DNA from: Selaginella moellendorffii
Taxonomy: Eukaryota > Plantae > Lycopodiophyta
Assembly: GCF_000143415.4 (NCBI RefSeq)
Contig: NW_003314318.1
Coordinates: forward strand, 959,457-1,023,456
Length of the DNA: 64,000 bases
Reading direction: 5' to 3'
Below are positions 1-64,000 of the stretch, piece after piece. Positions within the stretch are counted from its first letter, which is position 1; each line of letters starts with the position of its first letter. The translations under genes and the position numbers were made by a program. The notes under the pieces are model-generated. The model saw only the letters and a program-made list of their open reading frames with translations, ran no database searches and had not been told where the DNA came from.

Positions 1-1137
1 CGGAGGCCCGTAGTGCCATTTGGACATCACTCTCTGGAAGGACTTTCACAGATTCCTGGCATAGACAAGTGATAAGAAAAAGAAACGAGAAGAGAAATAA
101 AATGGAAGCTTACAGTGGAGTACGTGTTGAGCCGGCACACCTTGAAACCGCGGTGAGATAGTCCATTTGCTGGAAGACAAAGATACAGTGACGAATAAAA
201 ATCGAGAAAGATTTTCTCGTTTTACCAAGATCGTCACTGGCTTTTAGTGATGCTGGATAGAGAACTTCCAAGGACTGGCCGCCGTCCGGCTTTGGGAGCT
301 CCTCCGCGAGAACTTTAGCGGTTGCTGGAGGATTGGAAAAGTGTCAAGATTCTGGAAGAGCTTCTTAGATGTCATTAACATTCTCTTCTTCGCTTCTAGA
401 ATACCTTGGGAGGAGACGAATCCAACTTCAAAGTTTGGCTGACTGACAGTGTCACGGAACGCTTGCTTGGTGCCGTCACCAACAACCGCCACTTTGACTT
501 TGGGACAGCCTGCGTTCCTGTTTGGCCACAAAACAAATACGTGAATAAAAAAAGTCAAATCGAAAAAAAAAGAGGAACAAGAACAAGAACAAGGACTTAC
601 TTCCATTCATTTGCAAAGACAGCAGCAGCCTCTGGTGATGTCACCACAATCCATTGGAAAGATCGTTCTAAGTTGTCATACAGTTTTGTTTCGTTAAAAG
701 GAAAACTCGGAGAGATATCTCACCTTGCAATGTCAGTGCCAATCGATGTAAATCAGGACCGGGAGTGTGTTCTATCAAAGGGAGCTCCAAACATTCTATT
801 TGGTGATTACGCTGACAAAGAAAAAAAAGAAATCAAAGAGAACGTTTGGTGTGATGCGTCAAACAAACCACACCCAATAAATCTCCTCCTCTCGCTCCAA
901 ATACTCTCGTGAGCACAGAAACAAAGAAGAACTCACCAGTGCTTTGATAAGCTTGTCATTCTTGCCGCGCTCCCGGGTGACAACCACGGAATTTCGCCTC
1001 TGGCAGCAAATCGTGACACGGGAGGAAAATGCCGGTGTGGAGCACAACACTACCGCTGTCTGAGCTGCAAAATTTGATACTTTCAGCCCGATTCCCAGGA
1101 GATCAAGGCAAATCTCACCTCCGAACGCGAGCGCCAT
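1..1137 (-). CDS. HEMD: Uroporphyrinogen-III synthase, chloroplastic (multi-exon; 3' end runs off the window edge)
   Basis: Exons read MALAFGG...NSVVVTRERGKNDKLIKAL / ...IECLELPLIEHTPGPDLHRL / ...GCPKVKVAVVGDGT...EVGFVSS, which match the plant UROS pattern. Introns are short GT-AG. ATG at 1137. Confidence 0.85.
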
Positions 1138-1377
1138 AGCCACCAGATCACGAAACCCTAAAGAGAACGCCCATACGTTACGGAAAAAAAGAAGAAAAGA
1201 ATGCAAACTTGGTTACAAGTCAGTAAAGGTGGTAGAGTTGTTCTCCCTTGAGAAGCCTTTGGCATAGTTGATCTCTCATGGTGAGAAGGTGTTGATCATC
1301 TCCACTGCCATGGTGCCAATTTCAGTGACATTTTTTGATCTAGTTGAAGTCTAGTTGAAGAACATTTGATCGCCCAT

Positions 1378-1601
1378 GTACATCAGTTCACTGCTGTGAT
1401 GGTATGAGCATTCACTCTGCTATCTCTATGACTGTAAGAGGTGTGATTCTACCCAGGGCTAATATTGCTCCAGTGTTGCGGTTTGCGCATTTGCTGGGAG
1501 CCCTCAAGCTGCAGCATCAGCCCAGGGTGGAAGTGCACCTGTTACAGTCACAGAGATAGCAGAATGAATGCTCAGATCGTCACAGCAATGAGGTGATGTA
1601 C
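1378..1601 (+). ncRNA. Long imperfect foldback, candidate MIRNA precursor
   Basis: Arm 1378-1460 is the near reverse complement of arm 1519-1601. Mismatches favour G:U on the + strand (about 6 vs 3). There is an inner hairpin at 1468-1500 and no credible ORF. Confidence 0.65.
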
Positions 1602-2325
1602 TCGAGATGTTGCAAAAAGAGAGGCAATGCCGAGTCAGATCCAGCGCTGGAAAGTTGCTAGAGTACAGTGATCGAAGCTCTTCGAAGCTCCTGGTGCAAG
1701 ATCCACTTGTGAGTGTCCGCGACATGAACACGTCCGAAGTTGTGAGCAAAGTCGACGGGGTTGGGAAGCTCCGTGTCTGTCAGTGGATCCATGGAGACGG
1801 CCAAACCGCCAGCTTTTCTTGCGGCATTGACTAGAACCTGCCCAGCAGAAAAAGAGAGGGCGCCACTTTGACGCATTCAATCGACACGCTGCGTTAGCTG
1901 GAACGTTAAAAAAGTTGCTGCTCCATTCCTTTAACTCTCCCCTGTAGAACCGCCGGGATTGCTGCTCTTCGCTTGCTCGATTGAATCTCTAGCGCGTTGA
2001 ATTTGTCCTTTTCCGCTCCCTGCGACTTTCACTTGGTGTGAGATTGCGACTGCTTCAATTCAATCCCCTCTTTCAAACGCGAGAATCTTTGTTTTTTTTA
2101 AGGGATCGCGCTATAAAGTTTCGTCGCTAGAAGAATTGAATGACTCGCGTGCTCAATCGCAACTCTACAAGTCTACAAGAAATTTCTCTGTGCTTTGGAG
2201 TGGATTGGAATCAACCAGATCAGCTCTTGCTTCTCGAATCCATCGAGAAAGAATAGTTTTTCCAATTTCGTGCTACCTCTGCTAGATAAGAGAAATCCCC
2301 CTTTTCTCTATCGAGGGACCGGGAA

Positions 2326-2805
2326 ATGGATCAAGGCGACGACTACAGTGATGGCAAGAGCTCCACCGGGAGGTCCCCCAGCAGCTGGAGATCAGTGCTA
2401 GCATCGCTCAAGAAGCATCTCCAATTCCTCTCGCCCATTCGCTGCCTGGCCATGACTCGCGATTCCTACGTCCGAGGGATGAATAGCTTCGCGGCTAGCA
2501 GCGGCGGCATGATGATCCAGGGGCCTCACATTGGCGCGCTCTCCAGGAACGCCAGCCGATCGGCGAGCGAGGACGAGGACGATCTCTACCAGTTGATCCG
2601 GGCGGCGAGCATGAGAAAGAGTCGCAGTAGCGGTCTTCATGGATCTGGGGAGAATTTGGGGCCGGCGACGCTGCCGAGGAGCGCCAGCGTCCAAGAACAG
2701 GGGATTAAATTCGCGCACCGCGGCAAGATCGTCCCCCGGAGCGTGAGCCACAGTGCGATGAGCAGATTTCCACGAACAGTGCTGGAATCCACTCAAGAAG
2801 AATAG
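2326..2805 (+). CDS. Conserved plant uncharacterised protein (159 aa, intronless)
   Basis: Motifs RDSYVRGM, LSRNAS...DEDDLYQLIRAAS and VPRSVS are typical of a widespread plant small-protein family. TATA-like CTATAAA near 2111. Confidence 0.75.
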   Translation: MDQGDDYSDGKSSTGRSPSSWRSVLASLKKHLQFLSPIRCLAMTRDSYVRGMNSFAASSGGMMIQGPHIGALSRNASRSASEDEDDLYQLIRAASMRKSRSSGLHGSGENLGPATLPRSASVQEQGIKFAHRGKIVPRSVSHSAMSRFPRTVLESTQEE

Positions 2806-3160
2806 GATCATCATGGATCGCGAAAGAATCTCTCGAGTGATCGTTGTTTCCTCAATTTAAATTGTAATTCACTTATTTCCACGGAAAAAGATCCGGTTCC
2901 AGGATCTTGCAGCTTTTCCTTTGTCGATCAAGCAATCGGGACGAAGTCCAGAGAAGCTGGCAAAGGATTTTGATGAGCTCAAGCTGATGGTAACACAAGA
3001 TCCAAAGCTCCGCAAAAATCGCACACGAGAGCTAGAGCTAGAGGACTCTTCTAGATTCTCTCTTATCACATACTTTCGGTCAAGTCAAACTGTTCTGGTC
3101 ATCGGTATCATTGACTGATCCATTCTTGCAAAAATGACAAGGAGCCCTAATCTTTGAGCG

Positions 3161-3502
3161 ATGGAGGCGGCAGCCGCGATCGATGAGGAGCACGAGGTGT
3201 ATGGCGCCGAGATCCCTGACGAGGTCGACGAGGAAGCGCACGAAAAGGCCGAAGGGCCCGCCAGAGACGATGGATCTGCCAAGGTTTTTCTCTTCTTAAC
3301 TTCCTCTTCTCGATCTGCGAGCTTTCTTGGAGTTTTAGGAGCTCGAGGACATGAAGAAGCGGCTGAAAGAAATGGAGGACGAAGCAGCGGCTCTGCGAGA
3401 CATGCAAGCCAAGGTCGAGAAAGAAATGGGTGCTAGCCAAGGTAATAATCAATCTCTTCTCATTAGAAAAAATCATACCATACAGAGATCTTGACAGGAG
3501 TT

Positions 3503-3564
<62 letters not shown>

Positions 3565-4311
3565 TTTTTTGTTTTGCAGATGCTAATGCGGCCTCTCAAG
3601 CAGGAAAAGAGGAAGCTGATGCTCGCTCCGTCTACGTTGGCAATGTAAGTCTCTCGCCCTTCACGTTGAGCTTCTTTCGATCTTTACTTATCTTCCTGTT
3701 TCCTTTGGAAAAAAAAAAAGAGAGAGAAAAAATATATCAGTTTTTGCTTGTTACTCAGGTGGATTACTCGTGCACTCCCGAAGAAGTCCAGCAGCATTTC
3801 CAATCTTGTGGAACTGTGAACCGGGTGACGATTCTCACAGACAAGTTTGGACAACCGAAGGGGTACTGTGCAAACTTTTGTGATAATCTTGAGTTGAGGC
3901 CTTGTGTTTTCCTGTCAGATACGCGTATGTTGAGTTTCTCGAAGGAGAAGCCGTCCAAAATGCGATTTTGCTGAATGAATCGGAGCTCCATGGACGTCCA
4001 TTAAAGGTATATAAGGTTTCCTCCAAAGTTGAATTTGGATTCTATAAATTTTTGTATCAGGTGTCTGCGAAGAGAACCAATGTTCCCGGGATGAAACAAT
4101 ACCGCGGGAGGAGATTTGATCCATCCTACGCTTACATGACACGGAGAGCGTACATGCCACCTTATGCCTACGCTCCTTACGGATTCGGGTAAAGAATCGA
4201 GTGCAAAGCTCCTTTCCGGAACTTGTCTCTGGCTCACGCGTGGGTGTACATTCTTCTGCCAGGAAAATTCCGAGGTTCCGAAGGGCAATGCGATACAGGC
4301 CTTACTTCTGA
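3161..4311 (+). CDS. PABN: Nuclear poly(A)-binding protein (PABN/PABP2), multi-exon
   Basis: Coiled coil [23 protein letters not shown] ([48 protein letters not shown]), [10 protein letters not shown] and C-terminal [12 protein letters not shown]. Confidence 0.95.
3505..3561. repeat. (CT)n microsatellite inside a PABN intron
   Basis: Visible uninterrupted ctctct run. Confidence 0.95.
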
Positions 4312-5799
4312 CTGTTGCCTGGAATATATGCTCGATTGGATCGTATCTATTGGGATTCAAGCAAAAGAGCCCAAAAAAGAATGGAAAAGAGCAAGATACT
4401 CGCCTTTTATCAAAGGAGAGAGATCATCACGAATCGGGAGAAGAAGCGCAAGAAGATTGTGCAGAGCTTCGCTTTTCTGTCTGCGTTTTGAGAGCCATAG
4501 TGCGTCATTCTTTTTCAGTGCCTGGAACTAGAATCCTTGTTAAGGCAGTTTAATTTATTAATAATCAGCCTTTCTGTCTGTGATGTAGTGGCTAAGCTAT
4601 AGTGCGTTGCTTCATTTTTAAGTTGGAGCTCGCTGAAAGAACGAACGCAAAGCTTTTCTTTAAGAAATATAAGATTCGACACCCGTGGTTGACGTTGTTA
4701 CACAAAGAGACAATGTTTTTTTGTTGTTTGGGACTTGTTCTCCACTTATAGATATTTTTATCAATTGATAAGTGCTAGCAGGATCCCCCTTTTCTCTTTG
4801 CAACACAGGATATATTATACCAAAGGCAAAAAGAGAGAGATTTAGCCGATCATCGTGTTATCTGGGAGATTTTGGCCAAATTATCTTAAAGAAAAGGGAG
4901 AAAGATTTGAGAGGAGCTCCACTACACCAATTGCGGCTCTCTGAAACTCAATCATTCCGCATTGTGCTCTGTGACCACCAGCATTTCATTTCATAGCATT
5001 TCCGGAGTTTGAGATTTGCAGCTCCCCACAAGATTACAAAGCCCACCCACACACACACACATAGCTTTCGAAAAAACTCAAGTGCCCTCGATACGATCGT
5101 GAGATCTGGCAAGTCTTGCCAGCAAAACTGTGGGAGGTCGTAAACAAGGCATCAACCGAAATGATCCTGGCATGAACCTTGGGAACTTCTCATGACCTCA
5201 AACTTATCACGGTGCATGCGCCCTGTATCAATGATACCCATATATACAATTAAGTACGCATACGCAAAACAGAAAAGCTTAGGTAAAGGCTGGACAAAAG
5301 TAAAGCGGAGGTCAACCAGCTTTTGTGCCAATTGATCGATCGCGGATACATACACTGCATGGAAGTCGATTCCAACACGCTGCTTTTTTGGGTGGCGCAG
5401 CACTAATGTGCTCGAGCACGAGCGAGGAGGACATTTAGGACAGACAAAGAACTTACGTGACAAAAAAGAAAGCGAGCAAAAGCTCTTTCGTGCTTCCTTG
5501 GAGACAACCAAAAGGAAAGGAAAAAGAAAGTTAGGGCTCATCCACAGGGACCGCCACAAACCCTAGAGAATAGAGAATATGCCCCCAATCTTCCAATAGA
5601 AAAATTCGCTTGCATTATCAACCCCAAAGAATGTCAACTATGGGGGCAAGTAAATAAGAGAGGAGATCGATCATATCATAGTGTTTGATTATTTTTTTGT
5701 ATGCCCCACGCTTAACTGTCTGGCTCCTCCACGTCATGCTCCCATGACCTCGCGTGCTAGCAATCACCATAATGCGGCGCATGCTCCCATTCGCCCTTC

Positions 5800-5916
5800 C
5801 ACGTGGCCGACCTCCCGGTGTTCCTGGCGGCCAGGATGGTGCCACGTGGACACCGCGCGGATGTTGGCCACGTGGATTGGGCTCTAGCACGCGCGATCGC
5901 TTATTCCCGATATATA
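5800..5916 (+). promoter_or_regulatory. ACL5 proximal promoter: three G-boxes (CCACGTGG) and a TATA
   Basis: CACGTG at 5800, 5843 and 5869. TATATA at 5911. AuxRE-like TGTCTC at 5975. Confidence 0.55.
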
Positions 5917-6264
5917 GCCCTCTTTTTTGCTCTTTGAAACCAGGGTTTCACAGCGATAACGTGTTTTTTTATTTTGTCTCGAGCGAGCGAGCGATCGATC
6001 GATCGATCGGCGTCGAGTGAGCTCTTCTTTTTCTTGCGGATCATCTGCTCGGAGCTCGCGCACCGCAAAATCTGGTGTTGGCATCGCATTGTCGCCGTGT
6101 GCGAGCTTTTTCTTCGCTCGATTCTTCGCCTTCTCCACTCGCGACGCGGGGCGGCGACGTGGGATCTTTGCCAAGGTTTCGTCATAGGAAATGTGAAGCG
6201 AGGATCGATCTCTCACGGGCAAATGCCTTTTGGCCGCATTTTGGTTCTTGACAGGAAAGGCGAT

Positions 6265-7932
<1,668 letters not shown>

Positions 7933-8309
7933 TTTAATACCCGGGATTTTGTATCGGCTCATATGTACATTATAAGTCGAATGAATGGACTTTTATAACT
8001 TGCAAGATATTGTCTTTCTTGACCATGGTAGACTATAGAAATCTTTTGACCATTGGACCGAATATACCAGCTAAAACCCTCGAGGTTTTTAGGCATATTT
8101 AAACGTCTGGCTATGGCGGCGTTAGACAGTAGTTGCGTGTTTGGTGCGTGCTAGGCTAGGGTTCTTCATTCGTTCTTTGGGAGGGGGGAGCCTAGGGCGT
8201 GCTTCTTGCGTCTGGCGGCCGCATTCTTGCCGCGCTCTTCTTGGATTCTCGGCTTGGATTTTTGGAGCGCATCAAAGTGGCGGGCGGCGGCGGCGGTGGT
8301 GGCGGCGGT

Positions 8310-10664
8310 ATGGCGGCGAAAGAGGATCATCAGCACCTTGTTCACGATCAGCTGCCAGATATCGACTACTGCCCCAACGATAGCCCCGGCATCGGTAATC
8401 TTTGCTTGGGGATTCCTTTTTCTCTTGTTTCTTCCAGGGGTTAACGAGCTTGTTCTTCTTGCTTCTTTCTTGTTGCATCGCAGCCGAGGCCGTTCTCTTG
8501 GGATTCCAGCATTTTGTCACTATGATCGGGACAACCGTGCTCATTCCCAGCTTGTTTGTATACGAAATGGGGGGGAACACGGTAATCGAACAGTGCTTTC
8601 CTTTGTTTTTTCTCTTTTTTATGATTCTTCCACTCATCCTCGCTTCTCTCGCAGGAGCAGCTCATTCGAGTGATTCAAACGCTCCTCTTTGTGAATGGAG
8701 TTATGACTCTCGTGCAAAGCTTCTTTGGCACGAGGCTGCCAATTGTTATGAATGCGTCCTTCTCGTATGTGATACCAATATGGAGGATTGTGAACTCGCC
8801 GAGGTATCGCTCCATATTTGAGGATTACGAGGTGAGACCACCGCCTAAAGAGTTTCTTTGTTTCTATCCTTTCGCTCACTTTGCTTCTGTGTGTTCACAG
8901 AGGTTCTACCATACACTCCGAGCTATTCAAGGGGCTTTGATCTGCGCATCGATCATACAGATCATCCTTGGCTTCAGTGGTCTTTGGGCAGTTTTGTTGC
9001 AGTAAGTGTGATTAACTTCTGGCCTCTCAACTCCAGGGTTATGACTTGTGTGAGATCTTGCTTGACAGCTACCTTTCACCTCTTTCTGTTGCGCCAGTCA
9101 TTGCTCTAGTCGGCCTCGGACTGTTCGAGTATGGGTTTCCTGGGGTCAGCAACATTGTTTCCCATAATAATCGCTAGAATAACCTGTTTGTCAGGTTGCG
9201 AGCTGTATCGAGATTGGACTTCCCGAAGTTATTCTCCTTATAATTATTTCCCAGGTTGCTTTCTAAGCGTGTTTTGGCTTCTGATGATCACTGCCCTTTT
9301 TTATGTAGTTCCTGGGGAGGCTAACCGCTAAGAAAAAACTGCCTTTTTTTGAGCGCTTTCCAGTGCTTATAAGCGCGGCCATTATATGGGCTTATGCTCA
9401 TCTACTGACCGTCAGTGGTGCATATAAACACGCGACAGAGCTTGGAAAAGATCACTGTCGAACAGACCGAGCTCACTTCGTGAAAACTGCCCCCTGGTAT
9501 GATTTGAAGTTTCTGATGTTGGAGTTAAATCAAGCCTGACTTCAGGGTGCGACTTCCATTTCCTCTTGAATGGGGTGCTCCAACATTTAATGCCGGTGAT
9601 GCATTCGCTTTCCTTGCATCGGCTTTTGTTTCACAAGTTGAGGTACGCTCAAAAGTGTAGATTGTAAACCTGCAACTAACGTGCTCATGGACGAACAGTC
9701 CACAGCGACAATATACGGTGTGTCAAGGCTGTCGAATGCAACTCCGCCACCGCCTTTCATCGTGGGCCGAAGTATCGGTTGGCAGGTTTGTAAAGTGTTT
9801 TCCTTCATATCTTGATTATCGCGTTCTGGTTTGCAGGGTATCGGTGTTCTTTTGAATGGTCTTTTTGGAACAATCACGGGGTCCGCTGTTTCCGTGTAAG
9901 TAGAAAGCTAGAAATTTGTGAAAACGTTTTTCAACACATCTGTTGTCCTCTTCCAGGGAAAATGCTGGGCTTGTTGGTCTTACCAGAGTTGGCAGTAGGC
10001 TTACTGTTCAAATTGCAGCACTGTTTATGATAGTTTTGTCTATCTTTGGTACCTTCAGACAACCTCGCGATCTGTTACACTCATTTGTTTTTTCATGCAG
10101 GAAAATTTGGAGCTATTGTTGCTTCAATTCCCCAGCCGATCGTCGCTGCTATAAATTCTGTTCTTTACGCTGTCCTTGGTAAGCCTTACAAGTATTTCTC
10201 ACAACCTTGTTTTACTTTCCTTCCTCAGCTGCCGTTGGACTTTCATATCTTCAATTCACGAATCTAAATATCATCCGCAACTTATTCATTCTGGGCTTCA
10301 CGCTTTTTATGGGGTTCTCAATTCCACAGTACTTCTACGAATTCACTATCTCCAGTGGACACGGCCCTGTACATACTGGAGCAGGCTGGGTAAGGTTTTC
10401 ATGTCTGGCTGTGCCAGAGAGCGACACTTCGCTAACTTGTCCACCGTGCAGTTCAATGATATCCTCAACACAATATTTTCATCGAATGCCATGGTGGGGT
10501 TCATCCTTGTAGTCATCCTCGACAACGCGCTCAAGACTCATAAGAAGAACAGGGGATACGGCTGGTGGAAAAAGTATCACAAGTGGAAGACGAGTGCCAC
10601 CAACGAGGAGTTTTACAAGCTGCCATTCAACCTGAACAAGTACTTCCCGCCGCCACAGGTCTAA
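8310..10664 (+). CDS. Nucleobase-ascorbate transporter (NAT/NCS2), multi-exon
   Basis: LLGFQHFVTMIGTTVLIP, NAT signature ENAGLVGLTRVGSR, GKFGAIVASIP and C-terminal NEEFYKLPFNLNKYFP. Confidence 0.95.
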
Positions 10665-11898
10665 GCAAAGGCTCAACTCAGACGCCAGGCGGAGAGAGAG
10701 AAAACACAAGAACCGCATGACACTCAGACACACATACGTCTCTTTTGCGAGAAAAGCTGCCGCCTGCGATCACTTCAGTGTTCCTGGTTTCTTTCCATCC
10801 ATGTACATCGAGACCTGTGCCGCTGCACCGCTGCCCCGCTGCTGGGCGACGACGAGTAGGAGGGAGGAGGCGGTAGGCATGAACTTTACATCAACAGTCT
10901 TGCTACACAGCTAGTGTTCCGCTGCTACTAAAGCTCTTTTGTTCTGTTAACTACATTGGAGAGAAGCTGTGAACGCAGATCTGTCACTGTAGTAGCGGTT
11001 CGATAATGCTGCTGCTCTTGCAGGCAGCTGTTCCCAGATTTTGTTCCTCCTTTGGTGCTGCTGCTGGTGCTGGTGTTATCAAGGTCCACTCCTCTCTCTA
11101 GGTACTTATTTGCATTCCAGCATTTAGAGGATATGAGCTTTTTGCAGCAGTGGCAACCTGCTGTGTGAGCTCAGCTCACCAGCCATGTAGGTGGTAACCC
11201 TCCCCAAAAGTGTGTGTCAGCCACCACTGCCTGCCTGCCTGCAGTCTAGGTGGATGTTGACCATAGCCAGATGCCAAACATGATGCCAGTCCTTGCTTTG
11301 TGTTGGAGCATTATGTGTTACAGCATGATTGTGTTGGTAATGTGTATGGAGGAGAGGCAACACAGGTCTTGGACAACTGGAGAAGAAAAAGCATTCCTTG
11401 AGTTGAAGGAGGGAGGCTGTATGTTTGAAGTGTCACATGGCTAGCTAACATGATCATAAAGAAAGAATCTGTGCATTTTTCTGTGGTTTGTGGCTCAAAT
11501 GATGCCAGCCAGGCCCCATGTGAGCAGGGGCAGGACAGCCATTTAGGCCAACAAGAAAATAAAAAAGAGAACATCACAGAGTCACATGTTTGTTTTCTTG
11601 GAGGTTTTCCTTCTCTCTCTCTCTCTGTTGTTTTTTTTTTCCCTCTGTTTTTGTCATTGCCAGAGGCAACCCCTGGTGCCCATTGATTGATTGATTGATT
11701 TTGATGGGCCGACTGTTTTTTGGTTGATCATGGTATTCCATGGGCTACTAGGTTCAGAGAGAGCTCTGCTGGACCAAGGTTTCAAGCAATGTACACTGGC
11801 TGGATCTGATCACCTAGCTATCACCTTTTGATTTTACAAGTTGGTGATGCTCTGTTACTCTGGTGTGTTTGTGTGTCTGAAAAGATGAAGTTGGTGTC

Positions 11899-12541
11899 TC
11901 AGCTGCCTCCCATTTCTGAAATGCTGTAGAGAGATGGCCTCCATTGCCCAGGCCGGCTGTTGAGAGGTTTGAGATCCGTGGCGGCTGCAGGTGCAGCTTG
12001 CTGCGGCTGCTGATGAAGAGAAGAAAAGTTTCTGTGAAGCTCCTTTCTAGAAAAAGATTACAAGTGGTACCTGAAGTAGTACATTGCTGAACTTGAAAGT
12101 CCGGGTTGATTCAGGGGTGACTTTGGACGCGGCAATGCTTTGCTTGATCGCATCCTTGGGTATCTTTATGTTTCCTTTGCCTTCAGTGAGATCTCCAATC
12201 ACTTCTGCAAACCGATTTATAAGATCACTTGTCCCACAAACACTCTGCCTATCGTGCCATCAGAGGAGAAAAACACGAGTGTAGTTACCTTCATACGTGA
12301 CAAGGCGATAGCATTTCCCAATGCTGAGCATCGCTGCCGGCGGAAGCAACTTGAGCTTGGGCTTGAAAGATTGCGAGCCGGAACTGGGCGATGCCTTCGG
12401 CCACACGAACATTCCAACGTAATGACCCGGATTTTGCAGCATCAGCTGCCTCGCAGTCACACTCCAGTAGATTTTCTCGATTCGTCCTCCTGGGTACTCC
12501 ACCACTGCAGCCACTGCATCCGATGCATGGCAATTCCCCAT
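11899..12541 (-). CDS. DUF4228 (PADRE) family protein, 3 exons
   Basis: Myristoylation-type start MGNCHASD, YPGGRIEKIYWSVTARQLMLQNPGHYV, KLLPP...YRLVTYEE and C-terminal WRPSLYSISE. Confidence 0.9.
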
Positions 12542-13571
12542 CGCCAAAACCACACCAAGAAGGAAAACAGTGGCACCGAAAGAAACGCTTTCAAGCTCTC
12601 GATCGACCTCGCCTCGAATTGCGAGAGAAACGCTCACACGCTAGCTTTTCCACACGACCTTGACAAATTCTGTGAGTTCTATCCCAATGTAAAGTTGCGG
12701 AAGATCTCTTTCGCGCTACTGTTTCGTCCACTCAAGATTGTCGAGCGTCGCGAAACTAAACGATGAAACGAACTAAAGGCCCACAGATCGACAAGACAGG
12801 GAGAGAATGAGAGAGATGGAGAGACAAAGCACAGAGAGCGCAGTGCAGCCTTACAGGAGAAGAGCTCGCTTTGAGAGAAAGAAAGAAAGAAAGACAAAAA
12901 CAAAAGAAAGCAGCCAAATGCTAGCCCTATGATCGATTGATGCGTGTTGTGTCGTTTTATTCCTTTGCTATTTGCCCCACTGCTCCATCTCCATCTGTTC
13001 TTCGTCGATACAGACACACACCACCACCAAAAAACGCTCCCCTTTAAATCCCCATTTCACATCCTCTGATCGTCTGGCTGACTTGTAACTCCGGATCCAT
13101 CTTTGCTTGCTCGCTCGATTGCCTGTGTGTGAGGAAATCTCGCGGATATCAAGAACAAGAACCACATAAGGATGGATTTTTGCAGTGCCGGCGATTGGAT
13201 CGACCGATTCGATTCTTGGGCGTAATTTGGATTGCTGGGTCGATTCGTTGGGCTGAGCGTTGATCGCTCGCACTCAATCATGCTACCGCCGACAGGCTCT
13301 GCGAGAGAATGGGTAAATGCCCGCTGCTGGGCATCTCAGGATTGGAGCGATCGAGAGAAAGAAAATGGTTTCGTGGGTCCCTTGTACCGCAACAACCCTA
13401 CTACTTTCATTCATTTCGATCCACCAGCGAAGTCGCCAGTCGCCATAGCCAATGCTTCCCTCACCCCCTGCTCTTTCATTTAATGCCCAGGTGGGCGAAG
13501 AAGAAAGGTGAATATACCAGCGCACATTCCACCGCGGGGAACTATGCCAGGAATATGCCTCGTCCTGCTCG

Positions 13572-16463
13572 ATGCGAGGGAAATTGGAGGCGGGCGTCTT
13601 GGAAGCGATCAATCGCCTGGACAATGCCGCGGCGCCCAGCTCCTCCGATCGCTACGCCTCGCTCCTCCGGCAATGTGGCAAGGCGCGGGCGCTCGCGCTG
13701 GGCCGGCGCGTCCACGCAGACATGGCGCGATGGGGCGTTGGGCAGGGCCCTTTTCTCGCGAATTTCCTCATCCAGATGTATGGAAGCTGCGGCAGCATCG
13801 AGGAGGCGTGCGCAGTGTTCGAGAGAATGCCGCACAAGGAGCCACACACCTGGAACTTCATGATCCAGGCATATGCCCAGAACGGGCATCCACAACAGTC
13901 GTGGAAAACTTTCCATGCAATGCAAGGGCGAGGGATTGTGTCGTGGAATCTGCTTATCGCCGCGCTTATCAAGAACAATCTTGTTCACGAAGCAAGACAG
14001 ACGCTTGATCGCATGCCTGCGCGGGACACTGTCTCTTGGAACGCGATTATCACCGCAAATGCCCAAAGCGGGCAAATATTTGAAGCGCGCAGGGTCTTCG
14101 ACGAGACGAGGGACAGGAGTGTCGTAACTTGGAACGTGATGATTCATGCATACGCGCAAGATGGCGATTTGGATCGCGCTAGAGAGATGTTTGAATGGAT
14201 GCCGGAGAAGGACGCAGCGTCATGGAATGGGCTGATCGAGGGGTACGCGCGGAGTGGCAATCTGGAGGAGGCGAGAAAAGTGTTCGACGAAATGCCAGAG
14301 AAATCGACACTGTCATGGAACACCATCATCGCGGCATACGCACAGCGGCAAGGCTACTTGGAGCAAGCCAAGGATCTCTTCGATCGAGCTCCAAATCCGG
14401 ACGCTTTCACCTGGAACACGATGCTCTCGGCGTATGCCGCAAATGGCTACCTTTATGAGGCTTGTAAAATATTCGAGGAGAATCTCATGGGAGATCCGGT
14501 GTCGTGGAACGCTATGGTTGCAGCAAATGCGGAGAATGGGCATCTGGAGGAAGCATGGAGACTCTTCGTTCAGATGCCGAAACGGGACGAGGTGTCGTGG
14601 AACACCGTCGTGTCCGCCTACGGCCAGGACGAGAACATAAGTCACGCAAGAAAAATCTTCAAAAAAATGCCACAGTGGAACACTGTTTCATTCAATGGCT
14701 TCCTCCAAGGCCTGAGCCAGCAGTGTACCAAAGCAGGCGTCACAGCGATGGACGAAACGAAGGAAGTCTTCGCTGCAATGCCCCGCCGGGACGTGATCTC
14801 CTGGACGGTGTTCATGTCCGCCTTCTTCCACTCCCGTGATCCCACCCAAGCCGCCAAGATCTTCGACAAAATGCCGCTAAGAAGCTCCATAACCTTCACC
14901 GCTATGATCACCGGATATGCCCAACTCGAGCATCTGCTGCAAGCTCGCAAAACCTTCGATCAAATGCCTCTCAAGAATACCCACGCCGCCAACGCGATGC
15001 TCCAGGCCTACGCACTAAACGGCCGCATCGCCGACGCCACCGCAGTCTTCGCCACCATCCGTGATCGCGATACCTTCTCCTGGAACCTCCTCATCACCGC
15101 AAATGCCCAGGCCGGGGACGTCGCCCACGCTGAGAAGCTCTTCCACTCCATGCCCCGCCCGGACGTGGTGTCGAGGAACACCATGATCATGGCCTACTCG
15201 CAGCAGCCATCGCTTCTGGATCGAGCTCGCAGCCTCTTCGACTCCACCGCGAGCAAAAACGTCGTAACTTGGAACTGCATGCTCGCTGGGTACGTCGAGC
15301 ACGACCGAGATGGCGACGCTCTTCGCCTGTTCGCGGCGATGGAGCAGCAGCAGAGCTATGGCTGCCGCCCCAACCGCGTCACCTTCGTCATCGCTCTCGA
15401 CGCCTGCGCTCGTCTCGCGGCTCTTACTCAAGGCCAGAGGATCCACTCCACGCTCGCCGCCATAGACAGCGAGCTTGCATCCGACGTAGTGCTCAACACC
15501 GCTCTCATCAATCTCTACGCAAAGTGTGGCCGACTGGAGCAATCAAAATCGGTTTTTGATGCCATGGCGAGGCACGACACCGTCTCCTGGACTGCCATGC
15601 TCGCGGCGTACGCGCAAAACGGGCACCCCGGGGTGGCGGACGAGCTCTTCCTGGTGATGTGCCTCGAAGGAGTCGGGCTCGACGACGTGACGCTCGTCAG
15701 CTTGCTCGTCGCTTGCAGCCATGGCGGAACGCTGCGTCGGGGCCGGGAGAGCTTCCTCCTCGCGAGAGGCGAGTTTGGGATCGTCCCGACGATGGAGCAC
15801 TTCCTCTGCATGGTGGATCTTCTCGGGAGAGCCGGGCAGACGCAGCAGGCCGAGGAGCTCATCCAGACCATGCCTTTCGACACGGACGCCATCGCCATGC
15901 CGTGGATGTCGCTGCTGGCGGCTTGCAAGAGTCACCGGGACGAGGAGCGAGGAGCTCGAGCGGCGGAGAGGCTCTTCGTGCTGGATCCTCACGGTGCAGC
16001 TCCGTATCTCCTCCTGTCGAGCATCTACGCGGCGAGCGGGAAGAAGGACAAGGTGGCCGAGCTGAGGAAGTTGATGGAGCTGCGAGGAGTGAAGAAGGAG
16101 CCCGGTTACAGTTCCATCGAGATTGATGGAGCTCTCCACGTCTTTGTGGCTGGGGACAAGACGCATCCTCTCCAGGATCACATCCACGCCGAGCTCCAGA
16201 TGCTCGAGAGCAAGCTCGGCATCCATGGTGTCCAGGAAGAGATGGTGGCGCACCACAGCGAGAAGCTGGCGATGGCGTTTGGACTGATTGCCACACCTCC
16301 CAGAACTCCGCTGCTGGTGACCAAAAACCTCAGAGTTTGCGTCGAGTGTCACACCACGATCAAGCTCGTCTCGAGGATCGTTGGGAGGAGGATTGTTGTG
16401 CGGGACAGCGCGAGGTTTCATCACTGCGAGGATGGTGTTTGCTCCTGTGGTGACTACTGGTGA
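13572..16463 (+). CDS. PLS-class pentatricopeptide repeat protein with E and DYW domains (organellar C-to-U editing factor type), intronless, 963 aa
   Basis: Many tandem ~31-aa motifs (SWNxxIxxYAQ), PG box KKEPGYSSIE, HSEKLA and CVECH zinc ligands, and terminal CSCGDYW. Confidence 0.97.
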   Translation: MRGKLEAGVLEAINRLDNAAAPSSSDRYASLLRQCGKARALALGRRVHADMARWGVGQGPFLANFLIQMYGSCGSIEEACAVFERMPHKEPHTWNFMIQAYAQNGHPQQSWKTFHAMQGRGIVSWNLLIAALIKNNLVHEARQTLDRMPARDTVSWNAIITANAQSGQIFEARRVFDETRDRSVVTWNVMIHAYAQDGDLDRAREMFEWMPEKDAASWNGLIEGYARSGNLEEARKVFDEMPEKSTLSWNTIIAAYAQRQGYLEQAKDLFDRAPNPDAFTWNTMLSAYAANGYLYEACKIFEENLMGDPVSWNAMVAANAENGHLEEAWRLFVQMPKRDEVSWNTVVSAYGQDENISHARKIFKKMPQWNTVSFNGFLQGLSQQCTKAGVTAMDETKEVFAAMPRRDVISWTVFMSAFFHSRDPTQAAKIFDKMPLRSSITFTAMITGYAQLEHLLQARKTFDQMPLKNTHAANAMLQAYALNGRIADATAVFATIRDRDTFSWNLLITANAQAGDVAHAEKLFHSMPRPDVVSRNTMIMAYSQQPSLLDRARSLFDSTASKNVVTWNCMLAGYVEHDRDGDALRLFAAMEQQQSYGCRPNRVTFVIALDACARLAALTQGQRIHSTLAAIDSELASDVVLNTALINLYAKCGRLEQSKSVFDAMARHDTVSWTAMLAAYAQNGHPGVADELFLVMCLEGVGLDDVTLVSLLVACSHGGTLRRGRESFLLARGEFGIVPTMEHFLCMVDLLGRAGQTQQAEELIQTMPFDTDAIAMPWMSLLAACKSHRDEERGARAAERLFVLDPHGAAPYLLLSSIYAASGKKDKVAELRKLMELRGVKKEPGYSSIEIDGALHVFVAGDKTHPLQDHIHAELQMLESKLGIHGVQEEMVAHHSEKLAMAFGLIATPPRTPLLVTKNLRVCVECHTTIKLVSRIVGRRIVVRDSARFHHCEDGVCSCGDYW

Positions 16464-16552
16464 TCGAGTTCTCTTTTGTTTATCGGAGCATGGAAAAGAA
16501 ACGTCGATTTAGAGACTGACAAGGAAAGATGGATCGAAGGTACCTCTTCCAC

Positions 16553-17392
16553 TTATGTGTTCTTGATGGCTTTGCCTGGAGATTTGGAAGAAACTCCAAG
16601 GCTCGAGAACTTGACTGGACCAGGGCCTTGCACAGCTTTCAAGCCTCCCACGGATGCTGATGCGATCTGGAGAGAGAAACGTAAAGGAAAGAAGTTTTTT
16701 CAATCGATCGACGCTGTTCTTGATCTTACCTTCTTCTCGAGATTGTAGATGCCTTGCCACCCACGCATTTGGAATGGGATCACCAGCTTCTGGAAGTGGT
16801 AAAACCATGAGCCATGAACAGGAAAGAAGCATAAAAGAGGAAGAAAAATCCGTTAAGTACTCACTTGGGGATCTTCACAGAGCCAGCAGTACTCACTCAG
16901 CGCCTCCATGCGTATCTGTACAGTCGAAAGAGAAAAACTAAGCTTCAATCGAGAAAAAGCTACTCTCTTACACTTTGAGGAAGTTCTTCGCGGCTGACGA
17001 GCTTTTCGAGCTTCACACAATCCACCACATTGACGCAACCTGGACAGTTCTTGTCAAGAAGTTCTAACGATCTTTTCGTTGCTCACCGAGCAACACCGAC
17101 GTTGGATAAAACTCGGGAAATTTGATGTCTTTGATCCCTTGTGCAGCGTAAACCTCAGTGTAGAAGTGCTCCAGCTCTCGAATTGTCTCTGCCTCGGGCA
17201 CCTTTGCCGCTGCGTGGATCCACAAGCGGCCTAGGAAATTCAAGAGAGAGTTTGGCAGAAATTCAAGAGCAATTGGCGCTCACCGCGCACCGAGGAGCTC
17301 CAAGATCGGCCTTCGATCCTCTTGATCCCATGGACGAGCAGCGACGCCCAAGGCTGATGCATTGTCAGGCACACCTCCTTCTTGTCCGCCAT
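16553..17392 (-). CDS. ASCH (ASC-1 homology, PUA-like) domain protein, multi-exon
   Basis: CLTMHQPWASLLVHGIKRIEGRSW / GRLWIHAAAK / YPTSVLLGCV / WLCEDPQ / RGWQGIYNL. Confidence 0.9.
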
Positions 17393-17934
17393 TTCTCGCC
17401 CAAAATCTAGGTCTAAGAATCCTGTGAGCATATTCTTTTAGCATCTCTTGGTATATTCTTTTCAAGAAATGCTGGTTTTTAATGAACCCTAGTTGCGGCT
17501 AGGGTTCTTGGGGTTTTGGGGAAAGCATTTCTTCGTTGAGTTGTGGCCGGCATCGATCTCATTGCCGGCCACAAATTCTAGAATGCGAGAATGGTTCCAT
17601 GGCCTTGTGATCACTGCCGATTCGATTGCGCCAATCTCCAGTGCCCCACGAGGCCGATAATCGATTCACAGCTTCAAAGGATTCTAATCGGCGAAATTTC
17701 TCTCTTGACACGAGCGCTGCGCTGGTATGTGTACTTGCTTTGTTCTTGGAAATTTCTGCCGAGAGGAACTTGGGCCAGGCTAAGTTGGGGTCTCGTCTCT
17801 GTGGCGTGTGCCTTTATTTGCTTTGGAATTCTCCTCTTTCTTTTTGTAGTTTTTACGCATACTAGTCAGGCTGTTGCCAAGGAAAAAAAGTCTTCTACGA
17901 TGGTTCTCAGCCGTTACACGTATGGAAGATTGAT

Positions 17935-18063
17935 CTGGTGAGTTCTCGCTGTGGAGCTCTGTGGTTTTCACTTGGCTTTTCATGCGAGGTCTCTCTCAGA
18001 GGATTTAATCGTAGCTCCTTGTGACTTGTTACGTTCATCGAGCTCCATTCGAATCCAACAGCA
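17935..18063 (+). ncRNA. Candidate box H/ACA snoRNA
   Basis: Hairpin, then AGAGGA (ANANNA, 17998-18003), then a second hairpin, then ACA at 18058-18060. The 3' pocket TCGT.../TCCATTC matches 25S GAAUGGA-U-U-A-ACGA, 14 nt from ACA. It lies just upstream of two C/D snoRNAs. The H box overlaps the stems, which lowers confidence. Confidence 0.5.
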
Positions 18064-18083
18064 GCGAGTGATGCTTTTCGATC

Positions 18084-18162
18084 GGCCTGTGATGACATCT
18101 TAATACTTGCTACTCTTGATTGCTTAGATGATGACGCTTTGTCCACCAAGATCTCTGAGGCC
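18084..18162 (+). ncRNA. U24: Box C/D snoRNA U24
   Basis: GGCC terminal stem, C box GTGATGA and D box CTGA. Guides CCACCAAGATCT and AATACTTGCTACT complement 25S AGAUCUUGGUGG / AGUAGCAAAUAUU. The D+5 rule gives the yeast Cm1437 and Am1449 equivalents. Confidence 0.92.
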
Positions 18163-18213
18163 TTGTTTTGTGATTCTTGGTCCAATTTTGTCCAGGTTTT
18201 TTTCGCAGCTCGA

Positions 18214-18304
18214 AGTGCAGATGATGATTCAATCGTCTAGATAGGGACAGCTGAAAATCTCTTTCGTGCTGATCACTTAAAAATGGGAATCTCTCTGATG
18301 CACT
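18214..18304 (+). ncRNA. snoR44: Box C/D snoRNA, snoR44 type (dual guide for the U74/U79 sites)
   Basis: AGTGCA/TGCACT stem and C box ATGATGA. The D' guide AGATAGGGACAG and D guide TGGGAATCTC complement 25S GAGAUUCCCACUGUCCCUAUCU. D+5 gives an A and a C 11 nt apart (yeast C2337-equivalent region). Confidence 0.9.
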
Positions 18305-18472
18305 GCTGCTATTGTTGCCCATGTTGCCCAATTAGCAAATACCGTTTTAATTGTCAATAGCTTTACTGCATATTTAAAAGGTTAAAAATGGATATAGTAT
18401 TTTAAATATATTCATACTTTAACTTTTTAAAGTAGTATTTTGTTCTTTTTTCACTTTAGAATATATTAGTGA

Positions 18473-20730
18473 TATGGTCTATATTCTATATATATATATA
18501 TAACTTTAGTTAAGTAATATATTAATTATAGTATCATAGCATATATATTGTTCATTTGGGATTGAATCTGGTCAATTTATTTTTGTATATAAGCAAGGGT
18601 GTAAACTCTAATTAATATATTTATTTCTATATCCTGATCACTTAAATTGGTGGAAGTAAAGGGTATTGCAATTTGTCTTTGAAGGGCAAAGCATTTTATG
18701 CTTTGCTTTAGTGGTTAGTATTATGCTTTTTTATTCTTATTTCTTCATTTTCTTTTAGATCTAAATCTGTATTAGTTTTTTCACAAGATTTAGAATTTCA
18801 ACTATCGTTGTGCTCTTTTTCTTTTGATCTTTATTGCATTCTTTTTTTCTACCATGCCATGCCATCATCAATCAAGGAGTATATCACTTGAGGTTGCTAA
18901 TGCTATTCTGTTGGATCGAATTTTTGGTGCTGTGGGGTGTGATTATATTGGTGTTGCACCCATCCTTGGTGTGTTGTTATCTCCAGCTTTTGTGGGACAG
19001 CTTGTCCTATTCTCAGCGTTCTATCCATATCTCTTATTGATATAGAATGTGATCATGATATTAATTGGCAAGCTATAGATGATGTGAAAAGAGTGGCAGC
19101 AGTGGCAGCTTTTGTTGGTTCATCAAGTAAGTGCTCCTCAAAGTTGATAAGTCTCATTTTGTGCCTCTTTTGTGCTGTGCTATTTGTGATTTTGGTACAA
19201 AATCTGTGCAAAGGGATCTAGAGATACATTTCATTGCAGGAAGAACAAAAAAAACAAAGAAAAAAGAAAAGAATAACAAAAACCAAAGCTTGGTCACCAA
19301 AAGACGAAGTCTTAGAGAATGTTTGAGGATCAAGTTTATAGCAAAACGATGTGTACAAGTTTGAGTGGATTTCAATCGATCATTTGTGACTTTCATGATT
19401 CTCATTCTCAGTCCAGTGTTGAGTTGAGTGTTTTCTATCTTCCTCATACTAAGCTAAATGTTGAGTGTATCTATGAAATTGAGAATCTTGCTTTTGTTTC
19501 ATTGGCAAAGTCTTTGATTAGTTTTGGTGTTGAGTATTCCCCTGTTACAAGGGTTGAGTCACTTTGGCCAGAGTTTCGGATTGAATATATGTCCCCATTT
19601 GGGAGTGCCGTTAAGAGCCTTTGCTTTACTATTGTTGCTAAGGAATTTATATATTTACTTTACTATTGTTGCTAAGGAATTTATATATTCCCTTGAGAGT
19701 GTGGATGTTATTGTTAATTTTTCTGTCTCAAGTGTTGAATTATGTGTTGAGGAAGTTGAGTGGTGTGAATCTTTTGCTTATATTGTGGTGGCCGAAGTAT
19801 TTTATGATAAGAAGTCTTTTATTTTCCAAACTTTAAGCACAGGTTCTTATGATTTCCCCATTTCTGCATTGTCAATTGCTGTAAATTCCTCTTTCAATGT
19901 TTTTTTATCCTTTTTTTCACAATTATTTTTCTTCGATTTTTCTCATTTTCTCCTTTTTGCCCTGACACTTCAAACTTCTTTTTCTTCGAAGGAGGGGGTA
20001 AAGGGGATGGACAGGAGTCCGGCCCTGATGATGGAGTGAGGACGAGCGAATATAGTAGTGGAGCAATGACAAACAACATGGATTGTGGAGTGAAAACAAG
20101 CATAACAAATCCGAACGGAACATTCAGCCCCGATATAGTGAGGCTGAACAGATGCAATAGTGGAGTGAGGCTAAAGATAGATAGTAAAGTGAGGATGAGC
20201 ACAACGAGTTCAAATGGAGCCAATGCTTCAAAACTTTTTTTCCTTCGAGGAGGGGATAAGGAGAATATGGAAGACAAACAGAGTGAGTCCAACTTTTTTA
20301 GTTCAAAGTTATAGTTGCATGGTTAGTTTGAGCATTTAGGAGCTATATATAGAATTGCAACTAGTTCATCGAGGTTCTGTAATCGGCTAATGCTTATACC
20401 ATGGTTTTGGATTTTATTTCAATCATAGTTATTAGCAATTTTGTTGGTGGTTTTGTGGGAGTTTCAGATTCTTGTGGTAGTTTATAATCCTCCAACAAAA
20501 GCTCCAAATGTTCCACTTGATTTATTATCATCACCTTTTCATCTTCTGGAGAGGAGGATGGTATAAGGTTTGTAAATACATTTATTACCCTAGTTAAGTA
20601 ATACATTAATTATAGTTTTATAGTATATGGACCATTCGTTTAGGATTAAATTTGGTCCATCCATTCATGTATATAAGCAGGGGTCTAAACCCCAATTAAT
20701 ATACCTATTTTTATATCTCGAGCACTCACA
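18473..20730 (+). mobile_element. Degenerate non-autonomous LTR retroelement (~165-bp LTRs, ~1.9 kb internal region)
   Basis: Diverged direct repeats at ~18473-18646 and ~20562-20730. PBS-like TGGTGGA follows LTR1 (18648) and polypurine GGAGAGGAGGA precedes LTR2 (20548). No intact ORFs. Confidence 0.7.
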
Positions 20731-20860
20731 CACACACACACATATATATAAGAGATTATGAACATTTGGCACCATATAGATCCATTGATTCCTCCTCATG
20801 ATGTTCCTTTAGATCCTGGCCTATCCACAAGAGAACCCTGATTGTTTACATCATTCCGAC

Positions 20861-21039
20861 AGGAGGGGATGATATGAGGTCTAAGTATACAGCTAAAATG
20901 CCATATATTAATATTAGCATAGTGGGATTTTAGTAGCTGTCAAATTGATTTCACTAGACCACTCACTCCTATATATACACTAGGGTTTTTGGGCTAGTGT
21001 ATATATAGGAATGAGTGATCTAGATTGAAATCAATTTGA
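20861..21039. repeat. PPT plus truncated + strand LTR folded into a ~100-bp palindrome
   Basis: AGGAGGGGA is followed by TATGAGGTCTAAG... 20940-20983 is inverted at 20994-21039. The sequence is homologous in inverted orientation to 24860-24975. Confidence 0.7.
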
Positions 21040-24000
21040 TCCCAATCTGAATGTTAAAAGTTTATGTACTTCACAATTATCTTTTTGAAGGTCTGAACGA
21101 ACCATTCCACCAAATCATCTGACTATGGATTATAAACACTCATGAAAGTGTGGTGTATCCCCAAGTGAGACGTCAAAATGTGAAATGCCTCAACCATAAA
21201 TATGGGATTATAATTTGAAAGAATTTGCTTCGGAAAGAAATGCTAAAACAGTATGCGATTGAGGAGGAAGTATTCAACAACAATTATAAATGTATTAGCA
21301 AGAGCATCAACTTCCACCTAACAAGTCAAATTGTCAGAAATAATAATGACATATGCATTGTCAATAATTGATCATGGAAAAGGCTTAATTAAATCAAATG
21401 CCACTAACTCAAACAAATGGGAAATTGCAAGTAACTCTAATCGTCCTTTTGTAACACAAGGGGGAGTATTATAAACTTGGCACCAAACACAACTACTCAT
21501 ATACTGGATAATATCATATCACATCTTTGGCCAATAGAAAGACTTACACATTTTCTCAGTCACACAACAATATCCCATATACTTGTCTAAAATAGGAGAA
21601 TCATGGTAACTGTGGAAAAAGTGTAAAATAAAGATTAAATGCACCACTAGCCATAAATGACTATCAGCATCCATCCCCACAAAATAAAGAAGACTGTACT
21701 TAAGGCAATATTAAGAATATAAATGCCAAAATGGCAAGTTATTATTAAGTGATATATGATTCTTAAACCTATTGCGAAGCTTTCACATCCATAGCTCAAT
21801 CTTTTGAGCCTCACAAACCTTGTCAAAAGAAGGTAAATTTTGTTTTGCATCTTGTGGATACTGAACATCAAGTATAATAACTGCCGATGGCACGAAATCC
21901 TTATCCAAAAAATCCATAGACACTAAAATAGCAAGCTTGTAAAAAATATGAAAAAAGAGCAAAGAAGGAAGACTTGAGAAAGGGCATTAGTATCAATTAT
22001 AAAACTTCTCGAGCGATGAACAACATCAAAATCATATATCTAAAACTTCAAAACCCACCAAGCAATATAACCAACAAAGTTTTTTAGCTTCAATTAATGA
22101 AGTAATTACAACATGATCACCTTTAGTAATGTTTGAGAACCTAAATATGCATAAAGTATTTTAAAACCCCGAATTGCTATTAAACACTCGTTCTTTGTCA
22201 TGGAGTAGTTCACCTCCACTGGTTGTAATTTACAGCTAATATATGTAATGAGATGGCATTGACTAGGCACACTCAAACTCTCTTGCATCAACACACCTTC
22301 AAAATTAATATTAGAAACATTCATAAACAAAATGAAAGGTCAAGTGTAATTAAGATATACTAAAACCGGAGGAGTCATCAATAGCTCTTTGAGATATATA
22401 AATGCCCATTCATAATCCACAGACTAAATGAAAGTGGCATTGATGAATTTAGCTATGCTTGTAATGGTGCAATGCAATAAAAAATATGATTAACAAAACG
22501 ATCAAGATATTGCACTTTGCCAAGAAACACTATACATCATTCACACACTTCAAAATAGAGAACTTTAAAATAACCACAAATTTGTTAAAATCAACTTGCA
22601 AACCTTTACAAGAAATATGATACCCAAAATAAGTTGTGTTTTTGGACCTAAATATACATTTCAACTGCTTTAGCTTTAAACCAACTTCCTATAACCGACC
22701 TAACACCTTATGAACATCATGGACGTTNNNNNNNNNNNNNNNNNNNNNNNNNNNNNNNNNNNNNNNNNNNNNNNNNNNNNNNNNNNNNNNNNNNNNNNNN
22801 NNNNNNNNNNNNNNNNNNNNNNNNNNNGCAAATAGCATCACCAAAAATTTGTATAAACAAAGTAATGTACAAAATGCAATTTTATGAATATCTTCCTCGA
22901 CCATAGGAAGAAGGTACACATTTAGGATTGTAATTTCATTTAACAAATGATAATCGATGCAAAAACAAATACTCTTATTATGCTTTATCACAAGATGAAG
23001 GTCATATGCCTAAGGACTTTTTGACTTTTGAATAACACTTTTTCCAACATCTCTTTAATATTTACACATAAAATCTTGATCTCTTTTGATGACTAACAGC
23101 AAATAAAAACCTTGATTACACAAGCATTCCCAGTTAGAATAGGATAACATATTGCAATCTTGGCCCCAAATGATAAGTCAAATTCAAAGAGATCGATATA
23201 CTCTTTCATGATACTGTAAATTACTACAACACAAAGACCATCAAAGGGATTTGAAGAGGGGAATAGAGGAATAAGACGGAAATATAAGAGAAAGTAATGG
23301 AGAGACAAAAGTGATAGAAATAAATATAGAAGTAAAAGGATAAAAAAAAACAGAAGTAAAAAGAATGGAAGAAATATAAATAAATATGAAACAAGGGGGA
23401 GAAGCCTCAAATCACACTTGACATAATTGCGCCATAACCAATCAATACCAAGGATAAGGTCAAAAGCTTGACTCAACACCATCTGTAACAATTGCAACTC
23501 GAGCTCAAGATCACCCACATGCAAAACTAAGTTTGCCTCATCTTATACACATACATGCATATAGCCATTGCCATAAAAAATGAAAACTAAGATGCAAATG
23601 TAAATGGTAATGTGTGGTAATAGGTTGAACAATAAAAGATAAATTTGAGCCTAGGAGACCTCTTCTTATAAAAATAAGCTTAGAAAGTAAACACTAGATG
23701 AATTGGTGTCAAATGAACCTTTTGATGATACTCCTAAAAGAAAGATGAAAGAGTTATTGATTTATTTGCAAAAGAACCCTCCATTACTTACATAACTCCT
23801 TATTTTCTAGAAGCATCTTATTGTTTAGACTTTCCACTACAACTACACCAATAGAATATTATTGATGCCAAAGTTTCCACCCAAGAAATGGAAGTTGTCA
23901 CCAACAACACCAATAAGTATAATTAACTTCATCACACGCCAGGTCCTCACCCTTATTTTTGAACTTAGGCAATAATAATATCAATCTCCATTAAAACAGG

Positions 24001-24975
24001 ATCATCTCCCATAGGAAGTGGGGTTGAAGGACATGTAATAAAAAGTGAAAGAAGCAATGTCTCATAATGTTGTGTTAAGCGAAGAGTATCGTCAAAGGTG
24101 GCGAGAACAAGTACATACACAAATTCTTATAAGATTTTGACAAAATTCTAGCCACAACATTCCTAATTTAATCCAACTCCGATATATTTAGCTCAACATA
24201 GAGCAAAAGGCTTTAGAAACAAACACCAAATTACACCACTAACTTGATGCAATTGTTGGAAAGCATTATCACAATCGTCAACATATCCAAATATATGTTT
24301 TAAGATATTTGGGAGAATGCTCTAATCCTCACAAATGGCTACATTTAAGCCATTGTACCACTACAGCACCGTCATTTGGAAACATGTGGGAAACTCATGT
24401 AAACACCAAATATCATACTAAGAATGATATATGGCAATCATCGTGAAGTGATCAAATTAATGGTACACATCATCCCTAAGATTCATAGAAAAAACTGGAT
24501 ACAAAGATTGGCAACAAGAGTAGGAAGAGGTATATTACATTTTGTGAATACCACTATTAATTAAGCCTAATTGTTCAATTATAACCATATAACATCAAGC
24601 AATTGCATCAACTCCTTCTCCAAAGTTAAAGGAAGAGGAAACTATTACTCTGCCATAAAAATAAATGAAAAGGAAAAAAACAAAAGAGAATAAATCGAAA
24701 AAGCTATAAGGAAAGGGAGATTTAGATAATTCAAAGGCTAGATCTAAACAAAAATCCCAAATTCAAGCACTCCTCATGTACAATAAAAAACTGCTCCTCA
24801 TCTCCACCAATGTAAGTGCATGGAATATAGAAAGATAATATAGAAATATGCATATCAATTAACCCAAAACTTTAGTTTATATGGCAGTCTGGATTGAAAC
24901 CAATCCAACAATTACCAAAATTCTACTACACTAGTATTAGTATGTGGCATTGTAACCATACACTTGGACCTCACT
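21040..24975 (-). mobile_element. Decayed Ty3/gypsy LTR retrotransposon (5' LTR-PBS-gag-PR-RT-RH-IN); contains an assembly gap at 22728-22827
   Basis: RT remnant CFCIDYHLLNEIT..YLLP..IHKIAF..YKFLVMLF. RNase H remnant LMQE..ITYISCKLQPVEVNYSMTKNECLIAI. Integrase remnants HDSP and YNP*SDDLVEWFVQT. The RT-RH-IN order is gypsy-type. LTR at 24811-24975 followed by TGGTGGAG PBS. Confidence 0.85.
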
Positions 24976-27002
24976 ATATATAGATACATAAACACACACA
25001 TAAAGAGATTTTAAAAAAAAAATTGTATAAAATTATTGATTTTAGGCATTTGCTCCAGATTCAACAAATAACATCTGTCCAATTAGAGGGTAATTGTCAA
25101 AGGGTTAACCACATCTTAGTGAATAGTTGTATTGGTGTTTTCTTTTATCCAATAGGAAGTTGCCAATTACTTGAGGCAAAAGAAAATGTTATGACATATG
25201 TTACATGCAATGTGTTGATTGGCATTAACACTCAACCTTTTGCAATGTAAATTCATTATCTCATATATGATCTTTATAGTTCCTTCCAAGGAATTTAATA
25301 GTTTTTCTTAAGAAAATATATAATTATAGTTTTTTTCCCAATTCTTTTTTCAAAGTGGCATATAATATCTATTGTTTTGACACTATTCAAATTTAATTTT
25401 CAATGTAAATTTTCAATTTTCAAAATTATGACAATCAAAATATATATTATTGCTCAGCATATGCTGTTTAGTTAGGAAACACTGTTTTGATTGTTATAGT
25501 TTTGTTACATTGAAAACTAAATTGGAATATTATCAAAATAACAAATATTATATTCCACATTTGAAAAAAGAATTAATGAAGTAATTATAAGCATGTATTT
25601 CCTCAAAGAAAACTATCAAAATCTTTAGAAGAAATTTCAAGATCCCAAATGATACTCGAATATATTTAAAATACTAAAATTTTAAGAAACTTCATATGCA
25701 AAACAGAAAAAAGTAACAAAAAACTTTCTGAGAATAATGTTTTATAGTTATTAGAATATTAATATAGTTAGTACACTCCTAGATTAAAAAAACAAGAATT
25801 ACTAAAAATAAATTTTTAATTAGATTTTTAATGTAAAGTATGTTTTACTTGGAATATAAATAAATTTATAATCCTAAAATGTTAAGAAAACTAATATATT
25901 ACATTCCAGACTCAATAAAAAGTAAAGAAAAAATACTAAGATTTATTATCATTAATTTAGAGAAGCATTATTTATTTATTATGTGTTTAATTAGAATATG
26001 AATAAATATATAGCTAGGATTTGAAAAAAATATATATTACTCAGATCAAAACAAAGTCTAACTTAGAAATAAAAAATTGTATGTAGGCTTAAAGAAATAG
26101 AATCTAAATAAATTTGTCTAACATTATGCAATATAGTTATTAGCAAAGAATTACTTAGCCATATGTTTTACTTAGAATATAAAAAACTAAAATTTTAAGA
26201 ACACTAATACTACTACCCATACCCAAGTAAAACTAAGGAAAGTATTACATAAAAAAATATTATTAATATATGTTAGATACAAAATATAAATTCAAAACCA
26301 TAGAACTAATAAACTATGCTAAAAGNNNNNNNNNNNNNNNNNNNNNNNNNNNNNNNNNNNNNNNNNNNNNNNNNNNNNNNNNNNNNNNNNNNNNNNNNNN
26401 NNNNNNNNNNNNNNNNNNNNNNNNNATCTATATAGATTTGTTAAATTGCCTGATCAATACATTAGTACAAACAAAGAATTGCCTTTATCAATTGGTTAGG
26501 GGCTACTCTATCTATCAACCAAACCATATACATAAAGAAGAAAACTGTATGACAGAGTAAGTGCCATCTTAGTTATATTAATTGATTCAGGAAGTTTATC
26601 AAAAAAATTGGGCCAGCAAGAAACATTTTTTGTCGCATGCTGTCCATGGCTTGTGCCCCAGCACCCAGTCTCCCATATCTGTGCCTACAAATTCAAATGG
26701 TAAACACTCACTAGAGAATTAAAAGCAATTGGAAATTGGTCAATTTCCCATGGCACTTTGGCTGTTGGAAAGCCATAGCATACTTGGTGCTCCACTACTC
26801 TAGAGTGTTGGTTATAGTGCTCCACTGCTAATCCAATCCTAGGGAAAGAAGTGAGAACTTTTGCAAAAAAGATGGTTAAGCAAGCACATGTTTTGGAGCT
26901 CCTAGGCCTCTATCTCTAGTGTTGGATGGCTACTAACCACCACAAACATCCCCATGCTCGAGTAGGGTCTTTTGCTTCTCCACAATCCCTAGAGCTCCTG
27001 GT

Positions 27003-27770
27003 TTGAAGTGGAATTGTAAAAATTGCAATACCACAAGATCTTTTAGAATTAATATTTTATTTGCAAATAATTATCTCACATTTGCTCAAATGCTTAGAGT
27101 GATGTATTGTTTATGCATTAAAATGCCACAAGATCAAACTTGTATTGAGTGTAGTATTAAAAGTGAGCATACGACAACAAATTAGTACAACTTTTATCGT
27201 AATATTTAATTACAATGAGGTAGTTAAAAAATTGGTGGTCAATAAAAAATTGTGGAAATTGATGAAAGTAAGTTTAGTAAGAAAAAATATAATCATGGTA
27301 GAAAAGTAGAAGGTTAATGGGTTTTTGGAGGAATTAAAAGTGATTCAGATCCAATGTTTATGGTTTGGGTTGCTATTGCACAAACTTTAATTGATATTTT
27401 TTATATATATATATTGAACCAGGTAAGTTCTATTTCTATTATTATTCTTAACTAATAATTATATTTAATTATTTAGGAAGAATTTATATATAGTGATTGT
27501 TGGGCTAGTTATGATTTAGAGTGGTTGAATCAATTAAACTTCACTCATTATACAGTCAACCACTCCCAAAATTTTGTTAATCCTATGATTGGAGTTCATA
27601 CAAATTATATTGAATTGACATAGAATGCAGTGAAAAGATCCCTTCCTCGCTATGGTACAACAAAAGGATTATACAGCTATTACTTTCAAGAATATATTTG
27701 GCCAAAAATATATATTGAAAGAAAGGAAATTTCATTTAATATTCTATGTAGTCATATTAAGCTATACAAT
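27003..27770 (+). mobile_element. Merlin / IS1595(ISXO2)-like DDE transposase pseudogene with a spliceosomal-type intron
   Basis: WNCKNC..SFR..F...L, *YNFYR, KIVEIDESKFSKKKYNHGRKVEG*WVFGGI, IEPG|G, SDCWASY, HYTVNHSQNFVNPMIGVHTNYIE and YFQEYIW. GT-AG intron at 27423-27476. Contains stops and frameshifts. Confidence 0.88.
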
Positions 27771-28240
27771 CAGAATAATGCTGTTATAGTAGAATAAATA
27801 GTATATTTTATTTTATACTTTTAAATAATTAAAAATAATATACTAGAACAATCTTTAATTTATAGTAATGAAATGGCATGCCTATGTAACCAATAAGTTG
27901 GCATGCAAATCTAAATAAGCAAATAATGGGGACCTATTTGTGTGGACTTATTTTTATATTGGGGGTCTCTGCCACTAGTCCTCTACCACCTTTATATTAC
28001 ATATTTCATTTCGTGTCGGTTAAATTTATTGGGTTTATGAGAGGGATTTAACTAGAACAAAAGGCATTTATAAAGTGCGCTTTAAGTGGGGGTTAAGAGG
28101 GGCAATTGCAGCCATTGGTGCAGTGGGGTGGTTGACTGGTGGGGTAGTTTTCATGCCACGACTACTCTATGAAACATTTGAGTTCACTCAATTATACTAG
28201 GCCTTATGATAGACACGTAGATGTTATCCACAGCCATGAA

Positions 28241-29739
28241 ATGGAACTCTATCATCATCGTATAGATGTGGTCGTGTTCCTCCTCTTTGTCTCTCTCATT
28301 TCCTCCAGTGGAGTTCCAATCCCATCTCGACCAGTGCAATGCAACGTGAGAGACTATGGAGCTCTTGGCAATGGATCAACGCTCGAAACCTCCTCAATCC
28401 AGTCAGCAATCAATGCTTGCCACTCTCGCAGCAACAAACTCGGCTCCAAGAGTGTCGTCTGGGTTCCTCCAGGCTCCTACCTCACTGGAACACTCTTCCT
28501 CAGATCCAACATGACGCTCCACATCGACCATGGCGCCAAGATCTTGGGAAGCTCCAGGCAGATGGACTATCCTCCCGAGAAGGATCGATGGTATGTGATT
28601 CTTGCCGAGGGCGTAGAGAATGTGGGGATCACTGGCGGTGGTGAGGTCAACGGCCAGAGCTCCAAGTTTGTGGTGAGATATGATCCAAAGAAGAACATCA
28701 TGACGAGCTGGAATGTCACTGGGAACTGCCTAGGCGATGAATGCCGCCCCAGATTGGTGGGATTTCTACGCTCGACCAAGATTCGCGTCTGGAACATCGA
28801 TCTCCGGCAGCCGGCATACTGGTGGTAAGAACTACGTTGACTAAACGTTTTACTATAGTTGACTATATTTTGACCATAGTTGACCGAGCTGTGACTTTGC
28901 GCAGCTTGCATCTGGTCAACTCGAACTTCATACACATCCACGACATCTCAATCTTGGGCGATTTCGACACGCCCAACAACGATGGTATCGACGTAGATGG
29001 ATCCAACAACACGGTGATCGAGCGCTGCCGGATTGACACGGGCGACGATGCGATCTGCCCAAAGACGACGTACGGACCGCTCGTCAACCTCACCGTCCGG
29101 GACTGCTGGGTACGGACAAAGTCGTGCGGGGTCAAGCTCGGCAGCGCCACCTTCTTCGACTTCCGCCACCTTCGATTCTCAAACTTGATCATCGTTGATT
29201 CGCATCGCGGACTTGGGATCCAGCTCCGGGACGCCGGGAGTGTCTACGACGTGATCTTCGCCAACATTGTAGTGTCCACTCGATACTATGATCCGTCGTG
29301 GTGGGGGAGAGCCGAGCCGATCTATGTGACGGTGTGTCCCAGAGACGAATTCACGCTGGTGGGATCGGTCCACTCGATCGAGTTTCGCAACATCACTGCT
29401 CGATCCGAGAATGGGATCTTTCTCGCGGCGTCTGAGAATGGAGCTGTGATTCACAGCGTGAAACTTGTGGACGTGGATTTGAAAATCGAGAGGTGGACGA
29501 GCTATAGCGGAGATGGAGGGATGCAGGACTTTAGACCGGGATGCCAGGGTCTTATCTCCCACGACAAGAGATCGGGAATGTTTGTCCAGAGGGCGCATGG
29601 CCTGTCGCTACAGAACGTCAGCTTTACGTGGGTGACGAGCAGTGGCGGCGGGGAAGAAGTTCCTATTGAATTTGGTTCCAGGACACCGGAGGACAGTATT
29701 TCTCTCGTCAACTTTGCGAACGATTTCCTGGCTTCATAG
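28241..29739 (+). CDS. Glycoside hydrolase family 28 (polygalacturonase-like) secreted protein, 2 exons (intron 28825-28904)
   Basis: Signal-like N-terminus, NVRDYGALGNG, VPPGSYLTGTLFLRSN, TPNNDGID and TGDDAICPK. The alternative upstream ATG is at 28169. Confidence 0.92.
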
Positions 29740-29920
29740 TAACACTCCCAAATCTATTAATAAGTTCGATCGAGCAAGCTTCGACCAAACATCGATGAAA
29801 GATCACGCTATAGTTTTAGTCTGCTGGAAAGAATCTGTCCAAAAAGAACGAGCAAGAACGATCTACACTATCACTACTAGCTAGAGGGTCTCACTCCAAA
29901 ATCGACCCAAGGAAAGATCA

Positions 29921-31704
29921 TCACCTGGCAAGCATTTCTAGGCTTCCATCCTCGTCTCCTTCCACCTCGGTCTCGTTCTCTCCAGCGTCGCCCTGCTGCT
30001 CTAATAGCCTTCCCATCAGGATCTCCCTCAAGCTCTCGGACAGAGCTTGCAAAATGTCTGGATGCTCCCGCAAGTACTTCTTTGCGTTCTCCTTCCCGTT
30101 GGCAATGTTCTCCGAGTTGTAAGTGTACCAATTGCCACTCTTTCCCACGAGCCCGTGCTTGAAGCCCAGGTCCAACACCTCTCCTTCTTTTGAGATGCCC
30201 CGGCCAAAGTCGATCTCAAACTCGGCTGTTCTGAATGGTGGCGCGAGCTTGTTCTTGGCAATCTTGACTAGTACTTGAGCGCCTACAGTCTGTGAAATAG
30301 CGGTGTTATCTTTGGAAATGACTGGAAGTAAGATCGTTACCTCGTCTCCTTTCTTGAGTAAGTTTGTTCTCCGAATGTTTAGTCTCACCGATGCATAGAA
30401 CTTCAATGCGTTTCCACCAGAAGTTACTTCTATGGGAGCTCCTCCGAAACCTCCAAAGGAGGCAAGTTTGGATCGGATCTGTAGGAAAAACAAGACCCGT
30501 GTCTGAGTGATTTAAGCAATGAATTTTTGTAGTACCTGGTTTATAAATATCAGAATGGTTTGTGAACGTGATAGAGAATGTGTAAGCTTGCGAAGTGCCT
30601 GGCTCATTAGCCGAGCCAGTAACGCCATATGAGAGTCCCCCATTTCACCTTCTAGCTCCACTCGAGGAACTAGAGCAGCAACCTGCAAAAACGAAGAGTT
30701 ACACTCTTTCTCAAACTTCAAATGACAACTTACACTGTCCACAACCAAAACATCCACTGATCCGCTGCGAACTAGTGTGTCTGCGATTGCGAGGGCGTTC
30801 TCTCCACAATCTGGCTGTGCCACGAGCAGCTCGTCAATGTCAATTCCGATAGCCTCGGCAAGTGACTTGTCTAAGGCATGCTCAGCATCGATAAAAACAC
30901 ACCTTCCTAGAAGTAAAAGAACACAAAAAGTAACGTAAGTTATTTCACTTCGCGAGAAAGTGGAAAGACCGACCTCCTTGCTTCTGTGCTTCAGCAATAA
31001 CATGAAGAGCAAGCGTTGTTTTCCCAGACGCTTCCGGTCCATAGATCTCTACAACACGTCCCTGCGCAAAACAGTAAGCTCCAAAGATGAAAAAAAAATG
31101 CTCTCGATCGATCACACCTTGGGAAGACCTCCCACTCCAAGCGCTACATCGAGAGCGAGCGATCCAGTCGAAACCACTGGAACTTGCTTGGACGTGTTCC
31201 TTCCAAGCCACATAACAGCCTCGTCTCCAAACGAGCTCTTGATTTGAGCGAGTGCCGATTGCAATGCTGCTTCCTTCTCGGAATACTCTGACGCTGGATC
31301 GGCAGATGTGGAGTTCTTTTGCTTCTTCTTTCCTGTCACCAAAGGAAGAACAATTAACTCTTTGTGACAAAAACTAGCTTCCATACCTTTCTTAGCATCA
31401 CTCGCAAACGAAGCGTAAGCTCCACCCAAGCTTCTCAATCCATTCACATTCTTCGTTAGCTGCGTTCCAGAGGCTGTGATCGCGAAAATATGAGAGAAAA
31501 TCCACTAACCTGGCAAGAAATCTTGGATTTGCGAGTGTAGCCCCCCAAAACCGCACCGCTGGAGCTCCAAAGAGAGCGCTTGGACACTCTGATCACCGAG
31601 CACACCGATTTCACAGCGAAATCCCGCGAGTAGCGAGCTCCAATGCTCTTCGCCATTGCTCTGGAGAGGCACAGCGCGCCGCCACAGCTCGCAACTCTCG
31701 CCAT
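29921..31704 (-). CDS. RECA: Organellar (probably mitochondrial) RecA, multi-exon
   Basis: [67 protein letters not shown] and [15 protein letters not shown]-terminus resembles an Arg/Ser-rich presequence. Confidence 0.95.
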
Positions 31705-31805
31705 TCCTCCTGGATCGCTTAAACCCTGCGCTAGGGTATACATTTCAAGGTGGCCAATGAGAGCTTGCCATGTGGGCAATGCTTTGCTAATTAGGGTTCT
31801 TACCG

Positions 31806-32944
31806 ATGGCGCTGTTCCATTATTCGTGCTTCCCGCGATTGGGGGCAAGCGCCGCCACTCCTTCCTCCGCTTCCTCCTCTCTTCCGTTCTCCAGATCGGC
31901 GATTGCCGTGGCAATGGCAGCTCCTTCGGCGGTGGAATCGCAAGAATGCGGCGAGGCGGCAGCGGCGGCGATCGATCTCTCCAGGTACCCTATTCCAGTG
32001 ACGCCGCTGACAGGCGCCAAAGAGATCGAGTACGAGCGGGCGCTAGTAGCAGAGGCGTCCATGAAATCCGGCCCCGCGATCACGATCGACGACGTCGTGT
32101 TCCAAGACGAATGGATTCTCGTCATTAACAAGCCTTGTGGAGTCTACTCCGAGCACGTCCTCGTCTCAGTTCCATCGCTCTTGGGAGATTCCTACTCGCC
32201 ACAGTACCCGATCGAGAGTAAGCATTCCTTTTTTATCTAGACGAGAAGCTCACTTTTCATCTTTGTCTTTCGTCCTTTCCGTGAAGAACAGAGAGCCGGG
32301 GCTTTTTCCATCTAGCAAATCGACTAGACAGAGATACCAGTGGGATCATTGTGATTGCCAGAGACAAAGTTGCGGCAGGGAAGCTCACCAACATCTTCAA
32401 GAGCCGGGAGCTGCGAAAGTCCTACGTTGCGCTTTGCGTCGGGAAAGCTCCCCACTGGAAGAGAGCCGTCATTGAATCGGGGCATGGCAAATCAAGGAGA
32501 GGCTGCTGGCGAGTCTACTCCAAGCACGACGTAGAGAGGTCTCTGCCGGATGGATCGGTCGTCAAAGACATGTCAACGAAGATAGAAGTCATGCCGAGCT
32601 CTCTGGATGAAGCGAAAGACAGCGAAGAAGATGATGGAGAGCAGCGGATCGTTGTGGAGGCGAAGATGGTCGATCCAGAGCCCGGCACTGGCGACGAAGT
32701 TTTCATCCGAGCAGTGCCTCTGACGGGACGGACTCATCAGATCAGGCTCCACTGCCAGTTTCTGGGACTTCCTCTGGTCGGGGACGTCAAGTATGGTGGC
32801 CCGCTACACTGGAACGGGGAGAAGTGCCAGAGCCATTTCTTACACTCGGAGAGCATAGCGTTCCAACATCCCATGACAGGCGAAGTGGTGGAAGTGATTG
32901 CCCCGCATCCATCCTGGGCGGCCTCCAAGAACCCTAAAGTTTGA
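31806..32944 (+). CDS. RluA-family RNA pseudouridine synthase with transit peptide, 2 exons
   Basis: ILVINKPCG, HLANRLDRDTSG (catalytic Asp) and LTGRTHQIRLHCQFLGLPLVGDVKYGG. Confidence 0.92.
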
Positions 32945-32956
32945 GTTTTGGATAGA

Positions 32957-35178
32957 ATGGAGCTCCGTAGCAGCAGTCCTGAGGCTTCCAGGGAGGCGCT
33001 TACGTCGCTCATCACCAGGCGCTATAGGATTGCCGGCCCCAATGAGACGGTGCAACTCATGGGCGATTACCTTAAGGTTCGTGGAATGGAGTTTTCGATC
33101 AAATCAACGCATTTCTCTTTCTTCTTCTAGATCCTTCAGCTGGAGGAGCCTCTGAAGAAACTCAGTGTCATTCACGTCGCAGGAACCAAAGGAAAGGTTT
33201 GTGTGGAATTTTTTTCCCTCTTTCTTTTTCTCATTGTAGGGATTCTTTTTTCCACAGGGATCGACTTGTGCTTTCTCCGAGAGCATTTTAAGAGCCTGTG
33301 GATACAAGACTGGCCTTTTTACGTCGCCACACCTCGTGGACGTTCGTGAAAGATTTCGATTCAATGGGTTGGTATGCCTGAATGTCTCTTGCATTTTTTT
33401 TTTAATTTTATGATCTTGGAGCTTGTTCCAGAACTGAAGTGTCGGAAACTCTGTTCCAAGAATATTTCTGGTGGTGCTGGGATCGTCTACAGGTGAGAAA
33501 ACGCTCAAGATATTGTGAGGCTGATTGGTTCTGAGATGATCAGGAAGGATGCAAATCCAACTTGCCTATGCCCTCGTACTTTCGGTTTCTCACATTGCTG
33601 GCTTTCAAGATGTTCACTTCAGAAAAGGTGAACCAAAACATTTTGATCGTCCTGAAACAATCCTCTAAACATGCAGCTGTTTTTCTAGATTGATGTCGCT
33701 ATTCTGGAAGTTGGTCTCGGTGGTAAATATGATCCAACAAATGTGGTATGCTGGGGTTGATGCTAGCTACTGAGCTACACGCAATTTTTCTCAGATAGAA
33801 ACACCGGATGTCTGTGGTATAACCTCCTTGGGATTTGATCACATGGAAATACTCGGTAAGATTCTGTGTCAATTTGGAAAAACTCTCTGATTTGCATTGT
33901 CCGTGGTCGTCCAGGACACACGCTCCCCGAAATTGCTGGGGAAAAAGCGGGAATCCTCAAGGTATTTACTCCACATTTCGGAACTGTTCTTTCTGAGAAT
34001 GCCTAGAACCTCACAGCCACGGGTTTCTGCTTATACTTCGCCTCAACGCGAGGATGCCATGGCCGTCCTCCAAGCACGAGCAGCTGATCTATCGGTAAGA
34101 TCCATTTTTTCCTTCAAAGCTTTGATCTGTGACTCTTTCAGATTCCACTCCAAGTCGTCCATCCTCTAGCAGACACTGGAAACTTGGAACTTGGGCTCAA
34201 GGGCGATCACCAGCTTGTAAATGCGGCTTTGGCAGTGTCACTGTGCAAGCACTGGATCAAGAAAAGGGGGAGCGACGAGGCTATGGGAAATGTAAGCCTC
34301 GCATTTCACTGAAACCACCTTAACTGTTTTCTTGCTTGCATGCATTCTAGGATGATCTCCCTGACGCGTTCAAGACCGGCCTAGCAAGCGCGCAACTGTT
34401 AGGCCGTGCTCAGATTGAACGCGATCTCGAAAACTTGATGCTATACTTGGATGGTGCGCACAGTCCAGAGAGCATGGAAGTGTGCGGCAACTGGTTCTCA
34501 AAGGCTGTAAAGAGTTCTTGCCAAAAAAATCCAAAGCAGGTACTTCTAGTCGTGTGATCTTCTCTCGCTGATTTGCTTCTACTCGCAGATCATGGTGTTC
34601 AACTGCATGCCGGAGAGAGACCCGGCGATCCTCTTCCCGTCCCTTTTGAACGCGTGTCGCGGCCAAGGTGCTCTTGCGTGATTTCTTGTTTTTGCGTCTC
34701 ACAGCTTCGTTTTCTAACAGGTGTTCGTATTGACAAGGCGGTGTTTGTGTCCAACAGTCACGGAACCCCGACATCGGACTTGAAATGGCAGCGATATCTT
34801 CAGAAATGCTGGGACAGTCTTCAATCACCAGGTTCGTTTTCTTGTCTCAAGCTTCTGCTTGAAGGAACAACCACTGACAACGATGTGAATTTATTGTAGC
34901 AGCGGGTAGAGATGAGTTTTGCAATCCGGTCGCTACTCAAGAAGAAGGAGAAGCAGTGAGTACGACGGAGTATAGCATGGTGATCCCGTCTCCTGGTGTG
35001 GCTTTAAACTTCCTACGGCGACTAGCGCGAAGCTGTCCTTCATTCTCCGTAAACGTAAGGAGAGATCCATTCGCTCTTTTCTTTCCATCTTTCTAGAAGT
35101 GCTGATCTCTTCTTGCAGGTTTTGGTAACTGGTTCGCTTCATCTGGTTGGAGATGTCTTGAACCTTTTGAAGCGGTAG
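32957..35178 (+). CDS. FPGS: Folylpolyglutamate synthase / dihydrofolate synthase, multi-exon
   Basis: [70 protein letters not shown] and [14 protein letters not shown]. Confidence 0.93.
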
Positions 35179-35399
35179 AATTACCATTCTCTTGGTAAAG
35201 AGTTATACTATTTGGAGGGAAATGGATCATTGCTGTTCTTCAAGTCACTGACAAGCTTGTCAACCAGCACTCTGGTGACACGATCCATCAGATAAATATG
35301 CGAGTAGTGACGAGACTCCATTTCCCCGGTGCTGGGATTCACTACCCCGCTGACAACCTGGTTGCACAGCGAAAACCTGGTCACGATCTCGTCACTGGG

Positions 35400-35790
35400 G
35401 CCTCACCGCCAACGCCAGAGGGCTTCGAGCAACATACAAATCCATGCCAAGCATTGCCTTCGCAAAAGAGTAGTGCGTGTCTTGCGAGTAGAATGCGCTT
35501 TTTGTAGAAACAGAGGAGATTGGCTCAAAGGCTTGATGGAACTCTGGCGATAGATGGGACGTTTGTTATTGTCATTGTTGGAGACTAGGAACTTCCCAGC
35601 GAGGTAGTCTCGGGCATTCCACATAGCGGTGATGTTTCCTTCAGTGGAACCCATGGCGAGACAAAACCCCCAGTAAGAGATGCTTGGTGTGGCCACCTCG
35701 CATCGAGCATAATAATCTAGAACAGCACGCATATATTGTGTTTGTGTTTGTATGTAAGCTCCCGGTTTGAAACGGATCTCCAGCATTGTT
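35400..35790 (-). pseudogene. Fragment of an unidentified multicopy coding-like family (copy 1)
   Basis: Reads RDYLAGKFLV...YRQSSI then shifts frame. High nucleotide similarity to 40425-40610 in the opposite orientation. Confidence 0.5.
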
Positions 35791-35981
35791 TATCTGCTAA
35801 AACACTCACAGGTAAAATGTGAAACTCGAGCTCCCCTTGCGCTCCTCCGAGTGAAACACAATGAAAAGATTCTCTTGATTATAATCGATTTGGGAATTGG
35901 CACGGGGTTAAAATATTTAAAACCTTTAACACCAGCTTTAGTTTTTTAGGGCTGCATTTTAAGTCTCTGTTTTAGGGCGGC

Positions 35982-38979
35982 ATGACGATCGTAATAAGCG
36001 CTCGAGCTGTCTCAGCGCTTGCCATTGCCACGCCAAATCGTCGCGTCTGGACTTGCGGAGGATCTCACAAGCAGCAGCAGCAACGGCGTCGCCATTGCCT
36101 GCCTCCAATCCATGCCGCTGCTGCTTCTGGTAATGTTGCCATTCCATTCGAGCAGAAGCCCGCGAAGGTTCCACCTCTCGCTCCATTGCCGACGCCACCG
36201 GTGGAGGCATCCCTTTCTACGGTAACTTGCCAATTCTCTCGATGGAAAACTTCTAGCCTGTCCTTCTTCTTCTTTTCCGATTGATTCGCAGGTCATTCCT
36301 TACCTCTGGAGATTGGCATCCGGGGATAGCAACTTGGGATGGCGGCTCATCGTCGCTGTGAGCTTTTTGTTTGCTGGAAAAGTATGTCGAAAACTTTGCT
36401 CTCTTTTTTTTCTTCCTTGTTCCTTTATGATCTTGCGTTTCGAACAGGCAGCGGGGCTTGCGGGTCCTTTGTTCTTTAAATGGGGAATGGACGTCCTCGC
36501 TCAAGCGCCAGCCAAAGCTCTATCGACACAACAGGTGAAGTTTGCCGTCTTGGCGCTGGTTTTGTCGGCTTTAAGCAAGGTACTCTTGCTGCACTGTATT
36601 CTTCCTTCCTTTCTAGCATGTTTCTGATAGCAGGCATGCGTTGAAGGCCCTTAGTGCAGGACTCAACGAGACGAGGTATTTGATTTTTGCTCCACTCGGT
36701 TTTGCTACCGGTCGCAGAGTGGGAGTTCAGCTGCTGGAACACGTCCTCGGGCTCGACCTGTCTTTCCATCTCGAGAGAAGAACAGGCGCCCTGTCTCGTA
36801 TTCTAGATCGAGCTCAGAGAAGTGTGATGAGCATCTTCCGAGCTGTAGGTAAAGTCTTCTCCTCGGCCATTGTTTCTTGTTCTAAAGTCTTATCGTCTTT
36901 TGATGCTTCTGCAGTTTTTACTTTTGTACCAACAATTTTGGAGCTCCTTCTAGTCTGCGGGCTTCTAGCAAAACAAGTTAGCCCGATTGTTGCTGCTGTT
37001 GTAGTGGTAACGTTCACTGCGTACGTAGCCTGGACGTTTTACATTACGCAGGCTGCTGCATTGAGTCGAAAGGAGGCAAGTACAATCGTGTGTTTGCGCT
37101 CCTAATTTACTGGTGCTCCTTGTCTAGGTGAATAAGCTGGACGAAATGGCCTCCGGTAAAGCCGTGGATGCCTTGCTGAACTACGAAACTGTTGTACAGG
37201 TTTGCAACTTCCGTTTTCTTCTTTCCATTTTCCTTTGATATCATGATTCTCTGCAGTTCAACAATCAAAAGCTAGAAGTTATGCAGTACGATGCTCTGCT
37301 TCAAAATTATCAAAACGCAGCGGTATGTTCTGATTTCAATCTAGTTCGCAATTGTCACTGATTTCTTCCTCACTAGCTTGACTCGGAAAAGCTGGTAGCG
37401 GCGCTAAATGCGGGTCAAGCTCTCATTCAGGCTGTTGGAATCGCGGTCGTAATGGGACTTGCGGGGTTTCAGGTGTCTCAAGGCATTATCACCGTCGGAG
37501 ATCTTGTGTTGGCTAATGGTTTGATACTTCAACTCTCTGGACCGCTACAGGTTAGCAAGTCGAACCTTTTTTTTTCAATTTACATAGCGAACCAGGAATT
37601 CCTTTTCAAGGTGTAACATTTTCTCAACATGGATTTACAGTTTCTGGGGTTCATTTACAGAGAGCTTCGGCAGTCGCTTGTTGATCTGGAGTCCCTCTTC
37701 GGAATTTTAAGGTTCTGAGTATCTCACATGAAGAATCCATTGTTTTAACTGACAGTGTTTGGTCCAGACGAAAACCGATGCTCAAGGATGGTACCATAGA
37801 TCTTCCTTACAACAGCAAAGGACTTCATTTGAAGGCGCACGATCTCCAGTTTAGCTACTCATCGAGAAAAGTAACCAAGTTTGTGTTTGTTTTTCCCTTC
37901 CATTTTATAACGCATGTAACAGGTCTTGCATGGAGTTTCGTTTGAAGTTCTTCCTGGACAAAGTCTAGCGATTGTTGGACCATCTGGATCTGGAAAGTCT
38001 ACAATATTGAAGCTGCTCCTTCGTCTATATGACCCTGAAAGCGGCAGGCTTTCGTTTGATGGTCAAGACTTACGTTCCATAACACAGGTCTGAACAATGT
38101 CTTCCATTTTTGTTCTTCTTTTTTATTTTGTTGGACTTCCAGGCGTCACTCCGTAGGGCAGTTGCAGTTGTTCCTCAGGAAACGGTATGCCTTATTCTGA
38201 AATTACTCCTTATTAGTGACCGGTGTATTGCAGGTGCTTTTTAACGACACAATTTCAAAAAACATTCTATACGGTCGACCCTCGGCAAAAGAAGAAGAAG
38301 TTGTCAATGCGGCCAAACAAGCGGTAGGCGTTTTTTTTTTTTCGTTTTTCCTTCCCCTTTAGCTCTAGTGTTTTGTGATACTCATGGATGCAGAGACTGC
38401 ACGATACTGTGTTGCAAATGCCGGATTTATACAACAGTGCTGTTGGCGAACGGGGCCTGAAGGTACAATTGTTTTTTCTAAAAGGGTAAAAACTATTGAT
38501 GCCATGACTGATGAAACTTTCAGCTTAGTGGCGGTGAGAAGCAAAGGGTGGCCATTGCTAGAGCGTTTCTTAAGGCCCCAAGGTTACTAGTGTGTGACGA
38601 AGCTACCAGTGCACTGGATTCAACAACGGAAGTCCGTTTTCTAAGTTTGCATCTGTCCCGTCTGAGTTTTTTTCTTCGCGCAGGCGGCTATCTTAAACTC
38701 TCTCAAGGAACTGGCAACAGGTCGGACCTGCGTCTTTGTCGCGCATCGCCTCTCGACTATCATGCACTGTGACAAAATCCTGGTAGCGAAAACTATCCCC
38801 TCTAGTTCCTTAATCTCGATCAACCATTTCCATTTCCACTTCCACCTTTTCAGGTGCTAGACGCTGGAGTGATCGTGGAGCAAGGCACGCATCACAAGCT
38901 CCTGGCAATGAAGGGAATGTACTCCAGAATGTGGGCGCTGCAAGAGTCGGAAAGCCAGAGAAAGCTCGTGAAGCAATAA
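35982..38979 (+). CDS. ABC transporter B family half-transporter, ATM/ABCB7-like, with organellar transit peptide; many exons
   Basis: [29 protein letters not shown], Walker [43 protein letters not shown] and AHRLSTI. Confidence 0.93.
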
Positions 38980-39047
38980 CAACAAAATCAAATCGTTTGA
39001 TCTGAAGCAAAGTAAGTCCATATCATTATTGTGAGTTTATCAGTTTC

Positions 39048-39537
39048 TTAACAAGCATCTGCAGTGTATGTGAGACTATTGTCTTGAAGCCATGCGTTCA
39101 CTTTAAATGACACTGGCCTAGACATGTGGTTTTGAGAGAATGGTGGGATGTATTCCACCCAGTCTACAAACCAGCCAGGATTCTTTCCTTTGTTATTGTG
39201 GTGCAGCACCATTCTACACACTGGATCAAATGCTTGGAGGCAATTTGCTACCAATCCTGTGAATGTTGATAGTGAGCAAATCTCAAAATCATCTATGCGA
39301 GGATTATCCAGGGTGAATTGGACACTGGCTCCTAATAGTGTAGTGAATGTTACATCTACATCAGCATCAGTTCCGGCCCATTGAACACAGCCAGTTTTAA
39401 TATTCACACCATATGTGCATTGTTTATCCTGGATAATGATATTGTTAGTAATTACGTGAAAGGAGAAAAACATAAGTAACCTTTGCTACAGCCAAAGCTG
39501 GAATAGGAAATAATATACAAATAATAAAAAGTAGCAT
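39048..39537 (-). CDS. Secreted PLAT/LH2-domain protein, 2 exons
   Basis: Signal-peptide exon MLLFIICILFPIPALAVAK, followed by CTYGVNIKTG..AGTDADV..DDFEICSLSTF..HNNKGKNPGWFVDWVE. Confidence 0.88.
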
Positions 39538-39813
39538 GTTATGTCCTGCAGAGAAACTTGGAACAAATACATTTATATCTCAAAGTTTTATGATCAATCA
39601 TCTGATAATCAATAATGCATAATCTCTATGCTGCTATTTTGGTTTTATTGTATAATTGGTCCTAGCTGGTTTATGATATTTAAGGAAATATCAAAATAGA
39701 TTTTTCTAAAATAAAGAAACTATTTCTCTCTTCCTTTCTTTAATCAATTTTATGTAAATTTATTTCACTGGAACTTACACACTAGGATAGATTCAGAGAC
39801 TTCTATCATATAT

Positions 39814-40173
39814 TCACGAGTGGTGGCAGCGCTCGCCAACGTCGAGCTGCACTTGGCACGACTGGGCAATGGGGAGAAGCGACTTGATGACTGTTCTTCC
39901 CGGGTACTCGGGGCTGCAAACGCACCCTGGATTAAGAACGTTGCGGATGGCATCACAGCAATCGTCCTGCGGGGCGCCGCTCTGCGATCCCAAGCACGTC
40001 AGCAGCTGGTACTGGTTGCATCCCAGGCGACTAGACGCAGAGATCTCCGCTGGAACAAGCAGCGACGACGAGACGGAGCGATGAGCCATCTGAGGCAGCA
40101 GCAGCGCCACCGCCAGCAACACCCGCGCGCACCGCCGCCATGAGAAGCAGCCCCTCGCGCCGAGGAATTCCAT
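39814..40173 (-). CDS. Non-specific lipid transfer protein-like (8-cysteine motif) protein
   Basis: Hydrophobic signal region followed by C-X7-C-X11-CC-X10-CXC-X19-C-X9-C. Confidence 0.85.
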   Translation of the reverse strand: MEFLGARGCFSWRRCARVLLAVALLLPQMAHRSVSSSLLVPAEISASSRLGCNQYQLLTCLGSQSGAPQDDCCDAIRNVLNPGCVCSPEYPGRTVIKSLLPIAQSCQVQLDVGERCHHS

Positions 40174-40339
40174 TCGATAGATGAAGAGTTTCTCTCTCCC
40201 TCCTTTGAATGCCGTGGTGGTGATACCCTCTGGTGAATCAATCGATCGACTTATAGCGCGCTCCTGGCGAGGGGGGAGAGAGAGAGAGAGAGAATATGTG
40301 CGTGAGGCTCTCAGAACACGAGTTTTTTTGGTAGGTGGA

Positions 40340-40620
40340 CCTTGCGGTGTGGCTCTTCCTCTACTAAAGAGTTCACGCTATTTCTTTGGCGTCAAACATT
40401 CAAACTTAGCATCAGTGACACTGCTAATACGTGAACTGCGCGAGACTACCTCGCTGGGAAATTCCTAGTCTATAATTATCGCCAGAGTTCCATCAACCTT
40501 TGACCCAATCTTCTCTGTTTCTATAGAATGCTATCACTCCATACTCGCAAATCACGCATTACTCTTTTGCAAAGGCAGTGGGAATGCTGGGAATCTCCAT
40601 GGCTCGGGAAGCATTCGAAC
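40340..40620 (+). pseudogene. Fragment of the same unidentified family (copy 2)
   Basis: CGAGACTACCTCGCTGGGAA.TTCCTAGTCT and TATCGCCAGAGTTCCATCAA are shared with the 35.4-35.6 kb copy. Confidence 0.5.
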
Positions 40621-41768
40621 CAGAATATGTTGATTCGACTCTCGTCAAGCTTGTCGAGTTCTGCGTTTCCACATGGCGGTTTAAAAAAAAGCTTATAAAG
40701 TTTTTGATTATTAGAATAAGTTTAAACCCATTTAGAAATTAGAAAGTAAAACTATAGTGTTAAATTATATAATAATTATTATTATTACTATATTATTAAA
40801 GTTTTTCCAAGGATATATAGACTGTGACAGTATAAAGGTTTTTGTTATAACCAATCATATTTAAATATTCAGATCAAATTGTTTTATTTCCATATCTTAT
40901 AATGTTTTCATAACAAAATTAAATTCCAACTTTCAACACCTACTAAAATTACAAATATATAGTCAAGTCATAACACACAACTGTTTGCTGAGAATGAATT
41001 TGACTCCTTATACATATTTGACAAGACTTTATATTTTTTAACTAAAATGTCATTTAGAGTTTTATTTTATTATAATTTGTAATTATTAGAAACCTATCAT
41101 TTTATTATATTTTTCAGCCATTAAATTAATAATTCTTTATTTAAAGAACTAGACTTATTTAACTTTTTTTTCTATGATTTTCTGGTATATCAATCATTTT
41201 ACTTCAAAAGTTCATACTATTGTTAATCTTGCTATTACCTCAAAAATTCATAATGTTAATTCAGACTGTAACAATGCTGAAAATGAAGTGTCATCTAGAT
41301 CATTACCTGTGAACATTTTTATATACAATAAATCTCAAGCTTTCAAACATAAAATAGATGCTTCACTTGTTTCTAAAATTTCTTTTGCCAGACTTTAAGT
41401 GTTATAATTTTTTTAAAGCTAATGCATACTATAAAACATCTGGGTGGCATGGCTCGGCATTTACTGCTAAGTAGCAGCTTAATGATTTTTTACAATATTG
41501 AAAGCTATAAAAACAGAGTTCCTTAGAAAATTCTAATTTTTATTTTATTATATCCAGAGCAAACTTCCATGGCTCCAGCCTGGAAAACTTTGCCTTCTTT
41601 GTTCATTTTGGTTCTGCTTAATGTCAGGACGAACTCCATGTCCAAGTAGACTAAATTACCATATAAAATAAATATGGTTAGCTGTTTATTGGACTTTTAA
41701 CTTTAATATTTTGTATCCTAGTGCAATAGACAGAAATAATATCCCAAATCAGCCATTCGAATACACAA

Positions 41769-42161
41769 ATGGCAAGCTATTTTGTGTGCACAGTGCTTAC
41801 TTTGATTATTATTGGCTTGAAAGGTCACGCTGTTGATGTTAATCCAGATTGTGCAGATGATGATTGGGAGACTGAAATGAAGTGCCATTTAAAATATTAC
41901 CAGCATTCCCAAGACGTGAACGTTTTTATACATGATGGCTCTAAAGATTTCCATTACAAACAAGAGCCTTTTCCCCTTGTTGAGAATGCTTATTTTATTA
42001 GAAAACGAACAACTTTTTATGTTATAGTTTTCAAAGGGAGTGGATATTATGAAACTTCTGGATGGCATGGCTGGTCCTCATGGGCTTTCACTGGATGTTA
42101 TACTCACACTACAGATACCAATTCAGTGACATTTTATAGCGTTTCAGACTGTAAAAGTTAG
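41769..42161 (+). CDS. Small secreted orphan protein (130 aa, intronless)
   Basis: Clean ORF within an AT-rich island. It has an N-terminal signal peptide, 4 Cys in the mature part and the aromatic motif FYVIVFKGSGYYETSGWHGWSSWAFTGC. Confidence 0.75.
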   Translation: MASYFVCTVLTLIIIGLKGHAVDVNPDCADDDWETEMKCHLKYYQHSQDVNVFIHDGSKDFHYKQEPFPLVENAYFIRKRTTFYVIVFKGSGYYETSGWHGWSSWAFTGCYTHTTDTNSVTFYSVSDCKS

Positions 42162-42165
42162 AAGT

Positions 42166-42347
42166 GCTTTTAATCTCACTAAGTAGTTCATGCAGTCCTT
42201 GAGATTTCGAAGAGCAATTCTCCAGGCTCACAGGTCTGGAAAGTTTGGCTTTCTTGCGCTTTTAATCTCACAGACTAGTCCTTGAAATTCTATCTTACTG
42301 CAATTCTCCATAGGCTCACAAGTCTGGAAACTTTAGCTTTCTTGCAC
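42166..42347. repeat. Two tandem ~90-bp direct repeats, with a third diverged copy at ~41515-41601
   Basis: CTTTTAATCTCAC..AGTCCTTGA..GCAATTCTCCA.GGCTCACA.GTCTGGAAA..T.GCTTTCTTGC is repeated. Confidence 0.8.
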
Positions 42348-42502
42348 CTCGGTTTTCGCGGTAAGTTTTGTCGACTTTGAGTCGGCCTGTAAAGCCTTGT
42401 GGCAGCTGGCCGGGTTCTACGAAGTCAAAACGAGCCGGAAGTTCCAAGTTGCATCTCACGAAAGCTGTGCACGAGGTTTCTCCCCTGGTTGTCCGGAGAT
42501 TT

Positions 42503-44593
42503 CTATCTACAGAATGGAAGAAACAAGTCGAGATCAGACTGACAACCTCGAGCTTGAGACTCACTTTTGCTGCTTGAGTTCCTTCAGTCGAACTTCAATG
42601 TTGTGGACGACGCTACACAAAACCAAAGTGGATCGATTGGGATCTACTTGAAAGAATAAAACTACGTTGCTTACCTCTCTGGTAGCGATGGCAGCTCCTT
42701 TACAATCGAGAGCACCATGTCAGCTTCACTCTCGTGGCCTCCATACGTCGTTGGCTCTGCAAAAGCTTGTGAGCGTAAAAGAAAACGATAGAGGCTACTA
42801 ACCTGGCTCAACGTCTCCAAATACTTCCCCGCCGCTTCGAAGGTACTTTGTAGCGCGAGGTCCAAGAGCTCCAGCCAGTTTCTCCTTCATGGCTCGCCCG
42901 ATCAGAACATACGCAAGCGCAGCAGTCTCGTCGGCAACTCCAGTGACATCCTTGTCGACTGAATCCACCTGCTCGTCATCCTCGAAGTTGATCTTCCCCT
43001 TTTCTTCCGGATTCTCTTCGATCTTGAGCTGGGACGAGCATAAGCTGTAGTCGAAGGTGTCGAAGTCATCGTCGTCAGCGTCGTCGGCGTCGGCCTGTTT
43101 GGCGGACATTTGTGTTTCGATCCACTCCCAGCTCACTTGCGCCAGCTCGCTGCTAAGATTCAGCACAGCCTCCACTTCTGCTTCCTTGCGCTTCGGGTTC
43201 CGGGTGTCAGCTACGCTTGAAAACTTGAGACTTCGCGGTCTGGCTGCCACTACCATGTCCACGGCCTCTTGCACGGACTCGGGTACCGTCTGACGCGTAC
43301 ATCTGTAGAGCGCCTCGCGTAGTATGTTCTTGATGGACTCGACGTAAACTCCTGGATGTTTCATCGTGTTCTTCTTGGTTTGTGTCAAAGTCTCATACAC
43401 CGCCTCCAGTTCTTCGAATGGAAGTGCGTGGAGCTGGGCGATGGCCGAGAGTAGCTTTGTTTGCAGCAGCTCGGTGTCCGGGTGTAGAGCATCTAGCTTC
43501 AATACAAGCTGGTTGTCGTGCCCCTGAACTTCACGTGCATGGAGACTGATCACCCACAAGGCCCTCTGCAAAGGCTGTGGCAAGCCATCCGAGCCACCTC
43601 GCGTAGCCTCTTCCAAGAAGTTCTCGCAAAGTCTTGTGACGCGCGCCACAAGTTTTGCTCGGGTACCGCCGATCTTGACGACATATAGTTGCTGTTGCTC
43701 GTAAGGCTGCTCGGACAAGAGATCCGCCATCGCACGCAAGCAGCGATGTGGCAAGTCCTGTAGCGTCGAGAGTATCAACTTCGCAGCTTCTATACGACTA
43801 CACCCCTCCGGAAACCGAGGTAGCTCCATTGCTGTGGATCCCGGAAGCTTTTCCGTATCATACCGTATTCGTTTTCGTTTCCCTCGCGATCCCTTCAAGC
43901 CTCTTAAGAACTTTACTACGTTTTCCAGCCCCTGTTCTCCAGACTCTCCCAGTCTAAGCCCGATCTTTTGCAGGATGGAACGCTCCAGCCAAGCCCGATA
44001 CTTCCTTTTCTTTGTGTCTTGCGTGAGCGTCGAGAACAAGGCTGACACCTCTGAGAAGCGTAGAGTTCTTATCAGCGTGGGCAGACCTTCCAGGATTTCC
44101 AGATTCGAGAGCCCGTCCAGATTGTTTACGTCCAGCGCATTCTCACTATCATCGTCTCCTTCCTTCAAATGGTCGAGTGCTGTCTCGACTACGTTGTGGA
44201 TCAGAGAGTAGCCATCCTGGAAATGTAGCACTGATAGAAAAGAAAAAAAAAAGTGAAAGAAATCCAAGAACTTACGCTACTATCATCCCTCCGTAGAAAC
44301 GACTCAGCAATACATCTACAAAGAAGAAAGAAGAAATAAAACGAGCAGCGAGGAATAGTTACTTCTCATCGTCAACAAACGCGCATTTATCCATGACGCG
44401 CAGCGTTGTCTCGGGCCAATTTCGTCCCAGCCATCTACAAACAAGCAAGAAGCGCGATCGCGATCTATTACCAGCGACTCTAGCTGCTTTACCTGCGCTT
44501 GAGGACGAGCTGCTGCTCCTGGAAATAGATCGCCGCCATGAGCTTCGTGGCATCCTTTCGCAGCGCGTCCCAGTCGTGGTCCTCTTCCGCCAT
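42503..44593 (-). CDS. Conserved plant uncharacterised protein, multi-exon (main exon 42798-44217)
   Basis: N-terminal IYFQEQQLVLKRR/WLG and ESFLRRDD motifs resemble a conserved plant unknown family. It has a long open exon and an acidic tract. Confidence 0.7.
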
Positions 44594-44763
44594 TGAGCTC
44601 TTTATTTCTCAAGAACCCTAAAACTCCTGGATAGGAATCGAAATATTTCTTCTTCCGGATGAGGAGGAGCGAGCGATCGCGGTGGAGCTGTCCTGGGAGC
44701 TGGTAAGTCCGCGCAGCCATCGCAGCGCTAGGAAGGCCTAATCGCGTTCTCTGTTTCCAGGCC

Positions 44764-45870
44764 ATGACCTCGCGGAGCGCCGCTTCTCCGAAAATGCATC
44801 ACCACCATCGCCCCCATTCGGCCGCCAAATCTCTCCCCGTGGCGCTGCGAGGAGCGCTGCCGGTAGTACTGATCGAGGCCACCAGGAAGAAGAAATCCTC
44901 GCTCCGGAAAAATGGGGAGCTAGCCTGCCCCGTCAAGCCGCCATCGCTCTTTGTCAAGCAATCGCCAGTCCCGGCGCGGCGGCCTCTCCGCTGCGTTCCA
45001 TTCACGGATCTCGAGACAGGGCCGGTGGAATCGCGACATTCTCGGCAGGGAAGCGATGGTGGAAGAAAGAGTGAATCGTCTTCTTCTTCTTCACTGGTTA
45101 TGGTGGAGGCGAGCAATGCGATCGAGGAACAGGGCAAGGCGTCCAAGTGGGCGAGCTTGTTCGAGGCCGCGAGCACGAGCAGGCCTAGCGGAGAGTCCCA
45201 GCAGGATCAATCCTCCAAGGACGCGGATGCCTGGTTTGACAAGATCTTCCCAAAGAACGTCGGCCAGGCGAAAGAGGGCGATGCCTTCGCGGCTCCCAAG
45301 CTCAGCGCCCAGCAGGAGAAATCCATCCAGCAGCTCCAGACGCTGGTCAAGACGCTGGGAGTGGCGACGAGGAACCCACCACCGCCAACCCGGAGGAACA
45401 AGCCGAGTAACAAGATCATCCGGCAGCTTCCAGTCCAAGGCGGAGCTGGAATCGTGGACCCAGTGCCATTTTCTTCGATACTCAAGAAGCTCCAGTCGGT
45501 CTCCACGGCGGGGGCTCCAGCGCCTTCTTCGTCGTCTCAGCTGAAAGGATCGACCAAGTTGGCAGTCCAAGAACAGGAGGAAGAGGGCGAGGATTTAGAA
45601 GATGGTGGATCGAGCGAGGAGGAGACCGACTCGGAAACCGAGAGTGATGAAGCTGGCGGAGAGATCCTCCAGCAGCAGGAGGAGCAAATCGTAGCTTCAT
45701 CGTCAGCGATTGAAGAGAACGAAGAACAGCCCCAAGAAGCATCGATCGAGGAGCAAGTGAATCTCGCCAAGCTAACAGTGGTGAGCTTGAGATCCATCGC
45801 CAAATCTCGGGGCCTCACTGGATTCTCGAAGATGAAGAAGAGCGATTTGGTCGAGCTCTTGAAGAACTAG
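44764..45870 (+). CDS. Rho-termination-factor N-terminal (Rho_N) domain protein, RHON1-like, intronless
   Basis: Low-complexity body with C-terminal LAKLTVVSLRSIAKSRGLTGFSKMKKSDLVELL. Confidence 0.85.
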   Translation: MTSRSAASPKMHHHHRPHSAAKSLPVALRGALPVVLIEATRKKKSSLRKNGELACPVKPPSLFVKQSPVPARRPLRCVPFTDLETGPVESRHSRQGSDGGRKSESSSSSSLVMVEASNAIEEQGKASKWASLFEAASTSRPSGESQQDQSSKDADAWFDKIFPKNVGQAKEGDAFAAPKLSAQQEKSIQQLQTLVKTLGVATRNPPPPTRRNKPSNKIIRQLPVQGGAGIVDPVPFSSILKKLQSVSTAGAPAPSSSSQLKGSTKLAVQEQEEEGEDLEDGGSSEEETDSETESDEAGGEILQQQEEQIVASSSAIEENEEQPQEASIEEQVNLAKLTVVSLRSIAKSRGLTGFSKMKKSDLVELLKN

Positions 45871-46355
45871 CATTCTTGAGATCTTTTGAATTTAAAATTT
45901 TCCCGCAGAAATCGCCACCGTCGCTCCCGGCGTGGATGATCTCCACCGCTGCTTTAGGGAAAGGGCGTAGCCCTAGAGGAGAGCGATGCGCTCGAGTAGA
46001 TGGCCAGCGAAGCTGCGGCTCCCGGATCTCCCAGGCAGAGATCTCCCACTCAATCGCCTCAGCAATCCCCGCGGGAGCAGGCGCCAGCAGCAGATCCAGA
46101 GCCGCGAGCTCCAGATCCACCACCAGCCGAGGAGGATGTGACCGCTCCTCCCGAGCCCCCAGCGGCGGTGGCGGCGGCTCCACCAGCGACGACAGAGGTG
46201 AGCGTGGCTGGAGAGGACCGGAAGCTAAGCCGCTGGAGCGGCAGCTGATCAAGCGCGAGGTTGTTCGTGTGGAAGCGGCATGGCTCAAGAGGAAGAAGGG
46301 AAATCCCAACCTCAATCCAAGGGGATTTCAAGTGATTTGCACGCTCAGTGGCGGC

Positions 46356-46916
46356 ATGGATCCCGCGACTGCGAAGAAAGCGTCGATCGGATCAAAGCCG
46401 CCTCCACTGATCAAGGTAAATTCTAAGCTTGTTTCTAGAGTTGGATGGTTTGAGAAGCTTTTTTTTTTGTTCTTGGACAGGATCAACGCGAGCCACCATT
46501 CAAGAGCATTGCGGTTGATGTCAAAGAGTTTCCAGACGCCTATATGTTCGTAGCAGACGTTCCAGGATTGAGGAACACGGACATCAAGGTAGAGCTTCTG
46601 TCTAGATTGTTTCAAAGATCGGATTTTTATCGCTTTTTCTCGACAGATCGATGTTGTCAACGATCGATTCATGACGATCTCTGGCGGCCGATCCCGCAAC
46701 GATGAACCCGGTGCTTACTACATAAGTTTAGAGCGCACAATGGGCAAGTTCATCCGGAAGTTCCAGCTCCCAGGGAACTCTAATCTGGATGCCATGAGAG
46801 CAGGCTGCCAAGATGGTGTTCTTACAATCTTTGTCCCCATGGCGCCGCCGCTTGCCGAGCCCGTCGTCCGGCCAGTGCTAGACGTCGCCTGGGATAGAAG
46901 AAAGAGCAAAGGCTAA
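46356..46916 (+). CDS. Small heat-shock protein (HSP20/alpha-crystallin domain), 3 exons; N-terminus may extend upstream
   Basis: AVDVKEFPDAYMFVADVPGL..DIK/IDV, ISGGR, ERTMGKFIRKFQLP and AGCQDGVLTIFVP. Confidence 0.88.
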
Positions 46917-47035
46917 TCTTCCATCACATTGATAGATGAGAAGCAAAATTTTCCGGATTGGATAAGAAGGATTTGTTCTTCCTGGGTTTTTTTGCAAGAG
47001 CATTGTAAAGATGAAGCAACCATCGAAAGAAGAAA

Positions 47036-47123
47036 TGGGGCATCATACGAATGCTTTGTCAACACAAAAGAATTCTGTCCCGAAAGATGGTGTTTGACAT
47101 AGAGATTGAAATCATCTGCCCCA
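47036..47123 (-). ncRNA. snoR39BY: Box C/D snoRNA, snoR39BY/snR39B type, with variant C/D boxes
   Basis: TGGGGCA/TGCCCCA stem. The guide CACCATCTTTCGGG before D' CAGA complements 25S CCCGAAAGAUGGUG, and D'+5 is the yeast Gm805 equivalent. C = AUGAUUU, D = AUGA. Confidence 0.75.
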
Positions 47124-47149
47124 ACTTCACTTCTTCGAGAAAACCATTT

Positions 47150-47228
47150 GTTCTGTCAGCAAAAAATTAGAGTGCCAATGTTTGCACATCAAATAAATCT
47201 ATCAGACAAATCGGTCATCCTCCAGAAC
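47150..47228 (-). ncRNA. Box C/D snoRNA with an 18S guide
   Basis: GTTCTG/CAGAAC stem, C = AGGATGA, D' and D = CTGA. The 15-nt guide GCACTCTAATTTTTT complements 18S AAAAAAUUAGAGUGC. Confidence 0.82.
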
Positions 47229-47236
47229 AAGAGCAA

Positions 47237-47324
47237 TTCTCAGAAATCTCGTGTGGATTCACCGTATCTCCATGTCCCGGAGGAGCATCAGATGGAGCTC
47301 TTGTGTGAAGATCTCATCACCGAA
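47237..47324 (-). ncRNA. Box C/D snoRNA with a 25S guide
   Basis: C = GTGATGA, D' and D = CTGA. The guide TCCACACGAGATTT complements 25S AAAUCUCGUGUGGA. Confidence 0.82.
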
Positions 47325-47354
47325 AACGCACACATTCTAACCTAAAAGACTCCC

Positions 47355-47385
47355 ACAAACCCTAGCCCTATTGTGGGCTTTATAT
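47355..47385 (-). promoter_or_regulatory. Telo-box and site II motif upstream of the snoRNA cluster
   Basis: AAACCCTAG (~47357) and TGGGCT (~47374). This combination is established for plant ribosome-biogenesis and snoRNA promoters. Confidence 0.5.
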
Positions 47386-47927
47386 CCAAGATCAACGGCC
47401 AGGATATGCAATCTATACCTACGATATTTTACCATCTAATGGTTGTTATTCATTTGGATTAATTTTATGATTTTTAAACATGTTTCACTTCCTAGTATAT
47501 TCTTGTTTATTTTAGTTGATATGCAATAAAATTAATCTTGATTTATAAATTATAAATAATAATAGTATTATTTATTAATTAAATTATTCAATAATACTAA
47601 ATGAGAATAACACTACTATTAAGGAAATCAAGCATTGTTCCATGCAACATGTAGCAAATTATTAGAATTCTCTAACTGTAAATTAATTTAATTTTATAGC
47701 CATTTAATTATTTATATAAAGGTAAAAAGCTATTTATTATTATATATTTTAACTAAAAAAAATGACAAACTTTTTTTTGGGCAGATTGCTAACGTTTGAT
47801 TGCTATTACCTCAACAACTCCTAGTATGTTATTACTTCTAAAGTTCATACTGATAATAATTACTATAGTATTATTATCTAGCCTCTCACATCACTTTGAC
47901 AAAATTTACATGGTATTTTTCAATTTT

Positions 47928-50210
47928 TTACATATTGTACAATGCCATGAGCTTGGCCGTGGCGGAAGCCATAGCTTTCTCCACTGCAATGGCAGCCTTT
48001 TCTCGATCGCTTCCTTCTGCCACACCGGCAGCCGAAACGCTGAGGTGATGGAACTCGAAGCCTTTGTGTGGCTCATGAGGTGTGGCTCTAGCGTGAGCTT
48101 GAGCTCTAGCATCCTCAGTGTTGATGGTGAATACTACTGAGTTTTCGGTGTTGTCCTCGCTCTCGCTACCACTGTTGTAATCTTGGCTATCCTCGGAGTT
48201 TGCGTCCCAGTTGCTGTTCTTGTGGGACATGGCAGTGTCACTGAGACAAAACTGTGCTTGTTTCTCAATCGCTTCCTCGGACTTGTGTGGGGCAGCGTGA
48301 ACCGCAACCTTCTTCTCTTTGTCTTTGATCTCCAGGATGTCTTTGAGGAGGAGAAACACCGCGTTTGATCTTAGTAGACCACGATGGTTGCCTGGAACCC
48401 CATGCCTCGCAGTTGCAGTGAATCCATCAGCCTATGAAGAAAGCAGAGTTTAGAACCGGGTGATAGAAACAGAAGGTTACCTTGGAAGACTCGGATGGTA
48501 CCGTGCCATCTCCATCCACATACTTAAAATCGGCCTGCAAAGTCCAAGGTTTCTTTGAGTAAGCATTAAAAAAGAGCTTCGCATTACCTCAGTATGGAGA
48601 ATTTCCTTGAGCTCCACTATAGGGCATTTTTCACTCCCGTAGCTAGAAACAGTGGAAAAAAATCACCAATGAAAGTTGGCTATGAAGAACGAAGAAGACA
48701 TACCAGACGTCGAATGGAGTTTTGCATGAAGTGCCATATATGTTGTAGAACTTAAAATCTTTTGGAAGCTTTGCAGAGAACCATAGACGGCGGGACTCAT
48801 TTGCCCACTCTAGAATGCATCTATTGAAAGGAATGGGTATCGTCTTGTCATCATAGCTCAGCTGCATAGAAAATGTTTAGTTTACCAGTATACCCAAAGA
48901 AAAAAATACCACTAACCGTGTTCTCTTTAAGTGCAGCTTCCATCACAGAAACACACTCGAGGGGTCCATATGAGTGTAGCTTGACGTGCCTGGGATTGTT
49001 ATCATGCTTTCTGTGCCGCCTCCAGACTTGCAATTGTGGAGGGCGCTCCCATTCATGCGTGAGAGATGCCATCATCTCGTACACGGAAGGACATTCGACA
49101 AGCTGAAATGAACAAAACAAATCTCTTGAAGCAATCAAAGCTGAAACAGATAGCTTTGTTACCAATTGATGCGTGCTCCACTTTGCAACCCACAGTTCCT
49201 TTTGCCATCCCTTGAGGAATTCCACTCCAGTCAGGAGGCAGTCTGTCACAAACGCCGGTGCCCCTGCAATTCCAAGTTTCAGTGCAACAAAGAAAAAGAA
49301 AAAGAAAAAGAAAAAGAAACAGCATTTCACCTTGAAAAGGTGTCGCGATTGTCGTCCAAGAATTCACAAGTTTTTCAAAGCTCTGACAAAAATGCAAAAA
49401 ACTCATAAGCCCGAGAGAACTGCGGAGCCAATTTTCTCTTACAGCAGAATGAAGTGCCAAGAGGGATCTCACTAAAAGTCCTCCCATGGAATGAGAAATG
49501 ATATTAACTTTCTTCCCACCTGAGGTTTTGTGTATGGCCTCTAGTCTTCGTAAAAGACCATCCACTGCCTCTGGGAGCCTGTTCCATTCCGATAGATAGC
49601 TTCAATTCGAGCGAACTTACACAAATCCAAGTACCTGTTGCTCTGGCGAAAATCATAGCCATAGCCAAACAAAGTCGTGCCTGCCTTGTACCCCCACTGC
49701 TCCAATTGCTCGATCAAATCGTGAAAGTTATACACGATGTTTAGACGTATGAACTGGTGGAGAAAAAAATTTGTGAGTCGAGAAAAAGATAGAATGAAAG
49801 AACCAAAACATTTACCACAGCGGGGTCGAGGATGTCACAACTAAACAATCCATAGTTCTCGTCTGGAACTTCTATGTGAGATTTTGGATCCAAGGACAAG
49901 GTTTTCCCTGCAAAGCAATGGCGTCCCACCTCCCAAACGATTCAAGTTTCAAATGCTTACCCGTTGCCGGATCATAGCGCGACCACAGCTTCTTCTTGAA
50001 TTCGTGATCCGCAAAGAACAAGCGCACCCAAACGCGCTCGGCATTGTCGCTGTTGTCATCGTCCACGGCATTGAGAATGGAGCCGCCAATCCCAGGCACG
50101 AGTAGCACCGGCAGCAAATCGCGCTCGCCTGCATCGTCTCCGCCATGGCCCTTGCCAGAGATCCATTCCTCAATCTTCTTGATAATCTCGTCGAAAATCC
50201 CGCCAAACAT
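47928..50210 (-). CDS. LCAT3/LCAT4-like phospholipase A, multi-exon
   Basis: PVLLVPGIGGSILNA, ERVWVR, LFGYGYDFRQSNR, lipase motif ISHSMGG, ECPSVYEM, FYNIYG, DGDGTVP and HRGLL. Confidence 0.93.
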
Positions 50211-50584
50211 GATCGATCCCGCTAAGAGTCAATCCCAATCCGCCATCGCAGCTCGTGCCGCCCGGATGCCATGCTGGCAAGTGTCAATCGATCCACGCCA
50301 CCACTTGTGCCAGTCCACAAGGACACGCGATCACGCCACACCGCCACTATCGCATTCTTCACGTGTGCCAAGAGCCCTAAATTCTCTCTCATATGTTGTC
50401 TGGAATAACACTTTCTAGGATCGCGGTCAAATCGCAAGAGAGAATCGGTCGTGCCCAAGAGCCCTAACCCTATCCTCAAAATCAACGGTCGGAATATGCA
50501 GTCGCGGGTTCGATTCCTGTCCAGGGCCCCCCACTATATTACCACCACAGCTATGGCTCGGATCCAGGCGTGATATTCCTTGGA

Positions 50585-52130
<1,546 letters not shown>

Positions 52131-52572
52131 GCGCTATCTTCTTTGACTGATCGAAACAAAACAATTCGGCTGTCAGTTTCAATGCTTGCTAACTTCTCGG
52201 GAAGCTTTTTTCTAAATGGATTGAATTGGTATATCTTTCTTTATTCGTTCATCTCGCACACAGTAGAAGTAAAACACTGCCAGACTTTCGTGAACTTTGT
52301 GTGAGTGTGCGTGCGTGTGTGTGTTTGAAAAACTCGTCGGTGTAAAGCAGCATATAAAAGAAGGAAAGCTTTGGAGATCCTGCACAAAGGAACAAGAAAA
52401 GAGCAATGAATAAATCAGCGAATCTTCACAGCTCTTATGCAAAGAGATTGCAAACTAGAGACTAAACACAACCTGCAAAAACAGCGATTATCATCCAAGC
52501 AATGGCGCCTAAACCAGAAAGAATGCATACACATTGTTTGAATCTGGTTGTGATCGATGGCTTTCTCGACAT

Positions 52573-53521
52573 CTAATCATCGTCATCGTCCGCGTCCTCC
52601 TGAGAAGAGTAGAGATTTAGAAAACTTAGAAACTTATAAGAAGCATACTTCTTCGTCGTCGTCATTGCCAGCAGACTTGGATTTTACCTCTGATTCTCCG
52701 GCGGATCCATCCTCCTCCTCCTCCTCTTCCTCCTCCTCGTTGTCCTTCAAAGAAAAAGAGAGAAGAAAGTTTGAGGAAGCCATCAAGACGCACGAACGAG
52801 CACGAGAGAAATACCTTCTTTTTGTTGTATGCTTCCAGATCCTTGTCGTAGTCGGCTTTCCTCTTGGCAGCTTTGGCGTGGTAAGGCTCCTTCTCCTGCA
52901 TGGGACGAGGAAAAAAAAATAGATTCTCAACACGTCGGAAACTAGCGAAGATATCGTGTACCTTGTCAGACAAAGATTTCCACATGTCTCCTCCCGCTTT
53001 TCCTATCTGCGAGAACGAAGATCACCAGCACGAGTGAGAAGCAAGAATGAAGATCACCAGAACGACGAGGGAAGAAAAACAAAACCAAAAAAAAAAAATC
53101 TCTTGACAAGACAAAGTTCGAGAAGAAGGTATGCTTACAGCGGCAACTCCCTTGACGTCGGGATGATCCTTCTTGTACGTCTGCCTAAACTCTTCCCTGT
53201 GTGATAGAAAGATTAGAAAGCAGCGCAAAACGAAAGAAACGAAAAAAAAAAAAAAAAACGCTCTCACAGAAAGATGAAAAATGCGGTGGCTGGCTTCTTG
53301 GGTTGATTGGGATCCTTTTTCCCCTTTGCTTTCACGGGTTTCTTCGCTTTGGCTGCCTTCGGTTTGGTCTCCTTCACGGAGAGGGCCTTCTTCTTCCCAT
53401 TTCTGATCCACAAAAAATTAGAAAACTAAAAAACAAATTCCAAGCTCGGCTATGGCGAAATCGGCCAGGGCGAGATATCTTACTGTTTATTCGTAGCTGC
53501 CGCCGCTCCACGCTTCCCCAT
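52573..53521 (-). CDS. HMGB: High mobility group B protein (basic N-terminus, HMG box, acidic tail), multi-exon
   Basis: KDPNQPKKPATAFFIFL/EEFRQTYKKDHPDVKGVAA/WKSLSDK/EKEPYHAKAAKRKADY, followed by a D/E tail. Confidence 0.93.
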
Positions 53522-53849
53522 CTCCTAAACCAGAAGAGAAAACTATGAGCAAGCGATCAAAATCACAGAATGCCCACAATCTAAGCGAGGAAAAGCGGAG
53601 AAAAGGAAATCTAACAAGCTTTCCCAATCGCTTACCGGAGCTTTGGAACGCCGAAGCCCTGATCGATCCTTGGCCGCGTCGCCTCAGCCGCGTACTCTCG
53701 AGCAGATCAAAGCAAAGAAGAAAAAACACTACTAGGAGATAGAGAGGGCAGAATAGGGGCTGGATATTCCGGAGCGGAATTTAACGATTAGATATTCTGA
53801 GACAGAATATCTACTTGGTTACTTCGTTTCAAGTTTTTACTATACCTCT

Positions 53850-56620
53850 AATTCCTGTGGCTTCATCAGCTTCCTTTTACCCAACATCACTCTTTGAATC
53901 GCCACCCTTCGAACTATCCCCGGTATCGACACCTTGTTCCAGACTTTCGGTGCGTGTATGAACAATAAGATAGGAGGTGAGAAATAACAATCAATAAGAA
54001 TGGTGAATGTAGTTTACCCTGGATTGCCTTTAGCAGCGATCTCATCCTGAGGACCACATCCGAGGTTTCAGTGGGAGTGCTATAGTTGAGGGCCTTCTGC
54101 ATCTGGTGCTGGAGTGTATGATACTTCAGGGGGAGAGGAGTACACATTGCAAATCCCAAAAGATTAAAAACATAGAGACTTGTAAAGGATGAGTTTTCGT
54201 AGGTTTGAAGTGTGAGCAGCTTACGCTTATACAAAATTGTCACAGTTTTAACAGACACACAGATAACTTCCATAAACAATGAGAAACTATATGACGCTAC
54301 CTTTCAGAAGAACCAGAAGCCACTTCTGTTACGTGAGACGTTGTCACTACTTCACGAATGACCTCCGTTTGATTGTTTTCAGCCACTGAGGCTAATATCA
54401 ACGGTAGAATGCTCCATCGTTTCAGCTTCCTTTTTGACGGCAGTAACTTCTGTAGGCGTGACAATTTCAGTCACCTGTTCACTTGTTTCTTCGACGCTAA
54501 TTAGTTCCGTGGCTTCAAAAACTAGTTCAGCAGTTCCGACGGTCACCGTACCACTGTCGACCAAATCATCTGCACGTAACGTCATGTCGAGTGTAGTAAA
54601 CACAAAATCTCTCATACTTCATCAATTTCGTTGGTTTTGCATTACCAACTTCATTCTCAGCCTCCGTCACATTGCACTGCATGGAGGTGAATTCATGAGC
54701 TCACTAGCCGGGGTTTCCTGAGACTGCATCCGGATTGTCTTCCAAACGATCTTTACTATCAACAGCTGTGCTTTCGTCAGGTTCGATGACTACTTCTGGT
54801 AACATGTCCTCGCGAGTGCCAATTTCACTATCACAAAGTATTTAAGGTGAATTTCTTAGACAAGAAAAGGGTACTTACTTGATAGTGTTCATCCTCGTGG
54901 CCAATCTGAGATTTAATTCTTCAGTAGAAGAATTACAAGAAAAACCGTTAGCTTGACCGCCAGCACAAAAACAAAAGTATTTTACTCGTTCTCTGGAGCT
55001 TCGATATTCCCAATTGTTTCCGCATCCTCACCAGCATCAGTGTCTGCAAAATAATAAGACATGATAAAAACTATAGAGAGAAAAGTAGGAAAATCTCAAA
55101 ACGTTTCATAGCACTGCCGATGTCCCATTCCACGACCTCGTAACTCGATTTTCCCTCATCTGCCTTTCAGCCTTCAACTTCATTAAGATCCGCTCCAACT
55201 TCAGGTTCAAAGCTTGAGGGAGAATCGAGAAGATTGATTTGTGTGTCCTCCACAATGACACGTTCAGCATTTCCTTCCTCCTGTTCTGCATGGCTGTTCA
55301 TTCTCAGGAATCCTGTTGTCACCATTTTCGTCAGATCCTTTGGGAGTAAAGGTTTCCTCAGCCTTAGACCCCACGCAGAGAAAGACCACTACATATCAAA
55401 CAAGAGTCAGCCCCATTGATCACGAAAATAATGAAGATACTTACCGTCTACTGCCATCATCCAGCCTAGAGCCAATTTCAAACATGCCGGTTCAGGGACA
55501 TTCTCCTTGTCCATGTCTTTATCAGCTTGAAGTACCTCAGTAGCCCTTTCATACCCATGGTTCTCGGACCTGCAAAACAGTGTTTCATTACCATCGATCA
55601 ATAAGCGTTGCTTACATTTCAGTGTCGGTTAAACGTGTTGGGGATTGAATTTCAATTGGTAAAGTGTTATCAGGTAGCATCTTGATAATACCTTCCGTTG
55701 ATAAGGTGACCTTTTCAACCTCGGTTGATTCGGCCGTGGTCGAATGCAAAGTCGAAAGTTTAGCGCTGTCCGTATCATTACGCTATAGAACGAAAAGGAA
55801 CAAGGCCGTTCTTACATTTTAGCCGCGGGAAAGAAATCCCTTCGCTTTCCTTTAGGGGATCAATTTCCTTGTCGTGTGCAGGAAAACTGTATGTGAAGGT
55901 TAACTAAGACATGTCAGGATAGATAGAAAACTCACTTGGTCTAAAAACTAGCTGGAGTTTCCTTTTTCACGCTTAAAACACCTGACGGAAGAATTATGTC
56001 AAGCATCTCCAGCTTCCCGCCAAGACGAATAACAGGAAGATAATGAGAAGGTAACAAGCTTTCGGCCTGTGAAGAGAGCGATCAAGCCAAGATGTTAAGG
56101 GAAATTGTAAAACAATATGTACATGGCTAAAGTAAGGATGATTGCATAGATTGTTCTTCACCTTGAAATGAGAACCATTAGAACGAAACTAGTGAAGTAC
56201 CTGAATTTGCAAGATGCCTTTTTTATCCGATGGCCTTTGTCAATTATAATGTAATGCCTACTCAATTTGGTCTATTGTTTGTCACAAGAATATTAAATCG
56301 TTGCTAGCGTTCCCTAGATAAACTGCGATCAACAGTCAGTCATGAACAAACTTCCGTGCTTTCGTGCGCTGAACAGATGACGCCGCTCATCAGGAGTACC
56401 AGTATATGCAAGTTTGATCTGACATCTAATTTGGCAACACCGATGAAGGTACAACGCCTCGATCATGCTTGGCCTCGTTTAGATAGCATATCAAAGCAAT
56501 CACCTGCAAACCACACATTATACATCACAGCCTTAACAAAATAATAAAGAAACGTACCTGAATAGCGCGATCGTCAAGTCTCTGCATCAGCGTCCGCTAC
56601 GGAGCCGACTTCTCGCTCCC
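53850..56620 (-). other. Multi-exon locus encoding acidic, low-complexity peptides; possibly a pseudogene
   Basis: Many regularly spaced GT-AG signals and E/T/S-rich exon translations. At least one apparent in-frame stop (EVEG*KADEG near 55170). No recognisable domain. Confidence 0.4.
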
Positions 56621-57576
56621 GGGGCCTATTACTGATGTGTCCAGCTTCTCCGTGGATTACACCGGCTTAGTAGATTGCCTGCTTGAGAGTGGGATGCGGG
56701 CAACCTTGCTGAAGAATCCTGCCCAAGTTTGTTCGTGTGTTCGTCGTCAGGCCCTGAAGGAACTTGATAACATCCCCGCTCTTACACGCAAAAGGACCTT
56801 TCTCGGCTAGCAGCGTCGGACCCCCGGAGATAACTCGGACGCTCGAGGAGGAAACGACAGCGACGAGTGAGAAGCTTTTGCTTCTCACATTTTTAGCATA
56901 GCACCTAAGCGCCAGACTGTAGCTGGAATTTTTCTTCTTGCGTATACCCTCAATCCCTGTTACCCGACTAGTTCTCCAGACTCCTGCTCGTCCTTCTCGT
57001 TGCTTGCTTCCAGTTTCCCGGCCCTTACTATGCTGTACTAGAGTTACTGGAGCATTCTATACTATTCCCAACGTTCAATAAGTAGACTTGGTGTAAGGAT
57101 CCTTTCAAGGAGAAAGAGAAAGAGGGGATTACTCAGTGAAGGAAATGGCGAGACAGCGCCTGACCGTTGGAAGGAGGCGATTCGATGTTCACATCTGCAA
57201 GGAAATGTACTTGATCGAATCAACCTCATCAGAAGATTCCCGTTTGAATCGAAAAAGCGACGATCTCGCAAACCCTAATAGCATTCTTCCAAGAGTTTGC
57301 TCGAGTGATGACGATCATCCTCACTTATGAGACGCATTCGGGTCGTTGTCTCACCAAAGATCAAAGCAAAAGTAATGATCCGAAATTCAATACAGTTTTT
57401 CATACAAAGGGATCACTGACCATTCTCTATGATCTTCCTCAGTGGCTCCTCTGGATCCTCAGACTCGCGCCTATTCGAAGTGCTGGCAAAGAAGAAATGA
57501 TTTATAAACATTTAATCGCACCTTGTAAACTCCTTAATACATGAAAGGCTTACTTTTGGCTCTCTAGGGTTACTAG

Positions 57577-59025
57577 ATGGCCGTGTCGTTGTTTTCTTTG
57601 CTTCGAACGCACATCCCCAGCCCGGGTTTCACAGGTTCCTCTCCGCTTTGTGACAGTCTTATAGGAGAGCACACTCCCAGCGGTGGCTACAAGGTATGGG
57701 AATCATTCGCGTCGGAGCTCCAACTCTTTCTCTCCGCGCTCTACTCACAGCCGGATAGCGCCCCAGTCTTTACAGATCCTCACCCGCTAGTTGGTGCTGA
57801 AACCACAAACCGCGAAGAGGCATCTGCAAGACTGTATGCGTCCCTTGTGATTCCGGTGCAAGAGCTGTCTGCTGAGTACCACAGACGGTTTCAAGTTGGC
57901 GGTGGACTCCATCTCACCCATATCGAAGCTGCATTCGTCATGTATGGCAACGCGGACGAAAGTACTTCTCAGCCGCCAAATGCATTTGCAACAAATACCC
58001 TTCGAGGGTTTCTTGTGCTCGAGCCAGACGTGTTGCTGCAGGGTCTGACAGTTTCGGGTGGTGATGCCCACAAGATATTTGCTCGAGCGGCTGGCTATTT
58101 ATACTACAACAGATCGGGGTACGCTTGTGTTACAAGCATTAAGCGCGCATTTTTTTGCAGGCTGAGCCGTGAGGAGGACGTTTTCCAGGTCTCTGATCAC
58201 GTCGTCTTTGATATGAATTCGCCACCACACGGCGCACGATCGCCGACTCTTTTCGAAGCTCTCTTCTTCTTGATGCACCTCATGTTTCAGGAGTCAAATC
58301 TGCCTCGGCCACAGCAGCGTTTGGATCAGCCTTTTCCACGCAGAAAACGAATCAAGTATAACTCAGCTGGACCCAGCACAGTCAATGCTCGGTCCAGGAT
58401 CTACAAGGAACAGGCTGTGGATCTGCGTACACAGATGTCAGAGCTTTGCAGATCTATGAACTTCAGCTTCAAAGACATTGAGGACATTGTCACACTACAG
58501 CTCTCGGATTTGAAGCTCTCGAGCTGGCGTCAGATTCACTCTGGTGAACAAGTCTCTGTCTTTCAGGGGAGATTCAAAGGCGAAAAGGCTGTCTTCAAAT
58601 CAGTGGACGTGTGCAAGGCTCCCGACAAGCTGCGGAAGATGGTACGTGAAGTGTGGGTGATGGCGAGATTGAAAAGCCTGCAAGGGGATGTTATCCCTCG
58701 CCTCTATGCGTCTGGTTTCCTGGATGGAGGGATCTGGCTTACCATCATGCAAGACATTGGAGGAACGAGCATTGACAAGAACTATGAGGAGCTTTACAAG
58801 GATAGCTATCTCACCGCAGCAAAGTCTGCCTTGAGCGTGATACACAGGGCAAATGCGAGTCACGGTCGAGTTGAGTCCTCCAACATCATCGTTGGAGAAG
58901 GTGGCAAAGTTATGTGGATCGACCTTGAAGCAGTGTGTTTCTTTGGCTGCGATGGCGATGCAGATGATCTGTTGCATTTCGTTCGTGAAGATCTTAAACA
59001 AATCCCGGTTTGTAGATCAAACTAA
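57577..59025 (+). CDS. Intronless Crinkler/fungal-type REase-fold + protein-kinase-fold protein with degenerate catalytic residues (482 aa)
   Basis: N-domain AAGYLYYNRSGYACVTSIKRAFFCR...FQVSD. C-domain AVFK, REV, LKSLQGDVIPRLYASG, IHRANASHGRVESSNII and WIDLE. Confidence 0.8.
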   Translation: MAVSLFSLLRTHIPSPGFTGSSPLCDSLIGEHTPSGGYKVWESFASELQLFLSALYSQPDSAPVFTDPHPLVGAETTNREEASARLYASLVIPVQELSAEYHRRFQVGGGLHLTHIEAAFVMYGNADESTSQPPNAFATNTLRGFLVLEPDVLLQGLTVSGGDAHKIFARAAGYLYYNRSGYACVTSIKRAFFCRLSREEDVFQVSDHVVFDMNSPPHGARSPTLFEALFFLMHLMFQESNLPRPQQRLDQPFPRRKRIKYNSAGPSTVNARSRIYKEQAVDLRTQMSELCRSMNFSFKDIEDIVTLQLSDLKLSSWRQIHSGEQVSVFQGRFKGEKAVFKSVDVCKAPDKLRKMVREVWVMARLKSLQGDVIPRLYASGFLDGGIWLTIMQDIGGTSIDKNYEELYKDSYLTAAKSALSVIHRANASHGRVESSNIIVGEGGKVMWIDLEAVCFFGCDGDADDLLHFVREDLKQIPVCRSN

Positions 59026-59149
59026 TTGTATGGAAGATCTAATACTGTAGCGTTTTCATGTTCCTCTATCCACGAGTGGAAAGACTATCCAAATATGCGC
59101 TCTGCTTGATTTCGGGATTCTGATCTTATTGAAAGCTTGACTATGAAGA

Positions 59150-62100
59150 CATAGGAATTATTTGATCATAGTAATCGTAGTTTTTTTATTTTTTATTTTT
59201 TGTAAAATAAAGAAAAATTGCCTAATAAAAGATTAATCTACTTTGCATCTCCTCATCTCCAATCTTCTTCTTGCATTTCAGGCTAGCTGTATGTGATAAT
59301 GTATATACTGAATTGATTTTGCAGTTCTGTTTTGGAGTCTACTAATTTTGTAATGCACAGTTTAAAAGGTCGTATTAATCATGATAACATTGTAACTCCA
59401 ATTGTGGATATTAAACAACCCTGGCCAACGACCAATCGCTCTGTCACTACTGGCTGAAGAAACACAGCCACATTGGCAGATCGGCCATTTCCCATTGCCC
59501 TGTTGCCCTTGCTTGGATACATTTGAGAAAGAAATTATTAATGGTAAATAAAAGCAAAGCAGTAAAATCAGGTGCAAATGAAGGTGGAGAGAGAAACAAA
59601 AATTCAAACCAATAAAAGAGAAATTTACACTAAATCCTAGACCCTTCTACTTTTTTCATGTTAAGTAAATATAAAGTTTGAAAGAAATATTTAAAGCAGA
59701 TATAATTATCCTTCTTACTAGATATGGTAACAAATATGTGATTATGCTTTATATTTACAATATTTTTATACTTATACAAGCAATCGAAACTTGATTGTCT
59801 ATAATATTTTTGTCATAGGATATGCCATGTATGCATGTGGCATGACATCTCATATTACCATGAAAAATTGATACCATATAATTGTAAGCAAGAGTGCACT
59901 TTTTTTTTCAATCAATTAAAAGTTTTAGGATTTAGATTTGAGTATTATTGTGCTGTGTGACCTCTCAGAAAGTTCAAATTTAAGAGTTTACAACCAATGC
60001 CCACATATAAAAGAATTATGTTCAAAATATTATTTTATGAGTTATACTATATTACAACAATTTAAATAAACATGTATTTTTCTTTTATATATTTTGCAAT
60101 CTTACATAATTTTTTACCAAGCCACCCACCTTAGGTACACCTCTTCTCATGGGAGGCATATCTTTCCCCCAAAATTGCCATTATAAATTGTTTGCCATAA
60201 TTAAATTTATAATTAAAATAAAAAAGTTTTTAGCAAATATATAGCAATGAATATGTGATTACATCTAAAAACATTATATATTTACACATGTGTGAATTTT
60301 CTTTTTAGTTGCATACAAATGTATTATGCACACAATCACTTTTCAATTGCTATATAGGAAATCAAAACATAATTATGTATATGATATTTTTGTCATGGGA
60401 TAACCATGGGGTATGACACATCAAACTGCTATACAAGACTAATGCAATATCATTTTAGATAACATGATGTCACTGTAAATTTAGTAATGTTTCTTTTGTA
60501 TCATTCTTTTGTCATTGAGCACAGATTTATGATCTCTTGATTATGATCCTCTTTTTCTTCTCATTTCACATAGTTATAATTTATTTCTTGCAGCTTAAAA
60601 GTGTATTTCAATTGCAATATGCCCTAATTAGTAAGCACAATGCTTCAATCATTCTTACAAATGCCCCTCATTTCTATTTGTAGCATGGTGCCCTAATTTA
60701 GGTAGTAATCGATTAGAATGGAGGGGAATATCAATTTGGAGTGCAAGGGCAAAGGGCAAAACATTTCTTTCAATGCTTGGGGTGTTGAGTGTGGTGGTTT
60801 TTCCTTAAGTAAATGGGCTTTGTTATAATTATGGTAATATATTAACTCCATTGATTTTTTATTTTCTAATCACAAGTGTAAACTTTTGGCCTTATAGTGG
60901 TTTATTGCACTTTGGTATAAATTGATAGTGTATACTTTTTGTTCTTGGGTCTTTGCTTCTTGGTATGAACTTTATGGTTGTTGTAGTCACTATGTTGTGG
61001 TGAGTGAGAAAAATTGCAACATAATGCTTACATATAAATAAATTTCTACTTTTTGTAAGTTTCTATTCATTCCTCTCTAATGCATGTCTTAATGTGTGTG
61101 TTATTTTAGATTCTTTCTATATTTTATAAAGCTAAAACTTTAGTTTTTCTTTATTCTTTACAAAATGATATATAGCTACATGTAGTGTATATGGTTTTCA
61201 CCCTTTATCATATGGTGTTTTACTATAGGATAACCATGAAACCTAACCCTCTACATGGTACATGCCACGTGTCCAAGGGCAATAGAAAGAAATTTGAATT
61301 TTAGAGCCTTGGGCCATTAAATGAAGGGACTAAACTAAACTCCCAAACTTGCATCCAAGGACTGAAGGAATTAAAACATAAAGTAATTCTTAAGAGTTTA
61401 GCCTAAGAAGCAAAGAAACAAGAGTATGGAGTGACATTGGAATTGTCCTAGAGTATCTAGCTTCCCAATACCAAAATTAGCACGTAAAATGGAGCCAAAT
61501 GAAATTTAGTATTATTTTAGTATATTAGTGGCTTAACATGAGGATATAAGTACTCCACCAGCTAGTATGGTATAGAATTTGAGCTTAAACTCAAACTAGA
61601 TGTAAAATAAAGACAAACATGTATGTGAAATTTATACTATACCTCATGTTGGTTGGTTATATTCAATTTACCCACTATTGCTATTATATATTTGGAGCCC
61701 TTTATAGCCTTATGCTTTGGGCTTTCACCCTAGTACTAGGAGTTATCTCTAAAATAAGCTTCAAACTTACTAAATATAGAATAGTGCTAAATTGCAAATT
61801 TGGACAAGTGACTAAATAAATATAAAACTATACATTTTCTTTGTTCTCCATTTTTTTTTTTATTCTTCTTGGTCCTTCTTTACTCCTTATTTCCTCTTTC
61901 TCTATAGAAATAATAGTGTAAAAAAGTTTCAAACAACAAGAAACAATTATTAATTCCTACTCACATTGATCAAAACATAGTCACATATCTTGCTTCTTTT
62001 TGTCATTCTCTAGCATCAAATTAGTATAATGATTTTTCCACATTTTTAGATCTTGCATGATTTTAATATTTTAGGTGTTTTTGTCCTTGATAAAGTTTCA

Positions 62101-63089
62101 ACTTTTGGTTCTCCAATCTACATGAAAGTGTTTCATTGTGACGTTGCATTTGGTCTTCTAAAGTTTGCATAACAAAAATTTGTATAAAAATTTGAATATA
62201 AGTTTTGAGGAAACAAAATTCTTTGCCTGGTATTTCTTGCTTGCTCTTCCTCTTATATCTATTCCAGATTTTAGCATTGTCAATTGGAAAAAATAGCATT
62301 AGAAGGAAAAAAAAAATATAACAAAACTTACAATTTCACAATTGTGAACTTTGATTTTATGTTGATTTAAAGCTAGTGAGGAAGGGTTTAGGGTTTAAGC
62401 CATGCTTGATCTACCCACTATCCCTACTATACATTTGGAAAACTCTATAGCCGTATACTTTGGGCTTTTACCCTAGTACTAAAAGTTAGTCTCTAGAATA
62501 AGTTTGAAACATATTAAATATGGAATGGTACCAAATTGCAAATTTGGACATAAGAGTAATACCATTGTGTTTAAAATAAGCTCTACATTCCATAAATATA
62601 CATAACTCACAAATCTAGACACTCTTTATAAGTAGTTAATAAGACCAAACAGAACTAACATGTGGGGCATGATAGCAAAGGTGTTTGATAGACATAGTAA
62701 ACTATCATTTGGTGATATTAAGGGACTAATCTTAAATTTTTTTCATAATAACATGTATAGAAGTTGTTATCACAAGAATAAAATAAAACATTTCTAGCCT
62801 ATAGTGTTGGAAACTAGAGAGGAAAGCCAAGCCCTAAACCTTAAATTCTAAACTCTTTTTTATTGGGGAAATAACTAACCAATTATCTTGAAACCCTCCT
62901 CAAATATGGATAGTATTTGCTAAATGGTCTTGATGGAATAATCTATCTAAACCCTAGGGTTTAAATATCTGTGTGTAGGGCACTGCATTCCTAGGATTTA
63001 GAGAGATTGTTAAAGACCATTCACCCAAGTTACTAAATGTTAAAATCTTTGGAAGGTTGTGATAGCAATATAATTAGTTTAGTATCTAT

Positions 63090-63148
<59 letters not shown>

Positions 63149-64000
63149 TAATTACTTTGAAGTAGTTTTGTGTGTTATTTTATTTTTGGCATTTATCATA
63201 GCCCTAATCCCTAAATCCAGGGTTTAGGGTTTAACCCTAGAACTGGGTTTAGGGTTTAACAGGGTTTAACTCTAAAACCCTAAGCCTAGGGGTTGGTTAT
63301 GCCTCCAAAAATTATAGCTGAAATATGTCTATGCTTAGAATATACTTTGGGTTTTAGGATTTAAATGTTTTGTTTTAAACCCTAAACCCTAGGGTTAAAA
63401 CTTTATAATAAGAAACCCTATTAGGAAATGGTGGCTTGTAAACTATTGCTAAAGTTGGTCTTGGTTTAGTCTTATATGTTGTGTAAGTCAGATTTTTTGG
63501 ATTTTTAACTCCATCTTAAGAAGATGGAGAGGGTCAAATATATAAGCATCACTTAATTTACCAAAAAACTATATATATATATATATATATATTCATTCTT
63601 TATGTCCTTTAGGGACCAATTACAAAAGAATTGGGCAAGCTGATCAATTGCTCTAAAAAAGAGTCATCACTTGCTCAGTAGGAGGGGAGCTAGACATTGC
63701 TGATGGAGTGCATCCCCTCCCTGGGCTGCTCAAAGGATTGTATCTAATTTAGGGTTTAGGGTTAAAGAGTTAAAGTGAATGATTTTCTTGTTGTAAGTCC
63801 AAAAACTCTAAAATGTCAAACTCCTAATGCCTAAACATGGAATCTTCAACTAATGAAGAAGGTTTATTATCTGAGATACACTTATAGAATCTAGTTTGCA
63901 ACATAACTGAAAAAACTATCAAGCCTCAAAAAGAGGAAAAAATGAAAGGAAATCTTTATGATAGTTTAGTGTAACATATGTGATTATGGGATAAATTAAG
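59150..64000. repeat. AT-rich degenerate repeat region with interstitial TTTAGGG/CCCTAAA motifs, a ~135-bp direct repeat and (TA)n microsatellites
   Basis: Repeat at ~61671-61806 and ~62415-62549. Telomere-like motifs near 62385, 63200-63400 and 63750. (TA)n at ~63095-63143 and ~63570-63592. Confidence 0.7.

Follow-up and report, generated by a model that had tools for sequence, protein, structure and literature searches.

A decayed, 5'-truncated Merlin transposon copy with a putative 54-nt intron upstream of a GH28 gene in Selaginella moellendorffii

Background

How does a sequence with the catalytic motifs of a bacterial-type IS1595 transposase come to lie beside a plant gene, and is the short AT-rich segment that interrupts it an intron? 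These questions are raised by a locus in a 64-kb window of the Selaginella moellendorffii genome (the window is the whole stretch of DNA that was analyzed), where the initial annotation placed a Merlin/IS1595-family DDE transposase relic. Merlin elements carry terminal inverted repeats of 24-462 bp and are flanked by 8-9 bp target-site duplications. An active element would encode a single transposase in which a zinc ribbon and helix-turn-helix at the N-terminus precede a DDE domain of RNase-H fold at the C-terminus. This enzyme would bind the terminal inverted repeats (5'-GG...CC-3'), excise the element and reinsert it, duplicating 8-9 bp of target. For the locus described here, such a mechanism would follow from Merlin family membership, and its anatomy, homology and location in plant DNA are direct observations.

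The annotation implied novelty for a Merlin element in a land plant, which does not hold. Repbase lists one S. moellendorffii Merlin element, Merlin-1_Smo (PMC8101967, Lopes et al. 2021), and the same paper describes Merlin as genuine, non-contaminant and degenerate in S. moellendorffii, S. kraussiana and S. tamariscina. It reports that active copies are absent from Selaginella and that blastp has no matches in Streptophyta, and nowhere does it speak of an intron, exon or splicing (PMC8101967).

Identification of the transposase relic

When proteins that pass the Pfam PF12762 model are compared with the whole 64-kb window by tblastn, they match a single place, and many of them do so with E from 3.8e-37 to 1e-25. 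P0033 aligns over its residues 39-311 (E = 3.8e-37), P0039 at 1e-34 and P0013 at 2e-29. The alignments are colinear across approximately 230-270 residues, from the second CxxC to the C-terminus, with 31-47% identity, and they bring the D-D-E residues and the associated K of the relic into register, which bears out the assignment to the Merlin/IS1595 family. About 265 codons of transposase are encoded by positions 27003-27934. The annotated end at 27770 is too short, as the coding sequence has its stop codon at 27795 and the element ends at about 27934. No second copy of the relic was found inside the window by tblastn or blastn.

We consider it very probable that 27003-27934 on the forward strand is one dead, 5'-truncated Merlin DNA-transposon copy of S. 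moellendorffii that lies upstream of a GH28 gene. It probably belongs to the family that Repbase calls Merlin-1_Smo. The features of the locus are listed below with the evidence for each; X19 is a DNA run from the same organism, with 262 contigs aligned to the window.

26326-26425, unstranded: assembly gap of 100 N, 577 bp upstream of the relic (sequence).
27003-27934, forward strand: decayed, 5'-truncated Merlin (IS1595/IS1016-like) copy, very probable (AT-rich block, tblastn, X19 contig pile-up).
27003-27182, forward strand: zinc-ribbon and helix-turn-helix-like N-terminal remnant, second CxxC at 27015-27026 (WNCKNCN..S.R aligns with WKCNSCN of P0039 and WRCRKN of P0033).
27183, 27207, 27216, 27225, 27243, 27315 and 27621, forward strand: seven in-frame exon stops (translation).
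27228-27422, forward strand: DDE domain part 1 (KIGG..VEIDESKF..KYNHGR..WVFGG..IEPG) with the first catalytic D (homologue alignments, translations).
27423-27476, forward strand: putative intron, 54 nt, phase 1 (homologue gap, splice signals, spacing).
27477-27797, forward strand: DDE domain part 2 and C-terminus, with an extra T at 27483 and the natural stop at 27795-27797 (homologue alignments).
27798-27934, forward strand: 3' non-coding end with probable terminus ...GGGGACC (CC end; similarity to other copies stops at 27923-27926).
28149-29739, forward strand: GH28 polygalacturonase, start codon 28169, intron 28824-28903 (PF12708, PF00295, spliced contigs).

The initial annotation proposed a Pfam search as a check, and its outcome is mixed. 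Pfam and NCBIfam scans were run on five stop-free pieces individually. The 48-residue piece from 27477-27620 has sub-threshold matches to PF12762 (E = 0.035, 14.6 bits versus a cutoff of 27) and to the NCBIfam IS1595 model NF033547 (E = 6.7e-4, 19.6 bits), and the other pieces have no family match in either scan. Proteins positive for PF12762 nevertheless align over the whole domain. Because the stop-free pieces fall below the thresholds of the family models, membership rests on this pairwise alignment to members.

Searching phmmer with the same 48-residue piece returns 551 proteins at E <= 1e-3; a pseudoscorpion, a sea slug and a cockroach supply the top named matches, which are annotated as 'ISXO2-like transposase domain' proteins. 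Pfam scans of six phmmer relatives, four of which are full-length, put every one above the PF12762 gathering score (52-73 bits). In the ESM Atlas, the piece finds PF12762 clusters at 0.92, and the nearest clusters are mostly bacterial. The best 150 representative relatives include no Selaginella protein and are all at most 47% identical, in agreement with the published blastp blank in Streptophyta. The annotated 'ISXO2-like' models of Elysia chlorotica (L002, RQTK01001207.1, 3001-6708) and Cordylochernes (P0001 and P0002) span two to five domain repeats; these models are several tandem or neighboring Merlin copies and not single transposases.

Catalytic motifs and decay of the copy

Translation of the three forward phases of 26300-28300 puts every motif quoted in the initial annotation where it had been reported and in the single reading phase of base 26427. 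The stretch LKWNCKNCN begins at 27003, with CKNC at 27015-27026. The segment KIVEIDESKFSKKKYNHGRKVEG spans 27246-27314, VEIDESKF..KYNHGR occupies 27252-27302 and WVFGG lies at 27318-27332. Downstream of the 54-nt segment, ..IYSDCWASY..VNHSQNFVNPMIGVHTNYIE falls within 27477-27620, with SDCWASY at 27492-27512 and VNHSQNFVNP..GVHTNYIE at 27555-27614. The catalytic residues are D at 27261-27263, D at 27495-27497 and E at 27612-27614, followed by K at 27633-27635 (E+7), and all four align with those of P0013, P0033 and P0039. The D, D and E codons and the K at E+7 are thus kept although the gene is broken elsewhere.

The motifs had been described as a complete ISXO2-like DDE signature. This is accurate for the D, D, E and K and for the second CxxC; the copy lacks the first CxxC, its 5' end and the 5' inverted repeat. 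Homologues extend about 60-70 residues further upstream, and the first CxxC is absent or survives as a doubtful vestige at 26940-26960. The relic consequently lacks the two CxxC pairs that would precede the DDE domain as an N-terminal zinc-binding unit, which reflects truncation of this copy and not a property of the family.

The coding phase contains seven exon stops and two frame-shifting indels, and three further stops lie inside the putative intron. The TAG at 27183 is TGG on the other haplotype and W or Y in homologues, the TAA at 27315 is CAA in an X19 contig and Q in P0033, and the TAG at 27621 aligns to a W of homologues. These three stops are consistent with C>T or G>A transitions, the first two being visible in other copies and the third deduced from the homologues. 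One indel (+2 or -1) falls in the T/TA run at 27398-27415. The other is the T at 27483, which is missing in all three X19 contigs that cover it (depth 183.9 of 183.9). With no 5' inverted repeat, about 60-70 N-terminal codons lost, and the stops and frameshifts, the copy at 27003-27934 is predicted to be incapable of transposition.

A decayed Merlin from a 104-kb contig with GC of 0.36 (L001; ENA ERZ25073694 ctg130146, 4580-5420) is the closest relative over the C-terminal half, where it is 47% identical to the relic. Both copies have a stop in place of one and the same W codon (EHTTVN*YNF in L001, EHTTTN*YNF in the relic), and this coincidence is probably parallel decay of TGG.

Ends and composition of the element

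The relic is distinctly AT-rich. GC is 0.27 over 27003-27422, 0.13 over 27423-27476, 0.28 over 27477-27797 and 0.20 over 27798-27926, compared with 0.45 directly upstream and 0.43 directly downstream. An X19 contig departs into a different flank at 27926. Merlin termini have the form 5'-GG...CC-3' (PMC8101967), and the ...GGGGACC at 27928-27934 is likely to be the 3' terminus of the element. The reverse complement of this 3' end has no partner in the 64-kb window with up to three mismatches permitted, and no convincing inverted repeat pair for the relic was found within the window. The copy is consequently read as 5'-truncated at about 27003, with the element's 5' junction, and hence one side of any target-site duplication, lost. 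An element start at 26940, to which the P0033 alignment could be extended, was rejected as likely chance, given the change in GC from 0.45 to 0.27 across 27003; in addition, no X19 contig from another copy (at least 90% identity) lies on 26878-26990.

The 54-nt segment as a putative intron

A 54-nt GTAAG...TTTAG intron had been placed within IEPG|G by the initial annotation. A segment of this kind does occupy 27423-27476. It has a GTAAGT donor, a CTAAT branch-like motif at 27452-27456 (about 20 nt before its end) and a TTTAG acceptor, and its length is a multiple of three, with read-through meeting a stop. Every aligned homologue is gapped by 15-19 residues between '..PG' and 'I.SD'. The splice itself is a reconstruction that involves two flanking indels: IEPG is in the phase of 26426, and TLIDIFYIYI upstream and IYSDCW downstream are both in the phase of 26427, so two small indels must flank the putative intron. 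If the T at 27483 is omitted, a 27422|27477 splice would read ..IEPG RIIYSDCWASY.. with the Gly codon split as G|GA. This reading places PG at D-7/D-6, where 64 of 151 homologues have it too (in most others, G is likewise at D-6), and it matches the spacing of P0013 from TL to SD. An indel-free splice, ..YILNQ|EEFIYSD.., was dropped in favor of ..YIEPG|RIIYSD.. on the basis of spacing and of the T that is missing in other copies.

We regard 27423-27476 as a likely spliceosomal intron, a reading that draws on the splice signals, length and spacing in the DNA. Its size would suit the host, as intron lengths in S. moellendorffii have a fungus-like short distribution (PMC6157073). In this model, one 54-nt intron would split the PG motif's Gly codon, just ahead of the second catalytic Asp, in the transposase gene of the family.

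The main competing explanation is that the 54 nt are a family- or copy-specific insertion, or a product of AT-rich slippage, that arose after the gene had died. The spliced reading requires two extra indels in the relic copy, and the relic is AT-rich throughout, so that GT, AG and CTAAT are not rare in it. However, a perfect donor together with CTAAT about 20 nt ahead of the acceptor and a length divisible by three would be harder to reconcile with slippage, as would the fact that excision of the 54 nt and the extra T yields the spacing of the homologues. The extra T is also private to the relic (absent from 3/3 contigs of other copies), and the GC of the segment is about half that of the adjoining coding parts. 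The segment is skipped by none of the X19 DNA contigs. The mapped runs contain no RNA contig of the relic copy itself; a single RNA-like contig aligns to the relic, over 27546-27708, and it stems from another copy. Weighing these points, we judge an insertion or slippage to be improbable, though it is the strongest rival to the intron reading. The contig in question, a 163-nt X7 sequence guessed to be RNA and labelled organism B, matches the relic with 90% identity and could be low-level transcription or DNA carry-over.

The annotation also proposed that the position of the intron be compared with that in other Merlins. The comparison finds no intron at the PG site in three relatives, namely L001, the Elysia locus L002 and the uninterrupted P0033 ORF in L003. 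This is compatible with an insertion; if the intron is real, then it would be lineage-specific, because all three relatives are intron-free at the site.

Relationships and origin of the family

Merlin elements of animals and protists, reportedly described by Feschotte in 2004, are represented here by P0013, P0033 and P0039. The relic shares with them the zinc ribbon CxxC, an HTH-like region and a PF12762 DDE domain, as well as the motifs VEIDE, WVFGG, PG-x5-D, VNHS.NF and HTN.IE-x6-K, within the 31-47% identity noted above. Unlike them, it is dead, 5'-truncated and very AT-rich, and its 54-nt interruption has no counterpart in the three intron-free relatives. The catalytic domain family and the D-D-E-K pattern are also those of the bacterial IS1595 family, IS1016 group (NF033547, PF12762), but the profile match of the relic is weak (19.6 bits), its host is a eukaryote, and it has an intron-like interruption and is multi-copy in a plant. 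The closest counterparts are Merlin-1_Smo together with those copies that Lopes et al. describe, which come from the same species and assembly (GCA_000143415.2), belong to the same superfamily and are degenerate, and the relic likewise has no sign of activity. The published copies have a truncated DDE_Tnp_IS1595 domain (PMC8101967), whereas in the relic colinearity extends to the end of the DDE domain and the truncation affects the N-terminus.

These relationships bear on whether Selaginella recently acquired the family horizontally, with an animal or a microbial eukaryote as the source. Among named proteins, those of arthropods and molluscs are the best relatives, the element is far more AT-rich than the host genes, its copies have diverged by just 1-10%, and land plants otherwise have almost no Merlin (PMC8101967). 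On the other hand, the closest proteins are far too distant at 31-47% identity for naming a donor, and most relatives are metagenome or Logan proteins and hence carry no taxonomic signal. Merlin has also been reported from three Selaginella species (PMC8101967), and the putative intron is of a host-typical size. Recent horizontal transfer thus appears unlikely, and more so than an insertion origin of the 54-nt segment.

We tentatively propose a history, improbable but possible, that departs from the published picture of the Selaginella family as solely ancient truncated debris. Merlin may have amplified recently in Selaginella, where many copies are 95-99% alike, and intact intron-bearing copies of about 1.5 kb may exist. 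The 54-nt intron could have been gained after the element entered the lineage, a suggestion made because the three non-plant relatives do not have it.

The neighboring GH28 gene

Spliced contigs of the GH28 gene in three runs start at 28149 and skip 28824-28903, an 80-nt GT-AG intron, so that the mRNA starts at or upstream of 28149. The best database relative of this gene is S. moellendorffii SELMODRAFT_437695 (96% identity). A RefSeq model from the other haplotype, XP_002961289.2 (813 aa), begins some 5 kb farther upstream and may be too long.

The relic occupies positions 215-1150 bp upstream of where the GH28 mRNA begins, and possibly domesticated Merlin-related sequences exist in other eukaryotes (PMC8101967), which could suggest that it is a Merlin-derived host gene or a regulatory module of GH28. 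We consider this very improbable. Seven stops and two frameshifts interrupt its frame, no RNA contig of the copy was found, and the other haplotype has lost 27230-28143 yet retains an intact and annotated GH28 gene. Nothing suggests any activity of the relic beside GH28.

Haplotypes, copy number and contamination

Scaffold GL377622.1 of S. moellendorffii GCA_000143415.2 matches the window at 100% identity. The second haplotype is represented by scaffold GL377565.1 (L007), which is 96.8% identical over GH28 and the next genes. Window positions 26947-27229, which comprise the relic start and its upstream junction, are present on GL377565.1 with 85% identity, and there 107 bp separate the relic start from the resumption of GH28 homology. 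The remainder of the relic and 217 further bases (27230-28143, 914 bp) are replaced on L007 by 106 unrelated bases (14858-14963). Intergenic identity between the haplotypes is 85-91%, compared with 96.8% over the genes. Opposite window positions 26947-26965, the second haplotype has about 12 kb of extra sequence upstream of GH28 (L007 2553-14568), in which the five largest ORFs have no Pfam match.

Most of the X19 contigs pile up on 26991-27926 with 90-99% identity, at a summed depth of 150-1050 versus 22 on the neighboring single-copy gene. No X19 contig bridges the relic and GH28, and 28008-28120 is uncovered by this run. X19 appears to carry the other allele around 27230-28143, because contig homology begins at 28144 as it does in L007. 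The sequence of this interval on the window haplotype rests on a single assembly (GL377622.1).

The annotation held that the locus is land-plant DNA and not bacterial contamination, and it proposed a check of contiguity with GH28; the two scaffolds support both the plant origin and the contiguity. The relic adjoins GH28 in two separately assembled scaffolds with no intervening N, and no N run separates it from 36 kb of plant genes, which excludes contamination or a chimeric join for practical purposes. Together, the many X19 contigs, the scaffold match and the relic start on the second haplotype indicate an endogenous multi-copy family. The weakest of the alternatives, that the relic is bacterial IS1595 DNA introduced by contamination or by a chimeric join after an N gap, might be entertained in view of the 100-N gap upstream, the mostly bacterial Atlas clusters and a base composition unlike the flanks, but it is exceedingly improbable for a sequence whose first 280 bp recur at the corresponding position of the other haplotype scaffold and which has many copies, 90-99% identical, in another DNA run from this organism, contains seven stops and a 54-nt GT-AG interruption in place of an uninterrupted transposase ORF, and scores a mere 19.6 bits against the bacterial NCBIfam profile (versus 50-89 bits for eukaryotic proteins), and Selaginella Merlin copies have been judged non-contaminant before (PMC8101967).

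A decayed LTR-retrotransposon fragment lies at 22109-22330 on the reverse strand (RT_RNaseH PF17917, E 3e-9), beside an N gap at 22728-22827. This fragment and the Merlin relic occur in a common AT-rich intergenic block at 18-28 kb.

Discussion

The relic is an ordinary repeat of an already known type, and its detection is a correct re-discovery, because Merlin-1_Smo in Repbase and the 2021 survey (PMC8101967) precede it. As read from the DNA, two features would go beyond that survey: the putative intron, and the full extent of the DDE domain combined with N-terminal truncation. The copy also documents ordinary decay, in the form of transitions that hit W and Q codons, slippage in a T/TA run and a deletion on one haplotype.

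The relic alone matters little, and the questions of interest concern the family: is the putative intron spliced, and are there intact copies, at odds with the 2021 survey? If intact intron-bearing copies of the kind that we tentatively propose are real, then they would represent a Merlin lineage unique among those known from land plants in being potentially live. Affirmative answers would be of modest interest to transposon specialists, as they would provide a case of intron gain in a prokaryote-derived transposase and of the persistence of Merlin in one plant lineage.
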